Origin: Octopus vulgaris
Lineage: Eukaryota
Direction of reading: 5' to 3'
Assembly (NCBI GenBank): GCA_951406725.2
Contig: OX597814.1
Coordinates: 145,452,001 to 145,516,000, forward strand
DNA: 64,000 nucleotides
Part shown: in pieces, positions 1 through 64,000 of the stretch
How the letters are laid out: each line of letters opens with the position of its first letter
Position numbering within the stretch: the stretch's first letter is position 1
Program-made: the position numbers and the translations under genes
Notes under the pieces: generated by a model
Databases searched by the model: none
Seen by the model: only the letters and a program-made list of their open reading frames with translations
What the model was told of the DNA's origin: nothing

Positions 1-67
1 TTTTGGCGCAGATGTTTAGCGATAGCCTTTTTGGCGATAAATTATTTGGTACTGAAAGCACTCCTCG

Positions 68-298
<231 letters not shown>

Positions 299-811
299 GA
301 ACTAACACATGCAAAGTAATAGGAAGAGAGAAAGTTTTTGAGAGTGTGAGTAAAGGAGATAAGGACAAACAGAAATGAAATATACTGAAATCGAAATGGA
401 ATAGTTTTTATCTCCCTTTACATGACATAAATACACAGTGAAAGATTTTTTGTGAATTAAAAAAAAACATATTTTATTGAAAAATAGAAAATTGTAACTT
501 TATATAATTTTTCACCTGGCAGGTGTGAGCATTATGTTTTTAGCCTCAGTGGGGTTCATGCCTATCTAATAGAAATAAGTTATATTGAATAAAAGCAAAA
601 TTTTCTCGGCACTAAAATGGGTTATTGCTAAAGTGTCCAATAGCAAATGAATTTTATGCAGAATCAGCAGTACCAAAATCTCTAGCGCTAAATTGCTTGT
701 ACTGAATCCTCCATAATCTTTGGAATTCAATGTTCGCATGCATCTATTTCACCATTAGGTTCCATAAACATTCACAGAAATAGCTAAAACCGAGAAGAAA
801 AGCTAAGAATA

Positions 812-928
812 CACACACCTATGTATATGTATATTTATATATTTACCCTTGTGTATGTATGTATGCATGTATTATGTATGTATGTATGTATGTATGTATG
901 TATGTATGTATGCATGTATGTATGTATG

Positions 929-996
<68 letters not shown>
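812..996. repeat. Compound (TATG)n-(TA)n microsatellite
   Basis: Directly visible. Confidence 0.95.
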
Positions 997-998
<2 letters not shown>

Positions 999-3374
999 AC
1001 ATTTACGCACACATATAAAAACTCTTACACACGCACATATATATGTATAGGTATTTATAAATAGATAAATAGATACTGAGATAGCGTGACAGCAGAAGAG
1101 AGCTAACACATATTTTATAAAATATCATAGATGTGAAGACCCTTAATTGAGGGAGCAGCTGAGGAAGTCCAAGAAACACCCACAAAGTTGACGAGAGACA
1201 AACAGAACTCATAAATGTGAAGTTTTCATAGTTGTCTTATGTGTCAGATTTTATGATCTTGTAGACAATGGTTAGAGCTCAGAAATTCATGACACATGAC
1301 TTAAGAAGTCTTCAATTCGAAAACATGGCAACTACTACTCTTTATTGTATTGATAAGTTAAGCAGATAACAGCCTTAATTGTATCGCAGGCTTAATTGTT
1401 GTTTTTTACAAAATCTCTGTGAAATATACAAAAAATAAATATTATTGCCAGATAAATTATAATAGTATATGCACAAAATCATTATTTGGTGTGAAGGTTG
1501 GATATACTACTGTAAGATAGTATAACGTATTTGCTTCAGTGCAGTATGTTTTCTTGTGGAACCTATTCTCATTTCGCTAGCTGAAATTATTGACAATGAA
1601 ATAGCCTTCTTATCGGCAAAAAGTAGCCACGGTCCAATCACTGGACACACTCCTACCGAGTTATTCAACTATGAAATATAGTGCAAGTAAACAGTGGATC
1701 TCAAATTAGAAAGTTGATGAAATATTGCCATATTTTATGAAATATTCCTATAATTCATTTTCTCTAAAAGTCAAACATTATGTTTCTACAAATACCTTTT
1801 ACATTTTGAAATGTTACTTAGAAATAAAATATAGTTTAGTTTTAGTGCACTGGCGCTGAGAGCCGAAAGAACAGGAGTTCAAACATCGCAGAAAATACAT
1901 CGTTTAATATAAAATGGATATAAATAATGTCAAATGTTTTTAGATATTACCTCCTTGCAAAATGTAATTCACGGAATTCCCATCAGTTCGGAGTAGTGTT
2001 TGTCAGCTGTACTTGTAATTTCAACGAAGGGACAACATGGATTGCATTATCAAACCTTTTAAAACCGTATCGAACATTCATCATTTGAAAGGTAATAGTT
2101 TGTCATAGTTTAAGTCACTATAGGATATACGTAAACACTTATAACATTATTGTTAATGCATTTCTTGCGTTTTTCAGCTAATCATAGCCTTCACTCTTTC
2201 GCCTTTTATCCAGCCATCAATCTGCCAAATTTAATAAGTTGATCTCGATTCAAACAGAGTATTGGGAAGACTGATCATGTCACTTTTGATTAAATAGACA
2301 TCCATGTAGTTTAAGCAGTTGCGTGTGTGCATCAACAGAATAACTAAATGCATCCAGCAACATACTCGCTTCGCTATAGTTTCATTGCAAGAAGGTATTG
2401 GCAAATGTCCATTTTCACGAATCAGCGCATGCATGTCTTTTATTCACAAATAAATATTCGACAGTAGTGAATTCTCTCTCTACTTAGATAAATTTACACT
2501 CACACAAACACAGACATACATACTGACATATATATATATGTATAGGTGTGTATATATGCATGTATATCATTATCTATAATTATGTACGTATGCATTACCT
2601 ACGCTGATACACGCCCAAATGTACGTGTATTTCATACATACACACTCGTCAACATATATATTGTGGGGAAGTGAAAGGGTGTTTCAACCGAAACAAAAAG
2701 AAAACAACAACAAAAAGCAAAAAGAACATACGTCTAGTTGTTTTTTATTGTGAATTAATTCATTAATTATGATTTGTACTTACAAATACGTACTTACAAT
2801 ACGTACTTACAACTGGTTTTCTTAGTTTACGGTGATATACTAGTGGCCAGTGTCTTCTTGGAGTTAATGATAGGGATGCCTACGTTACTAAAGGGATCAT
2901 ATGCCATATTAAAACCCAGAGCTTTTAGGCTTTTAGGAGCAGAGGTTTTGTTATCAACGAATAAAAGTCTACAACATCAAAGTGAGTAAATTGATAGTAT
3001 TGGTTATCGCTTATATTCTTAAACCACTTTATCACAGCCATGCTATTGTCCTATAGGGAGTTCTATAATATTTCCACACCCAATTAAGAAGAAATCTAAT
3101 TTTAAAAATTAAATTTACCTATTTCGGTTTTAATTGAGTTTATATGCTTATACTTGGGGCGATTCCTAAAGTTAATTTTCTTGGTTTTTATGTGTAATTA
3201 AAGTTTTGAACAAGGGAAAGTAATCTACTCTATCACTAACATTTAGGTTGGTTGCAATACATTTGGCTGCTAGTTTCTCCTGGTTGTATAACAGTTGGTT
3301 TATCTTACACATATTAGTAACAATGTTAGAATGGATCCTGTTATAACTATTTTCTCCTGTCAACAGATGAATAT

Positions 3375-3483
3375 ATATCACGTTGAAAGCACAGGTTCTC
3401 GTTCCATCACCGAGGTTATGCAACGTCGAGCCTAGTGGGTACTTAGATAGGTGATCGCTTGGGAAACCTAGGTGGTGTAAGCG
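3375..3483 (+). pseudogene. 5S rRNA pseudogene lacking about the first 10 nt
   Basis: ATATCACGTTGAAAGCACAGGTTCTCGTTCCATCACCGAGGTTATGCAACGTCGAGCCTAGTGGGTACTTAGATAGGTGATCGCTTGGGAAACCTAGGTGGTGTAAGC is colinear with invertebrate 5S rRNA (ACGTTGAAAGCACCGGTTCTCGTCCGATCACCGAAGTTAAGCAACGTCG...GTACTTGGATGGGTGACCGCCTGGGAA). Box A and box C carry substitutions; no oligo-T terminator follows. Confidence 0.85.
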
Positions 3484-3495
3484 TCTCACACTTTA

Positions 3496-3657
3496 GGCGC
3501 AGGAGTGGGGCTGTGTGGTAGTTAGCTTGTTTACCAGCCTCATGGTTTCGGGTTCAGTCGCACTGCGTGGCAACTTGGGCAATTGTATTCTACTATAACT
3601 TCGGGCCGATCGAAGCGTTGTGAGCGGATTTCGTGGACGAAAATTGAAAGAGCCCGT

Positions 3658-3713
<56 letters not shown>

Positions 3714-3859
3714 TATGTGTCTCTTTTTGCCCCCACCACCATCGCTTGACAACTGATGCTGGTGTATTTACGAGAAGTCCCAAAGTCGATATTTCGATTA
3801 AGGGCGGTGCTCCAGCATGGCCGCAGTCAAATCACTGAAATAGATAAGAGAATAAAGGA
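3496..3859 (+). mobile_element. tRNA-derived SINE, family A (CORE-like domain, internal (TA)n), full length
   Basis: GGCGCAGGAGTGG head, B-box-like GGTTCAGTC, CORE-like TGCGTGGCAACTTGGGCAA, internal (TA)n, tail GGCGGTGCTCCAGCATGGCCGCAGTC...AAGAGAATAAA. Many copies in the window; resembles octopus OR-type SINEs. Confidence 0.88.
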
Positions 3860-3869
3860 ATATATATAG

Positions 3870-4340
3870 CTTGATTCTTAAGGTGATCGGTCTGGACAGC
3901 AACTTTTTACGACTCTAATCGACGAACAGGGAATATCCGCTCTTAGGTTGGTTCCAGTCTACGACTGCTATTTATGGCGCTTTTCAACGAGCAACGAATC
4001 TCACGCTCTCAGCAAGTAACGTTTAAAATGCGGACAAGGGTTATAGATCTCATTTCTGGAGGTTAAAATTGTCTTCGACTCAAGTGAGTCTTTTCGGATC
4101 CTTGCCAGCTCTGCTATGCAAAGATTTCCCTGCCCGCCCTCGTTTATATAAGATCTCGGTTGCTTTAGGAGCCTCTCTTTAAGTGTGTATGGAGTTCCTT
4201 CATCCTTAAAGCACTACATGTAGCTGACCAGGGACGTGACGTAACGTCTTTCCGGAATCCTAAAAGAGGACTTATGATTGTAGAGGCGTCGCTTAAGGGC
4301 AGTTCCGGCGAACTGATGTGTCTCCGTATTTGAGTGTTGA
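3870..4340 (-). mobile_element. Penelope-like retroelement 3' fragment: decayed GIY-YIG endonuclease C-terminus plus 3' region
   Basis: Manual translation 4306->4001 (-): GTALKRRLYNHKSSFRIPERRYVTSLVSYM*CFKDEGTPYTLKERLLKQPRSYINEGGQGNLCIAELARIRKDSLESKTILTSRNEIYNPCPHFKRYLLRA*. This fits the Penelope pattern KxRxxNHKSSF...SxYxW...NLC..E...RxE...CxH..xLL. The in-frame TAG at 4216-4214 replaces the Trp. Confidence 0.75.
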
Positions 4341-5569
4341 TTCTGTTATCGCCTCTCTGTATATATGTATGTATATTTATATATGTATGAATCTATGTAT
4401 GTATGTATGTATGTATGTATGTATGTATGTATGCATGCATGCATGCATGTATGTATGTATGTATGTATGTATGTATATAGGTATGTATAAATGTATGTAG
4501 GAAGTGAGAATGATTAGCCACATAGATCGTGCGTCAGTTCCGACTCTGTCAGAAATGTGTGTAATTTTTTTTCGAACCAGGTATAGTTTGCAGACAAAAA
4601 GACGATTCATGAGAGGAATGACCGAGACAGTAATAATTGTTAGGTGATTTACATTCTAAAACGAAATCCTCTTACAGCATCATATATGAAGGAATTCTCA
4701 TTCGCCATTAATGTGTGTAAAATCTCACAAATTTTTGTATATGTTTACGAATGCTTTTAGCTTCATTGTGTGTTTATTATCTTGGTATTTCTGATAATAG
4801 CTTCATCTTCATCAGACTTTTGCTATTACCTTCAGCAAAATATAATCTGCATCGAACATTTACTACATTACACTGCAATTTTTCATATTAATAAAAATGG
4901 TACAACAGTGCTTCAGCCATTATTATATAGCAAGACTGATTGAACAAAAAGAACTATAAAGAATAAAAATGATAATAATGAAAAGTTCTATTTCTGACAT
5001 TTAATGCCTAAAATTTTATCAATCTACAAGCAATGAACTCGATGTCTATTGTATGGATCGAAAAAAAAAAATTAATCGATATAATTTGGTATCTAGTCCT
5101 ATGTTCATTTTATGGAGTCGAGTTTGTTTCAAAGAATGACTTTTAGCCTACCATTAGAACATTTATTCCTGCCGTATATCAATGTTGTTTTCTGCTTATT
5201 TTTTTTCTTGCTCTGTTTTCTGTTTTACAATTATCTGTTAATCAATAATCTACAGAGTTTATCCTCCAAACACGTGATTTTTATATGTTGCAAGTAAAAT
5301 AGAAGTAATGCAGACGGTACGCGGGTTATTCAGATTTTTTCATCAATGTTCGTGATGTAGTAACTGGTGTAGGATCTAAAAGATTGTAGATTAACTTGGT
5401 TAATAATAACTAAACTTGGTCAATAATAACTAAACATTTTTTTGAAACCTAGTGTACTTCGTTTCCTTTCAGTTAGGTTAAATATTTGAAAGAAAATATC
5501 TGATAATTATTCAAATAGAAAAAAAAAGCATATAAAACCCTCAATTATTTGTCTGCCTGCTTGAGTGGC

Positions 5570-5621
5570 GGTCTGCTTGTCTGCCTACCTGCTTCTCTGC
5601 CTGCCTGTCTGTCTCTGTCTG

Positions 5622-5692
<71 letters not shown>

Positions 5693-5879
5693 GTCTATCT
5701 ATCTCTCAATCTATCTATCTATCTATCTAACTGTCAGTCTATAAATGGATGTGCGTGTTTCTACACACATACACACTTGTGTATGTATGTTTTTATTTAT
5801 GTATGTAAGTATGAATGTGTTTGCATATATATACTTACACATACAGATGTGTAATTCTGGGTATGTATGTATGTATATA

Positions 5880-5926
<47 letters not shown>

Positions 5927-5940
5927 TCATATATATATTT
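5570..5940. repeat. Compound (CTGC/CTGT)n-(TCTA)n and (TA)n microsatellites
   Basis: Directly visible. Confidence 0.9.
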
Positions 5941-6544
5941 ATCCACACATAGCTGCAGAATGACATTAAGCAGTAATTCAAAGAATGTAGTTTGGCTTTA
6001 CCTTCACAACGTTATTTTTTTAAATCTCTGTTTTAAACTCATTATCAGAAAGCACATTTCGCGTCCAGACAGTTTTCTATTACAATTGCTATGTATTATT
6101 TGAAATTTTCTGACATTTTTTGCAATAAAAAAAGAAACAATCACGTCTTAAGATAAAGTAAAATATCTAATATTTCTTTTTATATCTTTGTCTTTTTTGG
6201 TGTCATTAAACCTCTGTAGGACATGAATATACTGTTTCGTTTTAGATCTGTTCGAAATACATTTATTATTTAAAATAATATCTAACCGGCTGTCACATAA
6301 TTTCAAAGAAAGATATTTCTTTGAGTGTTTTTCCCATTTAAAATATTGTAGACGCAAAGATACTACTTTTGGTACGTTCTATCATTTATCATAACTATTC
6401 AACATCTATAGAATTGTCTAGAGGATGAGCACTAACTGCATGTCTTCGGTGCTACTCACATTATAAATTATCTGTAAAAGCTTTTGTAATGAACCAGATG
6501 TGTATAACGGTACCCTACATAACTACGTATTTAAACCCTCGCTC

Positions 6545-6790
6545 CTCTGACAGTATAAGCCATCAACACCGTTTCTCCACTATTCTCAATTCTTGACTGT
6601 CCTTTTTGCTTCTTTCCAGTTTGAACTCTGGTTTTTCAGCTTCGCGTCAATATTTTATGCTGTCCCTATATTTTGCCTTTCTTGTAGTTTCCACATCAGA
6701 GCCCGACGTGTCATATATTTCCCAGAGGAATAGCCTTTCTCTCGCAGGTCTTTAGGATTTTGAATTGTTATCCATTCTTCTGCAACTCTA
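6545..6790 (-). mobile_element. RTE-clade LINE 3' end, decayed
   Basis: Minus-strand translation LREK...MTRRALMWKLQ...NWKEAKRTVKN*E*WRNGVDGLYC resembles the RTE C-terminus (TRQALxWNPQG...W...AQDRxxWRxxVxGLC). Confidence 0.55.
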
Positions 6791-6796
6791 CTTTCT

Positions 6797-7110
6797 CCTA
6801 GCTAGGGACGTTGGTCCTCCGCGAGTGTTTCCTACTATACCTCTGGCCGCCCAAAGCCTTGTGAGTCGATTTCATCGTATATATATATGCGTGTCTATGT
6901 AAATGTATGTGTGTATCTTTGTATCTGTGTTTCATTCCTACCAACTTCTTGACAGTCTGTGTTGGTTTGTTTACGTCCCCATAATCAGCAGTTCGGCAAA
7001 GAGGCCTATGAAAATCGGCTGTGGTCGAATTGTTCGTATAAAAACCTGTGAGGGAGGTGCCCCAGCATGGCTGAATTCCATTCACTGACAGAAGTAAGAG
7101 ATAAAAGGTA
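6797..7110 (+). mobile_element. SINE family A, 5'-truncated and diverged
   Basis: CTACTATACCTCTGGCCGCCCAAAGCCTTGTGAG...GGTGCCCCAGCATGGC tail. Confidence 0.8.
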
Positions 7111-7429
7111 AAATATTATCGTCAATGTTAAAAGGCGAAAATATATATCTAACAAAAACGAAGTGACCATCCAAATATAAAGATCTTGTTACAGAGATAA
7201 GAGGTCAGTACAATGTGGCTACAGAAACACTCCCTTCTATAAATAACGCATATGAGTAGAGTAAATAGTCGCAGGGCTTATAAATGCAAGATACACATAG
7301 GACATTGCACGGCTAGGCATAAAATACAAACTATTATGCAATGTAATTCTAATAAAAGAGAAGAAAAATGGAAAACATCACGCTAGAATGTAGAGTGATA
7401 TTACCAAAATAATAATTACAATAATATTA

Positions 7430-7640
7430 CAAGAACATCAAGACAAACTAACTAGATATAATTAGCAAGTAATGGAAAGCAGATTGTGGTGATATGAAAA
7501 TAAAAACTGTTCTAATGATAACCGGTGTTCTAGATATGAAAAGGAAACACAATGGAACTATTGCAAATCACATTCCAAGTCTTTTAACTCCACACTATCA
7601 ACACTAACTCTACTACGAACATCACATATCAAATTTTACA
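7430..7640 (+). mobile_element. R4/Dong-like non-LTR retrotransposon, decayed restriction-like endonuclease C-terminus
   Basis: Frameshifted translation DKLTRY...RLW...TVLMITGVL...HIPS...LTLLRTSHI matches K.SKY...RLW...VPIIIGALG...IPG...LLGTAHIL. Confidence 0.5.
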
Positions 7641-9310
7641 CACTATTCTATTCTATAGAACTACCGAAACAGTAGTTTTTCTACACAAAATACACAATAT
7701 ATACCCTAGATTACTCGATGAAATGACATCACGCACATTACATACTCGGCACATATTTCACTTAATACGACAAGCATTTTCTAAACGACCTTAACATAAA
7801 ATCCTTAATTCATCTAAGGATATGGTCAGGTCCATTACGCCCTCCATACAGTTCAGGTTTGCAATACATAAATACAATGAAACATAGTTTCATTTCTTCA
7901 ACGATTCCGATACCTCCAAACGATATCTGAACATGTTTCTTCAAAGGTTACTAGATAAGTCATCTATACGTGGATACATCTTAATCAACAACAACTTCCT
8001 ACGAGAGAGGGCCATGATTCTACAAAACTTGACCTAAAAATGACATAACAAATTCTATCAGGGAGAGCTATTTACACTTTGCCGGGACCATTTTCTGACC
8101 GAAATTTATCTATGTTTATGTAAGTTTAATACAAATCCCAGTGTACAGAGTCTCCACCCAATAAAATACTACAACCCCAGAATATATAATTTTCTCGATC
8201 ATCATCCAAATTGCAAAATATATATATATCGGATACTCAACTCTCTCCAGCAGTAGAAAAACAAAATCTACAGAGCACATCACCTCCATAACCCACATTA
8301 AAAAAATTGCCATATCATGCAACTCGCACAGAAAACTTCGTAGCCTCAGTTACTACACAACACTATATAGCACAAACCAAAAAATAGCAGTCATTTTTCC
8401 TCTAAGGATTTCTATCGTTTAAAGAGGAACGACATATTGTATAATCCTAAGTATGCCAAAGGACATAGCGAATACTCAACGATACAAATAGGCGAAAGTC
8501 TAAAGTAACTCGAGAAGACGGAAAACAAAGCGAGAAAAGTGCAAAATGTGCACGCACCAATACATACACACAAACGCGCGCGCATTCTTCAGTTTCACAA
8601 GAAAATGCCGCATTCACCTCATGGACATGAAAGATAATCTGGTGGTGTAGTAGAAAGTTGCAAGAAACTGGAGAAAAGACGATGATAATGACGATGCCTC
8701 TAAACAAATACAAAAGATAATAATGTTATTAGAGGAGAAGAAAAAGAAGAAAAAGTAGAACAAGAACAACAGTAACAGTAGCAACAACGTTGAATATGAT
8801 GAAAATAGAAGAGAAAGAAATAGAAAAGGATGAAAGAGAAGATGATGAAGAAGACGCAGGAGGAGGAGAAGGAGATGAGGAGGAGGAAGAGGAAAAGAAA
8901 AAGCGAAAGGAGAAGAACGCTTCTTTTTTTAATTTATTTGCTACAAGTCCAAGTTAAAACAAATATACATAGAGAAAATGTCGCAATACACGAAAGACAT
9001 TTAACAGAAATTAATGAAATATAAAATGTAAAATATTCTACGATATTATACAAGTATTTTATACATAGTTTCGAGCTGAATAATTAACAAACTCTCATTC
9101 GTATTGTTGATTTTTATATATTTTGCTACACGTATTTCTTACAGACGCTTCACGTATGTAACATCGATGATGTAGACAAAATAATAGCAATTTGTTTTGT
9201 CAAGATTACAAGCACACATGATAATAAATCTTCTATGGACAGCAACTTAAAGAGAACAGTTACAAAAAATATACGCTTGAAGTTTGTTCGATGTTTACCG
9301 ATAGCAATTG

Positions 9311-9455
9311 CTTGACAACCGATGCTGGTGTGCTTATGTCCCCGTTACTTGGCGGTTCGGCAAAAGAGACCGATAGAATAAGTACTAAAGGCGGTGCCCC
9401 AGCATGGCCGCAGTCAAATGACTGAAACAAGTAAAAGAGTAAAGAGTAAAAGAGT
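9311..9455 (+). mobile_element. SINE family A 3' portion flanked by a perfect 122-bp direct duplication (9189-9310 = 9456-9577)
   Basis: CTTGACAACCGATGCTGGTGTG...CAGCATGGCCGCAGTCAAATGACTGAAACAAGTAAAAGAGTAAAGAGT. Flanks compared base by base and identical. Confidence 0.92.
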
Positions 9456-11324
9456 AATTTGTTTTGTCAAGATTACAAGCACACATGATAATAAATCTTC
9501 TATGGACAGCAACTTAAAGAGAACAGTTACAAAAAATATACGCTTGAAGTTTGTTCGATGTTTACCGATAGCAATTGGAGATTTTTAATCTCATAATTTT
9601 ACGAAGTAATCGTTAGAAAAGACAGTAGAGTGTTACTTAGAGCAACGTTGTGCATACATATTTACAGTTAAGTAGATACAGACAGTAAGAATAAATGTTT
9701 ATCGAAAAGATCACTGTCAAAATGTATAGACAGAAAAAGGAAAAAAGGATGTTGGACAATTACAGCGCCAAGACAGCTTCATATAGATTTTGGCAGTATA
9801 TGTGTTGTCAATATGATAAAAGATATAGCTAGGTCAGAGAATAGAAGTAAAGCAATATGGAATTCTGGAGTCCTTAAAATAAATAATGGCCCTCTTATAA
9901 AGAAGACTGGTTCATTTAACAGAACTGTCGATACATATTTTCGCTGATTGATACATTGATAAATTACTAGAGTTCCTTTATTCATCCTCAGAGAATTGAA
10001 AATCAAAATCAATGTCAGTGAAATTTGAACTCATTTCTGAGGGAATTGCGAATTTGAATACCTTAGATTTCGCCTACAAATAGCACGTTTACCGAAATAA
10101 AACGTTAAATACAAGAAAAAAATGTAATATCTGGAAGTCATCTGTATTATTCCGCTAGGAAATTATGAACAAGATACACAATTACAATATAATAATGTAA
10201 AGAGTGTTACGAAGCAATTTGGGGAACTTGAGCATTTTAAAGAAAGTTAGTGAAGCACTCACAAAAGCTACATTACAAGAATGAAATACATATTAACAAA
10301 AGGCTACTCCTCATATGATATAACTCGATAAATACGCTTTGAACAGTTTTTCGAGAAATTATTACAATGGCTGACAACCGAGGTGTATATGATTCTCTTC
10401 TCACCGGATGCGCATGCACGCGTTTCGACCTTTTTTTCTCTCTACTCTAGCGATACGTTAAGCTGAGATGTGTTATATTTAATGCATATGACAATCTCAC
10501 TATATTCAACATGTGAGAAAGTGAGGATAGAGTGGGAGTGTGTTTACGTTTGTATTCAAAAGAGATGTGCACTTACCCTGACCTCATCAAATCATTACCC
10601 ATAACACGTAAATGGAATGTGAGTTACAACCTACCTACTTCGTTCGCGCTAACTGCAATTTCTCTTCCGTTCACGAAAGAACCACATAGCGGCAGGAAAA
10701 GAAAAAGTAAATATCTCCGCCTACTTACTAATGTAGAACAACGACCAAATTGTTCAATCTCCCTCCTGCCATTATTCATTGCTCTTTGATTTCAGCAACA
10801 AGTATGTGACTTACAGTTGCGTTTCTATTATATGACATATACAGCCATATATTCATTTCTTCATTGATGAACACATGCAAGCACATAGATAAATCTACAC
10901 ACACACGAGCGCATACATGCACACACATTCACACACTCACAAACATACGCACGCACACGTGAACACGCGAAGATATACTACAACGCCCATGTTTCACCAC
11001 GATATATTCACAGGTATACGTGCAAGACTCACGTGTGTTGAAAAGTATGTAATAAAGTAATATTGTGATTTATTTCTTCTAAAACACATGCGATAATGCA
11101 TGCACGCGCGAAAACTCATACACACAAAATCTCTCTCTCACACACACACAAACACATGTAACTTTTATATCTTTCTATCTGTTACTCACCTCGTCTCTCC
11201 CTCTCTATTTCTCTCTCTCTCTCTATTACGCAGCCTTGAGTATACGTATGTATGTATGGGTTTGTGTGTTTGCGAGCATATGCACATTCGTGTATAAATA
11301 TCTTAAATATTAATACATCTATAA

Positions 11325-11670
<346 letters not shown>

Positions 11671-12736
11671 ATCTGGCATCTGTATTCGCTTATGAGTATG
11701 TGCAAATGTGGTACAGCTAGAGTGTTGGCATCATACGGTGCGCGTTTCAGGAGAATCTCTATTCCAAAGTGTAAGACACTTCAAATTCTCACAAAACCCT
11801 TGGCAATAAAACACAGCAGGTAAATTATAGCATTCTATAAAACTGGCAACGCTAAAATTTATCTCAATACATCTTTTAACTAATATATTTATATGCATTT
11901 GAAGTTTGGGTTCAGTACTGTGCATAATTTTATAGATCCTCCGTCGTTCACAAATGAAACGTGATCGAAATTTAATCGTAAATCAATATGGTTTCATTTT
12001 ACAGTTCAATATTTCTGAAATCAATAATATTTTCTTTCTGGAATCCGATATTTCATTTAATTGATTGTACTGATGCCAGGAGTATTTTAAGGGCAATGCT
12101 GCAATATATAATGACGCAATGATTACTTATTAAGGTGGTGTTTCAAACTTGGAATTTCTAAAAAGATATAAGATCAAATATTCGAAGAAAAAGTTTCTTT
12201 AATATTCCACACACACACACACACACACACAACACATACACACACTCACACACACATACACACAAACGCATATGCGCACGCATTCACACACATACACACA
12301 CGTACAGAAACGCACTGACACAAAAACAGTCGGTAACATGCATACAAGCATACGTACATAAAAAGACGTATGCATTTATACGCATGTATCTGTATGTGCA
12401 TGTGCGCACGTGTATATATGTGTGTGTGTGTGTGTGTGTGTAATGGTATTTATGTGAGCTGGTTTGTATATATATTTACTTCATTAAGAAAGTTTGAATA
12501 TGTCTCTTGCACTTGCAGCCATCGCAACTTCCATTGAAGATTGTCGTATCCCAAATTCTGTATGCAAATTCCTGTTCATGAGTAAAATCAGGCAATAAAG
12601 AAATATGTTACAACCCAAAGGCAGTTCGCAATTGCCCAATAAGCGTTTTGTTGCTTCATATAGAAAAAAGCAGTGCTATTTATGGCATACATTGCAGTAA
12701 AAATATACAGTAATTAAATTCCCCTTACCAATATAT

Positions 12737-13320
12737 TCTTTTCTACTCTAGGCACAATGCCTGAAATTTTTGGGGAGGGGGACAGTCGATTAGATCAACC
12801 CCAGTACGCAACTGGTACTTAATTTATTGCCCCCGAAAGGATGATAGGCAACGTTCGCCTCGACCGAATTTGAACTCGGAACGTAAAGACAGACGAAATA
12901 CCTATTTCGTTACTACCCACAAGGGGCTAAACACAGAGGAGACGAACAATGACAGACACACGGATGAAGTCGATTATATCAACCCCAGTGCGTTACTATT
13001 ACTTATTTAATCGACTCCGAAAGGATGAAAGGCAAAGTCAACCTCAGTGGATTTTGAACTCAGAACGTAGAGGCAGACGAAATACCTGTTTTTTTACTAC
13101 CCAGAAGGGGCTAAACACATAGAGGACAAACAAGGACAGACAAACGGATTAAGTCGATTATATCGACCCCAGTGCGTAACTGGTGCTTATTTAATAAATC
13201 CCGAAAGGATGTTAGGCAACGCTGACCTCGGCGGAATTTGAACTCGGAACGTAAAAACAGACGAATTACCACTAATCATTTCGCCTAGCGTGCTAATGTT
13301 TATGCCAGCTCGCTGCCTTT
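12737..13320 (-). mobile_element. tRNA-derived SINE, family B: one head plus three tandem ~180-bp body units
   Basis: Reverse complement of GGCGGCGAGCTGGCAGAAACGTTAGCACGCC head, B box GAGTTCAAATTC and conserved core GGTCGACTTTGCCTTTCATCCTTTCGGGGTCGAT..AAGTACCAG, repeated three times. Confidence 0.88.
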
Positions 13321-13334
13321 CTTCACAATATATT

Positions 13335-13494
13335 AGATCGATCCCAGTGCGCAACTGGTACTTAATTTATCAACCCTGAAAGGATGAAAGGCAAAGTCGA
13401 CCTCGGCGGAATTTGAACTCGGAACGTAAAGACAGACGAAATATCGCTAAGTATTTCGCCTGGCGTGCTAACGTCTCTGTCAGCTCGCAGCCTT
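13335..13494 (-). mobile_element. SINE family B, 5' part
   Basis: Same head and core; shares the flank TTCTTCACAATATATT with the preceding copy. Confidence 0.85.
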
Positions 13495-13518
13495 TCTTCA
13501 CAATATATTTACACACAA

Positions 13519-13957
13519 AAAGCGGCGAGCAGGCAGAAAAGGCAGCGAGCTGGCAGAAACGTTATCGCGCCGGGCAAGATGCTTAGCGGTATTTCGTATG
13601 TCTCTACGTTCTGAGTTCAAATCCCGCCGAGGTCGACTTTGCCTTTCATCCTTTTGGGGCCGATAAATTATCCACCAGTTACACACTGAGGTCGATGTAA
13701 TAGACTTAATACCTTTGTTTGTCCTTGTTTGTCCCCTTGTGGGGATATAGAAATAAGAAACTTTAGCACGCCGAGCGGAATGCTTAGCGGTATTTCATCT
13801 GTCTTAACGTTCTGAGTTCAAATTACGCCGAGGTCGACTTTGCCTTTCATCCTTTCGGGGTCGATAAATTAAGTACCAGTTGTGTACTAGGGTCGATCTA
13901 ATCGACTGTCTCCCTCTCCAAAATTTTCGGGCCTTGTGCCTAGATTAGAAAAGAATG
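13519..13957 (+). mobile_element. SINE family B dimer with duplicated A-box head
   Basis: AGCGGCGAGCAGGCAGAAAA/GGCAGCGAGCTGGCAGAAAC head duplication, two cores, TSD TATTTACACACA at 13506-13517 and 13958-13969. Confidence 0.88.
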
Positions 13958-14380
13958 TATTTACACACATGCACGCAACCTTGCAATCAACATCACAAAG
14001 ACACACGTACGTATGCACACATACTGGCATTCACACACTCACATACAGTTTAAAATCTGCGAACAACTGGCGAGAACTCAAAAGGTATGCATTATTTTCC
14101 ATGAGCGAATACATGGTTCAATTAGTCGAAATTATTGACTAGATTCACTCACATCTGCCACCTTCGTAATGAGGATTAAACATATTGAATAATTTACAGT
14201 TAAGAAATTAAATTTCGGACGCAGTATAGCCATGAAAACAACAGAAAGATTGGGTATCTTGCCCTAATAAGATGGGGAAAGATGTCAGCAGGCAACTACG
14301 GGATCGAGCGCATATTCCTCAGATACCGACAGGGTACTCCACTTTTAGGCTTAATGTTGGAGTACAATATATAATTCTAG

Positions 14381-14618
14381 AGCGGCGAGCTGGCTGAAAC
14401 GTTAGCACGCCGGGCGAAATGCGTAGCCGTATTTCGTCTGCCGTTAAGGTTCTGAGTTCAAATATTGCCGAGGTCGACTTTGCCTTTCATCCTTTCGGGG
14501 TCGATGAATTAAGTACCAGTTACGCACTGGGGTCGATATAATCGACTTAATCCGTGTGTCTGTCCTTGTTTGTCCCCTCTGTGTTTAGTTCCTTGTGGGT
14601 AGTGAAGAAATAGGTATT
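14381..14618 (+). mobile_element. SINE family B monomer
   Basis: Head, B box, core and tail ...GTGGGTAGTGAAGAAATAGG. Confidence 0.9.
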
Positions 14619-15843
14619 GCATCTGTGTGAGTTTGGATTTATTGATAATTATTATTGGAGTGCGTCTGTATAGTAATTGCAAGTTTCTATTGACTGTTTT
14701 TGTGTTATTTCCAGTTATAATTATTGTTCCTGTTATAATTATTTGTGTGATAGTTTTCGTTCGAAAACTATCGTGTGTTTTACCCCTGTAGTGGAAACAT
14801 TAATTGCTAGCAAGATGCCGAAAAATGTAACTTCGTCTGGCAAAGAGTTGTCAACCGACAGGGAGGCAAAAGTTTACTATATGGCGATATTTTGGATTCT
14901 TCTGAAAGTGTATTTCCCCAACAATCAATGTGTACTGTTGCGAAGAGGAATATTGACGCGAAAAGCCTTCAAAAAGAAGAAAATAAACAAAAATGAAGTC
15001 TTGCCTTGGCGGCTGGAGGTGGAACGCGCCAGCTGTCGACAAATAAAAATGACCTGATAAAGTACAAAGATATGGTAACAATTGAAGACGGTGTTGGGAA
15101 AGTTCAACTCCGAAAGAACTATTAATGCTAGAAAAAAAAAAAAGAAAAACAATTGTTTTTAAATCTTACTGTCTAAAAGGAAAAAAAACTTGATCGAATG
15201 AGCGAAGAGAAAGTGGATAAGTGCTTGAAACCCATCTGGCTGAATATCACATTCCTAGCCAGCGGGAAGAAGTTTGGTACTATCGAAGTAGGACTAAAAA
15301 ATATACAAACTGCTCAAATGCATTCAGTTAAATGTTTAGAAGGACGTTGTTTTAATTCCAATATATATAGGAATGAGGACGTCAAAGATATATATACTAA
15401 GGGTCCCACCTCAATTCGACCCTATGTGGTTGATGGCGGCAGTCCTGGCATAAAAGGATAATCGGTTCAATGTGATATTGGCTTTGTATATACGTGAGGT
15501 GCATTTGTTTACGAAGCAGGGAGGGTTGCTTCTTCAGGGGATAAATCATGCATTTTCTTTGAAATATCAAACATGGCAAAAAAAGTCATTTGCAGTGTGT
15601 AAGTGGTAAATATAACAAACTGTAGAATAAAAAGACAATTAAATTCACATCGTTCATGAATAAGAAATAACAAAACTATCCCACATAATCCGAAATTTAA
15701 AAATTCTGTGATGACAAGGTAATGCAGAATATCGCGAACAAACTTCTGTATACGCGTAATCATGACCTTCAGTTTTCTTATTTTCACGTGCAGTTAAAAG
15801 AGAAAGTCTCTGACGGAGTGTCTCATGGCTTATTGACGGATCT

Positions 15844-16078
15844 AAGGCGGCGAGCTGGCAGAAACGTTAGCACACCGGGCGAAATACTTAGTGGTATTTC
15901 GCCTGCCGCTACGTTCTGAGTTCAAATTCCGCCGAGGTTGACTTTGCCTTTCATCCTTTCGGGGGCGATTAAATAAGTTCCAGTTACGCACTGGAGTCGA
16001 TGTAATCGATTTAATCCGTTTGTCTGTCCTTGTTTGTCCTCTCTGTGTTTAGCCCCTTGTGGGTAGTAAAGAAATAGG
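15844..16078 (+). mobile_element. SINE family B monomer
   Basis: Head, B box, core and tail. Confidence 0.9.
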
Positions 16079-17209
16079 CTGAAGAAAGATGTATTCGGAT
16101 TCCTTCCCCAACCGAAAATACAATATGAAAATTAAATTATCAGCCCAATTTATGACTGCATTATGATGTTGGGGAGAAATAACGAATCTGAGGTAAGAAG
16201 GTCTACTAACAAATACATACAGTCTTTTTTTTTTATAAACATACAAACAATTCTGATTCTTGTATGAATTTTTTTTAAATGAAATCTATTCAGATGAATA
16301 TTGTTCAGTTTTTCAAAAGATTTCTTTGTGGTTCTTTTAAATTGAATATTTTTTTTAGATTGAACTCTTTTCATCAAATGTCACCTGAAATTCACCTCAT
16401 CGGACATAGTATATAAGAATAATCGATACACACATATACACAAAGCCATACTCATACGCACACTCAATCAGACGCCAACACAGATGCGCACAAAGGCATA
16501 AATATACGCATTGTGTCTAACCATATATATGCAGAGAAATGGATAAAGGAAAAGCTGAATATATTTTTCTTTGAAGTTGGCCTTTAATATATTATACGAA
16601 ATTTAGATTTGATACATATATACATATAGCCAATGAATTTTCCCTCCATGTGGTCGCTCGACATTTTACAAATAGTATTCAATATCTATTCAAAACTAAC
16701 AATTGCATCTTAAGATCAGAACGACACATTTATTAATATAGTTACCATTATACTGAAAAATACAGGGTCGTCATGTCTGGAAAAGTGTACAGCAGAGATT
16801 TGAGCACATTTGACCTGAGACTAAACTACACCAAGAACATATGTACTTATATATGCTTATATATGAACAGTCGTAAATTACGCAAACACACATTTCGCGC
16901 GCAGACGCACACACATATAATTCTAAATACAATTTACCATAAGCTGGACAATGCAGGAAGATAGATGAGCCATTGGCTTAACGCTTTAATAGAATGTGAA
17001 TGCCTCAAAGTTTTGGACCTTATTCTTTTATCAGTAGAAGGGAGGAAAGAAGTAGAGGGGGAATGAAAAGCAGAAAATAATCACTTAAACGAACGGGAAA
17101 AGGGTTAGAAACTGAGTGGCAACGATGTATTATGATGTGGAATTATGAATCAACCAATCAGTCTACGACGTGGTTGAACAATCAATCCAAACCAAGCAGG
17201 ATTTGCAGA

Positions 17210-17464
17210 GTGGATTGTAATATTCATCCATTCGATTGCTGGATACAAAACCTTGCTCGTGAAACCTCCGTGCGGGTGATTTTCTGAGTCACTATCTCAC
17301 TGTTGTACGCCAATCCGTCACAAGGTTACTCATTTACAGCCGAGTGGACTAGAGCAACATGAAATGAAGTGTTTTGCATAAGAACACAATGCACAGCCGA
17401 CCTGGGGATCGAATCTACGATCTCAGAATCGGTAGTGCAGCAGCCTAGCCATTTAACCACGCGC
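17210..17464 (-). mobile_element. SINE family C, diverged copy
   Basis: Reverse complement GCGCGTGGTTAAATGG...GATTCGATCC...TTCATGTTGCTCTAGTCCACTCGGCTGTAAATGAGT aligns to 24218-24360. Confidence 0.7.
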
Positions 17465-17599
17465 ATTCATTGTTATGAATAGAGGAAGTGGTGGGTGTAT
17501 ATGGCCTTGCAAACCACACGGTTTCGGGTTTAGTCCGACTATGTTGAAGCACGTCATACATATACACTCACATATATACATATATACATACACACACAC

Positions 17600-17660
<61 letters not shown>

Positions 17661-17666
17661 TATACA

Positions 17667-17935
17667 TGGTGGTGGTTGTCTACTTATTATGCAGAGTTGG
17701 ACCACCAAGAACTACAGATAAGTTCTGATCTTCGTGGATCTTAAAACCTTCTGGCATACACTGCATTTAAAGGTGTGCACAGAGATAGAAACAGAATAGC
17801 TGGTGGAAGTTCGTTTTCCCTGGTTTCGCAAATGAGATTTGAACCCAGTAAAAGAAAGGCATGGTCTGTCACAAACTTTGCACACAAAAAGGTCATTGTC
17901 ATTGTCGATCGTAACATTCTTTCTTAGATCTCTGT
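17667..17935 (-). mobile_element. LINE 3' end (RTE-like) with C2H2-type zinc-finger motif, ending in a (TA)n tract
   Basis: Within ORF 17712..18170: FVCKVCDRPCLSFTGFKSHLR...FKCSVCQKV. RTE-type LINEs often end in CxxCxRxCxSxxGLxSHxR. A short 3' UTR runs into (TA)n, and the piece lies between head and tail remnants of a family A SINE. Confidence 0.55.
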
Positions 17936-17939
17936 ATGT

Positions 17940-18125
17940 ATGCTTGTGTGTGTTCATGTTTGTCAACTCCGTTTGGTTTGAATGTTTTTTCCTTAAAGTA
18001 GAGCTTCGGTAAAAGAGACCGACAGAATAAGCACTAGGGTTCATTTGTTCGACTAACACTTCATTTACAGACCCACCCCAGCACGGTCGCAGTTCAATGC
18101 CTAAAGCGAGTAAAATAATAAAGAG
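17940..18125 (+). mobile_element. SINE family A 3' portion (head remnant at about 17481-17543)
   Basis: CGGTAAAAGAGACCGACAGAATAAGCACTAGG...CCCAGCACGGTCGCAGTTCAATG. Confidence 0.7.
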
Positions 18126-19575
18126 ATATATGTATGAGAGAAAGATAGAGTAAGAGAAAAAGAGAGACAAGGAGTCCTGATAGCCTGTACAATATATATA
18201 TATATATATTTATATACGCGAGCACGTCTGTGTTCATGGATATGTATATATATTTTTTATTTAAAATTTGACGTACAGAATATAGAAATACAATATATCA
18301 ATATAATATAATCTGTGTTGCGAAGATTGAGGATGCTTGAAGGAGAACTTATTAAAGATGCGATGGGACCGATTGTAATATGATTCCCATTATGTACTGT
18401 AGACACACTCTATCAGGGGAATTTTTAGCCTCTAGAAGATAGACATTACGCCATTAAGTTTGTTTATATGTTAAATGTTAAATCTGAGCGAATTACCTAA
18501 CATTATGATTTTATTTTTTTATGTAGATTCTACTCGTCTTCATTGTTTCTTTTCCTCTGTCGCTCAGATACAGATATTTACGTACACTAACATATGTGTG
18601 CCTCTATATGTGACGTTGACAAGCAAGCTGTATTTAAAACATGTCTCTAAATAAATACATACGCACAAAAAATCACACAGACTTATGTATGTGTCTGTCT
18701 AACAGGTATGTACTTATTCGTACATACATAGCGTGACATTATATCCAATCTCATTTTTTAATGAAGATGCTATTAGTATAATATAATATTAAAAATGTGA
18801 ATAGATAAAAAAAAAATCAATAAGAAACTTTTGTATCGAATCTACTCCGTCTAAGCAAAGACAATAGTTTCCAAATCACTCGAGAACCTTTTCAGAATGT
18901 CGCATTTCACCAGATCTAAAGGGAATATTTTTTTTCATTTTTCACTTTTATAACAAATAGTCATTCATATTGGAGTATATTTGCTGAAAGTTAACTGGTA
19001 CTTGATTTGAGCGACCGCGATGGGATGGAAAGTAGTTTGGGTATGATTTCTTTAACGTCAAAATCGTGTCCCTTCTATTTAGTACAATGCATGAAACTAT
19101 CCGCGAGATGTTTAATCTTGTGGGTAGTACATATCCAAAATTAACCACGTTCAACGCACAAAGGCCCATATATGTAAGAAAGAATACAAATTTCTCTCTT
19201 ATGCGTGGAACAGTACAAGGCCTCTGTTCATGAGCTTCTTAGAAATATCTTATTTCCACAGACACATATTGTCTAATTCGAATGACGAAATTGATATCAC
19301 TCTATATCCTACTATAGTACCTGTCTACTATCTACCTGTACGTGTATATCTCTGTTCGGCATTTTGTAACGTAATCTAACAATAGGTCACACCTCTGCTA
19401 GTGATTTTCTCCAGGAACTCTGAGAGTATTGCCAATGTGGCTTTCTATCACCTTTTCAGATAATACTTCGGGAATTTCTCAATACTCTTTCAGAGACAGT
19501 TGTTCAATTATTTTTACAACCCTCGCAAGGGGACCGGATTTTGCAAAATATTTTGCTATAACCGCTACCTATACT

Positions 19576-19991
19576 TATTTCTTTACTACCCACAAGAGGC
19601 TAAACTCAGAGAGGACAAACAAGGACAGACAAACGGATTAAGTCGATTGTATCGACGCCAGTGCGTAACTGGTACTTATTTAATCGACCCCGAAAGGATG
19701 AAAGGCAAAGTCGACCTCGGCGGAATTTGAACCCAGAACGTGACGGCAGACGAAATACCTATTTCTTTACAACCCACAAGGGGCTAAACACACAGGAGAC
19801 AAACAAGGACAGACACACGGATTAAGTCGATTATACTGACCCCGGTGCGTAACTGGTAATTAATTTATCGACCCCAAAAGGATGAAAGGCAAAGTCGACC
19901 TCGGCGGAATTTTAACTCAGAACGTAACGGAAGACGAAATACCACTAAAGATTTCGCCCGGCGTGCTAACGATTCTGCCAGTTCGCCGCCT
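19576..19991 (-). mobile_element. SINE family B dimer with 19-bp TSD
   Basis: TSD TATAACCGCTACCTATACT at 19557-19575 and 19992-20010 encloses one head and two body units. Confidence 0.93.
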
Positions 19992-22900
19992 TATAACCGC
20001 TACCTATACTGCTGCTTTATTGTCGGTGCTTCCAGAAAGCTACAAAGTATGTGGCACTAGTAACAGTAATGACCATAGTAGTTTTATTTGAGGTGGGAAA
20101 ATTTAGTTTAGAGCTGTGATGCTGGTGATGTAGATGCTGCTTGTCGACAGAATAGCATGTAGAAAGATTTGACTAGTCGTCGTAGTCACAGTGATGGAGA
20201 CATCAGTGATAATGGTGTTATTTTTGTTATTTTCCTTCTCCATTTCTCCATCGTTGTCGCTGTTACTATTTTGGCTTTTGTCACTTTCACTCTCCCTTGA
20301 GAAAAAGTTCAGCCGGAAAAGCTTTTTGATAAAGAATAACAAAATACTTGTCATTGATGGTCTTATAATTATCTTTTTCATTATTGTTGTTGACGGTGGT
20401 AGTGGTGCTGTTGCTGCTGCTATTGGTGGTGGTGACAAAATCGTATGTTCCCCATGACTTAAAAATGTTTCCGAGATAAGCAACAATAGCCTTAGAGCGA
20501 TTGCTACCACATTTGTCACGGCTACCTCTCACTGCTCCTCTCTTTATAAACGTCAATACTATTGACATTTTTATAAGAGATGTTTTTTCTGATAACAGCT
20601 GTTGATAGGGGAATTACTTGTGTTTCCTTAATTAAAGAAGACACTTGGAGTTTTTAGATGCCCTGTTTCCCAGATAATAATTTTAAGTAAAGTTAATAGA
20701 ATTTTAAAATTCTAAAGGAAAAGTTTGGAAATAAAATACGAAGCATAAGGTTGCCATAACTAAGTTACCATAAAAATTAACAAGAAAAATAATAATAGTT
20801 TCTCGTTTAGATACATGACCAGTAGTTTTCAGGAAGCGGGTTATTCTATTAAATCGTCACCAGTACTTGAATGGTACTTGTTTTTTTGTTTTTTTGTTGA
20901 ATGAGAAAGGATAGAAGAGGAAATTAGCCTTTATAGGATTTGAACTCAGAATGAGAAGGGCTGGAACTAAAAGCACAAATACTTTGTCATGCTCTGACAA
21001 TTTACAGTTCGATACATTAAATTTCTTTCTCTTATCATCTGCAATAATGATTACTGACTTTATTATAATTGCCTGGAAAGATAAAAAGGTAAAATCGATC
21101 TCGGTAAGATTTGAGCTCAGAATAAAAAAGCAACGCAAACCATTTCGTCTGACATTCCGAACAGTCTGAGATTCACCAGCTTTATTACGTTTAACTTTCT
21201 CTTCATTTCTTCCTATGAGTTTTCTAAATGGTTGCATCAATTTCAAACGAACTGATACTAAAAATTATGCAAATCTATTGTGTAAAATAAACTTGCGTGG
21301 TGTAATGGGAAGATTCGAACCTCGCAGATGTCTGTTTGAATTATTTGAAATTCTTCTATGCTTCTATGTGAATTTTGTTGAAAGGAAAATTATATTTGCA
21401 CTAACAATCTGAAGTGTGAAATTAATATTCTCAAAGAAAAGAAAATTAAAGCAGACTTATTGAAGGAAGAAGAGTTAACGACCCTTATAGTAATATTCCG
21501 TTCGAGAATATTATTATAAATTGAGTACGAGAGAAAAAGAAAAGAAGCACTTATTAAAGATCAATTTTCATATCCCGTGTAGTCAGCCATTTTTTGCCTC
21601 ATTTGAAAACTGATTAGAAAATGTGACAAGAAGCGCATTAGACTGTACAATGCCTTCTTTCCGTTTTCATTTAATGATTTGACACCAGCTTCTATACAAA
21701 TATTATTGAATTCTTTTTTTATCGGAATGATAAAATACATTATGCTTCTAAGGCCTTTTGTATTTGTTGTGGATTTTCATGACACAACATTCTAATGACA
21801 AAAATTGAAAGACAAGACTTCCTTCACTTCATCCTGTATTTGGTGAAGTTAACGGACTAGATTTTGCTAATTAAAAAAATACACACACATGTTCTGTGAA
21901 AAATGGTCATGTCCACATCCTGTAGTTCAATTTAATCCTTTAAAGAGCCACTACATTAGAGTTACAATGAAATGAAGTTGTTATTTCATTGTGAATTCAA
22001 ATATAACGAAATTATTACAAAAAGAAAAAGGAAATTAGATTTTTTAACAATGATGGAAGACACAATAAAAGACTGTAAACAAAAAGCGACTTAAAGCAAA
22101 GAATTTATTCATGATGTCGAATAAAATATATTTGAATATATATTTTGGATAGATATTGTTAAATACATAGATTTTTGCTACACTTACAAAACGACATCTA
22201 CATGGTTACTTGAATGCTATAAATAACGGCGTAATCTTCCTCAGTAGACTGTACAGCGACAATAAATCTGACTGGTAGACAGTTATGATCGTAGATACCA
22301 TGTGTCTGATAAACAAAAATGATATGGTCGCAGTACCATTCTTCTACACATAGACTTGATATATAAGATTTGGACTGAGGCTTCAAGAGAAAAAAAAAGT
22401 ATTAACTGTGAAGCTGTGGCATGACTTTACGTGTTCGCTTAATATGCACAACAGTATTCATATTCATCTCACCTACTTTACATTCTAAGACAAAAGAACA
22501 CGGGTTAATATATTTTAGCTCTGCCAATAAGCTGGGTTGGTTAAGTCTGGAATCTTTTGATAAGTCCGATTTAACGGGAATAATATGGGGCCACATAACT
22601 GCAACGGTATAAAGACTTCCTGTGCCTTTAGAGGAGACTAACCTTTTGCAAGAATTTCGATGAGATTAGCACTCCACGTTATAGCAGTCAAAGCTCATAT
22701 TCTGTAAAAGATATCCGAATCATATACTTCTTGGAAAGGCTTGAAAGGTCGCGAGTACTCTAAATTCCTCAGTTTTTCATTTGCATAATAACTACAATAT
22801 TTTATAGTTTCTTCTGTGTGTAGTTTTATACATGTGAAGTTTTAGTGTGTTCAGTGTAATTTATTGTATGTTTTTGAATTCTTATTTTCTTCTTTTCAAT

Positions 22901-24217
22901 TTTTCTTTCCTTCGTTCAATCATATCAGAAATGTCTAGCTGTAATTTTTACGAATACTTAGCGACTTTCAATATAAAGGGATGACAATTTCAAAACTTCT
23001 TGAAATTAACTTTTGAAGTAAATTCATACACATTGGGAGAGGAAGACTGATAATTGTTAGCAGCAAGGGAAAACTATGGACATGATTTGATGTATAATAA
23101 CGCATCCTCAAACTGTAATCTACTCCACCCTCCAAATGTGTGCTAAATTATTCGCTATATTTTATGTATATTGTAGCAATATTCTATAAAAATATAAAAG
23201 AATAGTGATTTGGTGTTTACATATGTTCTCAATTCAACTGCCACCAGCGAGATTAATATAAGAAACAATAATCTAATACAGTTTCATCAATCGACCGTGT
23301 GCTATTTACAACCAAATTTCAACTTCTGTTTTCGAAAGCTATCAATAATTTTAAATGAAAATAGTAATATGTTTTCGTTATTTTTACTACATTTAATTCT
23401 AAATATGTGGTTATGCGGCAATTAATTATTATAAATATACTGACATCACTGTGAAGTCCTTATTATTGTATTGTGTTAATATTCACTTTGTTTGGTTATC
23501 TCTTCCATTAAAATGCAACTTCAATATATACCAATGAATCGTTCCCTATCAGGTATATAATTACGTACGTTCAATCTTTTTAAGCAAGTGTAGACAACTA
23601 TTGTGTTGCTTTTCTGTGTTCAGAATTCAAATGATAAACCTTGTAATAATCTATCCAACATGCACTTATTCAGTATAAACTTCGAATGTTTTCATAAAAG
23701 AATAAAATATATACTTTGATTATATCAGAGAAAATTAACAATGCATAAATAATAATATATTTGAAATTTATTTACTGACAACATATAGAATCCAAATTAT
23801 TTCCTTTCAAGGCCTGTAGATATAGCTGACATGTAATATACGCTTATCTAAACTTTATTCTACACCTCGTATTATAACCAATTCTATCCTCCTACTCACA
23901 AGCGTGTGTGTTCAGTTCTCCCAACACCTACAATTAATCAGGAACTCTAGTATGCTGTTCTAATGCAAACGAAAAAATATTCTGTTTATTTTCTACCACA
24001 TCTACCAATCTAAGTTTTAAAATCTTTTTGAAATGAAATACGTAGGAGAATAATAGAATTGGTCTAACATCGAATAATGCCATTCGATATTATATTCTAA
24101 ATTCAAATACAAACGAAGCTGACATGACCTGTTATTCTGTGGCATTAATTGACTCAGGACTACCAGAATGATTTATCTTAGGGTCCATACTATATAAGTC
24201 CATGCTATGTAAGTGAA

Positions 24218-24544
24218 GTGAGGGCGCGTGGCTTAGTGGTCAGGGCATTCGGCTCATGATCGTAAGGTTGTGAGTTCGATTCCCGGCGACGCGTTGTGTC
24301 CTTGAGCAAGACACTTTATTTCACGTTGCTCCAGTCCACTCAGCTGGCAAAAATGAGTTGTACTTGTATTTCAAAGGGTCAGCCTTGTCACTCTCTGTGT
24401 CACGCTGATTATCCCCGAGAACTACGTTAAGGGTACACGTGTCTGTGGAATGCTCAGCCATTTGCACGTTAATTTCACGAGCAAGCTGTTCCGTTGATCG
24501 TATCAGTTGGGACCCTCGTCGTCGTAACCGGCGGAGTCTTTTAA
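24218..24544 (+). mobile_element. tRNA-derived SINE, family C, full length with 11-bp TSD
   Basis: A box TGGCTTAGTGG (24229-24239), B box GTTCGATTCC (24274-24283), TGTGTCCTTGAGCAAGACACTT central motif; TSD ATGTAAGTGAA at 24207-24217 and 24545-24555. Confidence 0.92.
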
Positions 24545-25824
24545 ATGTAAGTGAAAATCTCAGAGTTTTATGGGTTCGCTATCACTTGCGCCCAATGCAC
24601 CCAAATTTCCCCATAGGTCACCAAATAAGATATTAATTAGGCTAGGTGCTAAATTTCGGTGATCGAATGTGAACCAGTGTTTTCGATGAGACATGGCCAT
24701 AAAATTAAAACAATAACAATATATACACAGTATTGCATTGACTCTCTTTAATGTTTTACGCAAACTTTCAACGCAAAGCCTAGGTAGGATTGCACTCCTT
24801 CGAAAATACACTATACATAACATATTAAATGAATAATTAATCGACGCTAATATGAAATATACAACACGTACATTCTATTAATTTATGAAGAAAAATAGGG
24901 ACTATAGCCAGCTTCTATGAAAAAACACTTCGTACGAAAAACACTTCGAAAAACCACTTCAGCTCTTAATATTCCTTAAAGATGGAATATCAATAAGACA
25001 TTTTGCCTAGAAAGTACGTTTCGCAATTATCTGGTTTCAGTTTAAGCCGCACAGCGTTCAACCATGGGCTAGTATATTCTACTATAGCTCCAGAGCAACA
25101 AATGTCTTGCGAGTGAATATGGGAGACGGTAACTTTGTAGCAGCTTGTCGTGTATACATACATACATACATACACACATACATGCATACACACACACATA
25201 CACATACACACATATATGTATGCATTATGTATGTATGTATGTATGTATGTATGTATGTATGTATGTATGTATCTTTGTGCTTGTGTTTGTTAACACCCCC
25301 ACCATCGCCTGACAAGCGGCGTTGATTTGTTTACCTAGTGGTTTGGCAAATGGGGAGACGGCTCGAATAAGTACCAAACAGGTGCTGGAGTCGATTGTTC
25401 AATTGAACCATTCAAAGTAGAGCCCAGTGTGGCCGCACCCAATCTTCCCCGAATCCTTTTCTTTATTCTTATTCTTTTCAGCTCTAGACATTTGCCCACT
25501 CCCATATCTTATTGCTTCATACATATGTTTTTTTCTGTTTTTTGTTCTCTCAGTACTTTCCACTTATTTTTGACCAAATATCTTGCTAGTTAACTTGGTA
25601 TCACTTAACGACGTTATAACCATTACATAATTAAGGTATATCCGGTTTGATGAGTAGATAGTGGAACAAACCTACCCTAGCTACTCATCAAGTGGTTATG
25701 GTAGCTAGGAAACATGTAGCCTGGATTTCACCTGGCCCTCTATCCTCAATTTGGATTCTTATCGCATACATAGCAAACCTAGCTGTTACCTTCGATATGG
25801 GAAATACATACATACATACATACA

Positions 25825-25856
<32 letters not shown>

Positions 25857-25857
25857 C

Positions 25858-25909
<52 letters not shown>

Positions 25910-25939
25910 TTATATATACACTCTCTCTTTCTCTCTCAC

Positions 25940-26072
25940 CACATCCAATCACAAGGCTTTGGTCGGCCCGAGGCTATAATAGTAGAAGACACATACTCAA
26001 GATGCCACGCAGTGGGACTGAACCCATAAACATGTGGTTGGTAAGAAGCAAACAACTTACCTCACAGCCATA
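25940..26072 (-). mobile_element. SINE family A head (other diverged pieces at about 24995-25140 (-) and 25270-25440 (+))
   Basis: CACAAGGCTTTGGTCGGCCCGAGGCTATA...GCCACGCAGTGGGACTGAACCC. Confidence 0.8.
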
Positions 26073-27268
26073 TATACATGTATATATACATGTATATATA
26101 TGTGTATATATATGTATGTATATATGTATATATATTAGAAGGTTTGGAAGTGATGTACAGTTATTATATATTTAAAAAAATAAGGTACTCAGAAATCTGG
26201 ATGGTTTTATATTTACAGATTTTTATTAATATGTCACATGTCTTTATAAATCATATATTAGCGCTTGCATCTACTCTAGTAGAGTGTCTAGATTTGAATC
26301 AAATCTGGGAGTCTACTAGAGAAGATGTATGTATGTATGTATGTATGTATGTATGTATGTATGTATGTATGTATGTATGTATGTATGTACGTATGTATGT
26401 ATGTAGTCAAAAGATGAGATCCAGAAGTTCTCGCTATAGGAAACACTTTGTAGCGTTCAAATGATTCGAAATTGAAGTCTGTTGTTTTAACTAGGAAGCT
26501 ATTCCGAGGGGGAAAATTTAGGTTAGCATATATGGAGGTAACTATGCAGATAAACAAATTAAATATAACAGCTTGGGTTCGATATAGAAAATGTATATAT
26601 GTATACATGTGTAGTGGATGTGTGTGTGTATTAATAAATACATAAATTGTTTCATGATTAAAAAGGGATTTATTTACATGGATTATAAATACACTACATA
26701 CAATTGTAAGCAAATGCTACGCATTGCTTGTATAGAGCACGTAATAAAGATGAATATGTTTGTGTGTGTGTGTGTGTGGGTGTATGCGTGAATCATTCGA
26801 AACAGTAGCCTGTAGGCATTTTCTCTGTCGTCTCCAAAACGCGGGGTGTCTGCTGGTGTGTCAGCTCCGATTGTCTTTCTTTCTCTGTTTTTCCCTTGTA
26901 TTTATAATATTTGAGACAGCTAGAAAGATAGACATACTGCAACAGAGTTACTACTTAAGTAGGTCAGCGCTTGTCCAGTTGAACTTCGCCTGACATGGCT
27001 GAGGTCGCAGGTCAAAGGGAGAGGATCAATCACTTTTTGACAGAACAAAGGATCTTTAAATTTCGCGCCTATACATGCATTGGTTTTTGACGACCGATGA
27101 TTCTTGGATTCGATTTTTAATCTAAGCTTAGAGAAGGAAGTGCTAACTCTTATACATGTAAAATGAAAGAAAGCAAATAAATATTGTAGACCATGAATAG
27201 TATAAAAATATAGATATTTATAACGAAATATTTATCGTCTGAAAACCTCCAATCTTTATTTTTGTTTA

Positions 27269-27329
<61 letters not shown>

Positions 27330-27702
27330 ACGTATCCTATCAATCTCGCCCTTCAATCTTTTCTCTTGACAAGGAAAATATTTCTCCAGCGTTCACTATT
27401 TTACTCGCGTTCTGGTCTAACGACCCTCCATACTTGTTTTCGTTCCGTTTCCTTGTATGTCTCCTCTTTCCTGTTTTTGTCCCCAACTTTGACCCTCCAT
27501 AAATCCTGAATTTTATTTTCGTATTTGTGGGAACAACTGCCTCCAAAGACTTATATTGTCGTGCAATGCTCGAAATGAGGAGTAAATAGGCAGCCGACAA
27601 CTGAAGAAGGGTTGCTTGTCCTGTTTTCCATTTGTTTTTCTCGTTGTTTGCGGTTTGAACTGAATTGTTTTCGTATTTCATGTTGTTTTGTGACGTCCTG
27701 CA

Positions 27703-27746
<44 letters not shown>

Positions 27747-27750
<4 letters not shown>

Positions 27751-28607
27751 GCAATAAAAATGGTAAATAATTTTTCTGTGGTTTTTCATGTAACCAACAA
27801 TTATTTACCGGTAATTTTCGGTATGTAAATACGACAAATTTATCTTCAGGAACTTTGTAAGGTTCAGTATATAGTAAAGTAAATAAGAGGGCTAGCAGCA
27901 GGCTGTTTCGCCTCATACCGAAGGAATTAGAAATGGCAGTCAAAGACTGTTTTTTCCATTTCCTGTAAGTGGAGATTCCAAAAACGAAGGTCCGTGCGGC
28001 TCACATACACAAAACCGGAGTAGCAAATAGACGCAAACAGTCACTTACCGTTAATAACGAACACGTGTTTCTGGATCACAAATATAGAAAAGTAGTTTGA
28101 TTTCCGTCATCGGCGCTATATTCGATAGCTTTACCAATGCCACCGGCCCCCACTTCTGACCCAGCGACATCAGATAGTGGGGGGAAGTGCGCAGATGTTA
28201 AAACTAAGTAACGACTGGGAACGTAAATTTTCCCTCCAAAATTCTGCCATGCGCGCCTTCTGGGTAATCGTAATGGAATGAGGAATCCACATGGTAATGC
28301 AATAAAAATGGTAAATAATTTTTCTGTGGTTTTTCATGTAACCAACAATTATTTACCGGTAAATTTCGGTATGTAAATACGACAAATTTATCGTCAGGAA
28401 CTTTGTAAGGTTCAGTATATAGTAAAGTAAATAAGAGGGCTAGCAGCAGGCTGTTTCGCCTCATACCGAAGGAATAAGAAATGGCAGTCAAAGACTGTTT
28501 TTTCCATTTTCTGTAAGTGGAGATTCCAAAAACGAAGGTCCGTGCGGCTCACATACACAAAACCGGAGTAGCACATAGACGCAAACTGTCACTTACCGTT
28601 AATAACG
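27747..28607 (-). mobile_element. Retrozyme-like element 1: 313-bp direct repeats (27747-28059, 28295-28607), 548-nt period
   Basis: The repeats differ at about 6 positions and have no credible ORF. A hammerhead-like motif lies on the minus strand. Homologous blocks are shared with 34187-35099, and the 3' end runs into (TA)n. Confidence 0.8.
28054..28119 (-). ncRNA. Type I hammerhead ribozyme, core variant (U4C, 10.1-11.1 mismatch)
   Basis: Minus strand: AUAGCG [CCGAUGA] C GGAAAUCA...UGAUCC A [GAAA] CACGUG UU^ CGUUAU. Stem I is AUAGCG/CGUUAU, stem III is the palindrome ACACGUGU, the triplet is GUU. Confidence 0.7.
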
Positions 28608-28811
28608 TTAACACGCCGGGCGAAATGCGTTGCCGTATTTCGTCTGCCGTTACGTTCCGAGTTCAAATTCCGCCGAGGTCGACTTTGCCTTTCATCCTTC
28701 CGGGGTCGATAAATTAAGTACCAGTTACGCACTGGGGTCGATGTAATCGACTTAATCCGTTTGTCTGTCCTTGTTTGTCTCCTCAGTGTTTAGCCCCTGT
28801 GGATAGTAAAG

Positions 28812-28814
<3 letters not shown>
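28604..28814 (+). mobile_element. SINE family B lacking its first ~20 nt
   Basis: AACGTTAACACGCCGGGCGAAATGCG...core...GTAAAGAAAT; shares AACG microhomology with the end of the retrozyme-like repeat. Confidence 0.88.
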
Positions 28815-28859
<45 letters not shown>

Positions 28860-29569
28860 CTGCATATATATTATATATATGAATATACATACATATATAT
28901 ATACATACATACATATATATATATATATAATATCAAGCACTAGCTAGTTTATTTAATTTGATTAACCGCATAAATGCCTCTCTCTATATATCTTATGTAT
29001 ACACACACACGCATATATATATATATTATATGCACGTGTATATAAGTATATTCGTGTGTGCGTGTATATATGCATGAATGTATGTATGTATGTATGTATG
29101 TATGTATGTACATATGGGTGCGCTTGTTCTTTAAATGTGTATGACTTTTGAAATTTCATCGCATTTATTAATAACAAATATTATTATAATTACGAAAAAA
29201 TAATTTAAGGCGTATACATTTCACTAAAACAAATAACGATACTTCACTCTACTGTAGTTCGAAAGCCCGACCCTCTAATTACCATATCCGTTTACCATTT
29301 CTCACTAAAAATACGAACAGATAAACTGCTGAGAGCAGCAGAAATTTTGCGTCACAAAATATTGAAATAAATAATAATAATAACAACATTTTGTAAGCTA
29401 CCAAACAATAGAGTAAAATATATAGAATAATCATCACCACCAACACTATCGTCGCCACTACCATCACCACCACCGCCACCACCATCATTATCATCATCAT
29501 TAACATCGTGGTCATCGTAGTCGTTATCGTCTTCATCATATTCCTCCTCCTCCTCTTCATCATCATATA

Positions 29570-29670
29570 TTTTTTTAAATACGTCAGATACACACATATG
29601 TACCCAAATGTGCATATACTTATACATAAATGTATATATATATAAAAATAGTAAAAAAAAGAGTACACAC

Positions 29671-29769
<99 letters not shown>

Positions 29770-30091
29770 CATATATATATATACATATATATATATACAT
29801 ATATATACATACATATATATATATATATGTATGTATTTTTTTAAAGATGTCAGATACACACATATGTACACAAATGTGCATATACTTATGCATAAATGTG
29901 TATATATATATACATACACACATATATATATATATACATATATATACACATATATATATATACATATATATATACATATATATATATACATATATATACA
30001 TACATGTATATATATGTATACATATATATATACATATATATATATATATACATATATATATACATGTATATATATGTATATATATATATAC

Positions 30092-30155
<64 letters not shown>

Positions 30156-30510
30156 ATACATCTGTCTCTGTGTGAAGAAATTATTTATCTAAATACTCTT
30201 ATAGAATTTTTTAAAATCTCACTGAAATAAGGAAAAAAATTCTACAGCAAAAGAAACAAGTTTAAAAAAAAGTACTCATCCAGTAAAAAATAATATTCAA
30301 GAAATACTAATCGCTTGCTATACTTGAACTTCGAAAATGTGAATAACAGAAACATTCCATTGAAAGATGATTTCAAAAAATATTTAAGAAGATTTTGGAG
30401 TAGATGTTTATAAACACGAATATCTGTGTGTGTCTGCGAGTATGGAAATGAGTACATACATACACCCACCTCACACACACACGCAGACACGCAGATACAC
30501 ACACACAAAC

Positions 30511-30545
<35 letters not shown>

Positions 30546-30558
30546 CACACACAGAGAC

Positions 30559-30591
<33 letters not shown>

Positions 30592-30656
30592 TATATATAT
30601 AGACTTATACGTATATCTGCACACATTGATGTAAAATTTGTATAAATGTATTTATG

Positions 30657-30717
<61 letters not shown>

Positions 30718-30913
30718 ATGTTTGTGTTTGTGTGTGAATAAATATATACATTTATTCATATATATGTATGTATCAACATGTATATATACGTATATATATA
30801 TGTATCTATATAAAGATACATATACATGTATAATATGTATATATGTATACATATGTACATATATATATATATATATATATATGTACATATATATAGATAG
30901 ACAGATATAGATA

Positions 30914-30947
<34 letters not shown>

Positions 30948-30984
30948 CACGGATGTAAGTATGTGAGTTTGTTTGTATATATGG

Positions 30985-31025
<41 letters not shown>
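29570..31025. repeat. Large compound TA/CA/TG/CT microsatellite field
   Basis: Directly visible; source of the many YI/CV/HT ORFs. Confidence 0.92.
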
Positions 31026-31026
<1 letters not shown>

Positions 31027-31582
31027 CTATACGCTTACGTAGTATTAACTGTCAGAAGAAAAAGTACTTAGGACCATAGAAGAGATTTATATTTTTTATT
31101 TTGGTTGGGTCAATCTGTTCCTACTCTGAAGTTTCTTCTGTATTCACCGAAGATTCGAGTATGATATCACACACACACACACACACACACACATACTCGC
31201 CTGCACACAACACATATCTTTGTGTAAATGTGTGTAAATATATACACCAGTGTGTGTGTGTATCTTTATCTGTCTCCACCACGCCTAACAACCGGTACTG
31301 GTGTGTTTACATCCTCGCAACTCAGCAGTTCAGCCCAAGCGATAGATAGAATAAGCAGCAGGCTTTAAAAAAAAATTAAAACTGGACCTGTTGTCAATTT
31401 ACTGGAACATAATTCTACAAGGCGGAGTCCCAGCATGTCCGTAAGCTAATGACTGAAAAAAAAACAACAACAAAAAAAACTGGTATTTAATTTATAGATG
31501 AAATGCAGAGTCGACCACGGCGGAATTTGAACGCAGAAAGTAAAGACGGGTAAGACATTTGACCGGCGTGCTAACGATTCTT

Positions 31583-31990
31583 AATTCTTTATTGCCCACA
31601 AGGGGCTAAACATAGAGGTGACAAACAAGGAGAGACAAACGGATTAAGTCGTTTACATCGACCCCAATGCGTAACTAGTACTTAATTCATCGACCCCGAA
31701 AGGATGAAAGGCAAAGTCGACCTCTGCGGAATTTGAACTCAGAACGTAACGGCAGACGAAATACATATTTCTTTACTACGCACAAGGGGCTAAACACAGA
31801 AAAGACAAACAAGGACAGACAGACGGATTAAGTCGATTATATCGACCCCAGTGCGTAACTGGTACTTATTTAATCGACCCCGAAAGGATGAAAGGCAAAG
31901 TCGACTTCGGCGGAATTTGAACACAGAACGTAACGACAGACGAGATGCCGCTAAGTATTTCGCCCGGTGTTCTAACGATTCTGCCAGATC
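31583..31990 (-). mobile_element. SINE family B dimer (preceded by a family A tail at ~31265-31458 and a decayed B piece at ~31480-31580)
   Basis: Two tandem cores and one head. Confidence 0.87.
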
Positions 31991-32699
31991 ACTCACTTGT
32001 CCATTCGCTCGTAATAATTACTAAGATATAGGCAAAAGATGTCAGGTTTCTGGAAAGGGACAGTGTTTATCGACCTCTGCACTTAAGAAAGATTCTACGT
32101 TAAGAAATACAATAATGTTATAAATAGAAAGGTAACTATCATTATGAATGGGACGAAGCGTAAAAGATGCAGGAATGGTGAGTATATCGGTTGCTGTCTC
32201 TGAAACTATTTGAAAATGTTTACGCAAATACAAAGAGAAACCTACTTATAGATATACGTTTATGTGAGAGTAAAAAGAAAGGAAGTCAGACAAAAAGAAA
32301 AGAATGCATAACATTATCTATGAACGTATGGAGATAGACCAATTGTGTGTATGTGTTGTTGTTTTACTTCTTTTTTTGTACTCTTTATAAACGAGCTTCG
32401 AGGCATCTCGAATGAAATGAAAGAATATTTTTCCCGTTTCGTTAGTTGGGGGTGAAACAGGGTAGATAATATTATGTTGATCTATGTTGATTTCGGTGCA
32501 GTGAAGCTAATGATAATTATAGAGATGGAAAGTACGAGAAAAACCTCCTGTCGAAAATTATTATGATGATTTATATGAATGTATATGCACGCATGCACGC
32601 ACATCTGTGCGCTAGTATGTGAATTTATATGTATGTAAATATACAATAATCACTGACATGAACATGGGCATATATATGTCTGTATGTAAGTATATTTAT

Positions 32700-32731
32700 G
32701 GATATAGAAACATATACACACATATATACAT

Positions 32732-32811
<80 letters not shown>

Positions 32812-32854
32812 CTGTGTATATCTGTATCTATATATGGTTATGTATAGTTATATA

Positions 32855-32902
<48 letters not shown>

Positions 32903-32998
32903 TAAATATATATATATACATATGTATGTATGTATGTATATATGTATGTATGTGTATATATATATATGTTTGTATATATATATATATATATATATGTT

Positions 32999-33035
<37 letters not shown>

Positions 33036-33184
33036 GTATATCAGTGTGTGTATGCATTTATGCATCTATACACACACACACACACTCACATGTATATGTA
33101 CACACATACACACACAAATATATATATATGAAAGTGTGTGTGTGCACGTGTATAGACAGATAGATAGATAGATAGGTAGATAGG

Positions 33185-33259
<75 letters not shown>

Positions 33260-33262
33260 GTA
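32700..33262. repeat. Compound (CA)/(TA)/(TAGA) microsatellite
   Basis: Directly visible. Confidence 0.92.
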
Positions 33263-33947
33263 GAGACATAGACCGATATCATGTATATTTAGGTATGTGA
33301 ATGTGCAGCTATTTCTGATTATACGTGAAGAGCGATGATGAAGATTCTTAGGTCAGTCTGTATTCCTGGACCGAGACTGCGGGCGCGTTTGATTGTTTGT
33401 GCGTCTATGTGTGTTTGTGTATATAATCTATTGTCCAAATTACGCATGCGTTAGATGTGTATTTTGTTTCATTCAATATGGTTTCATCAGATATTTGCCG
33501 TACTGGTGTACTCATGCTCATGTATGTCATTGTCCCATTTACAAACAGCGCGATACTAAAGAATGTGCGATCTTGAGGTGCATCCAAGCGATTTTGTATT
33601 GAGAACAGCAGTTGTTCACCTTCATATTTTTACCTTACAATTCCTTTGATCTTCCTGTATTTCTGCTGATTGTGAACTAAAGACCTGCATTTATGTTGAT
33701 GCGCGTTTAGGTATATCTATTGTACAGCTACGCGCGGTAGCAAATATGCGAAATATGCGAAATATTAGACATCATTTTCACAGCATGAACGGTACAGTGT
33801 ATCGGATATACAACCCATTAAAAGTCACGATCAGAAGTCATTAAAAGCAATAACCATCCAATTTTTCTCTGGTTGGTATCGATTACTGTTTACTGTAGCT
33901 GATGAATAATGCCGAATTATATATATATATAATGTATATATATAATG

Positions 33948-34034
<87 letters not shown>

Positions 34035-34136
34035 ATCATTACAGATATATGGTGAAGAATTATTAATTTGCTAAAATCAACAAATTTCACCTAGTAGTTT
34101 TTCGGTACGGAAAAGGAACATATTCGCTAAAAACTT

Positions 34137-34191
<55 letters not shown>

Positions 34192-34217
34192 TGAGACGCA
34201 TTTATTTATAATTGAAG

Positions 34218-34316
34218 AGTCCTACGCTGAAGAGGAAAATAGTTGGGTAAGACATAATTATTTAATTGTTATGCTTTCCTATGACTTAATTCCGAAACGT
34301 ACGTCCGTAAGTGACT
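34218..34316 (+). ncRNA. Type I hammerhead ribozyme, copy 1; predicted cleavage after C34305
   Basis: CCUACG [CUGAAGA 34227-34233] GGAA...long hairpin...UUCC [GAAA 34294-34297] CGUACG UC^ CGUAAG. Complete core, G10.1-C11.1 pair, palindromic stem III, GUC triplet, one mismatch in stem I. Confidence 0.85.
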
Positions 34317-34819
34317 TAATGTAGAATGATTATCGTCATTTCTTTCTCTTTTGCCTGCGTTGTTTGCCTTTTAAGTGCTGTGGTTTTACTGGGATCTCCC
34401 TTTTAAGTAGAAAGAATAGCCAAAACTCTTTGACTGCTATTTCTAAATTCGGTGTATGGTGAGGCAAATCGTTGCTAAACCCTTAATTACTTAGTATTAC
34501 TTAAACCTTCCTTGAATGGGTCTTTTACATGCCGAAATCTACTTGGTGAAATTAATGATTATTCCTAATTAATTTAATTTCACCCTATATTATTATTGAT
34601 AATTATATTTCATCCAAGTAAAAAAACTGTAGCATCTTATTTTGGCAGCACGCTGACGGAAGGGGGATGGTGACATACTTTCATTCACCCTTTGAATTTG
34701 GTGGTACTGGTAATGGCTTACGCTCGCTCTGATACCATGAGTTGAGGTGATGTCTTCTAGTGCCTTCAAATTTAATACACAGTTATTAATGATTGAGACG
34801 CAATTATTTATAATTGAAG

Positions 34820-34918
34820 AGTCCTACGCTGAAGAGGAAAATAGTTGGGTAAGACATAATTATTTAATCTTTATGCTTTCCTATGACTTAATTCCGAAAC
34901 GTACGTCCGTAGGTGACT
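34820..34918 (+). ncRNA. Type I hammerhead ribozyme, copy 2; predicted cleavage after C34907
   Basis: Same core (CUGAAGA 34829-34835, GAAA 34896-34899). Stem I is perfect (CCUACG/CGUAGG) and can extend through AGUC/GACU across a bulge. Confidence 0.9.
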
Positions 34919-35094
34919 TAATGTAGAATGATTATCGTCATTTCTTTCTCTTTTGCCTGCGTTGTTTGCCTTTTAAGTGCTGTGGTTTTACTGGGATCCC
35001 CCTTTTAAGTAGAAAGAATAGCCAAAACTCTTTGACTGCTATTTCTAAATTCGGTGTGTGGTGAGGCAAATCGTTGCTAAACCCTTAATTACTT

Positions 35095-35148
<54 letters not shown>

Positions 35149-35205
35149 CGTAAACAGGTACATGGATACATACATACATACATACATACATAAAAACATA
35201 TATAT

Positions 35206-35480
35206 ACTCTTTTATTCTTTTATGCATTTCAGCCCAAAGGCTCTGGCCATGCTGCGGCACCGCCAGTGTTATAGCCATTCTTATACGACTGGCTTTTGGT
35301 GCAGGAGGAACTTCGACATTACTGCAGTCTTATGAGTTTCTTGCCGTCATGATGGTTCATCTGGGACGTTGGACAGCAAAAGGTCGAGTCGTTTCCGGAA
35401 GACGTCTAACCTACTCCACGTAGATGCCGGAGATATTTTGGCAAGATATCAAATGGCTGTGGTTCCTTGATACTAGTAAT
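35206..35480 (-). mobile_element. CR1/L2-group LINE 3' end sharing its tail with SINE family A
   Basis: Translation PQPFDILPKYLR...DVFRKRLDLLLSNVPDEP...LLHQ is followed by GGCGGTGCCGCAGCATGGCCAGAGCC...CTGAAA...TAAAAGAATAAAAGAG. Confidence 0.7.
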
Positions 35481-35939
35481 CAATTCATATCGTTGGTATG
35501 ACGTGTATTCGACAACAGTTTGATCAAGTTCTACATTCCTTAAAAGTATAGAGGGTGGTGGATATATCTACCATGTCAAATATTCGGAGACACACTTTGG
35601 AATGTGGAGCTCAAACACGCATTCATAGCACATACTAAAAACGCAAACACTGATGCAAGCTCACGGGCAGACATACACACATACATATATCTACACAATG
35701 GTATGATGAAGTAATGAAACGTACTCGACAACGACGGAGAGCGTAAAAATATGTATACGTACACTCGTACACACACATCACACACATAGATACGTGCGAG
35801 CACATACACACACACGCGCGCACACACACACGTGCACACACACGCGCACACACACACGCATACGCACACACATACACAATGCACCCATATATATACTGCG
35901 CGTGTGTAAAGATTAATCTGAAATATATATACAAATGTC

Positions 35940-35967
35940 TATGATGATGATAATGATGATGATGATG

Positions 35968-36016
<49 letters not shown>

Positions 36017-36110
36017 TAATAATAATAATAATAATAATAATAAGAAGAAGAAGAAGAAGAAGAAGGAGAAGGAGAAGAAGAAGAAAAAGTAGAAGAGGAA
36101 GAAGAAGAGT
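35940..36110. repeat. (GAT)n-(AAT)n-(GAA)n trinucleotide array
   Basis: Directly visible. Confidence 0.95.
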
Positions 36111-36196
36111 GTTTCTGATAAAGATGTTGATGATGAATGTAACATACATTCCGATTTCTAAAGAAACAAAAGAATAGTTGACAAGACATTTCTTTG

Positions 36197-36243
<47 letters not shown>

Positions 36244-36548
36244 GGGAGTGGGTGAGAGAGAGAAAGAGATTGATAAATATGCACATATTTAGACATATAC
36301 ATAGATACACACACACACACACATATAAATTATTTTTATGCAGACGGAGAGAGAGAGAGAGAGAGAGAGAGATGTGTGGATGATACATATTCAGTAAACA
36401 CTGCTAGATAGTACACCTACGTATGCACATGATCTTGCACACATGCACAAAAACACAGACATGTATGCACACACAATAATAAATACGTAGACCTTCTCAA
36501 TTATATATTGACTTCCACTTTTTTCCTTACAACTGTTTTTGTGATTTG

Positions 36549-36629
<81 letters not shown>

Positions 36630-36673
36630 ATACATATATATATATATATGAAAACATACGCGCACACACACAC

Positions 36674-36713
<40 letters not shown>

Positions 36714-37196
36714 ACACACATGTGCGTGCGTGCTCGTATGTTTTCATATACATTATACCAATACACACGCATATTCAACTATCTATCTTTCTATCTATCT
36801 ATCTATTTATCTATGAATATGCATACATACCTACATATGCACCTACATACATACATATTCTTTTATTCTTTTACTCATTTACTTGTTTCAGCTGATTGAC
36901 TGTAGCCATGCTGGAACACCGCCTTTTAATTGACCAAATCGACCCCTAGATGTATGACGCTTCCACACTACTTTTGCTTGTGATAAGAGATGCACACGTC
37001 GTCAGCCACCAAAGAACATGCTCAACTGGCTAAGGTCAAACAACTGGCAAGCAAACCTGTAGTATTGAGCAGAATATTTGCTGTAGCCCATCTTTTATAT
37101 CAAGACAAAACAATGTACAAGACAAAACATTTCTAATCAGTTAAGATCAGAAGCCATGAAAGCCAGTGACTGGTACTGCATCAGTGCATTTATTAC

Positions 37197-38990
37197 TATT
37201 CCTTTCTAACACGGTGTAGGTAAAATGCACCGGAGTCTTTCGTCATTTGTCAAGTCAGAACAAGGACCTTAGACAGGTAATACTTTCCTTAAGATGCACG
37301 TTGTACCCAATAAGGCTGCTTGTTGCGGGACATCAATCTTGCATGGGATTTCCAGTAGCCTTAAGAAGTTTTGAAGTTTCCATGGGATTGAGCTCAACGT
37401 TCCGCTCCTCACTTTCACTCCTTATAGAATAGTCTATATTAATTAGTCCACTGCCACCATTATTTCTGTTCATATACAGTCTGTTTACGTTTGCTTTAGG
37501 GTGTAGCACCCCATGCAGCGTCATCAACTTCCTCGTCCTTCTATCCAGTAATGATATTTCTTCCTTAGTCCATTTGAGGATGGTCGCAATATATCTGACA
37601 ATAGAAACTGCCAAGATATTCATTGCGGTAGTCATATTTTTGGAATTCAGGTTGAATTTCAACACCATCTTCACCCTGACCTTGACTTTCATTTCTCTGT
37701 GCAGAATGTCATCGAGCTCCAAAATCCCTAAATAACTATATCCAGTACCGTCGGATTCACCCATGGTCTCTCCTGATGATAACTGCCATCCTCTGCAGGT
37801 TGCTTCCTTCCCTATTTTAATATTAAACACTGAGCATTTGGTAATCCAACATTCCATACCGATGTTCCTACCACACCTCTGGACTGTTTTGATTAAAGTG
37901 AAGATTGTCCAATGATTGGCCTATCTTCCCACATCGGTAACCCATCTTAACTTTCCTAAGTGTCATTGTTATGGGTATTAATGCAATTACCAAAATTGAC
38001 GGAGAAAACGAGTCACCTCGGAAGATTCCCATTTTAATATTAAATTCTCCAATGAATACGTTACTTGAGTACAATTTGGTTTTCCACTCTTTCATGCTAT
38101 GCATCAGCAAATTTGTGATGTTGTAAGCAACACCAAGCATCTGCAGGCATTCAACTATCCAAAAATGCGGCATCATATCATATGCTTTCTTAAAGTCAAT
38201 CCAAACCATAGACATGTTTGTATGATGTTTTTTACAATGCCTCAAAACTGTTTAATTGATGACCTGGTGATTTTTGATACCCTGAGAATTCTTACTACAT
38301 CCTTTTTGTTATCTTGGTAGTATTTCTTCATGTGCCAGGAAGACATATGTATTTGCCGCGGATATTCCAGTGAGTATCTTCCAGATTATGTTTAGGCATG
38401 CTATGGGACGGTAGTTTCCCATAATATTCCCCTTTCTTCTATCTTTCATTACAGATGTTGTCCTCTCAGTCACCTTTCACGCGGGAACTGTACCTTTCTA
38501 GGCACACTCATTTAATTGGGCTGCTAGTCTTTCATGCACCGCGTGGCATCTCTTCAGCCAGAAGCCATTAATCCCATCTGGTGTGTGTGTGTGTGTGTGG
38601 GGGGGTTCCCGTTAGGAACTTTACCCGCTTGTTCTTTCACATCACTCATGCTTATGACAATATTCCTTTATTTCTTTCCTTCTTGTAATTCTGTCATGAT
38701 AGTTTCTATCCACATTGCATCCTTTTTATGCACCACATTGTTTCCCTATGATCCGCTCCAGAACTCCTTGGCTTTATTTGCATCAGGATCAATATTTTCC
38801 CCATTGCCCCCTACTAGCGCCCGGAAGAATTGCTTCGGGTTAATTTTAAACAATCTATTCTCGAACTGCTTCTTTCTATACACAAATCTTCTGATCTTCT
38901 GTTTCTTTTGCCATGATCGTCTGTTTTAACTACTCTGTTACTGCATCAAACCCGTTCTTCCATATTTAATATGTCTTCTTTATTTTTTCC
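37197..38990 (-). mobile_element. R4/Dong-like non-LTR retrotransposon: decayed reverse transcriptase, internally deleted, with 3' end
   Basis: ORFs 37868..38245 (WIDFKKAYDMMPH, GIFRGDSFSP) and 37333..37857 (YSYLGILE, LDRRTRKLMTLHGVLHPKANVNRLYM..GGSGL). NYRPIAC-type motif near 38400-38415. The terminal QQAALLGTTCILRKVL lies near 37280-37330. Multiple stops and frameshifts. Confidence 0.88.
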
Positions 38991-39082
38991 TGCCAATATA
39001 TACCATGATCTCTAGTAGTATTAAACACACCTGCCACCATTTTTTCTTTTCATATACAGTCTGTTTACGTTTGCAGTTAACA

Positions 39083-39136
<54 letters not shown>
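39083..39136. repeat. (ATT)n microsatellite
   Basis: Directly visible. Confidence 0.95.
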
Positions 39137-39137
<1 letters not shown>

Positions 39138-39385
39138 TATGTTTGACTTTTGCTTTATATTTGTACAAGTTGGCTCCAAGTCTCACCCAGAGACCTCAAG
39201 AGACAACAGGGCTGGAAGTTCATGTTGTTGTTATGCCTAGTGAGCCATATATTTGGGGGGGTGGGGGTGTTGTACTAATGAATGTCTAAAAAAAAGTTTG
39301 TTTTTTTTTAAACCGAAAATTATGTTTGTTTTAAACCTTGAGATTACATAGAAAGTATTTTGCGTAGGATATGAGCAGTTCCCAT
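39137..39385 (-). mobile_element. 5'-truncated R4/Dong-like element (last codons plus 3' UTR) between two (AAT)n tracts
   Basis: MGTAHILRKILSM* followed by about 200 bp of UTR; (ATT)n on both sides. Confidence 0.8.
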
Positions 39386-39399
39386 ATTATTATTATTAC

Positions 39400-39468
<69 letters not shown>

Positions 39469-39500
39469 CATTATCATCATTATCATCATCATCATCTTCA

Positions 39501-39547
<47 letters not shown>
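39386..39547. repeat. (ATT)n/(ATC)n microsatellite
   Basis: Directly visible. Confidence 0.95.
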
Positions 39548-39549
<2 letters not shown>

Positions 39550-39699
39550 ATTGACTGAGGATTGGTTTTATTCCTGGTAGAATGAATGTGGGTATAGGGA
39601 TTCTAAATGTAACCTTAAATATCCACATTATTTCAATAATCCTTCATATGCACAAAACTATTCTGTTGATTTCTCTTCTTCCTAAGAGGCAAAATTTAT

Positions 39700-40105
39700 T
39701 TTAAACCGCTACAGGACATTCCATTCAAAACTCCTTCAAGCGTTTGCCTATATCATTATTCACAGTCCCTAATGCACCAATTATTACAGGCAGAACCTTT
39801 AAAGGATTTTATATTCCAAATTCTCACAATCTCAAATTTCAAAGGATTGTTGTTTCATTTTTTAAAAACTCTTTCGTTTCCTTTCTTCACAAAACTGGAA
39901 TCAAACGGACATCATGCATCAATCAATAAGCAAATTCACTTTTCCTTGTCTATTATTGTTATATCTGGCTTATCATTTGTATCATATTATTCGTTTGAAT
40001 GGGAAAATCCTATAAAATCATGCATTTTCCTGCACAAGCAATGTCTTTACAAAGCTTCCAGTGCAAAACATTCACACTTTGGTCATATCACCACTTCTTA
40101 ATTTC
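39700..40105 (-). mobile_element. R4/Dong-like restriction-like endonuclease domain, decayed
   Basis: Manual translation VLHWKLCK...DFPIQT...KPDITIIDKEK*ICLLID...CPFD...LKFEIVRIWN...VLPVIIGALGTV fits the PD-(D/E)xK RLE pattern. Confidence 0.75.
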
Positions 40106-40172
40106 TCCCGAAACCAACTTATATATATATATATATCCAAAACAAACTCTGCCGTTCAATTTCATATCTATC

Positions 40173-40255
<83 letters not shown>

Positions 40256-40270
40256 ATATATATATATATA

Positions 40271-40462
40271 GGTGGAGAATTGAAAAAAACCCCAAAAAGT
40301 TAACGTTTCGAGCCTATGCTCTTCCACAGAAAGGAACACAGAAAGAAAACAAGGAGAGAAAATAAAGATTGTGCAGTGGCTGGCGATCTATGGCGAATGG
40401 CGGACAGAAGGGTCACACAGGAGAGTTAGGGAGAAGGGGAGATAATAAAGTAGTGGTGATCG
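40271..40462 (-). mobile_element. Possible Penelope/retrozyme-type relic with minimal hammerhead-like motif
   Basis: Minus strand CTTT CTGTGGA A GAGC ATAG GCTC GAAA CGT TA; abuts a (TA)n tract. Confidence 0.4.
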
Positions 40463-40677
40463 CTTTATAACCGATGTTGGTGTGTTCACGTCCCTGTAAA
40501 ATAGCGTTTCTGCAAAAGTACTAGGCTTACAAAGAATAAATCCTGGGGTCAATTTCGTCGGCTAAATTTGGTGCCCCAACATGGCCGCTATCAAATGACT
40601 GAAATAAATAAAAGGATAAAGGAATATGTACACACGCAGAGAAACAGACGCACATAATGCACACATGCATATATATA

Positions 40678-40722
<45 letters not shown>

Positions 40723-40729
40723 GTATACA

Positions 40730-40892
40730 ATAGGCTTCTTTCAGTTTCCGTCTACCAAATCCATTTGCAAGGCTTTGGTCGGCCCGAGGCTATTGTAGAA
40801 AACACCAGCCCAGGGTGCCACGCAGTGGGACTGAACTCGGAACCATGAGGCCGGTAAGCGAGCTACTTACCACACAGCGGTTCCTGCGCCTA
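40730..40892 (-). mobile_element. SINE family A head (a family A tail on + lies at ~40465-40620)
   Basis: GGCTTCTTTCAGTTTCCGTCTACCAAATCC...CCACGCAGTGGGACTGAAC...CCTGCGCC. Confidence 0.85.
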
Positions 40893-41402
40893 TATCTAAT
40901 CGTAAATGCACGTATGTTATTGACAATAATGAAAGTAAAATTATTTGAGCATCCAGAAATGTTTAGATTTATTTGATCAAAAATCATTTCCATGCTCTCT
41001 ATCCATGATTTCTATAGCGAAATGAGTGATCCAGTGTGAGGACTCGTGTAGCATTTATCTTATTTTGATAACCTTTAAAGGATATTACAAGTTTTCTTTT
41101 GTAACAAAAATTTTAAAATATAAATTTATATTTCCCATGTATATATTTTACTTTATGTTCAGGAAAATTGACTATATAATACGCACTAATTTCAACACCT
41201 TACTTGTAACTGATGAGAATAAAATCATGATTAATCCTAATCAGATTAAATTCGATGAGTATGATGAAAAGAATTATGATCGTGATAACAAAACGCAATG
41301 CCATAACTGGTCCCTAAGCTTCAATTCTTAATTGTATTGCTTTCGCTGCAGTTCCGTCAAATTTACTAAAGGAAAAATAAACAAAAAAGAAACGCCTAAC
41401 CG

Positions 41403-41525
41403 TCACACTCACTCATTCACTCACTCACTCTCTCACTCACTCACTCACTCACTCATTCACTCACTCACTCACTTACCCACTTACTCACTCTACCACTCGC
41501 TGAATCACTCACTCACTCACTCATA
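41403..41525. repeat. (TCAC)n microsatellite
   Basis: Directly visible. Confidence 0.9.
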
Positions 41526-41707
41526 CACAGGTAGCACAACACAGCACACACAAAACCTTTTCAGAAATAGCAGAAGAGTATGCCTTCATTTCTATTTTCA
41601 CACCATTTTCGTCCAAGATCTTGACCCATCTGCTTATCCTTTAAATTAATGACACTAAACTATATAAATTTACTAAAATTACTTTCTGAATTCATATCCC
41701 GTTAAAT

Positions 41708-42053
41708 CGGGTGTTCTCAATCATTTTTTTTCTTTCTCTTATGGACACCTTTGACCACTGTTTTATTTTGGTGGACCCCATAGCCTCTCCATGTTTAAAT
41801 ACTAGTTTTAAAGACACTTCTTTCAGATTTTCTATTTTGTTTTTCACACATTCATTTGTGTAGGTTGAACTATGTACAACATCAGAGAAAGAAACCTACA
41901 TGTTTCTTCCAATAAATGCGTTTGAATCAAAAGTTTTTCATTGACCCTTTATATGCAACTATGTACTCAATTTACGACTTTCTTGCGCGGACCCCACCCA
42001 AAAGTCTTATATGGTCAGCCAGTGGCCATATGAACCCCGGTTAAGAGCCACTG
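41708..42053. mobile_element. hAT (Charlie-like) MITE, decayed
   Basis: Termini CGGGTGTTCTCAA ... TTAAGAGCCACTG resemble CAGTGGTTCTCAA TIRs; repeated GGACCCC subterminal motifs; 8-bp flanks only partly alike. Confidence 0.5.
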
Positions 42054-45000
42054 TTTAAAATGAACTTTGCATTTCATACCTCTGACGTCGAAAACCAAGT
42101 ATCACTCGGGTATTCCAGTCGATTTAATCGATTATCCTAATTCAATAACTTTGTTAACGTGTGAATTTGTTAAATATCAATATCATTAAATGTGCCATTG
42201 TCTAATCATTTTAGAAACGCTGAATAGGGCAGGAGGTATTGGCTATTCTTCAAGCACATTTCTAATTTATTCTGAGATTATGATGACACTAGGACTGTGT
42301 CTTACAGTAATGACCTGCGTATATCTCACCAGAAATAAGACAGTATTTGATGGTACTGTGATTAATGGGAAAAAAGGGAAGTTATGATACAGTAATTAGA
42401 ATTTCTTGGCGAATGTGCAACGTATGTTGATATTATCCAACGGCATTTGCTAAAGGTATTTTCATTGTTATTTCAAGATTTGCAACGTCTCTTAGAAATG
42501 ATTCTAGGATTCCGTAATAATTATGTATGAAAACGTTTTGGAAAACATAGTAAGCACGATTCCCTTTCCTTTCACTTTCCTATCAAATGTGCAAAACACT
42601 AATATCTATGTGTGCGTGAGTGTATGTACATACGCATATAAATACACACAAATTCGCATACAGACACATATTCACAAACACGCACACACTTACATGCACA
42701 CTAGCACAGAGACAGATACACACACACTGACATACAGAGACAGACACACGCTTACACAGATTCGCACGAACATACTAACACAGGCACACACTCACCCACG
42801 TAGATATGTGTTTGTATGTGTGCATTACTACACAAACTATATCAAACCAAGGAATGAAGAATTAATGAAAACCACGATGTCCTCTGCTACTGCATGTTCA
42901 GTGACATGTAAATGACAATATGGAAAATGTATGTGCGCTTTTTTCTTTATATTCTATCAAGAAAAAAGAAGAACTCGTTAAATACATTAAAGTTGATATG
43001 GAACGAGCGAAAGAAACAGATAGTGCACTCACCTCCTTTTAAGAGAACGACAAAGAAAATCACGATCTTTATGAGGGCTAACATTATCCATATCAAATGA
43101 CCTGTGAAAGTAAAGCAAGTGCTTTCAATTGAGTCCAACGTTAGGCTAACATGATTGGCTGACATCTTCTCTGTAAAGATGCTAGCTATTAGTGACACAA
43201 CATGTATCACCTTGCTTGTGTCTTACTGACTGCTTCTTGAAGCGTGCACTTATTTTACCACTTTGTTGTATTTGCAAGACATAGGAAATGTAATATAATT
43301 TTAAGTACAAAAAATAGCACTCTAGTGAACCGCCATTGTTGGAGGAAGAATCTTCTGGGAAAGTTTCTGAATACTTATGCAGAGAAACCAACATATTTTA
43401 ATCCTACCTGCTTTTACATCAGCACTGCTCCAACACCCTGCCAATAACAATAACATCAACAACAACAATAGTAATGAAAAATATCTTAAAGATGATGATC
43501 ATTGTGAAAATATGAATATCTCTTAATCTTTGTTAATGGTATCATGCGTTAGAAAAACATAGTACTTTTTGAAAATAGCTAAGATTCTAATCCGAAATGA
43601 AAAAAAAAATGCTTAATATAAAAAAAATAATAATAAAATGTAAAACAAAACCAAAACAAAAAGAAACAGACTATTCATTGAAGATTTTGCTAAAAGATCT
43701 AAAAGAAATGAAAAACAAATAATAGTAGAAATAAGTGAAGAAATAAGCGAAATAAATAAATAGATTCTTTAAATCTGAAAGATAAAAGAAATATTCGACC
43801 AGAAGTATAGATTTACCGTTTTGTTCTATCTATATTTCGTTCTCATTCTTTTCTTTCTCTCCTTCTAAACGTATTCCTGTATGTGTATAAGTAGTCTTTT
43901 TAAAATTTCCTAACAAGCAAAAATTTTTTTTCCACGTAGAAATGTATAAACTCATGACTTCAATGTTATATTAAAGCTATCGCTGCTTTCAATAAGATTG
44001 CTGTTAACGGTAAGATATCATTAGATCAAAATAAGTATTTTTTTTTTCAAAAAAGTTGATTCACAAAAGAAAAAAAAATTAAAATATTCCACAGAGAACT
44101 AAAAACAAATAAATAAATATATGTATAAGATTTTCTTTAGAAACATCCCAGTAACTGTCCGTACAAATATAATACCTTATGTATATATATAGATGCATAC
44201 GAACACACAGATACACACGCATATCTATGTATGCATAAATGTATAGGGTTGAGTAAAATTTAGCAGTGATGAAAAATAAATATGTTTACTTAATTTTAGT
44301 TATACAAAAAGGGACAAATGTAACATGCAAATGTCATATTCTGTGATAGTTAAATTTGCAAGTATGGTTCAATATTCAGTTAAACCACTTCGTTCAACTG
44401 AGTAATTTTTATCAACGAACATCAACATTATAATAATCTCTGTAATGAACAATTGGAAGTCTACTGTTATAAAACTTGCTCTCGAAAACATTATTTGATG
44501 ATTGTAGCCTAGTAATCAATTAAGGAGTGAAAGCAGCATTGCGTCAGACGCGTGAATCACAAGAATAAAAAAATTGAAATTTATGAAACGTAAATTTTTC
44601 ATCGAATAATCGTACAATGATAAGCTGGGAATATATACAATCAGTTAGAAACCACTAAGGGAATCTGTATCTTATGTGTTCTCCATATGTAGAAAAAATA
44701 ACAACTACATCTCCTATGAATCAAACATCTATGAAGTTTAGCAAGGGAGGATACACTACATAATGTATTCGCAATCCCCTTAAAAATAAAATACTGGATG
44801 GTTTTAGCACAGTTTGGTCAAATGTTTGATTAATCAATGTTGACATTTGACCTAGAGTTAAAAAATAACAAAAGAAAAAAAGACAATAAAGTTAGCAACG
44901 GCAACAACAATTTTAAGAAATGCGATAACATATAATTCAATAAAAGCTGTTTTAAGGAAAATCATTGGATAGATTGAGCATGAAACATAATCCTATGTGT

Positions 45001-46518
45001 GATGGAGACTAAACTTCTTGGAATGTGTTTATTTATTTATTATGTTTTTTTTGTTGATTCTTTAAATGGACATATTCACTTCTGTAACATATAAAACAGA
45101 ATGGAAAAAAAACACAGCATAAAAATAGGAATAAATAAATAAATGTGAACGAACGAAAAGAAAACTAAATCAAGTAATACAGATAGAATACAGTAAAGAA
45201 ACCCAAATGAAAATAAGTAGGAAGATTAACAGCTTGTAGAGTTTTCTTTATTAAGAATGCAAGCAATCGATAAAATGACGGGAGGAAACGAATAAAATGT
45301 TGCTTTCTTCTATTAATAAAGAAATCATCATCATCGTCAATATCAGTATTATTGTCAACATTATCATCATTTGTAGCAGTAGCCGCAGCAGTATCATTAT
45401 GATTATTATTATTATTGTTTAGTTTTATTGGATAGCAGGATTTTTCTCCAATTGTTATAAGTGCTATTCTCTCTCTCTCTCTCTTTTTTTCGTTCTTGTT
45501 TCTTTCTTACATTTCATTCGTACCAGCCACTGAAATTTTTCGGCTGTCAAATTCTGCTTGACATCTCAATCTTGTTAGGAAGGAACCTGTAGCAAAAATA
45601 ACGTGTAAGTAAACATTAGTAAAATGAAATGTATGTTGCTTTTTAGCACTCCGTCTTCCCCCTTTGCAGAGACACAACGGAATTATTGATGAAAATATGC
45701 TGTTAACCCCTACCAAAGTAACACACCTAACAAATAAAAAAACAGAAAAACTTGAAAAACAAATACAAAATGTAAAGAAAATCTGGAGTGGAGGTAGATA
45801 GAATATTTTAACCAAATCAACGTTCTTTTTTTATGTAATAGAGACATAAAATACATTTCGTGAAATTTGCATAAGAAAATAATGCAAGGATACTAAACTA
45901 TGAAAGTTGTTTCCATAATGAAAATGAGAAAAAATTCTAGTAATATTTTGAAAGCAATATTTTTGTAGTAAGATTGATGTAAATGTTTGCCTTCTGAATT
46001 TAAACTTTGAATATTTGTTCGTGAAATGACATTTTTTTTTTTGTTTTTTTGTAATGCAACATTGTAACTTTGAGTGAGTCATTCCAGTGCTCTCTCTATA
46101 TCTCTCTCCCATTCTCTAACTTTTTATGTCTATTTGTCTGGCGGCCTTTATCTATCTATCTGTCAGTCTGTCAGTCTTCTTATCTGCTTGTCTGTCTGCA
46201 TGTATGTATATCTGTGTCTGTATCTGTATATGTATGTACATAAAATGGGTCAACATATATACAATTTGCCTGAGTTGCTAAGAGTTATTACTAAGCCACT
46301 GATTGCTTAATTGAAAACTGATTTGATACTGTGTTCGATCAATGCATGATTGTAGATGTAGTTACAAGGATTACTAGACAATAAATTATAACGTCTTTCT
46401 AATCTTGCTTAATACATAAATATTATAATAAACATAATATATACATACATAACCCGATGGATCCATCTGATCTAAAACGATCAATCTGCATTCCATAGTT
46501 GTACAACAGATATACTCC

Positions 46519-46923
46519 CTTTTACTCTTTTACTTGTTTCAGTCATTTGACTGTGGCTAAGCTGGAGTACGCCTTTAGTCGACCAAATCGACCAAGGACT
46601 TATTCTTTGTAAGCCTATTACTTATTCTGTCGGTCTCTTTTACCGAACCGCTAAGTTATGGTGACGTAAACACATCATCATCGGTTGTCAAGCGATGTTG
46701 GGGGGACAAACACAGACACACAAACGTATACACACACATACACATATATATACATATATACGACGGGCTTCTTTCAGTTTCCGTCTACCAAATTCACTCA
46801 CAAGGCTTTGGTCGTCCCGAGGCTATAGTAGAAGACACTTGACCAAAGTGCCTCATAGTGGGACTGAACCTGGAACCATGTGGTTCGTAAACAAGCTACT
46901 TACCACACAGCCACTCGTATGCC
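46519..46923 (-). mobile_element. SINE family A, full length
   Basis: Head, CORE-like domain, short internal microsatellite and (CTTTTA)n tail all present. Confidence 0.9.
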
Positions 46924-48744
46924 TATGTTTTTTTTTTTACATAAAACTTGTCAAAACAGAAAAGACAACGCCAATTGTTTATGTTTTTCCCAAGGCCTAT
47001 AGTACGGGTATAAAGAAGGAAGAAAATCATCGGCTAAAGGCACATAAATTCCAATTTGTTGGTGTTAAACCGAGTAACAATTTCAGCCTTCGCGAACCTT
47101 CTACCGTGTTTCCGTCTATCAGCTATCATTTACACGGTTACAGCAGGCCCGAAGACAAAGCGGACTATATTTGCCAAAATACCATCAAATGGTTTGAACT
47201 TGTAACTGCATAGTTGGAGGAAACTTCTCAGTCAAGCAGCCATGTCTGTTGAATATTTATCCATATTTACATATATTGAAAATATATAGGTGAACATAGA
47301 TGGATGTGATGATAAGCAAAAACTAAAAACCATAATCGAGAACACGAGTAAAAAGGAAAGATCTAAGGCAATCAATGAATGTAACTTGCTATTCGTGCAG
47401 AAACAAAGAAACTAGTTTATATAAAAGCAAAAGATAAAGCATACAAAAGCCTGTGAATATATTAATATGTAAAAAAAATTTGAACATAGAAAAGATTTTG
47501 GCAAATACATTCGATTTTCTCTATTGCTCCAATAACCTTAATAGATAACTAGCTAACGATCGAACAATTGAACAAACAATGGGAATACTACGCAGCCAGC
47601 TGCTCTGCAAGAAATCACAGCCAAATGTCTATGGAATTATGCTCTATTGTCTTGAAATAAAATAAAATAAAATAAACATTAAAAAACATGGTTTTACAGG
47701 TGTGATGGTCACGGATCAGATATTTCTGATCATAGATCTGCTCGATAAACTTTCTCAAGGGGTTAAGCAATAAAAGTGGAACAACAGCACCAAAAAATTA
47801 TAATTTCAGTATTTATATTATTTTTATTGCAGATATAACTACTATTCTTCTGAGGAAGAAGGGTAGCATTCATAACTATTTGGGGGTTTATGACTCCAGA
47901 TGGGGAAAACGGGAAAAAAATAAAGCAAAAAATAAAGTTCATCCTTTGACAGAATATTTGAGCAACATAGTCTCTGCAGGAAAAAACAAACAAACAGGAA
48001 AATAAAACAAAAATACACAACATCGGATAGTGTCGATAAATGAGAGCAAATAGTTAAGTCTGTCGTTGACGTTCACAGCCCATCCGATGGCTAGCCACTA
48101 TAGAACTTCGTTTGTGTAAATAGGTACCCGATTCTGTGATAAAAATCACTCGTCTAATTAATAAGATTTCTTCGGAAGCGTACGACTGCTCAGCGATTTT
48201 CTAAACAGTCATATTTCTGTTTATGTATCGGTAGTTTGACGACAGAAACATAAGAGTGTTTGCCTTTTTTTAGAGTAGAGAGATACATCTAGTAGAGAGA
48301 ATTAATAGGTACTTTTTATGAATTACTTCGAAAAGAAACGGTTGTTCCCTTAAAATATGCAGAGCTTCACAGAGGTCTGAGGTTGACGTGATTGGTTGAT
48401 ACGTAAATCACTGTAATTAGATGCCTCGAGAGAAAAATAATTATCTATACATCTAGATTGTTGCTCATACAAAAACATAGTTAAACAATCGTGAAAATAA
48501 AATTGCATATGGACGCTTCATAAACTTTAACTTGTATTTAGCAATGGCTGTCTCATTACATGTCTGACAGTCAGAATCATATGGAATGGTTTAAATAAGC
48601 AGAAAAAATGTTACACAGGATATTTTTCTTCAAAATCACCGTTTTCAGGTTTCTCGCCAATGTTTACATACATGCGTGGGCATGTAAGTACGTTTACAAA
48701 ATATAGCTTGTTTACATTATTTAAGTAGAAATTTATTCATAAAA

Positions 48745-50190
48745 AAAATGTTACAGCAATATTGCGCAATTTCTTTTTTACTTCAATAGAAGAGCCATCA
48801 AATCATAACAGCTCTGATTATTTCTTACACCAACGCTGTATTACCGTTACAGATCTTTTAATTTTCACGCTCTGTTCAAAACTTGGAATGTTTTCTTTAA
48901 GAGCTGTAAAAAAACGATTTTTAGATAAAATCTCTGATGTCAAAACCGTTTGTGGAGGAGTTTCCTTTTCGATATTTGAACTAGGAACTTGTAATTCTGC
49001 TAACTTCGTAAGGTCATCACAGGTTGGAATTTCGTTATTATCATGCAATAAATCCTAAAAATCATCTGTATGAACTTCTTTCAATCTCATATCCTTCACC
49101 ACTTGTACAAAGCTATGAGTGACAAGGAATGTTTCATCTTCCATTCGATGAACTTCTTTCACTCTGAAGATAATATTTTCCAGCCGTCAATGAAAGACGT
49201 TGAGCTTCTTCCTACGCATCTTACATGTTTTGCTTTTAAAGCTTGCATAATGTAATTTTCCCTCAGTATTCTTAGAAGGACAGATGTTTATCATCAGCCC
49301 CTGAAATCAAAGATAATTTGTATTCATTTCAGAAATAAACTATTTAATTCATAGTAGAAGAGATCTATGTGGTGCAGCGAAAGCGATATTTGTGAGCGTG
49401 GGTTTTAGAGTGAAAGGTTTTTTGAAAGTGGATTATTTTGAGCTCAAAATTACTCTTCTCACTTTAACGCTAACATCCTGATAGAACTATTCAGCCAATC
49501 ATTCGGTAAATATATCTTGTTCAATTCAAGTTATTATTTTTTCTGTTAGCGGGAGACATGATTTGGAGACACTTTATATTGCTGTTGGAGTATGTACAAT
49601 GATAATCAAATAATGGTTGATTTTCGGGATGTTTGCTCCCAACAAGTATGTAAGGCTGGTAAACTTCTCCGCATTTATGAAATAATTTAGGTGGATAACA
49701 CTTTCCAGAAAAAAATCCAAGTGCGCTAGAAATGCAAATGCAACCCTAAATGAAAGCATTTAATCATTTTGCAGTTACCCAAATGCTATGGCGGTTAAAG
49801 TGTTTCTCAGACTTTTCTAACAATGCATCATAACCATCAATCTGACTTCTCTATCATCTCGTTTAAGCCGTAAAATTAATTTAGTTCTTTTTGTTGAATA
49901 ATGTCTTGAGAGAGTGGATAGTGAGGATGTGATTTATCATCCATCGAAATGTATATTTTCTCAATATTTTTCATGATTTTATTTGTCCATCATTACGCTA
50001 ACCTGAATTTTGCCCCATAATTTTTCTTTTGTTAGACTGAGACATATTAAGTTTTTTCGCACGTTAATCGTACATAATTTAACGATTCCACAATCCGCCG
50101 CCTGGTTTAAGACGATTATTTTGGAGAACTTTAAACGAAACTCATTTATTGCAAATTCGGGTCGGACTTCCGGTTTCCGGGTCATGTTTT
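48745..50190 (-). mobile_element. Tigger/pogo-like (CENP-B type) transposase, heavily decayed
   Basis: Colinear frameshifted motifs: NIEK...PLSQDIIQQK (HTH), LTYLLGAN...SKSCLP, QALKAKH, GWKIL, EVHTDDF*DLLHDNNEIPTCDDLTKL, KKKLRNIAVTFF. TIRs not identified. Confidence 0.65.
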
Positions 50191-50516
50191 TGTTTCAATT
50201 CTCATAGATCATGGGATTTATATAACTAATAAAATCTTTTTTTCCGTGTTTCATGTAATTCGTGCAGTAAAACCATGTAGATTTCCCTGTTTCACATATG
50301 CACGGCATGATAATCTTTGGTTTGTATTTATTTTCAATAAAGCTTCCAAAGAAAATTGTTTTTAATTTTTTTTTTTTTTGTGAGAAGAATTTTCGAAAAT
50401 ATAGCACAATATAACACACTGCAAACAACAAAATTACATTGTCTAGTTGTAATAAAAGTCTCTGAAGAGTTCCAAACATACACATTGAAAGCATGACAAA
50501 CGAGATTAACGAAGGT

Positions 50517-50935
50517 AGGTGGCAAGATGGCAGAATCGTTTGCACGCCGGGCAAAATGCTTAGTGGTATTTTGTCTGCCGCTACGTTTTGAGTTCAAATT
50601 CCGCCGAGGTCGACTTTGCCTTTCATCCTTTCGGGGTCGATTAAATAAGTACAAGTTACGCACTGGGGTCGATATAATCGACTTAATCCGTTTGTCTGTC
50701 CTTGTTTATCCTCTCTGTGTTTAGCCTCTTGTGGGTAGTAAAGAAATAGAAATAGGTATTTCGTCGGCCGTTACGTTCTGAGTTCAAATTCTGCCGAGGT
50801 CGATTTTGCCTTTCATCTTTTCGAGGTCGATTAAATAAGTACCAATTACTGAGGTCGATGTAATCGACTGAAACCCTTTGTCAGTCCTTGTTTGTCCCCT
50901 CTATGTTTAGCCCCCTGTGGGCAATAAAGAAATAA
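50517..50935 (+). mobile_element. SINE family B dimer
   Basis: One head and two body units. Confidence 0.88.
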
Positions 50936-52475
50936 ACAAAAATATTATATTAATAGTAAACTACAAGCTAAGAATTAAAACAGAGATACGACACATATGA
51001 AGTAAAACTAGAAATTTATCACGAGTTAAAAGCCAAACAAAGCAAGTTAAAACCTGGCAAAAGTAATTCTAGTCAATAACATTATTTCTACGATGTTTTG
51101 AATCTAAAGCAAATCACAAGGTGAAAAACCTGTGCAGAGATTTCTCTTACAAAGAATTAAAAACAAAACAAATAAATAACGAGAATGGAGTAACTCGACC
51201 ACAGTTGTATCTTCAAAGCTATATGTCTGAAAGTAAAGATACTTCCGTCCGTATTTGAACAAATACTACACACACGCACGCACACATGCATACACACACA
51301 CATGCATATGTATGTATGTATGTATGTATCTTTGTATATGTGTGTGTGTATAATTCGATTTTACCACCGGAACTCGAAGTAGATAAAGCTATGAAAAATA
51401 GTGCATAAATATTTGTTTAAAACCCTCTTTGTATAGAAAAGAGCAAAAGCTGGCCATGGGAATCTTCTGTCAACATGACAAACGCTATACACACACACAC
51501 ACACACACACACTTGCATACACATTCATGCGTATGTCCACATTTCTCTCTATTTCAAAAGCTGTTACTCTTTGTATATATATTCCCTATTGTGTGTGTGT
51601 ACATGTATGCACTCTCTCTCTTTTACACACGCACGCACGCCCGCGCACAGAGGCATATACACTAACATGCATCTACATATATGTATATGTATATATATAT
51701 ATATATGCGTGTTTTATGTGTATATGCATGTTTATATTTATGTATGGATCTATTTATTGTCCGACTGCGTATTGATTGTTTATTTGTCTATTTATTTCAT
51801 CCATGTTGAGTCAGTTTATGCTGTTTCCCCGCACACAAAACTACATTCTCACTTGTCAATTAACTTCTATTCTGTCAAATCCTTATCTCTCGTCTGTATT
51901 ATTCATATACAAAAATATCGCAGCCTGCATTCCACACGGATATTATCTACTTTCCTCGCCGACACCGCAACCCTTCGAATAAATTGTAGGAGGGGCAAAA
52001 CGATCTTGCTATTGTTTAACCTCCGAAACAAGTTTATGGATGGGCTGTTGTAATCGTAATTTAGCCAGTGAATGACTCAGCGGGCAGGCTTAAGTGCCCG
52101 ATGTGAAGGGTTAGAGATTGGGTCAAATAAGTGTCTATTGTTTTGGTGATAGGAGTACAATCAATGTTGGTGGTAATGGGGGAAGAGTATTTTTCTGTCG
52201 ATGGGTACAGGGCGTAATAAAATTCGAGCAATATTTTGCTCTGCTTTGCTTTCCTCATGACAGCGCGCTTTGGGCCGACCTATTATTAAGGTTTTCCCAA
52301 CCGTGACCTTTTCGTCTTTTGTTTTCTAGTTATACTACATCTATGGCTAAATAGTAATTTCCATCAAGAGCATCACAATAACAAAAAAAAAAAAAACAAA
52401 AAAAAGGAAAACTTCGAGAGCGGAATATTCGAATACATCAGCTTCATTACTTTAATGATATTTCATTTTATCCAG

Positions 52476-52709
52476 AAGGCGGCGAGATGGCACAAGCGTT
52501 AGCACGCCGGGCGAAAATGCCTAGCGGTATTTCGTCTGCCGTTACGTTCTGAGTTCAAATTCCGCCGAGGTCGACTTTGCCTTTCATACTTTCGGAGTCG
52601 ATTAAATAACTACCAGTTACGCATTGGAGTCGACATAATCGACTTAATCCGTTTGTCTGTTCTTGTTCGCCCCCTCTGTGTTTATCTCCTTGTGGGTAGT
52701 AAAGAAATA
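52476..52709 (+). mobile_element. SINE family B monomer with 19-bp TSD
   Basis: TSD GATATTTCATTTTATCCAG at 52457-52475 and 52710-52728; it appears to interrupt an older minus-strand B-like copy. Confidence 0.92.
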
Positions 52710-53194
52710 GATATTTCATTTTATCCAGCGCGAAAGAATGGTAAGTAATGTTGGATTCGTCGAAGTTTGAACGCAGAATATAAGGCATCGGAAAAAATAT
52801 GGCGAAGTATTTCGTCCGATGCTCTAACAGTTCTGCCATCCGCTTTCAAGTGGGTAAAGTGTGCCGTCAAAGCGAATTGGCTGCCGTTTCTAGTTGGCTA
52901 TGCGATTGGATAGAGGTTATTGTTATTGTTGTTTAACTGCCAGTCAGTCCAAATCGAACAAACCTGTGGTCGAATATTTTAATCATGACCGACCTGCTTA
53001 TTTTTCAGTCTATCTGAGTCTATCTAGTAAAATCGTAAGATATAATGTAACGGACGTTTAGCTGCTATACATTGCAGATTGAACAACCCAATCCCATAGA
53101 GGGATTTATTTGTGCAGTTATTGTGTTACTGTTGTGGTTCTAGGTCTGTCTGCATGAAGCAGTCTAATATCTCTCAAGTAGTTAACTAAAACTA

Positions 53195-53764
53195 TTGGGT
53201 TGTCAGGAAAGTTCGTGCCGATTTATAGTAGCTTACCTTTCAACTTATTTTAGAATGTGGGTGAGCCACTAAAATAGGATTTGACTACACCTCTATTTAG
53301 AGCACAATTTAAGCTATCTTTTCGTAGAAGATGGTTTATGTTTCTATAACCTGTAATAATTCTGTAACCCTTTAAAATAGAAGATAAGTTCATTTTCGAC
53401 ACTTGATGCTTTTCTTTTTCCGTAAAGGGGAAAATGCCTCACAAGCAACCAAAGAAATATGCGCAGTTTACAGTGATGTTTCTTTATCCGAAAGAACTGT
53501 ACGGAAGTGGTTTGCAAGGTTCCGAGCTGGAGATTGTAGCCTTATTGATAAAGAGCGATCAGGCAGACCATTCACTACAGATGATGACGAAATCAAGTCA
53601 TTAATTGATAATAACTCACATTGCACAACTCGGGAATTGGCAGAAAGCCTCAACCTATCAAAATCCGTCGTTCATGAGCACCTGGTAAAGCTTGGGTAAT
53701 GGCAAGTATTTATTGACCTTTTTCTTTCCTTTAAAAATCGGCACGGACTTTCCGGACAACCCAA
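53195..53764 (+). mobile_element. Internally deleted mariner element with 30-bp TIRs and TA TSD, retaining the HTH DNA-binding region
   Basis: TIRs at 53195-53224 and 53735-53764 (2 mismatches), TA on both sides. ORF 53403..53699 reads FRKGENASQATKEICAVY...SERTVRKWFARFRAGD.SL.DKERSGRP...TTRELAESLNLSKSVVHEHLVKLG*. Confidence 0.93.
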
Positions 53765-54248
53765 TATTAGGTGACCCAAAGTTCTATTACCCAATTCTAT
53801 CGTTTCTCGGTTTACCTGTTAACAACACAACTTGGTGCGATATTCTCTAATGAATTTAAAAGGAAAGCATCTGATAGTTGGGACATAATTGCATTCTCCA
53901 TTGTTCTGTCGCTGTTGTATGGTCGTAGATTTTATTCGTGGTCATGGGGGAACCAGGCCAAGTGAACTTAGACAGAGGACAGTACATAATAATGTTCCCC
54001 TGTAGTTAATGCTGATATACGTCCCAGCAATATTTGTAAGCCATTAATGGTGCTACCTTTTCGGTGTACATGTTTATTATACATGTAGAGGAAGAAAGAA
54101 TTTTCGTAAAGCGTTTTACTACTACTACTACTACTACAGCTGCTGCTGTTACGGCTACTGCAACTACTACTGCTGACACCACCAACACCAACATGAATAG
54201 TAGTTTTAGCGATCACGCTAAGGATTAATGGTAGATGTGATAGTGTGC

Positions 54249-54282
<34 letters not shown>

Positions 54283-54386
54283 CAATAGTAGTGATTTGCG
54301 TGTGTTTATGTGTGTTTGGAAGGTGCTTTTCATGTAGTGGCAAGGACAATGTGAATTGAAGATTGTTAGCGATATAAGCTGTATCC

Positions 54387-54593
54387 AAGGTGGCGAGCTG
54401 GTAGAAATGTTATCACACCAGGCAAAATGCTTAGCGGCATTTCGTCCATCTTTATGTTCTGGGTTCAAATATCACCGACGTCTACTTCGTCTTTTCGTGG
54501 TCGAAAAATAGAGTATCAGTCGTGTATTGGAGCCGATGGTATCGGCTGGCCCCTTCCCCCAAAATTTCAGGCTTTGTACCAATAATAGAAAAG
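54387..54593 (+). mobile_element. SINE family B, diverged, short-tail variant
   Basis: Head, B box and tail CCCCCAAAATTTCAGGCTTTGTACC..TAGAAAAGA. Confidence 0.8.
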
Positions 54594-55340
54594 ATATAAA
54601 TTATATCCCTCACATTTGTAGTTGTTTTACTTTTAGCATTCTTCTTCGTTGTATATAAAATATCCGTGCATAATATCTCATGATGCAGGATGAGTAGTTT
54701 GGGGATCTTTGTAGCTTGTTGTAGCTTACTGTAACAATTAGAAACTGCTTGGAGAGGAGAGTGGTCCACAATGGATTTAATGAATCTTTTGTACGCCACT
54801 GTTGTTTTCTTCTGCTCGTCAGCTGTTGCATTTCTGATAGCTGTTGCTATGATTGCGCGTTATTTGTTTATGGTTGTGTTTCGTAAAAGGTTTGGTTGAG
54901 TTCCATGTAACTACTAATACTTGCTTCTCTTGTATGTGTGAGGGAGAGGAATGGAGAGAGTGTGGAGAAAGAGAGAGGACGCGAGACAGAGGGAGAGAGA
55001 GCGCGAGTGTTTATATTGTTGATAGCTGGTTGAATTTCATGTGTGCTACATTTATATACACATATTTTTGTCGTGGAGCTCATTTTGTCGGTGATTTATG
55101 TAGCTTTAAGTATTTGTGCAAGATATGTGTCTGCATTATAGTGGGAGGATGTGGGTTTGGTATCATTAGTGTTATGAACCAGTCTGTATATTTTGTAGGT
55201 GTGTGCGAACTTTGTGAGTTCGCGAATGTGAAAACCAGGTGAATGTTTCGTTCTCTATTGTACTCTATGCAAAACTTTGCATGTTCTGAAACTGCAGTTC
55301 CAATAAAAACTTGTGGTCTTAACAGGTAAGCTTGCTAGCC

Positions 55341-55562
55341 AAAGCGGCGAGCCGGCAGAATCCTTAGCACGCCGGGCGAAATGCGTAGCCGTATTTCGTC
55401 TGTCGCTACGTTCCGAGTTCAAATTCCGCCGTGGTCGACTTTGCCTTTCATCCTTTCGGGGTCGATTAAATAAGTACCAGTTACGCACTGGGATCGATAT
55501 AATCGACTTAATCCATTTGTTTGTCCTCTTTGTGTTTAGTCTCTTTTGGGAAGTAAAGAAAT
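55341..55562 (+). mobile_element. SINE family B monomer with 17-bp imperfect TSD
   Basis: AGGTAAGCTTGCTAGCC (55324-55340) versus AGGTGAGCTTGATAGCC (55563-55579). Confidence 0.9.
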
Positions 55563-56519
55563 AGGTGAGCTTGATAGCCTGTGTTTAGAGTTGTTTTGTA
55601 GGATAAATTTTGTATGGGCGAATGGAAGAATAAACTAAAAGGCTTTGTATGTATCAATTGTAGTTAGAATCGCGCGACTGGCTTCTTCCATTTTTATACC
55701 AAGTTAAATTGGCTGTGAGTTGTGAGGTGGTTCGGAATCATGGTGTGATTCTTTATTGAGATTTGAGAGGGGATGCGTATGTCTTAGCGCTATCAAGGAT
55801 TATCTTCTTAAGGATTATTGTTGATGGCATTTATTCAGAAGAGGTTGATGAATCTGCATCGCATTGTTTTATTATGATTTTACTGAACTTTAGTTTCGCT
55901 GACCCTTTTTTCCTTTCTGAAACATTGATAGTGTTTGCATGAAGCATGGCAAGATGACAATGCCAGCTACAACAACAACGACAACAACAAAAACAAACAA
56001 TAAATGTCGTTGTTATTTACATCCCAACGCCAGAGAGCGACAAAGAAATTATTAAAAAGAATATAAATGCTTCACATATCAAAACAAGCCTTGTAAGCTT
56101 GACATAACATTTAAATATTCCGTATTACACCTGAAAGGCAGTGAAAATATCTGAAGGATTTTCAATCACATGACATTAACGGAGCAATAATTCGGAAAAC
56201 GTTCTTAATACCTCGATACAGAACAACCAGTATTATATACGGATCACATTAGACAGAGCCATTCAGAGCGCGTATGGTCATATAGCATACATTCGAAAAT
56301 TAATAGGCGCCGATACTACCCGCTAATTTCGTTAGCGAAACGAGTTAAGAGGGTCGGCTAGAATGCCTTATAGGTATCATGCATACCTTGTGGTATATGT
56401 CTTGGCTCTTTGCGTTCTGAGTTCAAATCGTGTAACGGCCTACATGGGTGGTAGACTCAATCCAACACTGTTTAACACTACCACTCTGCTCGGCGTGATA
56501 ACTATTCACCGCCCTACGA

Positions 56520-57429
56520 TATGAGAGACTATCCAAAATAAACACGAATTTTGCATTATCGCCTTCAAATTATTCTCTTTTTGAAATCCTGCATCGGTCC
56601 AGACGCATTCTCCATTGTTCGAAGCAATCCTGGAGCTTTTGCGAAGTGATACCGTTTAACGCTTCCGTCGTTTTTGTCTTTACCTCTCCTGCATTTGCAA
56701 AACGTTTCCCTTTAAGGACTTTTTTCATTGGGGGAACAAAAAGGGTCCTGATCAACTTCCAACTGTTCGTTCAGTTCACAACACGCATTCAATTATGACT
56801 GCTTTTGATCTTTTGTGAGCAAGCGAGGCACAAATTTTGCTGTAACTTTTCATTCGAAATTCCTCGCATAAAATTCGTTGGCAGAAGCTCCAAGGCACAT
56901 CAGTCCTATCATGTTAGTTAATTGCACGGCGTCGGTCCTCCAAAATTAATTCAAGAATTTTCATAGTGTTTTCATTCGTTCGGGAAGTCGACGGTGGCCC
57001 TGAACAAAGCTGGTCCTCAAGCGTCAAGTGACCATTCCTAAAGCGTGAAAATTACTCGTAAACTTGTGTGTTGATCATGGAAGCGTCCTTATAAACTGTT
57101 TGGATCATGACAACTGTTTCGGTCGCCGTTTTCCCCAGTAGAATACAGAATTTTACGGAAGCACGCTGTTCCTTCGTTTCAGCCATTGTAAGAATCGACG
57201 AACAGGGAAGAGGCACTGCAAAACAAAGGCGCACCACGTGACAGTACAACATTGCTGGACGCGGCCGGTCGGCTGACTAATTCTTGAGGGTCGCATCAAG
57301 TGGCTTCTAGCGGTGGAAACCTGAGCTACTATAGAGAACGTTTTCACGCTTTAGGAATGGTCACTTGACGCTTGAGGACCAGCTTTGTTCCACAGAGAAC
57401 GTTTCCTGTTAGGTTTGAGTACCTCCTCG
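56520..57429 (-). mobile_element. Mariner element (irritans-like), decayed and internally deleted
   Basis: N-terminus MAETKEQRASVKFCILLGKTATETVVMIQTVYKD...QVYE*FSRFRNG, then AKFVPRLL, then C-terminus LKGKRF...CFEQWRMRLDRC...FEGD. The catalytic centre is missing. Confidence 0.85.
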
Positions 57430-58149
57430 TACATTGACAAATTAATAAACATCTGATGCTCTAGCATGGCCACAGCCTTAGGGCTGAAACATATAAAAGA
57501 ATAAAAGAATATGTATAAAAAAATTAGGTCACAAAATAAGTGTAATACAGTACAGCCAGTAATCTGTAACCAGTGAAAATGGATTGGTAACCTGTATCGT
57601 GCTTTCACTAATTGTTTTAGGTGCCTATGTAATTACTAGTTCCCTCAGTTCTCTCGCCCTTGATCCAGCTGAACATTCAAGATGTGATTGCTTGAGATGA
57701 AAGGCTGCTCTAATATCCTGACTCGTACTCATTAGAACTGTGTAAAATGGATTAGCATCATACCCAAAGAGACAACTCGTCACCTGGTCCTGAAACTGAA
57801 CCTATAACGTTATGTAAATATGAGGTAAACGCCGTGATTACAAGATGATCCATTTTCACACAACAATACTACATAAAATAAACTTCAGTTACACGCCTGA
57901 AATATTGAACTTCTTAAAAGGCATCCCCTGGTAGAATTTGATTGTTATTTCTAGCAGGTCATGCATCCATTTGGTTCATATTTTTGTTGCTAATGATATT
58001 TAGTTCCTGTTCAACCATCATTGAATAAAGCTATGAGTAAGGACATTACAACAATGACTTTCACCTCTTTCTTTCTAAATCAAAAATTATATATTGGTTT
58101 CAAATTTTGGCACAAGGCCAGCAATTTCAAGAGAGAGGGTAAGTCGATT

Positions 58150-58245
58150 TGGTTGGCCCGAAGCTATAGTAGAAACACTTACCCAAGGTGCCACGCAGTG
58201 GGACTGAACCCGGAACCATATGGTTGGTAAGCAAGCTACTCACTA
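58150..58245 (-). mobile_element. SINE family A head fragment joined to a family B tail (58085-58150)
   Basis: GGCCCGAAGCTATAGTAGAAACACTTACCCAAGGTGCCACGCAGTGGGACTGAACCCGGAACC. Confidence 0.75.
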
Positions 58246-58669
58246 TTTCTGATAAACTGTTGGCAAGCCCGTGAACGTCCTTACGCAAATTGTCACAGGA
58301 AACGGAAACCAGCCTAGGAAGTGCTCACACGGCAGTAGAAAAGAAATTAAATTTCAACACCTCTTATAAAGTTTTTAAAGTCTTGTGAAGTCTAATATAT
58401 TCTTTGTAGTCTTATACCATCTTATAAATATTTATTTTGCAATAAAATACTTACTGCGGAGAGCCTTTTTGAACACACAAATATGTTCTTTGTTAAGACG
58501 CTAAAGTATGATCAGAGGAAATTTGGCTGTTATTTCTAGAAACGCTCACGTTGGATCATTTTGTTCTCACAACCCATAGCAGCGGTAATGGATTTATTGT
58601 TCATGAAATTATATATTGTTTATATTGCTGTTGTGTGTTAATGATGATAACTATATTATCGATATCACT

Positions 58670-58862
58670 GCTGTAGATACCGGACAAAATGTATAGCGAT
58701 ATTTCTTCCGGTTTTAAGTTCTCAGTTAAAATACCACCGTAGTCGACTTTGCTTTTCATCATTTCAGTGTCGATGAAATAAGTACCATTTGAGCACTGGA
58801 GTCGATATAATCGACAGTCCCCTCCTCCCCCAAATTTCAGGCCTTGTACCTATAACAGAAAG
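58670..58862 (+). mobile_element. SINE family B, diverged
   Basis: GTCGACTTTGCTTTTCATC...AATAAGTACC...CCCAAATTTCAGGCCTTGTACC. Confidence 0.75.
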
Positions 58863-59893
58863 GCCTATTACGGCTGTGTATGGTGATAATGATGGTAGTG
58901 GTGGTATTCATACTGTATCCATAGTATTTAACTAAGCAGTTAACAAGTACGACCAACCAGCCAAAAAGGATGCATCTCTGTGGTTACTTGACTTACTAGA
59001 AATATTAGTCAGATCTGCCTCAACCGGCAAAAAGCGGGAAATGCTGTATAATATAATATGAATGTTCTAAGTTTGAATATACGAGTGATTACGGCTGGAA
59101 TGTTTTTGGTAACAATTTTCTTTGCTCAATTAGCAATAACCTGGGGTTAAGCAAAAACAGCATTAACAAGAAAAACAACAACAACAACAACGACGACAAC
59201 GACGACGATGACAACGACAGTAAACCCACTGACCAAACAACAAATAAACTAATAAACCAATCAAAACTAACCGACCTTCCTTATAACCAACCAACCAACC
59301 AATCACCAACCCTCCCCCATTACATTACATTCACACAGTTTAGTAAAAGAACACTCGCTAGACATTGGGTTTTACTGAGCGTGAAACAACCTTTCATCAG
59401 CAGTCTATTTATATGGGAACAATACAATGATGTAAATTAAATAGAATTCTTTGGAATGATAAACTGACAAGAGGACCGGGGATAGAGTAGAGGCGAGGAC
59501 GGAAAAGTGTCGCTTGGCAATAGATAATGATGCAGAGGGTGACGGTGGTAGTGGTGGTATGAACGACGAACAAGAAGACAAAAAGAATGAACAAGAGAGT
59601 GTGTGGGAGTGCGAGGGAGTTTTAGCAGTAGTAGTTGTAGTAGTAGTGGTGGGAAAGAGAGTGGGGGAGTGGGAGTTGTTTGGAGTACGTTAGAGATAGA
59701 GAAAGGAGCGGGAAAAGGAAGAAAGTAGTATATTTAAGGATGGTGGCGTAGCGGAAAGATAGATAGGTTGGTGAAATGACAGGATAATTAGAGAAGAAAG
59801 ATAATACAGTAAACGTAGATAAAAATATACACGCGCGCGGGCACACACAGATACACATACATATATCACACCCACAAACGCATATATATTTAA

Positions 59894-59930
<37 letters not shown>

Positions 59931-60130
59931 TATATACATATACATATAGGCGCAGGAGTGGCAGTATGGTAAGAAGCTTGCTTCCAAAACACCTCATTCC
60001 GGGTTCAGTCCCACTGTGTGACACCTTAGGCAAGTGTGTTCTACTATAGCCTCGGGCCGACGAAAGTCTTGTGAGTGGATTTGGTAGACGGAAACTGAAA
60101 GAAGACCGTTGTATACATACGTACATACAT

Positions 60131-60644
60131 ATATATATATATAAAACTGTAGTTGTGTGAGTGTCTGTCTCCTACGATTTAGATTCCTAACTCCTCCCAC
60201 ATTTTGCGGTGCAGTTTAACCAAATTCGGGTATCTTATAGTCGTGATTCATATCGAGCCCGCCTGGCTATTAGCGCGCGTCTACGATGAGTCTACGATTT
60301 TAAAAATAATTTAACATCGTTTTTTATTCTATTTTAATGCATAATTTTTCGTGTGTCGACGGCAGCGGAGTTGGCGTCCACGCTCAAACACCTGCACCTG
60401 TGTTTGCTTCTCCCCATTCTTCCCTCCCTCGTGAAGCTGTGGGGAAGGGAGTTTAAGGAAATCAACGTCGTAATCCGTTGTCAAGGAGACCAGCGTTCTT
60501 TTAGAACAACGACTTCATGGCTTGAAGACACCAAAACAGAAATGGCTAAGAAAGCCCGAATTGGCATCTATAGAGGAAGTAACTCTCTAAAAATGCTTTA
60601 GTTATTTCTCTTACAAACCCGAGCAACGCCGGGCGATACTGCTA

Positions 60645-60645
<1 letters not shown>
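60131..60645 (+). mobile_element. Non-autonomous Helitron, copy 1
   Basis: 3' hairpin CCCGAGCAACGCCGGG (60618-60633), then CTAG|T at 60642-60646. The 5' end merges with (TA)n. No TSD. Confidence 0.8.
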
Positions 60646-60700
<55 letters not shown>

Positions 60701-60728
60701 TATATATATATAATATATATATATATAA

Positions 60729-61234
60729 TCTATATATATAAAACTCTAGTTGTGTGAGTGTCTGTCCCCTTCGATTTAGATTCCTAACTCCTCCCACATT
60801 TTGCGGTGCAGTTTAACCAAATTCGGGTATCTTATAGTCGTGATTCATATCGAGCCCGTCTGACTATTAGCGCGCGTCAACGATGAGTCTACGATTTTAA
60901 AAATAATTTAACATCATTTTTTATTCCATTTTAATGCATAAAATGCATCGTATGTCGATGGCGGCGGAGTTGGCGTCCACGCTCACAGCTGCACCTGTTT
61001 GCTTCTCCCCCTTCCCTCCCTCGTGAAGCTGTGGGGAAGGGAGTGTAAAGAAATCAACGTCGTAATGCGTTGTGAAGGAAACCAGCGTTCTTTTAGAACA
61101 ACGACTTCATGGCTTGAAGACACCAAAATAAAAATGGCTAAGAAAGCCCGAATTTATAAGGGAAGTAACTCTCTAAAAATGCTTATATAGTTATTTCCCT
61201 TACAAACCCGAGCAACGCCGGGCGATACTGCTAG
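60729..61234 (+). mobile_element. Non-autonomous Helitron, copy 2
   Basis: A|TC start at 60729, same 3' hairpin, CTAG|T at 61231-61235; homologous to copy 1 over its full length. Confidence 0.85.
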
Positions 61235-61265
<31 letters not shown>

Positions 61266-61294
61266 TATATAATATATATATATATATAATATAT

Positions 61295-61390
<96 letters not shown>

Positions 61391-61635
61391 ATATATATAT
61401 AAGATATATATATATATATATGTGTGTGTGTGCATTTGTGTTCCTGCGTTTATCCCCCCACCATGGAGCGGTTCGGCAAAAGAGATCCGATAAAATAAGT
61501 ACTATGCTTACAAAGAATAAGTACTGGGGCTGATTGCTGAACTAAAGCCGGTGCCCCAGCATGGCTGGAGTTAAATGACTGAAACAACTAAAAGAATAAA
61601 AGAATACTTATATGTGTGTGTGTGTGTGTGTGAGT

Positions 61636-61842
61636 AAGGCGGTGAGCTTGCAGAATCGTTAGCACGCCGGGCGAAATGCGTAGCCGTATTTCGTCTGCCG
61701 TTAGGTTCTGGGTTCAAATTCCACCGAGGCCGACTTTGCCTTTCCTACTTTCGGGGTCGATTAAATAAGTACTAGTTACGCACTGGTCTGTCCTTGTTTG
61801 CCCCCTCTATGTTTAGCCCTTAGTGGGCAATAAAGAAATAAG
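61636..61842 (+). mobile_element. SINE family B with small internal deletion
   Basis: Head, core and tail. Confidence 0.87.
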
Positions 61843-62324
61843 TATGTGTGTGTTCGATTGGCTGTGCGGTGCGCGGAACCGCTTATCCACTCGGTCATTT
61901 TTTTAAGCGAGTTCGATCCTAATTGAGACAATGAACTCGCTCTTGGTACTTCCAGGTCTCCTCCTGTCAGTTGGCTCAACTTGAAAGGTCTGCGTTGTTA
62001 TTCTTTTCTGCGCTATTTACGAACGATATTGTACCTGAAGTTGATGATATAACAATGTCTATTATATTTCTGTCACGTAGTTCGATTTTTAACATTCGTC
62101 TATTTCATACGGCGTACCATTTTCTAATTTTTTAATATCTATTTTTGTTTGTTGTATCAGTTTTATACGCATTAAGTACCTTAATGCTATAATTTTATGA
62201 TTTCGGCAAGTAAATCTGTTTCCTTCGATATGAATGCGTTTGTGTATGTAAGCATGTATGTATATACACAAAGCGGTATACATTTAATTAATATTATGTA
62301 TATTGCCGTTGCGTTTGTTGCTGT

Positions 62325-62332
62325 TGTTGTTG

Positions 62333-62408
<76 letters not shown>

Positions 62409-62410
62409 CA
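62325..62410. repeat. (GTT)n-(ATT)n microsatellite
   Basis: Directly visible. Confidence 0.95.
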
Positions 62411-62809
62411 TTTGCAAATGTATTTACTTTTATTTCTTAACTTTTTAGAGTACTTTTAATTTTATTGTATGCATTCACAGCGCAGTTGTGTGCGCCTTGG
62501 GCACGAGAGCAACATTTTGTTTTGGTTTTGTGCGTTCTATTGTATTGAAATACATGCAGGAAATAAGTCACCGGAAATGGCGCTACCTTCCCGATCGCAC
62601 ATCCAAATAATACATGTTCATATATATTTTTTTTTTAATACAAAAAAATGTACTTTTGTCATTATCTTTGTATTTAATGCATCTGCAGGCATTCACATGG
62701 TAGTCTTTGTAGGATTTAATTTACATTTCAGTAATGTGTTCTTTTTTTTTAAAGTTATTTGTTAGAATAAACAGATTTGGAATTGGAAGAAATCTATACA
62801 ATAGAAATT

Positions 62810-63400
62810 GGAAGAAGTCTATACAATAAGTAAGCAGTACTTGCTAGTACTATTTTCTGTATGTTGTGCAAATTTATTAGTCCTGGTGTTTTTCTTATGT
62901 ATTTGCCTGCATGTTTTGTTATCATGCCATGGTACTTCTAAACTTTTTCCATTTCTGATTATGTTTACTTCAAAATTTTAGAATTTAACTACACCATTCT
63001 TCTTGAGAGATATGTACACTATAAATGTTTTGAGGTAATGCTTCGAATAAGGCATCCTTTCTTGTTCTTGAAAGTAATAGCCGACCAATTAGACAGGATT
63101 TCTCTCAGAATTTTGAATTGTATATCACATAGTATATTATAAAATTTTATAGCATGTTTTCTGGTGCATGTAAATACTATCACATTTCGGTTGGACATTC
63201 GTAATATTAGCGTAACTTCCAGGGCATAAAATCTGAAATCTGTCATGCATGTAGATATCTTTTAATTTGCTACAACTGGATAACTAGAAATATTGTAGTG
63301 AATTGTTTCTTTCAAGTCCTCACGCATTATTCGGTTGCTTAATATATTCTGCCTCAATACATGCTTTTACCGTGGTTTCTGGTTGATTTTATGCCACAAT
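62810..63400 (-). mobile_element. R4/Dong-like element 3' portion, heavily decayed
   Basis: Minus-strand ETIHYNISSYP and the terminal KYIRKTPGLINLHNIQKIVLASTAYLLYRLL match ETIxHIxSGCP and IPG...QKIxLLGTAHILR. Confidence 0.6.
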
Positions 63401-64000
63401 TAAGAGTCATTCACTTTCAGATTCGACTCCTGTGCTTGTTTACCCAGAGTTGCGATTTCTCTTTGTCTGTTTACATTCCTTTTCCTTGTATCAAATACTG
63501 AATAATTTCTATGTAAGGCACTTACCTTGACACCACTTTAACATAGCATTCTCTTGTCCCATTTTAAAGTTAAATTTTATATCTTTTTCGTTATTGCGAT
63601 GGTTGGTTATCCTATCTTTTCTCGTCTACGGGCTTGTCCATACATCTGTAGATTTCTCCGCAGACCTGCGCAAAACCTTTTCAATAATATTGGCACTTGC
63701 CAATTCATGCAAGTTTTCCCTCTACAGTGTAGAGTCTAAAAAATATCGATACATAACCGAAGGAAGGACTTTGATCGAGAGAACTTAGCATCAGTGTCAT
63801 CCCACACATTGATGACAAAATGCAAAAAGTCAGAGAAAATACTTCAAGTCATATATCGAAGCCCTCGAAATAGTTCTGTCGATCTACCATTTTGGATTGA
63901 TAACATCTTTATCGAACACAAAGAAACAATAGGCAAAGTTGACTTCGGCAGGAAGTAGAAAAAAAAAATCTCGCGATGTACTCCTACTACAAAGATTTAA

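Follow-up and report, generated by a model that had tools for sequence, protein, structure and literature searches.

A 1.57-unit hammerhead repeat in Octopus vulgaris, very probably a non-LTR retrozyme, with a 5′ end coinciding with its predicted self-cleavage site

A hammerhead repeat inserted at a (TA)n tract

The window, a stretch of 64,000 nucleotides from Octopus vulgaris (contig OX597814.1, positions 145,452,001 to 145,516,000), is microsatellite- and SINE-rich animal DNA, and carries on its minus strand an 861-nt element formed by 1.57 units of a 548-nt repeat (Table 1). The element contains a type I hammerhead motif, has a (TA)n microsatellite at its 3′ flank and is joined head to head with a SINE at its 5′ end, which coincides with the predicted self-cleavage site. 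It is very probably a hammerhead retroelement (non-LTR retrozyme), and is likely best read as one whose hammerhead resembles those found in Hydra-clade Penelope-like elements. Chances are about equal that its 5′ end was or was not set by ribozyme cleavage of an RNA; given a retrozyme, a ribozyme-made end is slightly favoured. The complete reading, a non-autonomous non-LTR retrozyme copied into (TA)n by a Penelope-like enzyme with a 5′ end probably set by the ribozyme, is given an even chance. Taken alone, the locus represents an ordinary insertion, and the element is of a kind already known.

Table 1. Coordinates of the element and associated features in the window.
Feature	Positions	Strand	Basis
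Whole element, 1.57 × 548-nt unit	27747–28607	−	self-alignment
Complete monomer, unit positions 1 (cut-site equivalent) to 548 (U17)	28060–28607	−	fold z −3.05
Partial second copy, unit positions 1–313	27747–28059	−	self-alignment
(TA)n microsatellite at the 3′ end of the element	27706–27748		microsatellite and junction
Intron-like piece GTAAGT...CTTACAG, beginning 12 nt inside the unit, with AAAATGG after it	28511–28596; second copy 28048–27963	−	sequence only
Type I hammerhead: core CCGAUGA, C/A under stem II, palindromic stem III, GUU triplet	28054–28119	−	motif scan
Predicted self-cleavage bond U17/C1.1	28059–28060	−	inferred from hammerhead numbering
SINE lacking about 17 nt of its head, placed head to head with the element	28604–28814	+	window copies
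AACG microhomology, element 5′ end and SINE head	28604–28607		sequence comparison
(TA)n-rich microsatellite directly after the SINE tail	28814–28933		microsatellite
Sister element, 602-nt period, two canonical hammerheads (34221–34311, 34823–34913), (TA)n on both sides	34189–35099	+	motif scan

Organization of the repeat

The minus-strand segment 28607–28295 aligns to 28059–27747 without gaps over 313 nt, with 6 differences (1.9%) and an offset of 548, which confirms the period and the number of units given by the initial annotation. The ungapped match of the outer copy stops exactly at 28607, that is, at 28059 + 548, the equivalent of C1.1, again as annotated. The outer 5′ end therefore carries the 3′ half-site of the hammerhead, and the locus holds a single complete motif. 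The two halves of the element are identical at 12 of 14 checked sites where the aligned contigs described below mostly differ. This agreement, together with the low divergence between the halves, fits either repeated copying of a single template variant or a homogeneous subfamily array. The (TA)n tract at the 3′ end is the likely priming target of the element.

The intron-like piece is followed by a conserved context, as variant contigs retain AG-AAAATGGA and differ in the upstream sequence. Judged by its letters, the piece resembles the intron in the 5′ UTR of Penelope pLTRs (PMC8557442, PMC4209133). The longest open frame of the unit (114 aa) had no relatives in protein searches, a kind of blank that is weak evidence, and no ORF with reverse transcriptase and GIY-YIG was found in the unit or the adjoining DNA. 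Just upstream of the hammerhead is a strong hairpin (28130–28200, minus strand; z −3.86); stem base 28150 differs in most aligned contigs of three runs, so that the strength of the hairpin may be specific to this copy.

The hammerhead motif

Stem I of the hammerhead is formed by AUAGCG and CGUUAU and comprises 6 bp, one of them G-U. The core has C at position 4 (28112; U4C), and all other elements of a type I hammerhead are present, including the GAAA box. The base of stem II has an unpaired C (28106) and A (28072). U17 of the GUU triplet is at 28060 and C1.1 at 28059, and stem III is covered by a 10-nt palindrome with a self-dimer energy of −12.1 kcal/mol. The motif stands as it was placed by the initial annotation, and the cleavage site follows from hammerhead numbering.

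A motif scan of the whole window yielded three hammerhead candidates, namely this one and the two of the sister element. When run against 5000 dinucleotide shuffles, a relaxed descriptor that includes U4C had no match at three stringencies and matched 5 shuffles at the fourth, the loosest. Rfam did not call the motif at E values up to 10, and the monomeric hammerhead fold differs from the minimum-energy fold. A second hammerhead proposed by eye at 28470–28450 was rejected, as its core is mismatched and it is absent from the motif scan. Overall, the hammerhead is real at the level of the family.

The core had been described at first as either dead or a natural variant, and the evidence leans towards the latter. 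Most Hydra-clade hammerheads leave an N/N unpaired under stem II and carry U or A at H17 (Craig et al. 2021, PMC8557442 File S2). Cleavage also occurs in an axolotl retrozyme whose helix II has a U-U mismatch at its base (PMC7229834). In the element, therefore, the mismatch below stem II does not indicate decay; this mismatch and the GUU triplet are traits of a Hydra-type hammerhead. The exact C/A pair under stem II is found in PLE-X1_cBra, which is not a Hydra element (PMC8557442 File S2). The U4C change considerably lowers activity in vitro, yet permits viroid infectivity (PMC3088659).

A multi-copy repeat family

Parts of the 548-nt unit are present in 20 of 24 public runs. Contigs of four runs (505, 384, 215 and 24 aligned contigs, with three organism labels) were aligned to a permuted monomer in which the cut site is internal, an arrangement where depth gives no copy number. 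All 29 bins of the unit are covered in all four runs, and at most 7 per 100 contigs run into unlike sequence. The unit belongs to a dispersed, multi-copy repeat family with many variants. No aligned contig covers the entire monomer. A joint 548 nt back in the contig mapping was rejected as proof of tandem copies elsewhere, being continuity across the permuted reference, and a dip of contig depth over the hammerhead was rejected as not interpretable.

Among the 40 of 70 variants listed, none falls at 28112 (U4C), 28072 or 28060, and neighbouring sites do vary; C4, the extra A and GUU are thus probably subfamily traits. A 100-nt contig that runs across the hammerhead differs from it by one letter; the difference was placed at 28083, since the two contigs covering that site share the change. 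Among the aligned contigs, C4 is apparently the majority state, and U4C looks subfamily-wide.

A diverged variant, obtained from contig loose ends of one run, has the core CUGACGA and a stem I of AUGGUG/CACCAU. With respect to the element, two pairs are changed on both sides and one pair on one side, the two halves of the stem being taken from separate contigs of that run. On these sequences, stem I covaries among relatives. Another run has the same stem I 5′ strand with the core UUGACGA. In loop 3, many contigs have a 1-nt insertion or a 2-nt deletion, and the insertion gives acac-c-gtgt.

Metagenome pattern scans for an autonomous partner or relatives returned 0 loci, and the protein searches did not find such a partner either. 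The literature searched, mostly outside subscription journals, contains no description of this family or of retrozyme 5′ ends at hammerhead cut sites. The family is real, of a known kind and apparently undescribed.

The sister element

The sister element begins 116 nt before its cut site and has both hammerheads intact. These have a G-C pair under the core, a GUC triplet and a long stem II, and Rfam calls them weakly (E 0.0026 and 0.012, below gathering). The body of the 548-nt unit is homologous to that of the sister element at unit positions ~75–260, with a score of 51 versus a shuffle maximum of 34 (0 of 500). In both elements, GTAAGT lies just past the cut site, and positions 97–102 hold a pyrimidine-rich AG. 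Because the bodies are homologous and the sister hammerhead is canonical, the ribozyme type differs between relatives.

The junction with the SINE

The join between the element's 5′ end and the truncated SINE through AACG, reported by the initial annotation, was recovered by comparison with the other window copies. The repeat is presumably a SINE with a tRNA-type head; it was not found in the MetaSINE supplement, of which all but one file was searched. It differs at 12 of 203 positions (5.9%) from the majority of the 11 other window copies. The SINE looks older than the element, since this value exceeds the 1.9% between the element halves, and this favours the element as the second to arrive. 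The expected (TA)n is missing from the right flank of the element and the SINE head is clipped, so that DNA was lost at or after insertion.

Since the 4-nt microhomology blurs the junction, five placements are possible, only one of which is the cut site. The unit and an intact SINE copy have 4-mers in common at 350 of 548 unit positions, and a microhomology join is therefore possible almost anywhere. The local similarity of the cut-site region to the SINE is ordinary, with at least 119 of 548 windows scoring equally in every comparison, so that homology to the SINE does not favour this spot. A gapped similarity that extends 8 nt past the cut site was rejected as the cause of the junction, because many positions score equally.

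Partial tandems of the SINE with a 175–184-nt period are frequent in the window (12784–13509, 19571–19943, 31585–31943). Matches to 5S rRNA are found at 3369–3483 (plus strand, 52.4 bits) and 24590–24704 (minus strand, 36 bits); the former is followed directly by a dispersed repeat (3494–3657) with five other window copies, and 3369–3657 is possibly a 5S-headed SINE. A tandem duplication of ~597 nt at 60144–61234 has (TA)n between and after its copies, which each end in a small hairpin and CTAG, as is usual for Helitron-like ends. A 128-nt direct duplication (98%) surrounds a short repeat insertion at 9183–9577. A decayed reverse transcriptase-like fragment (37333–38251, minus strand; 52% and 62% to two proteins) is presumably RTE-like, and the translation of 53388–53699 (plus strand) is assumed to be a fragment of a mariner-like transposase.

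Origin of the 5′ end

The initial annotation proposed that the cDNA was copied from an RNA with a ribozyme-made 5′ end. This reading is reasonable and holds about half of the probability: the end fits C1.1, and against it stand the five placements, the missing (TA)n flank and the end of the sister element, which lies elsewhere. The same annotation held that the internal hammerhead was uncleaved or religated, a choice that misses a third route, namely an end-to-end template jump between cut monomers.

In the proposed mechanism, transcription of a tandem locus would yield an RNA in which the hammerhead, weak and predicted to require dimerization via the palindromic stem III, cuts some sites only, giving RNAs with a cut 5′ end. 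A (TA)n-targeting Penelope-like reverse transcriptase/endonuclease would then nick the tract and prime inside the RNA at unit position 313. Copying would proceed back through one intact unit junction, which was left uncut, was religated or was bridged by a jump from one cut monomer to another, until the enzyme runs off at the cut RNA end. The cDNA end, ...AACG, would finally anneal to the head of an older SINE nearby, with loss of the intervening DNA.

Alternatively, the end may lie at the cut site by chance, a possibility to which we give well under half, yet a substantial part, of the probability. The copy would have been longer, or a circular or uncut template would have given it a random end; a microhomology-mediated deletion, occurring later or during insertion of the SINE into the right (TA)n flank, would have fused it to the SINE. 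The loss of that flank, the clipped SINE head and the abundance of shared 4-mers agree with such a deletion, as does the 5′ end of the sister element, unrelated to its own cut site. Uncut RNA is the main template in one biochemical study (PMC11167929), and coincidences of 1% get picked out when many windows are scanned. Against a chance end, the coincidence required is 5/548 = 0.9% per end, or 1.4% over the two 5′ ends of the window, at a spot unfavoured by homology to the SINE. If f is the fraction of insertions that end at the cut site, the posterior for a ribozyme-made end is f/(f + 0.009), that is, ~0.5 at f = 1% and 0.85 at 5%. None of 24 of the 95 contig loose ends has a 5′ end at 28059, and contigs cannot display ends. 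A single blurred junction cannot show ribozyme cutting.

An improbable reading has both strands of one (TA)n tract primed as targets, one with the retrozyme RNA and the other with SINE RNA, and the cDNA ends meeting at AACG; the SINE would here take the place of the inverted 5′-truncated copy typical of Penelope-like insertions (PMC8557442). Both 3′ ends face outwards into (TA)n with the 5′ ends head to head, and both cleavage and extension of the two strands by a Penelope-like protein have been seen in vitro (PMC11167929). This co-insertion stays open at low odds because the SINE tail is the only one of 12 in the window that runs into (TA)n. It is a single case, however, and the ...AAATA that closes SINE tails could seed (TA)n; moreover, the SINE is as distant from the majority as other old copies (3.9–10.8%) and looks older than the element. 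The stricter form, where a ribozyme-cut retrozyme RNA was copied to its end on one strand and fused with the SINE copy of the other, is a shade less probable still. If true, the fusion would document in the genome that a hammerhead with a U4C core cleaved in the germline and that two-template priming took up an unrelated RNA.

It is as unlikely as the co-insertion that the 1.57 units arose at the DNA level, by local tandem duplication or conversion of a monomer or by assembly error, or that the unit is only the terminal repeat of an autonomous Penelope-like element that lost its ORF at this locus. The splice-like sites and the conserved ATG context do recall a pLTR 5′ UTR, and the monomer is spanned in its entirety by no contig. 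However, the sister element has the same more-than-unit layout, the contigs cover every bin and seldom enter unlike sequence, and protein relatives were not found; an assembly duplication would not yield halves that differ at 6 sites.

For hammerheads in Penelope-like elements and retrozymes, the function has been called unclear (PMC8557442), and in one study cleavage was dispensable in vitro (PMC11167929). The many-copy family makes this role testable through the positions of 5′ ends. An accumulation of such ends at the cut site would mean that cut linear RNA is also a germline template, besides circles or uncut RNA, and that the U4C core works in vivo.

Comparison with known systems

Metazoan non-LTR retrozymes (PMC7229834; Li et al. 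2026, bioRxiv 10.64898/2026.07.22.740005) are like the element in their head-to-tail units and type I hammerhead, as well as in low GC, the lack of a recognisable protein and a palindromic stem III; the 548-nt unit is inside the reported 51–972 bp consensus range. The element differs from them in its U4C core and in the intron-like piece behind the cut site. Retrozyme RNAs comprise monomers, multimers and circles, with partly cut multimers documented (PMC7229834), and of 9 Xenopus retrozyme dimers, 8 failed to cleave (Li et al. 2026). The locus falls outside the "active" definition of Li et al. 2026 (two complete motifs) because it has one complete hammerhead, the sister element having two; this concerns the activity of the copy, not its family membership. 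Li et al. 2026 argue that retrozymes derive from Penelope-like terminal repeats.

With Hydra-clade elements, the element shares the N/N under stem II, U at H17, the (TA)n flank and, for some Hydra families, an acac-n-gtgt stem III. Nearly all Hydra-clade families insert at (TA)n (PMC8557442), and two Hydra hammerheads have a stem III of acac-a-gtgt (PMC8557442 File S2). Unlike those elements, the 548-nt unit has no ORF for reverse transcriptase or GIY-YIG, and has a longer loop 2 and U4C. File S2 of PMC8557442 includes Hydra-1_Obim of Octopus bimaculoides; in the text portion compared by eye, its ends have no visible resemblance to the body of the unit, and a 9-mer body motif had only 2 unrelated-looking matches in the PMC8557442 supplement.

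The more-than-unit layout and the hammerhead beside an intron or intron-like piece and ATG are as in Penelope/Poseidon pLTRs (PMC4209133, PMC11167929), as is priming at AT-rich DNA from an internal site downstream of the hammerhead. In Anolis Poseidon, cleavage is unneeded in vitro, uncut RNA is the main template, and no RNA reads begin or end at the site (PMC11167929). Unlike Poseidon_Ac, in which the cut site is no marker of RNA ends and is dispensable in vitro, the element described here has an end that coincides with the cut site.

A parallel for the 5′ end proposed here is the HDV-like ribozyme of R2, where self-cleavage gives the template its 5′ end and accompanies junctions at chance microhomologies that prime the second strand (PMC3774820). 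R2 differs from the element in its ribozyme class, is autonomous and rDNA-specific, and its 5′-end cleavage was shown over many junctions and in vitro.
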